Below are positions 1-64,000 of a DNA stretch of 64,000 nt, piece after piece. The stretch is from Pocillopora damicornis. Lineage: Eukaryota. Both the position numbers and the translations under genes were made by a program. The stretch lies in contig NW_020844534.1 in the NCBI RefSeq assembly GCF_003704095.1, forward strand, positions 248,001 through 312,000, in the 5' to 3' direction. Each line of letters begins with the position of its first letter. Position 1 is the stretch's first letter. The notes below the pieces were generated by a model that saw only the letters and a program-made list of their open reading frames with translations, made no database searches and was not told where the DNA came from.

Positions 1-3000
1 AACAAAAGCTGAACAACTCTGACACGGTTATAACCAGCAGCTAGGTGGAGTGGAGTTGACTGACAACAATCAAAGAACAATATTCAAATAATAACCAAGA
101 TAGTGCATCCTTGAGAAACTATTACATGTTATTCAACAAGACTGAATGGGTTGTAACTTGATGTAGTAGTTTCACTAATAAGATGATGTGTGGAGGGGGA
201 GGTAACTGAAACAAAGGACCGAATATTTTTTAAAAATATTTTTCCTTTACATTCTTTTTACACAGGCTTAAGCTAACCTTCCTTCCATCACTTGCATGGC
301 AATTAACATTCAGAGGGGTAAGAAGAGACATGAGCTTCTCTTCATTGCCACTTCTACAAAAAAGAAAACAAACAAATGAAATTAATAATTTGATTGACTG
401 ACACATTTTTACATGTTAACCATTCTCAAAAGCATGTGCACCACAGTAAACATAAATCAAGACAACTTTCAAAAGAAAGGTACTAAACTATTTCAAAAAT
501 GATAATGACTACAATAGCTGTACACTTAAACACATGAAAATCACCATGACAAAGTGAAAAAAAAAGAAAATGAACTAAGCAGCAATCAGAAAGAACAAAA
601 TAAACATTCAAAGACATAGTGCTTGTAGGGCTTAATCGAATGTTCAACCACAGCATTTTTGACTAAGCCCACTTTCAGTAATTAACTTCCTTGTATCACT
701 GTGTTGACATTGACCTGCAAGAGCATCAGTATTATAGTCAAAGGGACTTGCTCACAACCCATTAGGGACCAATCAGGATGGCAATGCAGAGGAAGACATT
801 AATTCATAGTGAATTTATATCTTTAGTTAGAATTTTGCAGACAGCTGGATGTGTTCACTGTCTCTTACAGTGAACACCTTGAGTTCAGCATGAGTTCCAA
901 ATTGATACTAATAAAATTGCATCCAAGTTTCTGTCCTCAGACCACACAAATTTTTGGTGATTTCACATTGCTGTTTTTGCAGAGGACGGCTAGGAAACAT
1001 ACACAGTTTTAAAACGCATGCCCTGAGCTATTGTTCTGCCCATTAAATCTTTTGTTTTGTCATGTTCTTGTTGCCATTGCCATCCCTGTTTACTGAAGGT
1101 CCCTATTAATTTGCATATGACAGTTGTTCTGCATGCACATACCTTGCAGCCTCCAGTAACTCATCCTTCTTATACTCCCCTGAAAGATAAAGGAATTCAT
1201 AAAGGGAGATATTAGTTGAAAAAAACTACACTTCAAGTGATATCCCCAGTAATATCTTAACAATGAAACAAGTAAGAAAAGTATCTGGTTTTACAAGATT
1301 AAAAGAGTAAAAGGGCCAGGGAGTGGACTGGGTACACTATATGGCCTATTTAACATAAAAACCAGAAAATACTTTGTGAAAAACCCATACCTGTCAAAAC
1401 TAGTTTGGCAGATGCTTCAGCAACATCTAGTGCTGTCTTCCCATCTGTATTTCGAATGTTAGGGTCTGCACCATGTTGCAGAAGAACTATTGAATAAAAA
1501 TAAGAATTACAAGTAAAATTCAAAACAATTTTTCTTCCTTTTTTTTTGTGTGACCTGCAAAAAACTGCCCAGAAATAAAGGTCTGCTCATGTGTTACACC
1601 ATCTAACTGTTCTGTTACAAACAATAGTCTGTTCCTGTGTAGTTGTGTTTATGCTCTTTCAAGCACAAAAAACATTCTTTGCTTGTCTGATTTGTTAAAA
1701 AAAAGATTCCCTAATAAAATGAAATATAACTGCAGCAATCACATTACTTTATAATCATCTAGTTTGATTATCCTGAGACCTTATGAATTGTCAATGTCTC
1801 GCAGATTAATTATTTGCCTTCAGCTTTGGCAAATAGTCATCTACTCACTTCTGACCAATCTTATCAGGATATTTTGCTCTGCCTTACATAGTATTTGATA
1901 ATCATTAAATAAAGGAGATAAACAGTTTACATGTGCAATTATACTCATATTTAAGTTGCAAAAAATCCAAGAAACTTCTGTAGTTATTAATAACAACAAC
2001 ACAGACTGTAATTAAGCTTGAATGGATTCAAAGACCACATTTAAGCAAAGTAACCAAGGTTGAAATTACAATCATACAATGATATTTTCTAAACCCTCTA
2101 CTTAAAATTTTTTTTACCACAATTGGCAGTAATGTCACAATCTGACTGGCCAATCTGCTGTTGTAAATAGCAAGAGTACAGACAACACTGCTCACATCAA
2201 CATGTCATGCAATGGTCGTGCACTGAAAGAATCATTTTATTTGACGTCTTTATTTTTAATAAGCAAAACCAAATCAACTGTGGTTCATTCAATGGACCTT
2301 GAGTATTTCAGAGGACCTGGAGTATCCTTAATAAACAACATGCAAAACCAAGGGATCTGTAAGAAAGTGATTTTTACAACAAGCTGCACTACTGACCCAC
2401 ACAAACATCCACTTTTCCTTTCACAGCAGCCTCATGTAAAGGGGTATAATTCCAGTTATCTCTTGAATTAGGATCAGCACCATGTCGCAGAAGTAATCGT
2501 ACCACCTCCGCATGACCAAATGAACAGGCATTATGTAGTGGTATCAACCCTCCTGAAATACCAAATTGATCCAAACCAATTAACAAAGTTACATTTACAG
2601 AAGATTCATAAGGAAAACTGATTGACTAACCATTTTGCTCTACATAAAAGAAAATCAATAAATGACTAAATTTCAGGCAAATGGTCACGCAAGAGGTAAA
2701 GAAAACAATGAACTGAAAAGACAAGTTCATAGAGTGTAGTTCTGAGCTGTAAAAGTTCAATACCAATATGTTCATATTAAACGGGTATTAACAAACATGG
2801 AATGTTAGTCTTAAGTCATTGACAAGTTTGGAACAATTTCCATGGAGGACTAAAGTTGTCTACAATTGCATTAGTGTTGTTTCACTTTGCTCTAAAATTT
2901 ACTTGTATATTCTCCTATTATTCAGTGAGATGCAAAACTAAAACCAGTGGTAACGTTCTTCCTGATTCAAGCAGTTTGCTTGTTTTTACTTTGATTTCTC

Positions 3001-4926
3001 ATCAGTACATTGAGATTCACTCTTTTTAAATAATTGGAAGTTGCCTTTTTCTATCCTCCAATTGGACTTCATGACATCAGCTTTTTTAGCTTTTTTTTCC
3101 TGTACTCAAATACATGAAGAATATTAATTCTTATAAATATCTACAGGTGTCACACAATACAAACAATAATATTTTTGATTTTGGCTATCCATGATTTTCT
3201 AGATTAAAAAAATTGTATTCAACTGTATCACTAATAAATTCTAAGGGCTACAACAACAGAGCTAAATAAGTCCCTGTTAGGATCAATACTGCAAGGAAAC
3301 ATGGTTCATAAAGAAAACAGCAACATGAGTTATTTAAAATTACAACAAACCACAAGCACACAACCCCAAAATAAGGACAACATCAAAACCAAAAGCAAAA
3401 TGAACCACATCATCAGCATTTTTAAATCAGTACTCTGTAGCATCCCTGCAGAAGAGAACATTTCCCCCACTGGAGTCTCTTTTTCTTTGATCTATAATGC
3501 AACTATGGCCACATCATACTTTGCTGTCAATTACTTTCAGAAGCCATCCAACAGGCTCTCATTAGCAATTCAGCATGAGGCCACTTATATCTTGCAGCCT
3601 CTCTATTCATGCCACAGTTCCTATGAGAGCTTCCTCCTGGCCATGCCCCGTGTCTCACCATCCTGGCTCTGCCCAACAAAGTCTTAAGCCATCTTGGAGT
3701 ACAACCAAATTTGACAAACCAACAAGACCCCCTTAAAAAATATGTCTATGATTACCCAAAAGTGACTCAAGGTAAAAAAAAGTGTAGTACTTATGGGTAT
3801 GGCAAGATGATAAATTGTGTGAAAATGAAAACTGTAATAGTAAACAGATCCTACCATCATCTTTAGCATGCACATCAGCTCCATGTTGCAGCAAGTACTC
3901 CACGACTTCTTTTCTTCCAAATCCTGAAGTTTAGAAGTAACAAGACAAGCTTTACACACAGAAGGAAAATACTCCTCACTTAGCGATTACGTACACTATA
4001 GGACTCTTTCCCTTAGGTACTGGTTTCATGAAAGGTTCTTCAAATCTTACTCCTCAAATCGTCACAATACACCTCTAAGTTCTCTTCATTCCGCCATACA
4101 TGTGAGCTGTCTCTCAGCGGGGGCAAGAAAAATGCATTGTAAAAATTCATGTTCTTTAAAAGTCACAATGAAAGGCCTTTAAAAAGTGCTATTTATACTT
4201 CAAATAACTTAGTTTCGTTTGAACAACTGTCATCCCACAGTTAGGTAAGTAAAGAGGAAGCAGATCACACAGCAAAAAGAAATTACAATCGAAAACAGTT
4301 CAGGATTTCGTAAAATGTCAGCCATACATGCATATCACAGAGTTATCTCTGGCAATAATTTTGATAATTCTGTCCGCTTCGATTCGCTAAAACTAATTCC
4401 ATGTTTGGTTTATTTCAACACGTTACGCAACGTTTCAACGTAAATCGAGAAATCATTATATATAAAATAAACTTTTACAAATCAGCTTCTGTAAAAATAG
4501 AGAAAGCGCTAAAAGTCGAGGTAAAGGCTTGCGAAAGTTTTTATAAAAAGATTACATCCTTACTGCATTCAAGATTACACAAGCTTCTCGTAAATCGCGA
4601 AATTTAACATAGCAGATAACTTCGATCCAAAAGAAATCGATCAGATCATCTGCAAACGAACAAAATGACTGACTTTCTTTCAGAGATGTTGAAATGATGA
4701 GAGCGCCATTTGTTTGTTTTCATCGAATTCGCTTACCTGCTGCAAAGTGTAGCGGAGATGACTTTCTGCCGGCTGTATCTCGGAGATTTACATTAGAATT
4801 GATGTTAACTATTCTTCTGACTTTTGTTACGTCACCATTTCTACAAGCCTCGAACAATTCTCTTCCCCCTTCGCTAGATTCCGTATCAAAGCTGTGACTG
4901 CTGTGAAGAGGCTTTCTTGTCGCCAT
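1..4926 (-). CDS. TNKS: Tankyrase (ankyrin-repeat PARP), 5' part; continues past the window start
   Basis: Exons 4926-4737, 3923-3855, 2552-2397, 1486-1391, 1179-1143, 353-278 and 59-<1 splice in frame with GT/AG sites. They give [135 protein letters not shown], which is the tankyrase ankyrin-repeat-cluster sequence. Confidence 0.97.
764..1104. mobile_element. Non-autonomous DNA transposon (MITE) in a TNKS intron, PIF/Harbinger-like
   Basis: Ends AGGGACC...GGTCCCT are inverted repeats flanked on both sides by ATT, a 3-bp target-site duplication. Confidence 0.65.
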
Positions 4927-4951
4927 ATTGGCTTGTCAGCCGCAAAGCACA

Positions 4952-4969
4952 ATTACGCAAATGACGTCA
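4952..4969. promoter_or_regulatory. Adjacent C/EBP-type (ATTACGCAA) and full CRE (TGACGTCA) sites just upstream of the TNKS start codon
   Basis: Palindromic TGACGTCA at 4962-4969 and ATTACGCAA at 4952-4960, in a CpG-containing stretch 26-43 bp from the ATG. Confidence 0.5.
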
Positions 4970-5619
4970 CTATGTTCTAAGATGCCGCTTTTGAATGGGT
5001 TAATAAAATTTTCTCACTCCAAAGGGGTCTCCTTTGGACTGAGAATCTGATGGTTTTCCCAGGGATCAATTTAACACCAGTCATTGCATGGACATTCAAA
5101 AGAGTTGTTGAAGAGGATTTCTGTAAACACAAGTTGAGGAAATTTTTATTGGAAATCAGTTCAGATTTTGTGGAAGTTATATGAATACTTTACTTAAGAT
5201 GTACCTCAAAAGTCATTAGACAGATGTTTTAAAAATAAATAACAGATGCAGGCTTGATTAAACAATTTCAATGAAAATTACAAATAATCATCTTATTCAC
5301 TTTTTTGATGTCCCATACTGCTGGGCTATGGTCCCTCATCTAAAGCAAGAACCAACTTAAAGATTTCAAACACAGAATTTAAGGGCCAAAATAAATCACT
5401 GAAACTTTGTGAATGAAAATAATAACTAAAATCTCTGAAATAAAAATTTTCTCTCACTCTGCTTTCAGAGATTCAACTTAATGTTCTCTTCTCCTGAATT
5501 AATAATTTCAGCTTTCCTTTTGTAGTTGTATGATTTTTCAAAGTCTGTAGTTTATATCTTACATCTTCACGGTCTCTGTCACTGTGTCAAGACCTGATGC
5601 ATTACCTTCATTATGCGCA

Positions 5620-6620
5620 CTCTGGTGTTGTCAGCAGCCTTTCACAAGCAAGAGAATGCATCTAATGGCCTGGCATGAGTAGTGAGATCCAACAGTTCAT
5701 TGAGGTGCGTGGTGTTTGCAGATCCTATGACAAGAGACAGCCTAAAGAGACACTGATCTCCCATATAGTCCCAGATAGACCTTAGGCTAATGTTAGAATT
5801 GCCCTATTCAGTTACAGGAGTTGTAACTACATCATCTGTGTGGATTACTACTCCTTGTTTTGGGAAATTGATCTTCTTGAGGACATGTGGTCAGCAACAG
5901 TGATCCAGAAGTTAAAGGCCCAATTTGCTAGGCACAGAGATGTGCATGTCAGACAACAACTCACAGTTTATTTCGCATGAATTTAAGGAGTTCAGTCATC
6001 AGCGGAGTTTCACTCTCGTGACAAGCTCCCTGACATACCCTCAGAGTAAGGGGAAAGTTGAGGCAGCTATCAAGTCAGCAAAGGCAGTTATCAAGAAATC
6101 TAGAAAGGCAAAGACAGATCCTTATCTTGCACTTCTCAAATACAGGAACACACCCAGTCAGGGAATGGACAATGGCTCAGTGGTACAACTCATGAGCAGA
6201 CAGACAAGAACCCAAGTCCCTACCTTACCATGGCTCCTTAGACCAGTAGTTGATCATAATGTCCATAACAAGCTGCTAATCAACAAGGAACATCAAACAA
6301 GTAATTACCACAAGGGAGCCAAAGATATTGAAGAGCTTAAAAGTGTAGATTCAGTGCATTTCATTCCTCCTCGAAGTCCATCTAATGAGGCCGTCAAAGT
6401 GAGAGTGGACAAACCTGTGGTGAAGTGATTATTGAAGATAGTGCCAGATATCGATAGATCCTTTTTTTTTTTTAGAGGAAAAAGGATGTTATATATGGTA
6501 GGCTACGTAGCCTTGGTATCAGGGTGCACTGCTAGCCTTGTTTGATGTTTATGTAAGGAAGAATGACTTTCTAAATAAATGGTTATTCTGTTCTTGTGGT
6601 GAGTTGCTGTCTTCTAACTG
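5620..6620 (+). mobile_element. Degenerate Ty3/Gypsy LTR retrotransposon 3' fragment (integrase, polypurine tract, start of 3' LTR)
   Basis: Translation gives ARECI*WPGMSSEI..C..QPKETLISH..PDRP*..ICVDYYS, then SDNNSQF..EFKEF..TSSLTYPQSKGKVEAAIKSAK..DPYLALLKYRNTP, with stops and frameshifts. The tract AGAGGAAAAAGGA ends at 6486 and is followed by TGTT at 6487. Confidence 0.9.
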
Positions 6621-7646
6621 AAAAATCATGCCATACCTTAGATTTTCTACCTGTGCTATCAGATGTTTGTATACATGTAGCTATTGTTCGTTTACATTTA
6701 GATTTTGATAAAATGTATATCTATTCATAAAAATTTTACATTTCCCTCCTCATGTTATAAGTTGTGAGTTGTAGTCACTAATTCACAGGTCATGTCTCTG
6801 TGTGCAAGTCAGTGTTATCTTTGTTATTTTTTGTTCTTTTGAGAGTGAGTGTGCAAGTTTGGTCTGCAATTAACCCTAACTGTTTAACAACTGCCTGGCT
6901 CTGCTACCCCCTATGGTTCCCAGGGAGCCTGTACTCTCATGCCATTACTTACTTTAAGCAATTATTAGCAATGTAAGTCAGAATGAGTACAAACAGGGAT
7001 TGTTGGGGCCATAATTATTTAAAAACAAAAGATATTATCAAATAAATAAAGCATTAACCTCATTTCTGCCTTTTCCAACAAAGAGCCTAAGGTTTGATAA
7101 ATCATCCCAATGAAACTGTTATAAATAAGAAAAAATATCCCTCCGGCAGACAAATATTACAACATAAGGAGCATTATGAAACATTCCTGGTGTCTTCTTT
7201 TTATTTCAAGCAAAGAGCTCCTCTGATTAATAACTAAATGAAATTTAAAACTTTTGATCTAAAACTGTCTGGCTGGCTGTCTGAAACTCAGTTGAACTAT
7301 TTAATGTATAACAGACATCTAATCTATAGATTAAACTATATAATTCACGTAGTTATATCTCAGTTACATCGTAGTACGTGTAATACTGTTATGTACCAAT
7401 ATTTGTGTATCATATTCTTCTCAAAGGAGATAATAGCATATCATTACTGCTTTGGTTTCACTCAGGCAAAGCAACTCTGAAAATGCACTTAACTCAAGGA
7501 CAGAATTCCAGTCACTCTCTTATTTCCCTTTCATTTTGGTTGGCAAACTTAATAATCCTCAACTATGAGGGAAAAGACAAGACCCACACAGACGTTGGTT
7601 TAACTGATGAGGATTTCCCATAAATAATTCTAGTTATCTCATTAGC

Positions 7647-7749
7647 TCAGTTTGATTTGTACAGCAGGTAATCTTTCAGTGAGGAAGGAATAATTAATTT
7701 GTGTACTACTTTGGCATAGTAAGTATGAATTGGTTCTCTGATTTCATCC

Positions 7750-7785
<36 letters not shown>

Positions 7786-8813
7786 CCATCATCCCCATCA
7801 TCAGCATTGTCATCATCATCTTTCAGTGAAGATGGAATTATTGAATTGTTTTCCTTTCTAGCAAAATTAGTGCTAATTGCTTCTCGGATGTAATGCCGGC
7901 ACAAACTCTGAAGTGACCGAATTTCATTCTTGTATTCAAACAACTTGATTGCATTTTTTTCACAGACCATCAATTGACCTTCACAGTTTATCTTTATTTG
8001 TCCAGAAGGTTTTACACCTGATGCAATAAGAAGTGCATTGCTCCCTTCTGTTGCTGACTCCAGCAATACAATTTCATTTTCTGTGGCAATGATTAGGTTT
8101 TGTCCATCATGAGCAAGTCCAGGTACATGTGAACCATCATTGCTTGCGATTCGTTTTTCTTCTCCATCAAGTACATAATATGTGATTTCCTCTTGCTTCT
8201 GGGTCTGTGCCTTCCCTTCAGTGCTAAATTCGGTCACTTTTGCAACTAATATTGCATCGGAAGAAATATCAAACCTTGCAACATCGAAATTCTGAGAACA
8301 GGAAAGCTGCAATATCTGATCTTCTACGCTTTCCTCTGTTGAGGGGATAATTTCTCTTGATTTCAGAACTTTCAAATTATCCCAGTCTATTAATACCTCG
8401 TAGAGATCTCCACCATTAAATGCTTCAGAGACAAGGAGATTCCTTCCTGGAGACAAAGCTATGGCTCCTGGATAATCCACGGGAAGATCTTCGGAATCAA
8501 TTACAAATTTAACAGAGGCAGGTTTGCCATCTTCAAAGAAACAGATCTTTATGCAGCCACCGTGATGTGCCTCTGACGAACTTACAGCTAGGTGATTTCC
8601 TGGTAAAAACAGCACGTCACGGAAGTTTTCACCTAATTCATCGAATCTAGCTAAAACTTTTCCAGTGGAGGAATCCCAAACACATGCACCATCGTAGTTA
8701 TAATTGAACGTTACAAACAAATTCAAAACTGGATTATAATCAACACCATCTGCTCTTGCTATACTCTTTGGGTATTTAATTTCAGAAACACAGTTGTTTG
8801 GGATAACTCTCAT
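7647..8813 (-). CDS. Single-exon beta-propeller-like (NHL/WD-like) protein with C-terminal SOCS box, copy A
   Basis: 388-aa ORF with repeated beta-strand units (PGAIALSPG, GLAHDG, QIKINCEGQLMVCE) and a SOCS-box-like tail SLQSLCRHYIR...IPSSLKDYLLY. Clear paralog of the gene at 9897-10916. Confidence 0.8.
7744..7820 (-). repeat. (GAT)n microsatellite encoding a poly-Asp tract
   Basis: Run of TCA units on the + strand inside copy A; translates to DDDDNADDGDDGDDDDDDDDDDEDE. Confidence 0.9.
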
Positions 8814-9896
8814 CTTCCAACTGATAGCTTTACGGTGTGAAATATTGGTACTTAACCCTCAGGAGCACTCCGTGCCTCACTTTCTCAGGTACTGCAGGTC
8901 CCTTAATTGGTCACATGGGCAACGACTAGGAAATATGGAATAAGGAACGCAAAATGAGGGATACGGAACAAAATGGCGTGGAACAGGATATGATTTCTAC
9001 ATTGCTTTCATTTTTGTCTATGTGCGACTGAAGGTCAAATTAATGATTGGAATGAAAGGGAAAAGACTTAGAAAATCCATGTGGTCATTATGACTGGACC
9101 TAAAATGGCAAAATGTTTTGAGTAGTTTCCTCTTCTCAGTAATCTAAGTTAGTAACTAACTTATTCAATGATTGTGGAAAATATTGATTTTGTACAACTT
9201 ATTTCCTTTGGTGTCCTGTGAGCACCTGTTTGGGGAAAGGTCTACTCCAAAATATTGATGATATGAGAAAGTCAACTGGGTTGTAGTCCATTCATTTACC
9301 TTGTAAAAGTTCCCCAACCTTAATTTCTAGAGCATAAGTAATTTAACAGTTGTGTGGTATTTAATGAACATGGCTTAGGGCAGACTAAAGGGATTGAGCA
9401 TAATATGAGGGAAGGAAAAAGAATTTATGAAAAAACTTGATTATATTTGAGTACTGAAAATACAAAATAACACAGGAGGTAAAGTCATGTTTATAAAACA
9501 AACTCAAAAACACTTCATTAAAACTGTCATAATGGTTATTGCTATGTGTGCTCAACACCAGGTCAAGAGGGCACACCAAGATAACCATTTTTAATTTTCT
9601 CTCAGTTTTAAAACAATTATTTCTGTGCCTTTGTGGTAAGTGAAGAGAGTAATGTGACCCCTGCCAGCCATATGATTACTGGAAACAAGTAAAATAGTGT
9701 GTGTACAAAAAATAGCAGGGATCATTTCTGTGATGACCACATCAGTTGTTTGTTGCTTATCCCACTCTTAGGCACATCTCCACAAACTAATAGCCTGAAA
9801 CAGACTAATTAAGAGTAATTTTTATTTTGAAAATGGTTGTTAATCTGTTTATTGGGAAAACAGATGTAGATACAGTATTTTAAACACATTTATGGT

Positions 9897-10916
9897 TCAT
9901 TTAATTTTGTACAACAGATAATCTTTCAGTAAAGATGAAATTTCTAAATTTTTTACTCTTTCAGCACAATTAGTGCCAATTGTTTCTCTGATATTATGTC
10001 GGCACAATCTCTGCAGTGACTTGACTTCATTCTTGTATTCAAACAACTTGATGGTGTTTTTCTCACAGACCATCAATTGGCCTTCATGGTTTACCCTTAT
10101 TTGTGAAGGTTTAACTCCTGATGCAATCACATGTGCATTGCTCCCTTCTGTTGCTGACTCCAACAACACAATTTCATCTCCATTTGCAATGATAAGATTT
10201 TGTCCATCGTGAACAAGTCCACCAAGACAATCGTGCGGTGAGATTCGTTTTTCTTCTCCATTAAGCACATAATATGTGATTTTCTCGTGACCCTGGATCT
10301 GAGCCTCCCCTTCAATGTGTAAATTCACTTTTGCAGCTAACAATTCGTAGAAAGAGTCGGATTCGAAGTGAGGTTGATGAAAGTTGCACTGTACAACACC
10401 GAAATCCTGAGAGCAAGAAAGTACTTCTGTTGTCACATCTTCTTCGATTACCACGGTCCCTTCGTTTGGAAAAACAATTTCTCTTGATTTCAGAACTTTT
10501 GAATTAGCCCAATCAATGAAGATTTCGAAAAGATCTCCATAAATTTCCCCAGAGAGAAGAATATTCCCTCCTGGAGACAAAGCAATGGTTCCTGGTAGAT
10601 CTAGGGGGAGATCTTTAGAATCGATCTCAAATTTATCAGACATAGATTTGTCTTCCTCAAAAGTACAGATTTCGATGGTACCTCCATGATTTGGGCACGA
10701 AGAGCTCATAGCAAGGCGATTTCCCGGTAAAAATAGCAGGAAAGAGAGGATTTCATCCGAGTCTTCAAATCTGACAACAACTTACCATATACCATCTTCG
10801 AAACTAAACGTTGCATACAAATCCAAAGCTGGATTGTAATCAAAACCACAAACACATTTTGCAACATACTCTGGGATGTTTATCACAGAAACACAGTTAT
10901 TTTGATTGACTTTCAT
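9897..10916 (-). pseudogene. Paralogous propeller/SOCS-box gene, copy B, with an in-frame TAA (pseudogene or rescued by splicing)
   Basis: MKVNQNNCVSVINIP..DYNPALDLYATF aligns to the N-terminus of copy A. TAA at 10784-10782 is in frame with the downstream ORF that ends SLQRLCRHNIR..ISSLLKDYLLYKIK. Confidence 0.7.
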
Positions 10917-11149
10917 GTTCCAGCGGGTACCCCCTAGTAATGATGTACGGTGGCCACCGTAACGATGTGATCGTGGCAGCATCCGAGAGAACTAGGACCA
11001 AAATAAAGAAGGATGCACGGGGTCACACAAGTTAACAACCTCTCTTTACCGCGGTTACTTGCCTCTCCTATTCCATATGTGCATTGCTCATTTGAAACCC
11101 TTAAAGCCGCTTTTTCATCAGTGTTAATTTCTTTGCAGGTGTTTTTGCC

Positions 11150-11262
11150 CCTCGGGCGCGGGAATTTCGCGGGAATCGCGAAAACCGGACAAACGTGATT
11201 TAGTGTAGATACTGCGCACAATCCGGCCGGAGCTGAGAAGGTCGAGAAGGTCGAGAAGGTAC
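11150..11262. promoter_or_regulatory. CpG-rich shared promoter between SOCS-box copy B and OGA, with E2F-like sites and a 9-bp triple repeat
   Basis: GGCGCGGGAATTTCGCGGGAATCGCGAAAA at about 11155-11184 and (GAGAAGGTC)x3 at about 11235-11260; the two start codons are 430 bp apart. Confidence 0.45.
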
Positions 11263-11345
11263 TGATGAAGGCGTTCTCTGAAAGGGTTCGTATTCTAAAA
11301 AATTCAAAACCTAAAATTCGTGTAGGATCCAAGAAAAGAACTAAG

Positions 11346-23717: not shown

Positions 23718-25402
23718 CTGACAGTTACGTGTAGGATGCAAGGATAGACTAAGAGATAAGGAACTAGAAATTTCACCTTACTCCTAGCTCAATATTCCCA
23801 TATAAGTTGTCGTGAGAAGCAACTTTTGTTTCAGAACCCTTACGGAGTATAGAGATTGTTGATGAAAATACATCCTCGGCTTTTTTAAGTCATAAAGTTT
23901 TAGGGACTTGGTGTCCAAACTTAAGCCTAATTCTTCGACATCTTCCGTGACGTAGTTAAAAAAATCTGGGTTAAATGTCGATTAATTTAGTGTACCAGCT
24001 GTTGATCTTTCTAACAAAAGCACCAAATCTAGAACGGCACAGATCGTTTATTTGTGTCATGAGAAAAAATACACTAAAAAAGAAAATATTTGGTTAAATG
24101 TCTAACTTTGCTTTTGTGAAAGTTAGCAAATGGTTTTCTGTCACCCTTTGCTTTTTTCAAAAGCACTGTTTGGAGTCAATTACAGATAAGGAGTTGAAGG
24201 AGTTACCTCGCGGTCAGCGTATACTCATTCCTTTTTGCGAATGTTTTCACTTCTCTGCTGTTTTGCTACTTTGTGTCTGCCTTTGTGAAAGCGTCTTTAC
24301 GAGTTACCTCTTGAAATATCGTGAAGTAACTCTTTCGACTTAGCCCCTTATCTAAGCGCTCTTGGGGTCGTCACACAGTTCTTCCTCCCCTCGTGGGGAG
24401 GAACGACTTCGTGACGGGCTCAAGAATGTCTACATTAGTTTAGACTAATAATGTCCCTTCTGTACTTTGTCGACGAATGTTGAGAGAAATTTGAAAGACT
24501 TAATACCTCTACAACAAGTGGCGAGCCTTGTTGTTGTTCTAATAGTACTTGCGTCTTGTTGAGGCTCGTTCTAAAAGAACGCGCTGAGCCAATCTCCTTT
24601 CCAGGGTCACTTTTCTACTCGCCCTTGGGTTGGGGGATTGAAAGAGCCTGGGAAGGAGGTTGCGCGTCGCACCTCCTGGATGTTGGGAGGGAATTTAGTT
24701 TTATGTCAGCAAGGACTGCAAAAAAACTGTTATTGCGTCAGTGATACCATCGATGAAATACTATTTTACCTTAAGGTGTAAAACTCTATGCGAATGGCTG
24801 ATGAACAGAATAAAGATCGTTTTCAATTGACAGCGCCTGATATATTTTTTTTGGTTTACCCTATCACTCTGTTTGTTTTTAGGAAGGTTCATCATGTACA
24901 CAGCGAAAATGAAAGTCAATTTTTTTTCTCCATAATTTCGAAGATATCAGAAAGTAAAATAATTTCTTCGAGGATTTGGTGACGCCCGTAATGAATATGT
25001 TTTTAATGTATTTCCTTATATATTTATGTATTTGTTTGTTTCCATGTATCATCCTCGAAGACCTCTGTCATTATCAACGTTCTTTGCCATCCCTTTTAAA
25101 AAATCTAAAAGATCACGCAATCAATTAGATGTCAAACTGCCTTTAATAGAAACTGAAAACACTGGCAACGAGTCGCTGTGTGAGAGGAATAATATGTCCG
25201 ATAGGTAAAACTAGTAAAACTTAGTACCAAACGTTTCGTCTCACCAAAAGAAGGTTTCTAAAGTTTCATTATTTAAAAGTGTCTGTTACTCGATCAGCTA
25301 CTCTAGTCCGTGATTTGATAAAAAGCTAATTACTAAAAAACCAAAGAGGAACGTTTTTAAAGTCTAGAATGCAAAATATCAACTCCTCTACGGAGCGTTC
25401 AG

Positions 25403-27355
25403 TCAATCAATTTCCTCGACTATAGAACTGTATCTATTGGGGGTTGGCCTTGCACCCGAAGGTCCACCGCAGTAGCTGTTTTCCCGCCCTTGTTCCGGGG
25501 TCTCCTGTCCTTGTACCTTGGACATGACTGGTGAACACACTTGCTGTAGATCTCTTTGCTTTTCTTCATACTCCTCTTTTTCAGCTTCTTGATTGCGTTG
25601 CAACCAAGCAATCACTTCTTGTGCCTTGTCCTTCGCTATCTTCTTATCTACAGGATCAAGCTTGTGATCATTTTTCGGATCTTCTACAGCTTGTTTGACT
25701 TGGTGCGCATAGCCCTCCAGGTTGTTTTTTGCATTTACCTTGTCGCGTTTCTTCTCGTCTTCTTCCTTGTACTGCTCCGCTTCAGCCACCATGCGATCGA
25801 TGTCCGTTTTGGACAGCCTTCCCTTGTCGTTGGTGATAGTGATGTTGTTGCTATTCCCAGTGCTCTGATCCTTGGCGGAAACAGTTAAGATCCCGTCGGC
25901 ATCAACATCGAAGGAGACCTCGATCCTGGGCACACCTCGTGGTGCAGGGGGAATTCCTTTCAGATCAAATCGTCCCAGTAGATTGTTGTCTTTGGTGAAG
26001 GCACGCTCTCCTTCAAACACCTGGATGGTAACGGCTGTTTGATTGTCTGAGTAAGTTGAGAAATCTTCCTTAGAAACTTGCGCTGGAATCTTTGTATTGC
26101 GTTGAACTATAGTGGTCATTACCCCACCGGCGGTTTCAATCCCGAGACTTAAGGGTGCAACGTCGAGCAGCAGGATATCCTTGAGTTCGGAACTTCTGTT
26201 TCCGGACAAGACCGCTGCCTGGATAGCGGCACCATACGCCACGGCCTCGTCAGGGTTGATTGATTTGTTCAGCTGTTTTCCTTCGAAGAATTCTTCTAAC
26301 AGACTCTGAATCTTTGGGATTCTTGTAGATCCTCCAACGAGAACCACGTCATGCACTTTGCGTTTGTTAAGCTTCGCATCTTTAAGGGCAGTTTCCACTG
26401 GGTCGAGGCATGAGCGGAACAGATCCATACAGAGCTCTTCAAATTTGGCACGGGTTATTCTGGAGTAGAAATCAATTCCCTCGAACAGTGAATCGATCTC
26501 TATATTAGCTTGGGTTGCAGACGACAGAGTTTTCTTGGCTCTTTCGCATGCGGTCCTCAGGCGACGCAAGGATTTCGGGTTGGTCTTGAGATCCTTCTTG
26601 TTTTTCTGCTTGAAATCTGACACAAAATAGTCCACCATGCGGTTGTCGAAATCTTCTCCACCAAGATGTGTGTTGCCAGCTGTGGAGAGAACCTGGAAGA
26701 AGGAACCTTCGTCGATAGTTAGCACAGAGACGTCAAAGGTCCCTCCACCAAGGTCGAAAATCAACACGTTCTTTTCGCCGCTGAGGTTTTTCTCCAAACC
26801 GTACGCGAGGGCGGCGGCAGTGGGCTCATTAATGATTCTCTTGACATTCAGCCCTGCTATTGTTCCAGCATCTTTGGTGGCCTGTCGCTGTGAATCGTTG
26901 AAGTATGCTGGTACTGTGACAACAGCATCATGAACGGTCTGGCCCAGGTAAGCTTCGGCTATCTCTTTCATCTTGGTTAGGACCATGGCACTGATTTCCT
27001 CCGGCGTAAAATTTTTCGCCGCGCCTTTATACTGCACGCGGATTTTGGGTTTCCCATTCTCGCTGACTACTTCGAAGGGCCAATTTTTTCTGTCGGATTG
27101 AACCAGGGGGTCGTTGAATTTCCTACCAATAAGTCTCTTGGCATCAAAGATTGTATTGTTTGGGTTAAGAGTTGCTTGATTCTTGGCCGCATCTCCTATC
27201 AAGCGCTCCGTTTCATTGAAGGCGACATAGCTCGGGGTCGTTCGGTTTCCTTGATCGTTGGCGATAATCTCAACTTTACCGTGTTGAAATACTCCAACGC
27301 AGGAGTAAGTTGTTCCAAGGTCGATACCAATCGGGAGAGCCAACTCGTCAGACAT
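25403..27355 (-). CDS. HSP70: Intronless cytosolic HSP70, inducible type, 650 aa
   Basis: Signatures [22 protein letters not shown] and [14 protein letters not shown]; no signal peptide; no GGMP repeats; ends in EEID. Confidence 0.98.
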
Positions 27356-27452
27356 CTTCTCTAGCTTCTGATGATTTTTTTCAAGTCTTAGTTATTGCCG
27401 AGTTTTTTTCAGTATCGACAAAATTTGAACCTCGTCACAAAACGATCTCCGA

Positions 27453-27458
27453 TTTATA
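27453..27458 (-). promoter_or_regulatory. TATA box of HSP70
   Basis: TATAAA on the minus strand about 100 bp upstream of the ATG. Confidence 0.55.
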
Positions 27459-27887
27459 TCACTGATCCGAAAAAACCGTGCATAAGTTTCCTAAAATAAA
27501 TAAATCATTTTGCTTACATCATTTTTTGGATAACAGCCAAATAAATTTATTTTGTTTTTGGTTAATTAACAATCAGTGGTCGGGATAATTTTCTTATTTT
27601 AACAAAGCACTCGACGATGCTAAAGTCATTCCGTTTTCGGTCTCCGTTTCAGTTCCTGCGCGAGCGAGCGAGCGAGCGCACATGGTTTGCTTTAGCCGTG
27701 AGAGAAGAACTTTGCTTATTTCCCATTAAGGTGGAGTTATGGATTGTATGAATATGAGTAAAAATCAAAGGACTCTTTTCTGCCGAATTTCTCCCATTTT
27801 TTTCTCTCGCTCCAGCCTCCCTCCTCATCTCGATTGGCGTGGGTGGCTACGTGGTGTATGATAAGCCACGTATGTACCTAAACCAAC

Positions 27888-30800
27888 ATGGCCGCAGCGA
27901 AGTCAACTCTCTTAGTTTTAGGGATACTGGTTCATATCATCTATCTTGCGTCCATATTCGATATTTATTTTACTTCTCCCCTAGTTCATGGCATGACCCC
28001 TTACCAATCGACTCTAAAGGCGCCCGCAAAGAGGTTGGTTTTATTTGTTGCCGACGGATTACGAGCAGACAAATTTTATGAACTTGATGAACGCGGAAAA
28101 ACTCGCGCACCATATTTAAGAGATTTGATCGAAACAAAAGCCAGTTGGGGTGTTTCTCACACACGAGTACCTACAGAGTCTCGGCCTGGACATGTGGCCC
28201 TCATTGCTGGGTTCTACGAAGATGTCAGCGCCGTGGCCAAAGGTTCGTGATAAAGTTGCTTGTAGTCTTAACAAATATAATCACGTCTTATGCTCAATTT
28301 TTAGAGAGAGTATAACTTTTCTTACGAGCCCAAGGTTTTCAAAGAAATAACTGTTATTTGGAGTGATGTCCATAATCCAGCAATAGATGTAAATCAAGAA
28401 GCTCTTTGATCTCACGTCCTCTTTTACTTTTAGTTATGAGAACCTCCCGTGAATAAGATCTATGATTGGACTATGAAAATAGCAGTTGCTTTCGAAACCA
28501 ACTTTGGGAAAATTGAAACTAGATACTTCTAGTATGTTCTTCTGACAAGCAATTTCATTATTATTTCTTATTCTGTATTGATGAAGACTCGGCCCTTGTT
28601 AGTTTGGCAAATGATCTATCATTTGCATATCTTTACTGTAGGTTTATGACGCTCAGGACCTTTTAGAAATGAGAAGCTCAGTTTCTGAGAAAATTGAAAC
28701 TTTACCCATTTGGTTTTCCCCAAAGGAGAAAAATCTAAGGTTAGGTATGACTTAAGTTGTTTTGCAATTTTGCTTTCAGTGTGTAATATGTTATAATTAG
28801 ACTGATTTCAATCTCCTGTTGATAAATTTTGTGGCTCCTATACCCATATTTGGCGTGAGTGAACTTTGTTACTTTTTCTTTCCAAAATTATTGAAAGCAA
28901 TTAAATAAATTCAGAATCTATGCAAGTTACTGAGCTTATAGGTTTGCTTTAGGATGATAATATAAATGAGCTGCAATTATAAGAATATGGAGATGGACTT
29001 TCTATTTACTTGTATAATAAAAATAGCGTTAATTCCAGTTTTACCGCAATTTCTGGTTGATTTCATGCTGGTAATCTGTTAATTTTTCCACAAACAGTTG
29101 TTAGTACAGGTTATAGGAAGGTGCAAGTAATACACTAATTTTTAAAGCTTCCTGTATAGTTTTTAAACTATAAGCCAGAAGAAACAGAGATGATGATAAG
29201 ATCCACTAAAGATACCCATCAAAAGACCTGTGCAATAACTCATTTATTTTGCACAGATTGCTCGGTATTATAAGAGACTTTTTCTTTCCAAAATTATTGA
29301 AAGCAATGAAATAAATTCAGAATCTATGCAAGTTACTGAGCTTACAGGTTTGCTTTAGGATGATGATAATATAAATGAGCTGCAATTATAAGAATATGGA
29401 GATGGACTTTCTCTTTACTTGTATAATAAAAATAGCGTTAATTCCAGTATTACCGTAATTTCTGGTTGATTTCACACTGGTAATCTGTTAATTTTTCCAC
29501 AAACAGTTGTTGGTGCAGGTTATAGGAAGGTGCAGGTAATACACTAATTTTTAAAGCTTCCTGTATAGTTTTTTAAGCTATAAGCCAGAAGAAACAGAGA
29601 TGATAATAAGATCCACTAAAGATACCCATCAAAAGACCTGTGCAATAACCCATTTGTTTTGCACAGATTGCTCAGTATTATAAGAGACTTTTAAGACTTT
29701 TTTAAAAGATATCTTCAAAACTCAATAACAAAAGCTTTTATCTTGTTTGTACTCTTACTTTCTTACCTTGTCAATTTCTCAGCTTGTTTCTTTGTTTGGT
29801 TTAAAAAACAATTCAAGCGATTTCTTCAACTCATAGATCTTGAGATATCGATTTCTTTTGAAAGCAGATTTTTACAACTGGTATCATTCTCAATGAAACA
29901 TTGAAAGCAAGAAGTGTGAAAATTTATTAATTGCATGCTCAAGGATATCATGTCAACAAAAGCAATGGAGGAACTTTGTGTGAGTTGACAATTTTCTTTT
30001 ATTTTTGGGTGCGGGTTATCTGCCAGTGCGGCCCGAAATCTGTTGAAATTTTTTCTCATTATTGCAAAAATTAACCTATACAGGTAATTAGCTGTATAGG
30101 TAAATAACCAGAAATTACAGTAAATTTATGATGGACAGAACTTTACACTTGATATTAAGCAAACACTTAACAATATATTGAATTGTTCAGTGGGGAGCAT
30201 TGATATTTCTGTGTAATCCTTTAAATCCTAAAATCTGATTATTAATTCTCCCCTCTAGCTACTACAAATTTCCTTGTAAATTAGGTACAAGAATTTGGTG
30301 TTAGACAAGGCAGCAACTTTAACATGATAAGTTTGTGTATTCTCACTACCTGTTTGCTGGATCATGTATGGATAATGGAAGGATAATTTACATATCAATT
30401 ACTTCTGGGAGTCAAAGATTTAACTTGTTGTCCAAACTCCATAGACCCGTTTTGTTTTCCTCCAAAATACTATCATGGATATTATGAATGGATGCAAATA
30501 CAAAACTTGTATGTGTTTATGATCTTTTCCTTCAAACAAGTGTTGATTCCATTTCTTTTCTCCTCAGTGGACTCGCATTTTGAAAATTTTGCCTTCCAAT
30601 GAAAGAAGTGTTCTTGGACAAGTTGCTCAAAATGATAATATGGGACTCATGCAATTTAAATCAAGAATTCAGAATTTGTTGTTTAGTGTTACATACCTGA
30701 CCAACCAGAGCAAATAAACAAATTCTTATCAAGTAGGATTTTATGTTCCAGCTTCCAGTTAAATAATAAAAAAAAGAAAACAGTGGCCGTCTTTTAGCTA

Positions 30801-31959
30801 TTCCCACCCATATTCCAAAACTTGGGCTTCTCCCTTGAGTCAGTCTTTTCCCTCCTAGAAGTGATCAACAAGTATTTTTTCCTAACAATATCTTAACCTA
30901 GTCAAGCAGACAGGTAATGAGAAGAAAGAAAAGCATAATAAACAAGGGAATTTTGTTCAATTGAACACCAAATTCTCAAAGAGAAAGTTATTGGAAATGT
31001 ATAGCAGACAGTAGGGAGAACTGATGTTGAGATTGTGGTTGTAGAAGGCCTAGTTTACCCCTTCTCTCCCCTTTACATGTATATACCAGCCATGCAGGCT
31101 AGAGGTTGGCTAGACTTTGATTTTGATGGATGTCACTATCAAAACTCTTCAAATGATTTAAAAAAAATTATTTTCAGCATATTAAAGAGATTTGGATGGA
31201 GGCCTAAAACCACACTGTTTGAATCAAACATTAAAAATCTGAGTTTTGACAAACCGATGGCATCAGTAGGGATAATATTATCCCAGATGATGCCATTGAT
31301 TTAAACAGTAGTTAACCCTTTACGCCCAAAGGTCTGTAGTGTTTCCTAAGATGCAGAGAAGGAGGATTTGTTTGACAATCAAGAGCTTCTTTATTTGGTG
31401 ATAATTTCCTTTATTCAGAAGTGATGTTGCAAGGAGAATGAGAAGCTAGTCACTCTTAGGGAGTCAAAGAGTTAAGGCCTCTCCCAAATTACAATTCTAT
31501 TTTTACTGCTATGGATTACTCACCACACTATATGTTGCTTCCTTTTTCTAGGTTGGAAAGAGAACCCAGTGGAGTTTGATTCTACCTTTAATGAAAGCAG
31601 ATACACATGGGCTTGGGGAAGCCCTGATATCCTGCCAATGTTTGCCAAGGGAGCCAGTGGAAACCATGTTTTTACATCCATGTATGAAGATGTTGCAGAA
31701 GACTTTGCAAATGAGGATGCTGCTAAGCTTGATACTTGGGTGTTTAATGAAGTAAGAAAGTTCTTTAGTGCTTCAATGAATAATGAAACTTTGAAGAGGA
31801 TGCTTCATGAAGAGAAAATTGTTTTTTTCTTTCACCTTCTAGGTAAGTGCTTTCCATAAATACCACTAGGTTTCTTAAAGATGTGGCATTGTTCACTGCT
31901 CCTGCACTTCTTACCTGTAAGATACAAAGTATCTGGTTTTTTTTGTGTTTTGTTTTTTG

Positions 31960-31990
<31 letters not shown>

Positions 31991-34900
31991 GTGATTAAGT
32001 AGTTGTAAAGTAGTTTCCCACAATGTTTTTTTCAAGACCTTTGAATACCCATTTGTGGTATGGTGCTTTCTCAAGTGTAGTATCTATAGAAATAAAGGGG
32101 GCAAGTTTCTAAAGAAACTGTGGTTCTGTGTTGGTGGAGAGTATAACAAGATAAATTGTCTTGAAGTATCCATTAGGATTATGACTGGGAAACTGCACAA
32201 ATAGTCATTTATCTTTCTTTCTTCCTTATGTGTACCAACACTTAAACTTTCATGAAATATTTTGTTTAAAAACTAATGAAGACAGCTTGGAGTGTCACTG
32301 GATTTTAAAAATTGTACACTTAACACTAGATGATAATCACTTCATGATTCAGAGGGTTCTTAGGCATTGCCATTTCATATTTTTGGTAATTAATGAATTT
32401 ACCCACCTTTAGGAGCAGCATAGTTTTGTGAAAAATGCTATATCAAATCAAGTCTACCTACTTTTTATCAGTATAAGTATTGTTTGACTTTTGTGATTGT
32501 TTTCAGGAATTGACACCAATGGCCATGCACACAGACCAACCTCCCAAGAGTATCTTAGGAATATTGCTGTTGTGGACAAAGGGATAAAAGACATGGAAAA
32601 TTTAATTGAAGAATTTTATGGTCATGATCATCGAACAGCATTTGTGTTGACAGCTGATCATGGGATGACTAACTGGGGGTCCCATGGGGCAGGACATCCT
32701 CACGAAACACTGACACCCTTAGTAGCTTGGGGAGCTGGTGTGCAAGGACCAATGGCTCCTGCACAAGGTGTTGATATTGCTGAAGAGACAATCAAGTGGA
32801 ATCTCGGTCATCTGAAAAGAATAGATGTCAATCAAGCTGATATTGCACCACTGATGACTTCTCTGATTGGTGGGTTTGTATTTAACAACATCCATCAGCT
32901 TAAACAGCTCTTTTTTTTATAAAAGAATAATTTCATTTTCTTGTTTTCCATTGACTCAATAAGTAAATAAAAACACAGCATGAAGTAAGCTTTTTGCACA
33001 GTATGATCATTGCAAGTTATCCAAATTTTGCCACGGGATAAATCCTTCATCGACCTCAGTCAAGATGGCTGTATATTGGGGTTGTTCCTCTGTTGAGCTT
33101 TCATTTACCATTATTTTTGTCTCTGTCAATAACTTGCCTATTATCCCGCAGCAGATAACACAGTTTATTTTCTGATCAGGTGTTCCATTTCCTCTGAACT
33201 CTGTGGGAATTTTACCATTGGACTATCTCAACAACTCTGAGCAATACCTTGCAGAAAACCTCTTCATGAATTCACAGCAGATTCTTGCTCAATATGATGT
33301 GAAAGAATTGTTCAGAAAGGAAACTTCTCTCTGGTTTCGGCCCTTCTCTTCCTTGGCAGGTATAATCCTTTTAGTTTATACTGTAGGGGGTTGTTATTTT
33401 CTTAGTGCCAACATGAAAGGAGGCCCCAACAAAACGAAAAGGGGGTAAGTTTCCAAAGAAACTATGATGCTGCATCAGTGGAGGGTATAACAAGAAAATT
33501 TAGTTTTGAGCGCTGAGTTGATAATGTAAATTTGCCACCTCAAAGAGTTTCTAGGCTGACCTTTCAAGAGTTAGCCCTTCGTCTGTACCAGATAAGCAAC
33601 AATGTTAGAGGACTTATTTTAAAAAGTAAGAAACATTTCATAATAAATAATATGATGATACACCCCACACTCTTAATCGGCCCTCTCAGAAATCCCAAAC
33701 CCCTAGCCCCATTCCCCCTCCCTCCCTACTCTCCCTCTGTGTGACTACTATACTGGTTCTTCTACAAATACCGATTGGAAATTGAGATGTTTTTCGTTTG
33801 TTGTTCTTGTCATATAGGTGCAAAGAAAACAGGAATGATTCGTGACATAAAAGAGTTCATGCGAGCCAAGAAGTATAAAGAAGCCGAGAGCCTAAGCAGA
33901 GGTCTAATCAATCTTGCATTAGAAGGACTCAATTACTACCAGAACTACGACAGGGTTTTCTTAAATTTAGTGGTTACTCTTGGATTTTTGGGATGGATAT
34001 CGTGCATCATCCTTCAGATTGTCGAAGATCATAGCGAAGTCATCAAAGAGGCGTCCAAACTCGATAAAGGGAGTGTCCAGCCAATGGTGGAGACGGTGCC
34101 TTTAAACACCGCAACTTTGGTCCTCGCTTTTCTCGCACTAATTCTTTTGTTTATTCAAAAAGCGCCTTGGATGTATTACAGCTACTGCTTATTGCCCTTG
34201 GTGTTTTGGAACCGCATTGCCAAGAGACTTCACGTGGTCAAAGCGGCTTGGAGATATATCCGTGCAAAACAGTTGCAGCATAGAGTTCTGTTTACCTTCA
34301 TGTTCGGTTGTTTCTCGTTAGAGATTCTAGTCATGAGCTTCTTCAGGCGAGAGATTCTCTCTGTTGGTCTCATCTGTCTTGCTCTGTGGCCTTTCACCAC
34401 TCAATTGTACAGAACTTGCAGGCCATCTGTAGCAGGTTGGCTGATCCTCAACTTCGCTCTCTCCGTGTTTCCTGTTCTTCCTGTTGTCGGACGTGAAGCC
34501 AACTATTTCTTGGTGACTGCGGCAGGATTCTTAACTTTGATCATTTTCTCGTCTCTGTTGTTTTACGTTTCCAGTGTGTCTTACTCACTTAGGACAGAAT
34601 TAACAAAATCATGTAAAATCCTGCTCCCTCAAGCACTTCTCACGGGATTAGCAATTTATATCGTGAACAGTACAGCAGCGAGTCTACAACAAAAACTCGG
34701 ACTCCCATTAGTAAACCAACTTGGTAGTTGGACTATTCTTATATCGTCTTTTCTGTTACCTCTGATCAACTCGAGTAATTTAACGGTCCGATTGTCGAGT
34801 ATAGCTATAGCGTTTTCCTCATTATATATATTGATGAGTACTGCCTATGAAGGCCTGTTTTTGTTAGTCCTCTCGCTGCTAATGGGTGCATGGCTTTTGT

Positions 34901-35490
34901 CTGAGCACAAACTTTCTGGCAAAACCCTTGACGCGCTGTTAGAAACTCAACTAAGTAACGACAGCTCCACGAGCACCCATCAGCCAGCTTGGAAAGCGCT
35001 TACAAGAGGCATGGACACCCCTGTAACGAGAAAACTCACTCTAGAGGACCTTCGCTGCGCTTATTTCTTCGTGTTCTTTATCGTAGTGGCCTTCTTTGGA
35101 ACAGGAAACATTGCTAGTATAAACAGCTTTGATCCCGCGTCCGTTTATTGCTTCCTGACTGTATTCTCGCCCTTCGTTATGGGAAGTTTACTGCTCTGTA
35201 AAGTGCTTATTCCGTTTGTGATTGTAGCATGTGCATTCGACGCAATACACGTGGTGCTCTCGATCCCAGTTCAAAGTCTAGTTTTGGTAGTGCTAGTGAT
35301 GACGGATTTAATGGGACTGCATTTCTTTTACCTTGTGCAGGATAGCGGTAGTTGGCTAGACATTGGGACAAGTATCAGCCATTTTGTTATCATGATGGCC
35401 TTTATTATATTCTTGCTTCCAATATTCGGTCTGGCTAGGCTCTTCACAGGTGCGTCCTTAGCATTCAGGACGAGCAAGAAAATAGCCTAA
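27888..35490 (+). CDS. PIGN: GPI ethanolamine phosphate transferase 1, 5 exons, about 953 aa
   Basis: Exons 27888-28242, 31552-31842, 32507-32869, 33180-33359 and 33818-35490 total 2862 nt in frame. Motifs: [118 protein letters not shown]; C-terminal KKIA. Confidence 0.97.
28871..29690. repeat. Recent tandem duplication, two units of about 408 bp, in PIGN intron 1
   Basis: ACTTTTTCTTTCCAAAATTATTGAAAGC starts at about 28871 and again at about 29277; both units end TATTATAAGAGACTTT and differ at few positions. Confidence 0.95.
33441..33590 (-). mobile_element. Penelope-associated repeat with a decayed hammerhead-like motif
   Basis: Minus strand reads CAGACGAAGGGCTAACTCTTGAAAGGTCAGC; flanks match the copies at 38480-38720, about 41295-41400 and about 32097-32160. 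Confidence 0.55.
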
Positions 35491-36862
35491 AGGGCGGAAC
35501 ACACGAGCCGACAATGTGCTTCAGCAGGTCCCACTCCAAATCACCCCTTACGTACCGTTAGCACTGCCTGAAAAACGCGTCGTTGCGACTTGTTTTAAGG
35601 ACAGAATGCTGTCCAGGGGATACAGCTTTTCATGAAAAAAAACCTCATGTCACACGTAGCGAATTGTCGCTGAATGTGTTCTGACCGTCAATAGGCCACA
35701 CTTAGTTCGCTCAAACCTTAAGGAAATTTTAAGATATAACTGAGTAAGGTTAAATATTGAAATAGTAACTTATGACTAAAGAAACAAAAGGAACATGCAT
35801 GTAGGAAAGCCAAAATTGGAATGAGAGGGCAAATTTCAAACGATTTGTCTGTGAGGATACTTTAAATACAAAGGACCAAATTCTTTCAAGTTTACACAGC
35901 CTTCTTGAAAGTTTTATCCTGAACACTCTGAAATCAAGACAGGTATCTACTTTGCCAGATTAAACAATAGGAGTCTAAACCTATCGAAAATTATCCGCAT
36001 TTTAAACTAGGTCCTATAGCAAAAATGAAGAAACAACTCTGCAACGTATTGACGTTAAGTTTGATTTAGCATTTTTCCGTTCATCGCGATGAGTAAAATG
36101 TGGAATAACCACCTCAGTCTTAATTCCAGTAGATTCATCGGACTTTCTATGTATTTGTTAGCACTTCTGGGATTGCAAACCTGGTTTCAGTTAGTTAACC
36201 CTTTCTCACTCAGGATCTCATTAAGTAATTCTCCTTACTGTCTGTCATACAATTCTTACGATGTTAGTTTGGAGAATTTGGTACGGATCAACTAATCATC
36301 CCCTAATTGGTATTTATCTTTGTTCTTATCATTCGCCGGCTTGTTACTGTATTGATGTCGTTCAGAGAAATTCTGTCATGGTCGCTCACGGGAGTAAGAG
36401 CCTTGTATGCTATATCATGTGACCAAGCATGTATATGGCTCAGTTTTTTCCTTTTTTTTAAGTTTTCTCTCAAACGTCACTTGAATTATCAACCGAACAG
36501 AGATTGTATGCCGCATCGTTGTGAATAAAGTATTATCAAATCCTGTCAATTCTGTTATGTAGGTACGCACGAAGCGAAAGATTTTAAAATCTTTTTACGA
36601 GATTTCCAAATCCACGTCATGGGCTGATTGTTTCCTCGTTTTCTATCCCACACTCTCCAATTCCCATAACTATTCTACCATTTCATTCCCGAGCATGTGG
36701 TTGGTTTGATCGACACCTTTACGTACTGTCAACCAATAGGAAGGCGCTATTCCCACGAGTCGAACTTTTCCACAATCAACGCTGAAACTGTTAGAACATT
36801 AGTCTGCTTGAACAGTGCCATTGGTTGGCAACTCCTGCCTGCAGATTAAGTCTTTAATAACC

Positions 36863-39284
36863 ATGAAGCCATTATTCGAATTAACCAATCGTGATAATTT
36901 AACATACTGGAGCACGCGAGCTAAGCGTCTTGTTCATTGTAAAAAATATGCTGAAGTCGAAAATTTGCTGCTTCGTCTACCTAACAGTCCAGAATATCAG
37001 GAGAATGAAGAGATTATTCGGGCAAAAATTGCCCTAGCCTGGCATAGAAAAGACATCCAAGCGGTGTATAAGCTCATAGAGGTAGTTGGACCGTTATTGT
37101 TTACATTTTCGCTTTGATGTGGTACGCTGCGTTTTTTTTTTTGTATCTTGTAGCAGTTGTAAGTTGTTAGTTTCGCGTTCTAATTTCTGCTTGGAATTTG
37201 TTCATATCCAGGAAGGGACATTCTCTCAAGGCGACGATCTTATTGAAATATGGGACGAAGCTCATGTTTATGAAGCAAAAGCGAGAACTGCAGTCCAAAG
37301 ATTTCGCGTGCGACAAAGGTTTGTTTGACAATTTAGTTTATTNNNNNNNNNNNNNNNNNNNNNNNNNNNNNNNNNNNNNNNNNNNNNNNNNNNNNNNNNN
37401 NNNNNNNNNNNNNNNNNNNNNNNNNNNNNNNNNNNNNNNNNNCATAAAAAACAAGAAGAAACAAGGATAGCTAAGGATGGAGAAGATTAAAGCTTGGGGC
37501 AAACAATGAACTTGAATAATTTTTTTTCAGAAATTCATTAAATTGAAATTTGTTCGATGTTCAAGCCGTGACCTATCCCTGGGCACGCCAATTGATACAA
37601 CATCGGCCTTTCTCCCTCGGTGACATAATGAAACTATCCTCGAATTGCGTAAACGCAAACAAGCGATTTGAAACACTTTCGGTGAAAACAAATATAATCG
37701 AAAGAATCAAGAAAACTTTGGAACCGTTTCTGTTATTTTCGTTTAAGCTAAAGACCTGGTTTGCCAACGCCCGAAGACGTCTCCGAAACCGCCACTTATT
37801 AAAATATCCCAAAAAGAAGAAGAAGAATCTTTGGCAGAGAAAGACACTACAGAAAACGAGAAAAGACGTCGCCATATCAGAGAGAAGCGCATCTGCTTTA
37901 TCTCTCAACGCAGCTCAAGGGCAGAAACAACCTCAAAGGTATCAAGCAATCGCAACGATGTTGGCTGTAACTTTTGTTGTCCAAAAAGTCGGTTGTATTG
38001 GTGCAATGAAACACATCGCACATTCCATCTGAAAATGTAATAATTAGAACTATTCACCGAAGTGAAGGTGGCTAGTTTTTGACAAAGCGGCGAGGTAAAC
38101 ATCCACCTCTAGCCACCGTCACACTGAGGTGAATCGTTGCGTCAGTATATACTAAAGAAGTGAGATAATATAGCACAAAAGGATAATTTTAACTCATCTA
38201 TTCCTGCAAAATTTTCGGGCGCAAATTCCGTGAGAGTTGCTTGGAGGCGAATATCAAAGGATATACGGAGTAGCCGATCAGAGCGCGCCTTAAACGATAT
38301 CTGCCGTTTTAGTATATACTAAACATTGAAATATGTGGCGTAGGTTTAGCAACAGGAAATAACCCAACAGTTTTTTAATGTGAATTTAGAAGAAGACAAA
38401 ACAAATAGGAAAAGCGACAAGGAAACATGTCATACAGTCGTAACAGCGCTGAAGAGGCAACTATTGACTAGCAAGGTAATTTGGTACTCTCAACCGAATC
38501 GTAGCTAACGTAAATTGGTTACCGTTAAGAGTGTTAAAGCTGACATTCAAGCGTGAGCACTTCGTCAGAGTGCAGGGGGACATTCTCCATTCGCTCTGAC
38601 GAAGGGCTAGCACTCGAAACGTCCGCTTTGAAACTCTTAACGGTGGCCAATTTACGCTATCAACTCAGTTGATAATACCAAATAACTGCACGACAGTTTC
38701 CTAAGAAACTTACCCTCCTCATTCAACTCTTGACTAAGTTCGAGGTTAATCCTGATTAGTTGAAAAATCTGCCTGCTTGTTCTAACTGGCTAAACGACTT
38801 TGTCGATGTCAGCCTCCGCGCATAAGTCCTATACGACTCAGATTTTATAAACTAAAGTATTAAAAAGAACTTCCGAGTTCTAGATACCCTCAATTTCAAA
38901 ATGGGGCTAAGTGCTAAAAATAACTTTGTAAATGAATAACATTTTCAGCGAGTAAAAAAGTCATTTTCTTGTTACAAGCCTTCAACTTACTCTCACTTTG
39001 AGACAGAAGCTGTGAGATGGCTCACTGGAAAGCTTTTTGTCACCCACAGATTTCAAATCGCTGATATAAAGAGTCAAGTTATGTGGAATAGTATCATGAC
39101 TGACTTTCCAGGAGTGTCCATGGTGAATGGTATTCCACAATTTGCTGCGCCTTTTGTTCCTGTCAACGTTACCGTTCCCTATCAGTTGTCATGGTTACCC
39201 GCTGTACACCCTACTGCATTCTTGCCGGTTCAGTTTCCATGGTCACCCTCTTACGATCAGTCTGATAGGTGGAGTCGTTGTTAA
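36863..39284 (+). CDS. Divergent SIX-domain homeobox protein (ANHX-like architecture); middle exons lost in the assembly gap
   Basis: Exons 36863-37081 and 37212-37318 encode NEEIIRAKIALAWHRKDIQAVYKLIEEGTFS..LIEIWDEAHVYEA..TAVQRFRVRQR, which aligns to the SIX domain. After the gap, exon 37748-37938 gives LKTWFANARRRLRN and splices in frame to a Pro-rich last exon 39050-39284. Confidence 0.75.
38480..38720. mobile_element. Inverted pair of Penelope-type repeats, each with a minimal hammerhead ribozyme-like core
   Basis: CTGACGA-AGGGCTAGCACTC-GAAAC-GTC at 38596-38623, with an inverted degenerate copy at about 38537-38570. Confidence 0.7.
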
Positions 39285-39398
39285 GAGAGTTTGCGAAGAG
39301 TGCCTGGCGGAATCATGCGGCTTGCGTTATGATCACGAAGAGAAAGAACAATTTTAGTTGACGAATGGCGAAGGTTTACATAGAATACAATGTTCCGC

Positions 39399-39538
39399 CT
39401 AGCCTGCGAGTTGTTGGACGCGCGTTTCTCCGCTGGTGGGAAGAATTGAGACGAGTCGGGGCGAGTTTTTTCGGGGTCAAGGCCTCATACTTCCCGCGAG
39501 CGAAGAAACACACGAGGCGTGGCCCTGCTCGCAGGCTA
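39399..39538. mobile_element. Short MITE
   Basis: TAGCCTGCGAG...CTCGCAGGCTA inverted ends; a related copy lies at about 40308-40449. Confidence 0.6.
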
Positions 39539-39870
39539 CGTTCCCCCTTACTTCCTGTCTTATAATTTGTTGGTATACATCTTACGGTGCTTTCGGTAAT
39601 TGTTGAAGTGAATATAAGTCCTTTCATAATCAATGATCGTTCAGTTTTATAGGCTTTTTTTTTTCAGACTTTTTTTTAGACAGTTTTAAATCTAAATATT
39701 CGTTCATCAGTCCCTCAAAAGCTGTCTCGAGCCAGAATAACCGCGGTAGCATGATGGACAGTCTTGACCACAGTTCGTTAAAAAAAAATTCATGTCGAAA
39801 TGGAAATTGATATTTTACTGTTTTAAATCGTTGTGTTTCTTTGTTTTTTTATTCTTAAAAGTAAGAGCAG

Positions 39871-40092
39871 AGTAGTAATAGGTGCCAGTATAGAGGAGAG
39901 CCAATCAGGATCGAGTTTATAGCCTACGTGACTTGAATTGATTGCCGGATTTCCAGATTCCATTCTATCATTTCCAGGCGCCTCCGTGGTTTTAAATCCG
40001 GAAATCCGGCAATTTGATTGGTCAATTCAAGTCACGTGTGCTATTTACTCGGTTCTGATTGGCTCTCCTCTATATTGGCACCCATTACTACT
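39871..40092. repeat. Long inverted repeat (fold-back element)
   Basis: AGTAGTAATAGGTGCCAGTATAGAGGAGAGCCAATCAG...CACGTGACTTGAATTGA-like arm pairs with TCAATTCAAGTCACGT...CTGATTGGCTCTCCTCTATATTGGCACCCATTACTACT over about 70 bp, with an inner TTGCCGGATTTCC/GGAAATCCGGCAA stem. Confidence 0.9.
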
Positions 40093-40825
40093 GAGCACAG
40101 GGTCGAGTTTTTTTTCTTTACTACAGAGACTGTTAAATGTAAATTGACCGAGGATTGAAGCTTGGTGTAGTTACAGTTTACATTTTGTTAGCTTTGCGTG
40201 TTAGTATGGTAAATAGACAGACGTTTGCGTCATCTTTGTCTTTTTTCTTTCGTAACGGCCTTGTTATCTATCAGCATGATCTCGTGACAAGCAGACTGGT
40301 GCAGTGTTAGCCTGCTTGGCTGCGGAAAAAGCGGTAGGTGCGAGCGCAGGGCGCGTTCGTCAGGATCTTTTGATCTGAGTAGATTTAACGATCACGCTTC
40401 GCACTCACATTACTTCCCCACCCCTTCCCCTGCTTTGTACGCAGGCCACATAGGATACAGTGCACTGAGCATTATGTTTTCTCTCACTTCGTTGTCCGTG
40501 CGAAGTCTGAAAGAGGTTAGGGAGTCTTACTCGGTGACGTAACGGTTAATGATAGTCCCCGATTCACCGCGGCTTTGTGCTTCGAGCGCTGGAAGAATAG
40601 CCTCGAACTTTCTCGTGACTTAACGTTTGAAGTTTTATTAGCTCCTTTTAAAGACATTTGGATTGAGATAGTGGAGAAGAAGAGTGCTATCTTCGTTCAG
40701 GTCTTCTTTAAAGCCGTTTATTTTCTTATTGGAGTGTCACACGCGAACACGTCGTTTTCTTTGCTCTAGAAACTATCTTCGTTCCGACCGCTTGTCGACG
40801 GGAACTGCCTATTGTAAAAAAATAC

Positions 40826-41106
40826 ATATTTATTTGAAATTAACAGTAGAGTTACTTTTGAGAGCCACGATGCCTTTTTTTTTTACGGCTTCCAGGACTT
40901 CCCTGTATGAATTATGAAATAGTTATCCATAAGGCCTGGGGACCCTGAACTTGTCACCTTTCTACGGTCTAGTATACCTTGCCAGTGATGGCGATAGTCT
41001 TGAGTATCTGGTGAGTGCCAATGCCATGGCAGCTATCAAAGGGGTTAGAGCAATGCACAGTTTTCACCCTTGTCCTCTTCCCCGAGCTTGAAAGCAGTGT
41101 AACTTT
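40826..41106 (-). pseudogene. Duplicated fragment of PLPP exon 6 plus following intron
   Basis: Near-identical to about 43688-43970 in the same orientation. Carries TGG>TGA at 41066-41064 and a 1-bp insertion near 41000; lacks the exon's 5' end and acceptor. Confidence 0.9.
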
Positions 41107-42274
41107 TTTTGGGCCGATCAATTAGAAGCTTCAACATCCCCCTCCCGGGCAACCCACGGGAATGGGACCGTGGAATCTTGCCTGGCCAGGGTGGGAAATT
41201 TGAACTGGAAGTGTCAAGACTCTCTAGAATAATTAAATTGTTGTATCCGTAAGTATGAAGGTCTTAAAGGTAAGCAGTTCACTTTTAGGTGCAAAGGGGT
41301 TAAGTTTCTAACGAAACTGTAGTGCTACGTCGGTGGAAGAGTACAACAGGGTAATTTAGTATTGTCAAATGAGTTGATAGCGTAAATTGGCCATCGTATT
41401 TAGCCAGGTAGGCCAAGTATTTAGCTCATCGTCAGATCGAAGTTATCAACTCAGTTGATAATACTAGTTTACACTTTCGCGAGCGAATGGCTCGAAAGAA
41501 AAGGTCTACAAGGTCTAGGTTTCAAAGCTTGGTCAATGTGTGGAGAGACACGGTCTCTGATTTTGCCTTCGACATTAAAATTTGGTGAGGCAAATGTCCG
41601 GGGGAATATAGAAGCCTCGAAGCGCCAGACAACATAATTCCAGCTTAACCGAGTTGTGAACGAAGCTAAAACATCCTCAAAAGCGGAATCTCCCCCAATG
41701 TGACATAGACAACTAGGGCGTCGCCANNNNNNNNNNNNNNNNNNNNNNNNNNNNNNNNNNNNNNNNNNNNNNNNNNNNNNNNNNNNNNNNNNNNNNNNNN
41801 NNNNNNNNNNNNNNNNNNNNNNNNNNNNNNNNNTTGGTTTATTAGTATTTAAAATACATTTCGTGAAATAAATATACCCCATCAAAAATTCTTCTTGTTA
41901 TATTTCAGGAAAAGCGTATGTCAACCGGCCTTAGTTCTGAAGACAATTTTCCAATCAAATTTTTCCCAATTTAAATCTGAAAATATATATTTTAAAGCCG
42001 ATAGCCATCTGAATTTCTAAAACTCTTATGGAAAGGAATTTTCAGGGAACAAGAATTTTGACGTGACGTTCTTTTTGCCAGTGTACAAGGTGTAATTTTT
42101 ACTTGAAAACTGCGAATGCATGAGACTCGTCCTGAAACAATTCGACGGGGGAGGGGGCGTAATCTAACTTTAAATCTCTGTAGGTTATCTAGTAAAATTC
42201 CAAATAAGAAGAAACCATTCTCGATACGTATATTTCTTGCATCTCGTACATCTAATTCTAAGATTCAGCTGTAG

Positions 42275-45200
42275 TCAAAGAGATTTTGTCACAATAGGAT
42301 GAACATTCTTGATCTCTCGAACTGTCACTGGTAACATGTGATCATGTTCATCACCAACAAACTTAGCCGGCATGATGGCACAGTATGGCATGTGACAATG
42401 AGGTCTGTTAAGCGCTGGGTAATACTGTCGGTAACAAAGATAGGCGAAGAACAAACCTGGAACAAAGAAAAGTTTTTAAGAACACCACCTCATGTTTGCA
42501 AGGTGTACTGCGGTGGAACCCGCTGACACAACACTCCTAAAGATCAAACCGTCACGGTTTGTCCATCCTAAAAATTCAAGTCTAATATTATCTAATTCAT
42601 CCATTTGATTCTCATCCATTCGTAACCACAATAGTTCCTTTTTGCTGTAATTCTTAATTTTTTGTGTATTTATAACACAGCAAGCTAAAAACTCTACGTT
42701 ATTCCTCAAGTTGGGGGTGCTTTGAATGACGCGGAAAAAACGACTCATAATACCTATCTTCTTCATATACAAAACTCTTTGTCGAACTCAGTGAAAAATG
42801 AACAGTTCCGTTCCTGATTTCAGGAAATGCGATATCAAGAAATCTTCAACCAATACTCAACGCAAAACAGATGAGAAGAGATCAAACACTTGCATTTTAA
42901 AAGACTTTTTTTTTCAATCACAACTGAATCCCTAGTTCTTCAACGAAGGAAAGTTACATTTTAAAACAAGTAGTGTTTCAATACGATGTCTAGTCACTTT
43001 GCCAACAAGTTAACTCACCGACAACCAACTTGCCTACTCCATTAGTCAACTCGCCGATACCTTATATCGACGTGCCGACAGTCGCCTTTGGTCTTTGGTA
43101 ACCTGTTGAGTAACAGAAGTTGGTGTTGGCAAATTGAAGTCGGCGAGTTGACTGGTGTGGGCGAGTTGACTTTAACGGTGTCGGTGATTGGTTGTCGACG
43201 AGTTGACAAGTCGGCTAAGTGGCTGGTAACAATGTAACTCACCTATCATGGTTCCAACCATTATGTCTGTGGAAAAATTATAGTGATCAGAAAACAATTA
43301 AACTTAATTTTTATGTCAAAGCTCTTTGATCATGTTCCTGCTTAACATCTATGAGCGAATTATTTGCTTCCCGTTTCTCATTTCTCGTCAAACTGTACAA
43401 GATCAGTCTATTGTTTGGATTGCTTGCACGTCGGAAGGAAGATACGTTCATTGTAAATCATTCTCTCTCTCCTGCTCAACTTTCTCATAAAAGAAAATTT
43501 CAAGGCACAAGTATCTTAGAGCTCTGAACTGATCTGTTATATGATATTCCATTCAAATCCTAAATTTGAGGCATACATTTCCAACAAATAAGAATATGGA
43601 AAAAAACATGACAAAACAGATTTTAAAATTGGAAAATGTCTCTCATCACTGAAACAAGGAGTTCCAATCAACAACAGCAAAAAAGTTATATTTATTTGAA
43701 ATAAACAGTAGATTTACTTTTGAGAGCCATGATGCCTTTTTTTTTTTTTACAGCTTCCAGGACTTCCCTGTATGAATTATGAAATAGTTATCCACAAGGC
43801 CTGGGGACCCTGAGAATTTCACCTTTCTACTGTCTAGTATACCTTGCCAGTGATGGCGATAGTCTGAATATCTGGTAAGTGCCAGTGCCATGGCAGCTAT
43901 CAAAGGGGTTAGAGCAATACACAGTTTCCACCCTTGTCCTCTTCCCTGAGCTTGAAAGCAGTGTAACTTTCCGGCAAGATAAAGTGAGATGAAGCCAAGG
44001 CCACAAAAGGCAACTGCAAATTGAAGCAATATACAAGCATGACAAATTAAGCAATTCCACCAACAAAAGAAACAAAAAAAAGCAGAGGTAGTGATCCAAA
44101 TTGTATACATGCATTAAAGACATTAAGTGTGGCTTTTGAGCTAAATGGCCTATGTTGTAGAAAGTTTTCCCACTATTCCCAGAACTAATACCTAGTTCCT
44201 TCTCTGCCAAGGAATAGTGCTCCAGAATAGGTAACCTCAAGATTTTATCAAGTTTCCTAAACAATTCTGTAGTAATCATTTACCTTCCTGGGGGAAAGTG
44301 GTAGTGTGAGAGTGAAGTTTCTTGGCAACAATGCGACTGTGGTTGAACTTACAAGTTCAAGCCAGAACCTTTTGATCCACAGTCCAGCAAGCTCACCATG
44401 GGTCACCTTTGCCTACCACCAAACATATAGAGGATACAGCCCTAGATTTTTTGCCCACTTTACTGACTACAAGATTTTCCTTAACTTTATGAATTTTAAG
44501 CTAAGTCTATTTATTAGAAAAATAGAGTTCCTGGTAAGAGATCTCTTATTTTTCGATACTCCTTTCCTGCCTATAAATGACAACTTACATGAAGAATGGC
44601 CACTTGGAAAACTTTTTCTGCCCTCAATTATTTCATCAGGGTTGCCGTCACACTCTGTACTTGCTGGAATAACTCCATTTGGATAACAACGCCAGAAGTA
44701 ATCTGGACGAGGCCTGGATCAACAACTCAAGCAAGTAAGAACTTGTCATGGTATTTCTATATTAAGAATCTCTACAAAATCAAATTTGTTTCAAATAATT
44801 AGAAGCTAAGAAATGAGTAGGTTTTGCTACTCTTGTACAGATGTAGTAAAGGTAAGAGAAGTAATATTCAACTGGAAACAAATTGCACAGTGAAATCCCT
44901 CTGCAAGAACTTTCACAGAAATTTAAATCTGACATAAATCTTTACCTGCCTACAAGAATTTTCACTATGTTTGTCACAACTCCATTGAGTCCAAGAGTTA
45001 ATGTTAGAGCTGGAAGGCAAACAAGGATGATAAATACACAGATGAATAAATAGGGTGGTATGATATGAGGGATACCAATTGGTGGACAAAAGCAAGAACA
45101 GAAAGTTAGTTAATTTTGAAGAAGAAGTGAGTGTTACTCCTACCTAAAATAGCTTGAGTACCATCAACTTTGTCCTTTCTTAATGCTGCTAGAAAAAGGA

Positions 45201-46846
45201 TTAAAACAGCAGGAAGAACTGCACCTATTACCTGCCAAAAACAGAAAATGAATAAACAGAGAACCATATAGACAGTTCTTACAACTCTGTGGATGAATAA
45301 ACAAACTTTCATCAACTATCATACTGTATGACTAAGCAAGGCTTTCTACAATATTTAACCTAGACCTCTCTTAAAATAGCAGCATGGTTAAGTTCCTTTT
45401 AGCTGTTAGTAAATAAGCCTTTGCCTTTGCTTTTGAGCAAAAATATGATTATTTTTCAATGTTTTATCCATGCCAGAAAGGCTAATGTAGATGAATAGTT
45501 AAGAACAGAAATTAGAACCACCATATATGAGAGATGTCTATATGAGTCAGACTCTATAATTTACATTTCAAAAGCAACATTGGCTTATTTCATTGATTCA
45601 GACCACTGATTTAAACTGAATAAAGTCAGTCTGTGTAATAGTCAAATTGGCTTTTGGGAGAAGAAACCATGAGTTATTAATTCTTTCAGCCCTGATGGCT
45701 CTTTAGTCCTCTTTAGCTCCTTAATTAAACTTTGATACATGTAGCAGTTGAAGGCATGTACCTATTAGCTTGATAAAAACATAAATCAGTAACGTACAAA
45801 AAGCATTTCTGTTGAGATTGTGTTTGTGGATTTAGGGTTCTTGTACAGCCACATCTCTTCCTCATGAATGACACGCACAAATGCGGAAGTATACTCCAAT
45901 GTCCTGAGAAGAGATGAAAATGTTTGTAAGCTTAACAAAAAAAGTGTCTATTACTCCCACCTGACACTGTATAAATATTACCCTACGCTTTAGCAGTACT
46001 TTGAAACCCAAGAATATTTTTGCAAAATTTAAGTATGTTCTTGATTTTTCCACCACTCTTTTACATGGTGAGACTATTCAATAACATATTCTAATTTTTC
46101 TGCTTATGGTAATATAGTTCATGATGGTTTACATGCGTACAGATAATGATAGGTAATGGATAAGTTAAACTGAATTTGTTACTGCATTTGAAATAAAGCA
46201 AAGAAGTTGTGTTTTTAAACTGTTTTGTGTGAAATTTTTCAAAGTGTCATCTCGGGGAATCTGGGAAACTTCTGTAGTTCTGTCCAGTCCACAAACATCC
46301 GTTTGAAATTGCGTGTCTTTTTACATAATTATTGAGACACTGCATTTTCTGTTGGTTAGCATAGAGACTTGACCATACTATCAAACGAACTGATTCAGAA
46401 GGATCTTACTAATGAAGGAAGCAATCGGTGGCCACATGAGCAAAATTCGTTGATCAAATCAATGATTTACGGTCACTTGGTCAGTTCTACAGGTTATTTA
46501 GCAACTAATCTCTTACCTTCAGAATATGCTTGAAATATTGACCCCGGGTTAAATCAAAATAAAAGAATCACAGGTATCAAATGGAGCATTCGTTCTCTGG
46601 CGATAGGAAGGCATAGTAACAAAGTTTTTCGGCACAACTGTCGACAGCTGGCTTTCTGGCCGATGGAATTGAATGAAATTGGACGTGGAAAGGCGGTATT
46701 TCGTTAAAAGAGCTGTTTCTATTTTACGAAAAAACAATAAGTAAACAAAAGACTTACATAAATATTGCAAACAGGATCATTCGTGCTCCGATTTCGGCCA
46801 ATAAATTCCATGATCCTTGTCTTAATTTCGCCGCCATCTTGGACAT
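42275..46846 (-). CDS. PLPP5: Phospholipid phosphatase 4/5-like (PAP2 family, PPAPDC1), 8 exons, about 282 aa
   Basis: Exons 46846-46758, 45903-45798, 45231-45144, 45009-44946, 44713-44589, 44013-43843, 43266-43243 (24 nt) and 42456-42275 total 849 nt in frame. Motifs: EEMWLYKNP, KILVGRPRPDYFWRC, KSFPSGHSS, RYSDYRHHWQD, CYRQYYP. An alternative ATG is at 46837. PLPP4 and PLPP5 cannot be distinguished here. Confidence 0.93.
42988..43231. mobile_element. MITE-like repeat next to the PLPP microexon
   Basis: Internal (C)GGCGAGTTGAC units with inverted counterparts (GTCAACTCGCCG, GTTAACTCACCG) and imperfect terminal inverted repeats. Confidence 0.5.
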
Positions 46847-47031
46847 TTTGTAATAATATTTAATGTGGAGAACCGCTGGTCAAATAGAAGTCGATTTGTA
46901 GGATTCACAACCTAATGATTGGTCGAAAATTGTCACGTGGAAAAAAAGGGTTGTCCGCCATTTTACATTCTGAACCGAGCTCTATGTTTTTTCTGAGGAT
47001 AGTGTAAATAGTACTTATTTTCTGTGGCAAG
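46847..47031. promoter_or_regulatory. Compact bidirectional promoter shared by PLPP and ACTR1
   Basis: 185 bp between start codons, containing an inverted CCAAT box (TGATTGG), an E-box GTCACGTG and a YY1-type CCGCCATTTT; a second CCGCCATCTT overlaps the PLPP start. Confidence 0.65.
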
Positions 47032-52000
<4,969 letters not shown>

Positions 52001-55000
52001 GCTACATCAGGCTATGCTATATGGTTTAAATTATAGAGAAATCCAGATATAAGACAAGTGTCTTGTAAGTTGTACATATGGGCTTCGCTTCTCAGTTTTA
52101 TTCTGGTGAAAAGTTTGTGTAATGTGTAGAAGGGGGTCTTAGGAATGAGATTTAATGTCTTGATTGCTTCCAGCAGTAATATGTGGATGAACTCTCTTGT
52201 TCTCCAAGAAGTTAACTTAAAGAAACCCTGTGAAAGAAAGAATTTTTTTCAAGGTTTTTTTTCAGCTTTGAAATATGGAGATGATGAAAAGCAGATGGTG
52301 TTGTATGTCAAGTTTTTTAGTGGTTCAACAGTTGTCTTACCTCCTGTACCAAGAGGTGATGACTATTTATCTTAGATGACGCTTCTTAACTTAATAGAAT
52401 CTAAGAAAACATTCTCCTAGGAAGAACTAGAGAAAAAGCCTAGGAAAATTGAAATGGAAATACATGGGACATTACAAGTTGGATGATATAGATTATTTGA
52501 AGTTTTCATCTGTGGGTTTCATTTGCAGGTGCAAAAATAATTATAGAAATGGCATTGGAGAGGCAGGGTAAAGAACCCTTTTGACAAGTTTGAAGTCAAT
52601 CAGCTCCTTTACATTAATTGTTTTGCTTTATCTCCTTCCTGTGGACACCTTTCTTGATCAATTATGAAATTCTCCCTGCACTATAAACACCCTATCAACC
52701 AGGCACTCTACTTGGATTAAGGAATTAACAATATACACATGCTGTCTAAATGTAATGGGAGAATGAAGAGTCAGATCTCTGATCGGGGTTTCAGCAGGTT
52801 AAACAATTCTGTGGTGGGTGCACTTCTCTCTACACTTTTCACAAAGTGGTAGATTGTATTCCCCAAAGGAGAAGTATGCTCCAGAGATCATGTTATTTTT
52901 ATTTCCATTTTTAAAGGTTTATATGAAATTATAACACTAGTGACATTGAGATTCTATCTAGTAGTCTATATTCTTGAAAATTATCTTTAAATGTGCTAAA
53001 AATTCAAAGGAAGATGCCACTGTCTGTAATCTTGCTCAGCATTGTGGCTGCCACCTTTGATGTTTCAAAGTTTCATTCCCCTTTTTGTCAAATCTTAGTA
53101 ATGTGTCTGAACATAAATGAGTTGCACAAAAAGGCGTTTTTAAATTTTCAATTTGTTTTTCTCTGACAGTTTGTTCTGATTCCCACCCTTTAGGTGTTTT
53201 GTGGTAGGTTTCTGAATTGTTTGTGTGCCAATAATCGACCATACTCTCTATTGTAGCACAATAAAGGACAATTTTTGAAGGATGAAGGTACTTGTCGAAG
53301 TCTCAAAAGGCTGAAATTACGCAGATGAGAATTATATCTTCTTTCCCTATAAGCTTTTCACGGAGTGACCAATAAAAATGTCTCTTTGCAGTATAATTAC
53401 ATTGTTAAGCAGGTAGTCTGAATTGAGAATTATACTAGTCTATAAACAACTTTATATAATGCCAACTTCTCTTAACTAAACTTGTAAGAAATGCTTGGAA
53501 GACTGTCAGGAAGACACTTACTTAATACTTATGGTTTCATTAAAGACTATCATTTCACCGATAGCAAAGAAAGAAAATAATTGTTAAAATAAACAATTAT
53601 CCTCAATAGGATTACTTGATTTCTTATTTATAAAAAGAGCATGGGTCTTGTTATTTGGACGGCAGTTATGCATACAATAATTTTATCCAGGTCCAGTTTT
53701 GCATTCTGATCTTGTTTGTTGATTATAAACTGATTCAGACAAGAATGATGGACATTGACCTGTGAAAAAGAATGATGAGCAGTTATTAAGCAGTGCCTTC
53801 AGGTACTGCATGGACTATAACATTGTACTAAGCCACAGGAGATGTAAGAACTTTCTGTTTGTTTGCCTTGGTTATTATAAGTACAGCTCAGCAGTAAAAG
53901 GGAAACAAAAAACAAACAAACAAAAAAACAAACAGAGAAACAACCAAACAACTGACTGTCACATCAGTGATATGTTGCCACATAGGCCCAGAAAGGAGAA
54001 AACAAATTGATGAGTTGAGGGAAGAGGTTCACATGTACCTAGTAAAATCTTGTTTGAGAATGAACTTCTCACTGACAACTTTTTACCAAATGGTAACCCA
54101 TTTGTATAACAGTTATGGAAATTGACAACCCTTTTATATTCATAAAGTAAAACTCTGTATTCCTGAAATTTCCTTTTGTTACAAAGGAAAACAAGGGTAA
54201 AGGCTTGAAAACTAAACAGCTTTAACTCACTTTTTTATTGAGTTTATCATAAGTTTACCCTTTCACCCTTCTGCAATCTTTCTTGCCCTTACCTATCCCT
54301 GAACCAGTTAGTAATTCCCTATCCTTCCATACGGCCCAAGCCTTTAAATGGTGCCTCTCTACGACATAGCTATCTCTTAAAGTCTTAAAAGGAATTGTAC
54401 AGGGTATATCCTACTCTTAAGTCTGTCTCCTTTGCTGTTGCTGCTTAGTCTTAAAAGACCTAAAGCAGTTTCTCCACACTGTCAACCTTGCAGAGATGAG
54501 ACCAAACAACAGCTTCATATTTAACTTCACCTTGAATAGAAGTTAAGTGGACTATCAAAACTTAAAGCACTTCACTTCCCTTGTGTACCCAGCCACCAAA
54601 ACTTTGGGGTTAGACCAGAAATTTTCCTGTAAAATACCCTTACTTCTCTGAAAAACAAGATATTCAGATGGGGATTGCACTTCAAAAATGACAAGGTAGG
54701 TGTTGCTGTAGAAGCTCCTCATAAACTAAAAAGGGAACTTCTTAAATCAAAATTCGTCAAATTAAATATGCAAACAATCAAAAATCCTTGAAAATAAATT
54801 TCATTATTTTCACCACAATAAAGTTTACTTTTTATAACAGTTATTTGCTTTTTCACCCATTGCTTACAGGAAAATCGTCATCCAAATTTGCGACATTTGA
54901 GATACTTTGAAAACTTTGCGGTAGACCGAGAGATTTGTCTTGCAACCGGAATATTCTGAGACAAACCGGAAGTACTGACGGGTCAGAAAGCACGCGATTG

Positions 55001-55150
55001 TCGCGGGCGACTGCCGCGACTTTTACCTTAGTGCTCAGTCCTTTCCAGCTTATTCTCGGCCGCATGGTAACAAGATGGCTGACCCTCTGTAAAGTTGTTC
55101 GCAGAGTTTTGCAAGTCTTTTTCTCCTTCAATTTAGCATTATTCTCGAAA

Positions 55151-58100
55151 ATGGCACGACAGAGGAAAGGAAAACACAGTTTCGATTCTTCAAGAGATCA
55201 TGTAGATAGGACTAAATTTCCTCGGCGCCGGGTGAAGGAATCTTCTTTCAAACCAATTCTAGTGCTGGCAGCTGTTTTTGGTCTTCCATTGTTTTTGTTT
55301 GGAGCGTATAAACTTTGGAATTACAAATTGTCCACACGTCTTTTCATGCCACTCGATGCGCCGTTAGTTATAAACAAGAGTGAAATGGAAATGAGTCGCT
55401 TCTGGGGAACATATCGATCTAACCTCTACTTTGGGCTGCGGTAAGAAAATTATAGATTTGAAAAAAAAAAAAAGCTGACACTATTTTTTTCTTAAATTAT
55501 GACGACTCACTTGAGCTTGGTTATCTGTTAGTTTCAGTTACAAAGCTAAATTCATTACCTTTTAAATTTTAAGACTAAAGTCGTTAAACATGACTTCTGA
55601 GGATTTTTCTCCCGAACCCTTGAACTCTGAAGAATGATGAGCATCAAGTTTCTCCTTACAGAATCATGGCTGAATCAAACAATAAGGTAATGGGAATAAA
55701 GGGAATGATCACCATCTAGAGAATCCTGGACTGTGAAACAAATTCTCCTGGCAAATTCCATGTGAAATGTCTAGAGAACAGTGTGTTGATTATGCACACT
55801 AATTTTAGGGTGAAGAGGAGTAATGGAGACTGTTGTAGAGGGTTCTGTGAGGACAGGTGAGCTTACCCTATTTGGGGGGAGTTCTATCCACCAGATCCAT
55901 ATTGTTTGGCCCTTTACACCCTAACATCAAAATGCATATTCTCCATACTGTTCTCTATACATTTCCTAAGGTGCTGAAAAGGAGAATTTGATGATCAATT
56001 ATGAGCCTCTTTAATTGGAGATCATATCCTTTATTCTCATGACCTTTATCTGTAATTTAGAGATGATATTGTAAGGAGAAATAAGATGCTAGTCACTCCA
56101 CGGATTTAAAGGATTAAAGGGTAAATTGTCATGCAAGTGTTCATTTATAACAAAGATGTGATGATAATTAACTCTAGCCCAACAAAATGTAAGGCTGGAT
56201 AGGAATTTATCCTTCAGTCAGTCTTCACTATATTTCAAACAGCTTAGGGAAGGTGCTGTGTCTTTGGTTACCCTACATATTTAAGAAGTTTTAACTTGAT
56301 GAGAAAAAAATCAAGTATTTTCTTGATCTCATTTCCAAGAAAATGAATCAATGTAAAAGGTGTTGAAGTTACTATCCATTGAGGAATTGATAATTTAAGG
56401 TAACAAAACCATTTTCAACCACCTCAAAGAGATACATTGATAGAGTTAGGAATTGGGCCTAACTGTAGCAAAAATCATTTTTACATTTACTGCAATAATG
56501 TGAGTTCATCTTAAACTGGTCTTCTGGAGAATGATTTTGAGACCATTATTACTGGATCAAACTAGACCAACAGATCTTCTTTTTTGTGTGGGAATATCAA
56601 ATATAGGATTACCTCTTTCATCTCCATAACCCTACATAGAATGTATAATTATGGCAGAAAATGAAGACGCATGCTATTTTTTTTTAATTTAGCTGGCCAC
56701 CTTCCAGAAGATTTTGTGTGGATTGAACTTGCTCAATTACAAATCTTTTTCTATTGTCCACAGAACAAGGAGTCCTAAGTCCCTCATGACAGGTTTAATG
56801 TGGTTCCCTCAGCTTTCACCTGATGGTCAAGTAACCATTCGTCACACTTGTGAACAGTCTGATGGGCTTCCCAAGTATGGTTGGCTTAAACACGATGGCA
56901 CCAACTTTGCTTCTCAGCAAATAGTTGACAAAGATTTTGAGTTGAATACAGACTTTGTGAAAAGGTTGGGTGGAGATCATGGTGGAGACTGGACTGCAAG
57001 AATTTCAGGAAAGAGAACGGTTGGTGTTTTTTTGCCCCATTTAGTCATACCCTGATTCTCAGGGTCACTTAATGACACAACAAGCATGAGCTAATAATCA
57101 GCATTTTTGAAATGTGTCCAAAATCAAACTTCAAAGAGATGCACTGATTTTTCCTTTCTGACCTTTGCTTAATTGCTGACAAGAGAGATAGTTTTTCAAC
57201 CTTAAGTTACTTTTCACCAGTCTCATTCACAGACTTGATTTTTTGTTTAATATTTTATCTTAGATTTAACTGTCAGATTGAGGTGAAATTGAAAATGTAA
57301 ACAGTTTAAATGCAGTATTTCATCGTAGATACTTAATCGAAATTTCAAATGACTCTAAATCGTTTAACACTTTGAAATATGTTTATTCATTTGTTATTTT
57401 TGCGTCCGATTCGTTTTTTAGGGAAACCCCAGGCAGATGGTTTCGTTACTTTTCTATGTCACTTACGAAGGAGAAGCCCAACTGCAGCCAGTTGTCCACA
57501 AGAACACACTTACAGCGCTGCGCGGTTACACGCCTGAACTCGGTTCTTTTAAGCTATATTTTCCACGCCCCTCTAAAGTCTTGTTGTCGTCGTTCTTAAT
57601 TACACACACGCCGCACGTGCATTCGGTCAAGGAAATAGTGATGCAGAACATGCGTGGGGAAAAAATGAAAGATGGCAAGAATATGCAGCTGCTTGCCTTA
57701 GCAGGTCACGTGGCTAAACGTGACCAGAATGGGCGTGAGTTACCAGTGAACCTATTTGTCCAGCAATGGATTCTCGAACTTCCTTTCGACGTGGAGTTTG
57801 TGTTCGAGTCTGAAAGTTCCTCAACCAGGGAGAAAAGCCTGATAGGGGCTGCTTTCACGAATCTTAGAGATAAATACAGCGCCGAATTTGACAAAAAATT
57901 TGAAGAAAAGTTTTCGTTGAAGGCTAAAGGGTTTAATGACGATGAGGTTAAATTTGCGCAGGCTGGGCTAAGTAACATGATTGGAGGCATTGGTTATTTC
58001 TATGGAAGCTCAAAAGTGATTTCTCGGTTCTTTAAGGAACCGAAAGATTACTGGGAAAGCGCTTTGTACACCGCAGTTCCGTCGCGTCCTTTCTTTCCAC

Positions 58101-59302
58101 GAGGTTTCCTCTGGGATGAAGGCTTCCACCAACTACTAATCAGTCAGTGGGACTCGGATATAAGCAAAGATATCATCGGCCATTGGCTGGATTTGATCAA
58201 CATTGAAGGTTGGATTCCTAGGGAGCAGATTCTCGGCGACGAAGCCCGAACGAAAGTACCTTCAGATTTCGTCGTACAGCACAACGAAAACGCAAACCCA
58301 CCCACTTTGATCCTGCCTATCAAATCGATGGTGGATAAGGGCGTGTTGGATGAAGAATACTTGCGGAAGATTTTTCCTCGCCTGAAGGCGTGGTTTAATT
58401 GGTTCAACACTACACAGTTAGGAAATCAACCATCTACATACAGGTGGCACGGGAGGGATGCTAAGACAGACAGAGAGTTGAATCCTAAGACGCTTACCTC
58501 CGGGTTGGATGATTATCCCCGTGCGTCGCACCCGTCAGACGATGAAAGGCACGTTGATCTACGTTGCTGGATGGCATTTGCTGCTGGACTGATGGCTGAC
58601 ATCGCTGAGGCTGTGGGTGAGAAGTCAGATGCCGGCTTGTACAAATCAACGAGCCAGTATCTGTCGGACAACAGGCTGTTGGACGAGTATCATTGGTCTT
58701 CAAAGGCGGAGACGTATAGCGATTTTGGCAATCATACCAAGTTTGTGAAGCTTGTTCAGCGTGTCATGTATCCGAATCAACCCGGTTCGCCCAAAAAGAC
58801 TGTTCGCGTCGTTACATCAAAGCAGGGTCCTTCTCTTAGGTACGTGAACGCAGTTGGTTACGTCAGCTTGTTTCCATTTCTGCTTCAGATCCTAGATCCC
58901 ACTTCACCCAAACTTGAAAAAGTTCTCACTCAGTTAAGAGACCCAGAGAAGCTGTGGGGTAAGTACGGTATACGGTCCTTGTCCAAGAGCGACCCCGTCT
59001 ACAAGAAGCACAACACTGAACACGATGCTCCTTACTGGAGAGGAGCCATATGGATCAACATCAACTTCCTGGCCGTGAGGGCCTTGAACCACTACGCTAG
59101 CATCCCGGGGCCTTACCAGGGCACAGCTAAAGCAATTTATACAGATTTACGACAAAATCTAATCAAAAATATGTTCAGGGAGTACGAGAGGTCAGGGTTC
59201 ATATGGGAACAGTACGACGACGGGACAGGTCATGGGAAGGGGTCTCATCCTTTCACAGGGTGGTCCTCTCTCGTGGTGCTCATGATGTCAGAACATTTTT
59301 AA
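55151..59302 (+). CDS. MOGS: Mannosyl-oligosaccharide glucosidase (ER glucosidase I, GH63), 3 exons, about 808 aa
   Basis: Exons 55151-55440, 56764-57019 and 57422-59302 total 2427 nt in frame. Basic N-tail plus type II TM segment; motifs FWGTYRSNLYFGLRTRSP, RHTCEQ, HGGDWTARI, VPSRPFFPRGFLWDEGFH, LTSGLDDYPRASHP, YWRGAIWININ, PFTGWSSLV. Confidence 0.97.
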
Positions 59303-60435
59303 AAATTTAGCACAGGTTTTTAAAATTTATTAGAACAAAATAATATTGACTATTGATTGTGACTCAAAAGAACACTCTAAAAGAGATTTTATCGTAGTTC
59401 GTTCAAGGGCGCCTTTGATTGGGTGTCGTAAACCCTAAACTTAAGTAATCACAAGTTAGGTCGAAGAAAAGGAACAATATGTGCATCTACCGTAAACGCT
59501 CTAATAAACTTTCTCCTTTGTTGTCCCTCTTTCATAATAAGACTCCTCCTCCCTAATAATGTCTCTCCTTAATAAGTCCCTCTCCAACAGGCCTCTCCCC
59601 TCCCCAATTGGCCCCTATTTTCCTTGTCTTCCCCCCTCCCCAATAAAGTACTCAAAACAAGTGGTGTAACAATCATTCGTTCGGGAAAGATAGTTTTACA
59701 GATTAAAATATACTCGTATTTAAAAGTCTAAATTAGTTTCCTAACTCTGGGCGACAATTCAGAAGTATGAAAACGGCTCACATGTTGTTCCTCAGTGAGA
59801 CAGAACTGTGGTGACAGTAATAGCTACAAAGTAGACGAATATTTACACAATTCCAACCATGCCGTTTCTCTTTACTCGTGCTTAGTAAGTAATATGAAAA
59901 ATTCAATCTTTCATCATCGCTGGATCCCGTCCAAAAGGAATGAACTGATTTTCACCGTTTAAATTTGGAAGAGTAAAAATCTGTGAATTTCGTGAACTGC
60001 TTATCGCTTTTTTAAGCTTGGAAGAGTAAAAATGGGTAACTTTCGTGAACCCCAGTCCTTTCCTTGTAACTGAAGATCAGTATGAAAAAAAATATCACTG
60101 ATTTAGTTGAGTGGTATGGCCTCCTAACCGTAAGTCTCGAGATCAGACTGATACTTCTCTCTTCAAGCTGTTAAACAGTTGCTTGTAAATTTCTTTAGAG
60201 CGTTAAAATAGAGTCCGCCGCTTACTGTTCAGTTTTTTCTATTCTTATCACCTGTTTACTGGCTACTCAATTGATACTGTAAGGAAAATTACCATGTTAA
60301 TCGGTTTGGGTTTTAATTAAGGGTTAAGAGTTCACCCTATGGTTTTCGTAGATGGGTCACAATTAGTTGTTAGCCGTACAGTACTGATGATAGACTCTAC
60401 CTTGGTCGTAACGATGGTATCAAGAACTGGTAAAC

Positions 60436-60640
60436 TTAACCCTTCAACTCCCAGAAGCAATGAACATGTAATTAGAATATCCATACATAATCCAGCAAGC
60501 AGGTAATGAGAAAACTCAAACTTATCAGGTAGGATTTGTTCTCACGATCTAGCACCAAATTCTCGTAACCAATTTGTAAGGAAATGCGAAACAGCTAGAA
60601 GGGAGGATTAACAATCACATCTTGGGAGTTCAAGGGTTAA
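60436..60640. mobile_element. Intact piggyBac-type MITE
   Basis: TTAA-CCCTTCAACTCCCA...TGGGAGTTCAAGGG-TTAA: 13/14 TIR match and TTAA duplication. Confidence 0.85.
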
Positions 60641-61884
60641 AGCTAACTGTTATCAAAGACGCCAAAGGTGGATTTGAAGAATCTAGTCATGACTGTTTTC
60701 ACTTTCACACCGTGACAATATTTCCTGCCAATAATTCATACCCAACATGTCGCTATATATTGTATAAAATATAAGTTTGGGGAAAGGATGGGCTCCTTGG
60801 ATACTGAAATACCCATTATTTTTTTCCATGAGGCACTTAAATGGCCTTTAAAACTACATTCGCTAATCCAATCTCTATTGTGAAAGACAGCCGGGTTAAA
60901 ATGGATGAGAGTAACAGATCATTCTCGGATCAAAGACCGAGCCCCTGGCCTCTCTTTGAAACAGAGGCTCGTGAAATCTTGGGGATGTCCTATTCCATCG
61001 CGTCCAACCAGCTGAATCATGAGAGGAGAGGAGGATAGAGAAATGGGAGAGAAAAGTTAGCCGTGAGAGAGGAAAGGGGAGCATGAGAAAAGTTAGCTGT
61101 AAGGCCAAACCGCGTGACCGTGGAAAACTACCTCTCGTGATACTGGAAAAAAAAGTTGGACCATTTATCTATAGTAGTGGAGCAAATATTTTTTATTTAA
61201 ATTTAGTTCAAGTCAAAATAGTACGGATGAAATTTTTATTTGTGAGGTGACCAAACGGACCTAAACCGAAAGCATACAACAGTAGTAGTGTGACGCAAAA
61301 CACGCATATTATTCAAAGTGAACGGCACGTTGAAACTGTCCAAAACAATCTTCTTTATTTCTACTTTACTTGCGATCTGTAAGGAGATGCATTAAGAGCC
61401 ATTTAAAAACTTGATCTAAAAAAACATTTTTTTCCTTCGTTTGTTTGTTTGTTTGTTTGTTTGCGCGCTTAGTGTCTCATACTTGCATCTGTTTTGAGTT
61501 CTTATTGGTTTACTGTATGTTGCCATTTGCTAAGATTGACCACTTTCCGACCTATGAAACTGTACTGAAAACGCCATAGTACCCCTTCTCTCCCGACTTC
61601 AGCCATTTAGAACGACAGAGAGAAGACCCCACAGCGTTGTCCAGTCTCCCTAGCTCCGTAGGGTGGAAAGAGGAGAGACCCTGGGAACGATTTTGCTTAA
61701 TACTTCGTGCGTGTCAATTAACGGAAGTGTGCGAACTAGCAGGTTGTTCAAAAAATAAAACGCTTCCGAAACACAAAATTAACGTCCACGACAAATGACT
61801 GTAACAAAGTCTATATTACTGTTCAGAGATTTCCGCGATGTTTTCTGTGCTCTTCGTTTGGGCACTTTGCATCTACTCTTTTCC

Positions 61885-63925
61885 TTAAATCTCTGTTGGG
61901 TTATGTGAGGCATCATCCTTAAACACAGATATAAAAACATCGTGATTAAAAGATACAAATTTGCCCATTTATTTCTGTATTTTTCAAAAGAAATCGAAAT
62001 TAAAAAAATGAATAACCAATTACACCTATAAGAAAAAGGTTTAAAGTTGTATACACATGGAGACAACTACAGATCCATACCTCATCCGGCAAGTTAGCTG
62101 CTGCGTCTATTGCTTTCTTCCTGTTTTTTTCTATTAAAACAACAAAAAAAGAGACAAACAGATAAATGGTCTAATCGAGACATAATGTGTTGATTAGACT
62201 GGGTATAGCTTTAGAACACTAGAGTTGACTACTTTATCTCTTGAATAAACCCCTTTACCGCTTAGAGTGTCTGGCTTTTTATTTCTCCTTACACATCATT
62301 TAGGAATCAAAAGTTAAGGTCATGTGAATAAAAGAAATGATCACCTAATTGTAAAACAAATTACAAAAACTGGGATTTAATGGAGGACATTCCGCGAGGT
62401 GACTCTTCTTGTCCACTGTTTCCAGGTTGAATTGGAATTTAGAACGTTGGCTTTTGTGAAGGGGTGACCCAGAGAAAAACCCTTAGAGCAAGGACGAGAA
62501 CCAACAAAAAACGCAACCCACATGCGACACCAGGTCCGGGAATCGAATCCGGGTCACAGTAGTGGGAAGGCGTGCGTTCTCACCACCGTGCCATAAATGC
62601 TCTGATAAATTCTTTTTGTCAGTACCACAGGAATTGTAAAGAGAACAGTGGGAAGAGTATGAATGTTAACCTTAGGGTGGAAAGGGTCAACAAGTTAAAT
62701 GGCTCTCTAAAGTTAGAACTTAAACCACAAAACCAATGTAAGGCTTTCCCTCAGTTATGTCACAGAATGCAGCCCTCCCTCTTCAAGTATATCTTGCATT
62801 GAAAAAAAGAAATACTACCGGAGCCTATATTACCGAGAAACTGAGTAAGTGAGAACCTTCAAAGCACTTACCGAGAGCAGCTAAACTTTCAAATAACTTG
62901 TCGATGTGTTTCCTGATAATGATAAATGAAATAATGATGAATGAATTGGTAAATTGGCGGTTTAGTCCGTCAGACGATAAGTCTGTCAATCCGTCAGTCT
63001 CGCAATCAGGCAGGCAGGCAGTCAGTAAGACTTTCAGCCTAGCAGTCGTGAAGTCAGTCAGTCAGTCAGTTAGTCTAGCAATCAGGCAAGCAGTCAGTAA
63101 GACTATTAGCCTAGCCGTCTAGCAGTTGGTCAGTCAGTATAGCTACCAGGCAGGCAGTTGTAAAATTTTTAGTCTAGCAGTCTGTCAATCAATCAGCTTG
63201 CGAGCCATCCAGCCAATTTGACATTCAGTCAGTAAATCAGTCAGCCAAAAGTCAGTTGGTTCTCAAGTTTGTTTGTTATTACCAGTGTTGTGTTTTCTAC
63301 CTTCAAAAGTACTGATTGTATATGATACTAAGGAAAGAATAATAACAAGTGCCTTGCCTTTTATCAGGAGGAAGGTCGACTGCATCATAATAACGACTTC
63401 GTCTGCGACTGTTAAATTCAAACCCATACTTGGCTATCAGCTCAAAAGTTGCCTGAAAGAGTTGAAAAGTATCACAACAGCAACAAATATTGGGACCCAC
63501 GCACACAAAAAACACCTAATAAGACAAAGCGATAGACAAACTGTCAAATCTTTGGGGTGTAAAAATTTTACGGAAGTACATAAAATTGTCTGAAGTTATT
63601 GGATGAAGCAATGCAGTCTCAGGTAATATTCTGGAAGGATTTCCAAAAGTAGAGATGGAAAGAAACAAAGGCAATCCATGTAAAATTGCAATGAAACGAC
63701 ACCATGTATCTTACTTCTGATGCACACGTCTAAACTAAGCTTAGCGCATCCCTTTACCTTTCACCCAATATATCGATTGAAGCACCTACACACCTAGAGT
63801 GTGACATCCTAGCCAGAAAAATACTGTGACAGTCTAGTGTGACATGCAGCGTGACACTTACCACTACTTTGGTTTTGTCACCTTTCTTCACCGCCAGATT
63901 CAGTATGTTAAAGAGACTTGAAAAA
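61885..63925 (-). CDS. 3' part of an unidentified microexon-rich gene (5' end beyond the window)
   Basis: Predicted exons 63925-63862, 63729-63715 (15 nt), 63452-63358 (GC donor), 62880-62872 (9 nt), 62120-62081 and 61917-61885 chain in phase to FSSLFNILNLAVKKGDKTKVV-TCASE-ATFELIAKYGFEFNSRRRSRYYDAVDLPPDK-SCSR-KKAIDAAANLPDE-DDASHNPTEI*. Confidence 0.55.
62370..62594 (-). mobile_element. tRNA-derived SINE
   Basis: Minus strand starts ATGGCACGGTGGTGAGAACG (A box) and continues GGATTCGATTCCCGG (B box) into a non-tRNA body; no complete cloverleaf. Confidence 0.7.
62960..63260. repeat. Degenerate (CAGT/CAGG)n low-complexity repeat with duplicated subunits
   Basis: Many CAGT units; CAGGCAxGCAGTCAGTAAGACTxTxAGCCTAGC occurs twice. 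Confidence 0.7.
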
Positions 63926-64000
63926 CTGGAGTGAAATTAAAAAAAAATTACCATGAAAAGTCCATGTTTCTACAACGTAAGACTCACAAGACACGTGAAC

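What the first reader, a model, noticed from the sequence alone, without database searches (positions are those of the whole stretch)
36863..39284. SIX domain joined to a TALE/Iroquois-type recognition helix (WFANARRR)
Seen: the first two exons encode a diverged SIX domain, while the homeodomain helix 3 reads LKTWFANARRRLRN with an intron immediately before L45. Established: SIX1-6 proteins have WFKNRRQR (K50), WFANARRR (A50) is typical of Iroquois/Mohawk TALE proteins, and vertebrate ANHX combines a SIX-like domain with an atypical WFAN helix. Inference: a fourth SIX-related class or an ANHX relative in an early-branching animal, with changed DNA specificity but possibly retained Eya/Groucho binding. 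Helices 1-2 fall in the N gap, so the link between the two halves is not proven.
Basis: partly seen in the sequence, partly recalled or inferred. Interest (0 to 1): 0.75.

Follow-up and report, generated by a model that had tools for sequence, protein, structure and literature searches.

The report
Coral Six-X gene: SIX domain, Iroquois-type homeodomain
This stony-coral gene is an intact, expressed member of a little-studied family of gene regulators that joins the protein-binding domain of SIX proteins to an Iroquois-like DNA-binding domain, an architecture first reported in a jellyfish in 2012.

Summary
Exons 1-2 (36863-37081, 37212-37318) score as collinear halves of Pfam SIX1_SD (23.4 + 14.8 bits). 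The exon at 37748-37938 starts at homeodomain position 45 with LKTWFANARRRLRN.

The gap question is settled at RNA level. One polyA RNA contig (X1 record 2) carries exon 1, exon 2, 167 unplaced letters, the WFAN exon and the last exon in order. With the GT..AG sites the hidden exon is 172 nt and in frame. Two further studies agree.

A transcript-derived 307-aa protein, 98.6-100% identical to the visible exons, carries SIX1_SD plus homeodomain Pfam hits. I did not read its gap letters.

Orthologues in other corals, a paralogue in this genome, hydrozoan and mollusc relatives all share the architecture. Most (15 of 21) have a TALE-type 63-residue homeodomain, which scores best against Iroquois.

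This is not new. Hroudova et al. 2012 described the family as csSix-X, and P0084 most likely is that protein.

The link to vertebrate ANHX is only a language-model lead, because I could obtain no ANHX sequence. Retained Eya/Groucho binding is not supported for this gene.

Verdict: new member of a known but neglected kind.

The parts
36640..36862 (+). 5' untranslated region
   Evidence: RNA contigs begin at 36640 (X4 record 22) and 36763 (X1 record 2). The only in-frame ATG after the upstream stop is at 36863. Contigs cannot fix a transcription start.
36863..37081 (+). Coding exon 1: N-terminal half of a diverged SIX domain (73 aa), ends in phase 0 after ...KLIE
   Evidence: SIX1_SD 23.4 bits, profile 11-65. 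Aligns to SIX1 in 4egc. 83.6% identical to Stylophora P0031. GT..AG joint to 37212 in X1 and X14.
37082..37211 (+). Intron 1 (130 nt, GT..AG)
   Evidence: Joint 'skips 130, GT..AG (cut +2)' in 2 of 3 RNA runs. It is retained in X4 record 22.
37212..37318 (+). Coding exon 2: C-terminal half of the SIX domain (...IWDEAHVYEAKARTAVQRFRVRQ + 2 nt), ends in phase 2
   Evidence: SIX1_SD 14.8 bits, profile 75-107. 88.6% identical to P0031. Donor AG|GTTTGT.
37319..37747 (+). Intron sequence on both sides of the assembly gap (N at 37343-37442). The gap hides one 172-nt coding exon (homeodomain N-arm and helices 1-2) and is longer than written.
   Evidence: X1 record 2 has 167 unplaced letters between pieces 37210-37321 and 37746-37936. 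X14 records 8 and 9 and X4 record 22 run 43, 138 and 108 letters into it. X17 record 16 has 741 letters left of 37443.
37748..37938 (+). Coding exon (4th in the transcript): homeodomain helix 3 from position 45 (LKTWFANARRRLRN), Lys-rich stretch and linker; ends in phase 2
   Evidence: Homeobox_KN profile 31-40/40, 16 bits. RNA pieces start at 37746. GT..AG joint 37938/39050 in 3 of 3 RNA runs.
37939..39049 (+). Intron (1111 nt) holding high-copy inverted-repeat elements
   Evidence: Joint 'skips 1111, GT..AG'. Inverted repeats at 38501-38664. Summed contig depth in the thousands in bin 38567-38717.
39050..39284 (+). Last coding exon (78 codons incl. first split codon; stop TAA 39282-39284): C-terminal tail conserved among scleractinian orthologues, no Pfam domain
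   Evidence: 80% identical to P0031, 42-47% to Oculina and Desmophyllum.
39285..39788 (+). 3' untranslated region
   Evidence: X4 record 24 runs to 39759 and X14 record 10 to 39788. The end is not fixed by contigs.

Best explanation
The locus is an intact, spliced, polyadenylated five-exon gene of a stony coral. It encodes a protein of about 307 aa belonging to the 'Six-X' family: an N-terminal SIX domain followed directly by a TALE-type homeodomain with the same recognition helix as Iroquois proteins (WFANARRR, Ala50).

Shown: the exon structure, the link of both halves in one transcript, the reading frame across the hidden exon, and family membership.

Inferred: the protein is a sequence-specific transcription factor. 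Its homeodomain should read Iroquois/TALE-type sites (ACA-core sites, recalled from the literature) rather than the SIX/MEF3-type site, while the SIX domain serves as a protein-interaction or auxiliary DNA-contact module.

In this coral lineage the first SD helix and the family's C-terminal motif have diverged or been lost. Partner use probably differs from SIX1/2 and from the older family members.
For: Gene structure and transcript:
- Pfam on single exons shows SIX1_SD in two collinear halves and the tail of Homeobox_KN.
- X1 record 2 (972 nt, polyA RNA-Seq) lies on 36763-37079, 37210-37321, 37746-37936 and 39048-39226, with 167 unplaced letters in between. Contigs of X14 and X4, from two other studies, also leave exon 2 at its donor or enter the WFAN exon at its acceptor.
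- Hidden exon is 172 nt, so 107 + 172 = 279 and the frame is kept.
- P0030 (307 aa, Logan transcripts, 10 member sequences) is 98.6/100/98.4/100% identical to the four visible exons, with exactly 57 residues between them. Its precomputed Pfam hits are PF16878, PF05920 and PF00046.

Relatives:
- Closest other-species orthologue is Stylophora P0031 (84/89/73/80% identity). It has SIX1_SD 50.7 bits, Homeobox_KN 53.4 bits, a 57-residue middle exon equivalent and a 6-residue helix1-helix2 loop.
- A paralogue in the same genome (G000:C2045, no N) has the same four intron positions and phases and carries helices 1-2 in the equivalent exon.
- The family profile versus PDB gives SIX1 at 144.5 bits across SD+HD, with a 3-residue gap in SIX1 at the loop. 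TALE homeodomains score 66-80 bits ungapped against at most 44 bits for any other homeodomain, DUX4 (40 bits) being the best non-TALE one.
- The family HD profile scores IRX 78-86, TGIF 68, SIX 45-60 and LIM 29-30 bits.
- On the SD+HD tree the 21 family rows are split from the 4 coral SIX genes by a 100/100 branch, and the coral group holding this gene's orthologues has 100/100 support.
- Literature: csSix-X (PMC3340352).
Against: - The letters of the hidden exon were deliberately not read. For this gene itself, helices 1-2 and the three-residue loop are inferred from exon length, from precomputed Pfam labels of P0030 and from the Stylophora orthologue.
- Each SD exon alone is below Pfam's cut-off.
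- No DNA-binding or partner data exist for any family member.
- Loop length is not constant in the family: 4 residues in Montipora and Porites, 5 in most paralogues. 'TALE' is therefore not uniformly met.
- HD-only phylogeny cannot decide between IRX and SIX affinity. A tree holding family + SIX together is not rejected (p-AU 0.57).
- Contigs cannot show strand or expression level. Strand rests on the GT..AG sites.
Confidence: 0.88

Rival explanations
1. The two halves are different genes brought together by mis-scaffolding at the N gap.
For: The DNA-like contigs of X17 do not bridge the gap: record 15 ends at 37342 and record 16 starts inside the gap. The written gap length of 100 is wrong.
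Against: One RNA contig (X1 record 2) carries all four visible exons in order and orientation, with 112 and 191 letters on either side of the gap. Two more studies agree. P0030 is one open 307-aa product. The paralogue and 20 relatives have the same architecture without any gap.
Confidence: 0.02
2. It is an ordinary SIX1/2-type gene, as NCBI's automatic names for the orthologues say ('six1-like', 'SIX2', 'SIX6-like', 'SIX3-like').
For: The SD is present. SIX1 is the best PDB hit for the family. Database names appear.
Against: Helix 3 is WFANARRR, not WFKNRRQR. Orthologues have a 3-residue loop insertion relative to SIX1. This genome already has four canonical SIX genes in a cluster on C1766. 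A 100/100 branch separates the family from them. The 2012 paper could not place csSix-X in any Six subclass.
Confidence: 0.03
3. It is a decaying or non-functional copy: a transcribed pseudogene of the older paralogue.
For: Compared with hydrozoan and mollusc members, this coral group has lost the C-terminal motif (0 of 6 rows). Its first SD helix has diverged and it sits on a long branch (0.81). One contig retains intron 1 (X4 record 22).
Against: The frame is open over 307 aa in transcripts. Orthologues with the same exons are kept in five or more scleractinian genera at 42-89% identity, with invariant SD and HD core residues. It is spliced and found in polyA libraries of three studies.
Confidence: 0.05
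4. Origin rival: the architecture arose by fusing an Iroquois homeobox to SIX-domain exons (proposed in 2012), rather than by descent from an ancestral SD-plus-TALE gene.
For: The HD profile scores highest with IRX (78-86 bits against 45-60 for SIX). HD identity to IRX is 40-47% against 33-36% to SIX. The free HD tree puts the family with IRX and TGIF (84/100).
Against: SIX-like sequence continues past the SD into the homeodomain exon (RFPPPxSICPSG against KFPLPRTIWDGE) and into helix 2 (LAxxxGLTxxQV). No exon border separates a 'SIX part' from an 'IRX part'. hhalign finds nothing but the 61 HD columns shared with IRX, and no IRO box. The AU test does not reject family + SIX as one clade (p 0.57).
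Confidence: 0.3

Closest known systems
csSix-X of Craspedacusta sowerbyi (GenBank JF819724; Hroudova et al. 2012, PMC3340352) and its Nematostella relative XP_001633591.1
   Same: SIX domain followed by a homeodomain whose helix 3 has the Irx-type WFAN motif. No IRO box. Not placeable in Six1/2, Six3/6 or Six4/5. P0084, taken to be csSix-X because it carries the RRTN motif the paper names, falls on the same side of the 100/100 branch as this gene's orthologues.
   Different: This coral group lacks the C-terminal [A]xx(V/I)Lx(D/N)LS(T/S) motif that csSix-X has. Its first SD helix is more diverged. Scleractinians have two paralogous groups. Relations among the coral groups, the hydrozoan group and the mollusc group are unresolved. 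I did not see the Nematostella sequence or the paper's supplements (Figures S5, S6 and Text S2 are closed).
ANHX (anomalous homeobox, LOC647589) of mammals
   Same: ESM Atlas clusters named ANHX carry SIX1_SD (98-100% of members), Homeodomain and Homeobox_KN. They are among the nearest clusters: rank 3 at 0.90 for Stylophora P0031, and rank 1 at 0.94 for the SD+HD part of the scallop relative. Paps & Holland 2018 list ANHX with the SIX class.
   Different: No ANHX sequence was available, so loop length, helix 3, intron positions and orthology are untested. Zhong & Holland 2011 found it only in placental mammals and could not classify it.
Canonical SIX (SINE) class: Six1/2, Six3/6, Six4/5
   Same: SIX domain (family profile against SIX1: 144.5 bits over SD+HD). 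The N-arm motif before the homeodomain and helix 2 resemble SIX.
   Different: Canonical SIX has Lys50 and WFKNRRQR, a 60-residue homeodomain (3-residue loop against 6), and SD+HD in one open frame in this genome. This gene has three introns inside SD-HD.
Iroquois (IRX) class of TALE homeobox genes
   Same: 63-residue homeodomain in most family members. Positions 47-55 are identical (TWFANARRR). It is the best-scoring class for the family HD profile.
   Different: IRX has no SIX domain and the family has no IRO box (PMC3340352). Helix 2 is SIX-like. The coral IRX homeodomain is uninterrupted, whereas this family has an intron at 44/45.

Membership tests
Six-X family (SD + WFAN homeodomain; csSix-X type) | SIX domain N-terminal to the homeodomain in one protein | tested here: met
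   The exons score as SIX1_SD halves. One RNA contig links them to the homeodomain exon. P0030 carries PF16878+PF05920+PF00046.
Six-X family (SD + WFAN homeodomain; csSix-X type) | Helix 3 with WFAN (Ala50) instead of WFKN | tested here: met
   LKTWFANARRRLRN at 37748-37789. 20 of 21 family rows have WFAN and one has WFSN.
Six-X family (SD + WFAN homeodomain; csSix-X type) | Groups with csSix-X apart from Six1/2, Six3/6 and Six4/5 | tested here: met
   SD+HD tree: 21 family rows against 4 coral SIX genes, branch 100/100. This was tested with the orthologue P0031, not with the joined window gene. Only this coral's own SIX genes served as the SIX sample.
SIX (SINE) class | SIX domain | tested here: met
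SIX (SINE) class | 60-residue homeodomain with Lys50 (WFKNRRQR) | tested here: not met
   Ala50 in the window. The 4 canonical SIX genes of this genome have WFKN.
SIX (SINE) class | Subclass tetrapeptide at the homeodomain start (ETSY / ETVY / QKTH, as named in PMC3340352) | tested here: inconclusive
   That stretch lies in the gap of this gene. Orthologue P0031 has none of the three.
TALE superclass | Three extra residues between helix 1 and helix 2 | tested here: inconclusive
   Hidden in the gap for this gene. The hidden exon has the same length (57 codons + 1 nt) as in Stylophora, whose loop has 6 residues like IRX and TGIF. In the family, 15 of 21 rows have 6 residues, 3 have 4 and 3 have 5 (counted: g1 6,6,6,4,4,4; g2 5,5,5,5,6 gives four rows with 5; the corrected tally is 14 with 6, 3 with 4, 4 with 5).
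TALE superclass | Helix 3 WFxNARRR | tested here: met
   The motif matches the end of the Homeobox_KN profile. Canonical SIX genes also hit Homeobox_KN, so the Pfam label alone does not discriminate.
Iroquois (IRX) class | IRX-type homeodomain | tested here: inconclusive
   IRX is the best-scoring class (78-86 bits), with 46% identity over 61 ungapped columns. However, trees do not place the family inside IRX with support, and the AU test leaves SIX affinity open.
Iroquois (IRX) class | IRO box downstream of the homeodomain | tested here: not met
   hhalign of the family against 4 IRX proteins aligns only the homeodomain. The last exon has no such motif. The paper reports the same absence for csSix-X.
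ANHX | Sequence-level orthology with mammalian ANHX | not testable with these tools
   No ANHX sequence was returned. There are only ESM Atlas cluster labels.

The most novel reading that the evidence does not exclude
Six-X and mammalian ANHX are one ancient gene family, present in the cnidarian-bilaterian ancestor. It is kept in cnidarians, molluscs and chordates but lost or unrecognised elsewhere. Its ancestral state is a SIX domain on a 63-residue TALE homeodomain with a C-terminal LxDLS motif.

That would turn the 'unclassifiable', supposedly mammal-restricted ANHX into the vertebrate member of a fourth SIX family. It would also give a living intermediate between the SINE and TALE/Iroquois classes. 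Whether SIX homeodomains arose from a TALE-type ancestor by loss of the three loop residues, or IRX lost an SD, would then become directly testable.
Probability: 0.4. Interest if true: 0.6.

Novelty: new member of a known kind. Interest (0 to 1): 0.35.

Why it matters
Homeobox classes are usually treated as clean units. Here the defining extra domain of one class (SINE/SIX) sits on a homeodomain with the hallmarks of another (TALE/Iroquois).

This report adds to the single 2012 description:
- The family has two paralogous groups in stony corals.
- It also occurs in molluscs.
- It has a conserved C-terminal motif and shared intron positions.
- The 'TALE' loop has shrunk from 6 to 5 or 4 residues in some coral lineages, a natural series for asking what the three extra residues do.

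Databases currently mislabel these genes as six1-, SIX2-, SIX3- or SIX6-like. That would mislead studies of the Six-Eya network in cnidarians. For this particular locus the result is mainly a clean annotation across an assembly gap.

Tried and rejected
- HD-only phylogeny (33 rows, 66 columns) put the family with IRX and TGIF. The AU tests rejected neither 'family + SIX' (p 0.57) nor 'family alone' (p 0.29), so I draw no class assignment from it.
- The own-genome SIX1_SD hit on C33 (20 bits) is a false positive: its open frame shows no SD-like sequence.
- Searching the own genome with the paralogue's helix 1-2 exon found only the paralogue itself (1 match, 6 candidates scored). This is expected, since this gene's equivalent exon is in the gap.
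- I first took the family's C-terminal motif for an IRO box. The IRO box proper (KPKIWSLAETATS in P0076, P0089, P0090) is different, and hhalign aligns nothing outside the HD. A resemblance to the extreme C-terminus of one bat IRX3 rests on one sequence and was dropped.
- ANHX: two paper searches and a LOC647589 search gave naming, distribution and an orthogroup table only. Four protein searches returned no ANHX. In one search only the 8000 candidates sharing most words were scored.
- The paper's supplements (Figures S5, S6, Text S1, S2 of PMC3340352) are closed. They may show the csSix-X loop and the Six/Irx tree.
- I did not search the minus strand beyond the ORF list (longest 111 aa, antisense to the Lys-rich exon). 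All joints are GT..AG on the + strand.
- The joined (spliced) coding sequence or protein of the window gene was never built or searched. All searches were exon by exon or used database orthologues.
- The species name is not given by any search. A pocilloporid is my inference from the Stylophora orthologue being closest.
Full report
**1. What is in the sequence**

Reading 36000-40200 and translating the proposed exons gives four visible coding exons on the + strand:
- 36863-37081: MKPLF...KLIE, phase 0.
- 37212-37318: EGTFSQGDDLIEIWDEAHVYEAKARTAVQRFRVRQ plus 2 nt.
- 37748-37938: LKTWFANARRRLRN..., ending in phase 2.
- 39050-39284: ending in TAA.

All borders are GT..AG.

Pfam, searched exon by exon, gives:
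- SIX1_SD 23.4 bits (profile 11-65) for exon 1.
- SIX1_SD 14.8 bits (profile 75-107) for exon 2.
- Homeobox_KN 16 bits (profile 31-40 of 40) for the WFAN exon.
- Nothing for the last exon.

The two SD pieces are collinear. Each alone is under the 27.4-bit cut-off. Exon 1 also aligns with SIX1 of PDB 4egc.

**2. The gap test**

The look-up of sequencing runs listed 9 runs on record as RNA that hold 0.21-0.40 of the sampled words. That is about the share expected for exons plus UTRs. I laid three RNA runs from three studies and one DNA-like run on window:36000-40500.

- X1 record 2 is a 972-nt contig from a polyA library. It lies on 36763-37079, 37210-37321, 37746-37936 and 39048-39226. Its letters 430-596 lie on nothing in the window.
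- With the donor at 37318|37319 and the acceptor at 37747|37748, the unseen exon is 172 nt. Exon 2 (107 nt) plus 172 nt is 279 nt, so the frame runs on into phase 0 at L45.
- X14 records 8 and 9 run 43 and 138 letters into the unseen part from either side.
- X4 record 22 keeps intron 1 but leaves the window at the exon 2 donor for 108 further letters. It does not continue into the 21 intron letters that the window still has.
- Joints 37081/37212 and 37938/39050 are GT..AG in 2 of 3 and 3 of 3 RNA runs.
- The DNA-like run X17 does not bridge the gap. Its record 16 has 741 letters left of 37443, so the gap is much longer than the 100 N written.

Contigs show presence and connectivity, not strand or level.

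**3. The product**

A profile of exon 1 and its paralogue (A2) was searched against 1.84 billion representatives and gave 28 hits at E <= 0.001. Two are unrelated (P0015 bacterial, P0017 a 4841-aa protein).

From these hits, two word-indexed searches returned P0030, a 307-aa protein from Logan transcript assemblies. A local BLAST of the four exon peptides shows it is 98.6, 100, 98.4 and 100% identical to them. They lie at residues 1-73, 74-108, 167-229 and 231-307.

That leaves one split codon plus 57 residues for the hidden exon, exactly the 172 nt seen. The tool's precomputed Pfam labels for P0030 are SIX1_SD, Homeobox_KN and Homeodomain.

Because P0030 is in effect another copy of this gene, I kept its letters out of every print, alignment and tree.

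**4. Relatives**

The closest orthologue from another genus is Stylophora pistillata P0031, named 'homeobox protein six1-like'. It is 84, 89, 73 and 80% identical to the four exons. It has SIX1_SD 50.7 bits and Homeobox_KN 53.4 bits over the full 40 positions. Its equivalent of the hidden exon is also 57 residues.

Further orthologues are in Desmophyllum, Oculina, Montipora (two species) and Porites.

The same genome holds a paralogue on contig C2045 with no N:
- tblastn of the window's exons found SD-like and WFAN-like pieces there.
- The sequence shows the same four intron positions and phases.
- It has a middle exon encoding the N-arm and helices 1-2 (Homeobox_KN 25.9 bits).

More distant members with the same SD + HD layout come from several sources:
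- Hydractinia (P0083).
- Craspedacusta (P0084).
- Four unnamed sources (P0060-P0063).
- A 186-aa ENA fragment (P0087).
- Three molluscs: Mizuhopecten P0066, Haliotis P0085, Solemya P0086.

**5. What kind of homeodomain**

In 14 of the 21 family rows the stretch between the helix-1 W(F/L) and PYP has 6 residues. This is the same as in IRX (5 of 5 rows plus the coral's own IRX) and TGIF, and compares with 3 in canonical SIX. Three rows (Montipora x2, Porites) have 4. Four of the five paralogue rows have 5.

Other comparisons:
- The family profile against all PDB sequences aligns SIX1 over SD and HD in one stretch (144.5 bits). SIX1 shows a 3-residue gap exactly at that loop. PKNOX1, MEIS, PBX and TGIF homeodomains align ungapped at 66-80 bits, against 44 bits or less for all others, MAT alpha-2 included.
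- A profile of the family's homeodomains scores IRX 78-86, TGIF 68, the four coral SIX genes 45-60 and LIM 29-30 bits.
- Mean identity is 40-47% to IRX and 33-36% to SIX, against an IRX-versus-SIX baseline of 35%.
- hhalign of the family against four IRX proteins aligns 61 ungapped HD columns (46% identity) and nothing else. There is no IRO box and no SD remnant in IRX.
- Canonical SIX genes of this genome also pass Homeobox_KN (47-57 bits), so that Pfam label alone does not make a TALE protein.

**6. Trees**

- On SD+HD (25 rows, 195 columns) the family is split from the coral's four SIX genes by a 100/100 branch.
- The orthologue group of this gene (6 rows) and the paralogue group (5 rows) each have 100/100 support, and the molluscs 95/89. 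The order among the four groups is open.
- On the HD alone the family sits with IRX and TGIF (84/100).
- AU tests reject neither 'family + SIX' (p 0.57) nor 'family alone' (p 0.29).
- Rows left out of the trees: P0030 (gap rule), the fragments P0001-P0028, and the MEIS and PBX loci whose HD is split.

**7. What is already known**

- Hroudova et al. 2012 (PMC3340352; I read sections 14 and 15 and the passages naming csSix-X) described csSix-X of Craspedacusta.
[quoted passage not shown] Irx' and no IRO motif.
  - It could not be placed in any Six subclass, and has a close Nematostella relative.
  - They offered the two origins I list: Irx-SD fusion, or an ancient atypical ancestor.
  - They report expression at the manubrium opening, gonads and gastric cavity.
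  - P0084 carries the RRTN motif they name, so I take it to be csSix-X.
  - A full-text search for 'csSix-X' finds only this paper.
- ANHX was named in PMC5094009 (passage).
- Zhong & Holland 2011 called ANHX not easily accommodated in any class and saw it only in placental mammals (passages).
- Paps & Holland 2018 list ANHX under the SIX class in Table 1 (passage).
- I found no paper linking ANHX to Six-X.
- The ESM Atlas places ANHX clusters among the nearest to P0031 (0.90, rank 3) and first for the scallop SD+HD (0.94). This is a lead, not a test.

**8. Mechanism**

Shown: an intact, spliced, polyadenylated mRNA for an SD + homeodomain protein.

Inferred from established knowledge of homeodomains: residues 47-55 are identical to IRX, so base contacts of helix 3 should be IRX-like rather than SIX-like.

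Eya and Groucho. In SIX1 the first SD helix binds EYA, and an eh1-like motif there binds Groucho in some SIX proteins. This is recalled and comes from no call. In this gene the Pfam match starts only at SD position 11, and the corresponding stretch is basic. I therefore do not expect the SIX1 mode of Eya binding to be kept. This is untested.

**9. Verdict**

The finding is real and well resolved, but it is a new coral member of a family already in print. Its wider interest lies in the family (mollusc members, variable TALE loop, possible identity with ANHX), not in this locus.

Noticed in passing
L009 (G000:C2045:131500-139500), minus strand, about 2690-4810: A paralogue of the gene in the same genome, with identical intron positions and phases, no assembly gap and a 5-residue helix1-helix2 loop. 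Its transcript-derived product P0057 (347 aa) ends in ...HAAAQILMDMASK.
   Followed up: yes
C-termini of P0057, P0059, P0035, P0064, P0061, P0063, P0083, P0084, P0066, P0085, P0086: A short motif of the form A-x-x-(V/I)-L-x-(D/N)-(L/M)-(S/A)-(S/T/A) lies 10-27 residues from the C-terminus (further in from the end in Solemya). It is conserved from hydrozoans and corals (paralogue group) to molluscs, and absent from all 6 rows of this gene's own group. Function unknown; it is not the IRO box.
   Followed up: partly
Family homeodomains: The TALE loop is 6 residues in most members but 5 in four of the five coral paralogue rows and 4 in Montipora and Porites orthologues. A loop usually treated as a fixed class character varies within one family.
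   Followed up: partly
window 38501-38664: Nested inverted repeats (47-nt arms 81% complementary, 35-nt arms 74%) inside the last intron. The summed contig depth is 3,700 to 39,000 in all four runs, so this is a very high-copy MITE-like element.
   Followed up: partly
window 39871-40092: 71-nt inverted-repeat arms (89% complementary, 80 nt apart) just beyond the 3' UTR, covered by RNA contigs. Probably another MITE-like element.
   Followed up: partly
window 36151-36301: A high-copy repeat (summed depth 8,000-35,000) about 600 nt upstream of the start codon. Long RNA contigs from the left (X1 record 1, 3644 nt) end in it, so a neighbouring transcript probably ends here.
   Followed up: no
window 37813: One RNA run (X1) has an in-frame AAGAAG insertion in the lysine run of the WFAN exon. 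Several exonic single-letter differences are shared by the RNA runs but not by the DNA-like run, which suggests population or sister-species variation.
   Followed up: no
window 37082-37211: X4 record 22 retains intron 1 while still splicing at the exon 2 donor. Read-through would stop after 11 codons, so this is an unspliced or non-productive form.
   Followed up: no
G000:C1766:171000-275300 (L001-L004): Four canonical SIX genes lie within about 105 kb on one contig: Six1/2-type ETSY, a second ETTY copy, Six3/6-type QKTH and Six4/5-type ETVY. Each has SD and HD in one open frame.
   Followed up: partly
L007 (G000:C33:30339-33557): A 20-bit SIX1_SD hit with an internal stop. The open frame shows nothing SD-like, so this is a chance match.
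   Followed up: yes
P0086 (Solemya velum, 764 aa): This mollusc family member carries an extra PF02198 (SAM/Pointed) label after the C-terminal motif. It may be a real fusion or a merged gene model.
   Followed up: no
L018 (G000:C3883), PBX-like homeodomain: The open frame of the coral PBX-type homeodomain stops being PBX-like right after ...AQ, at what would be position 44. This suggests an intron at 44/45 like the one in this family. I did not check it with RNA.
   Followed up: no
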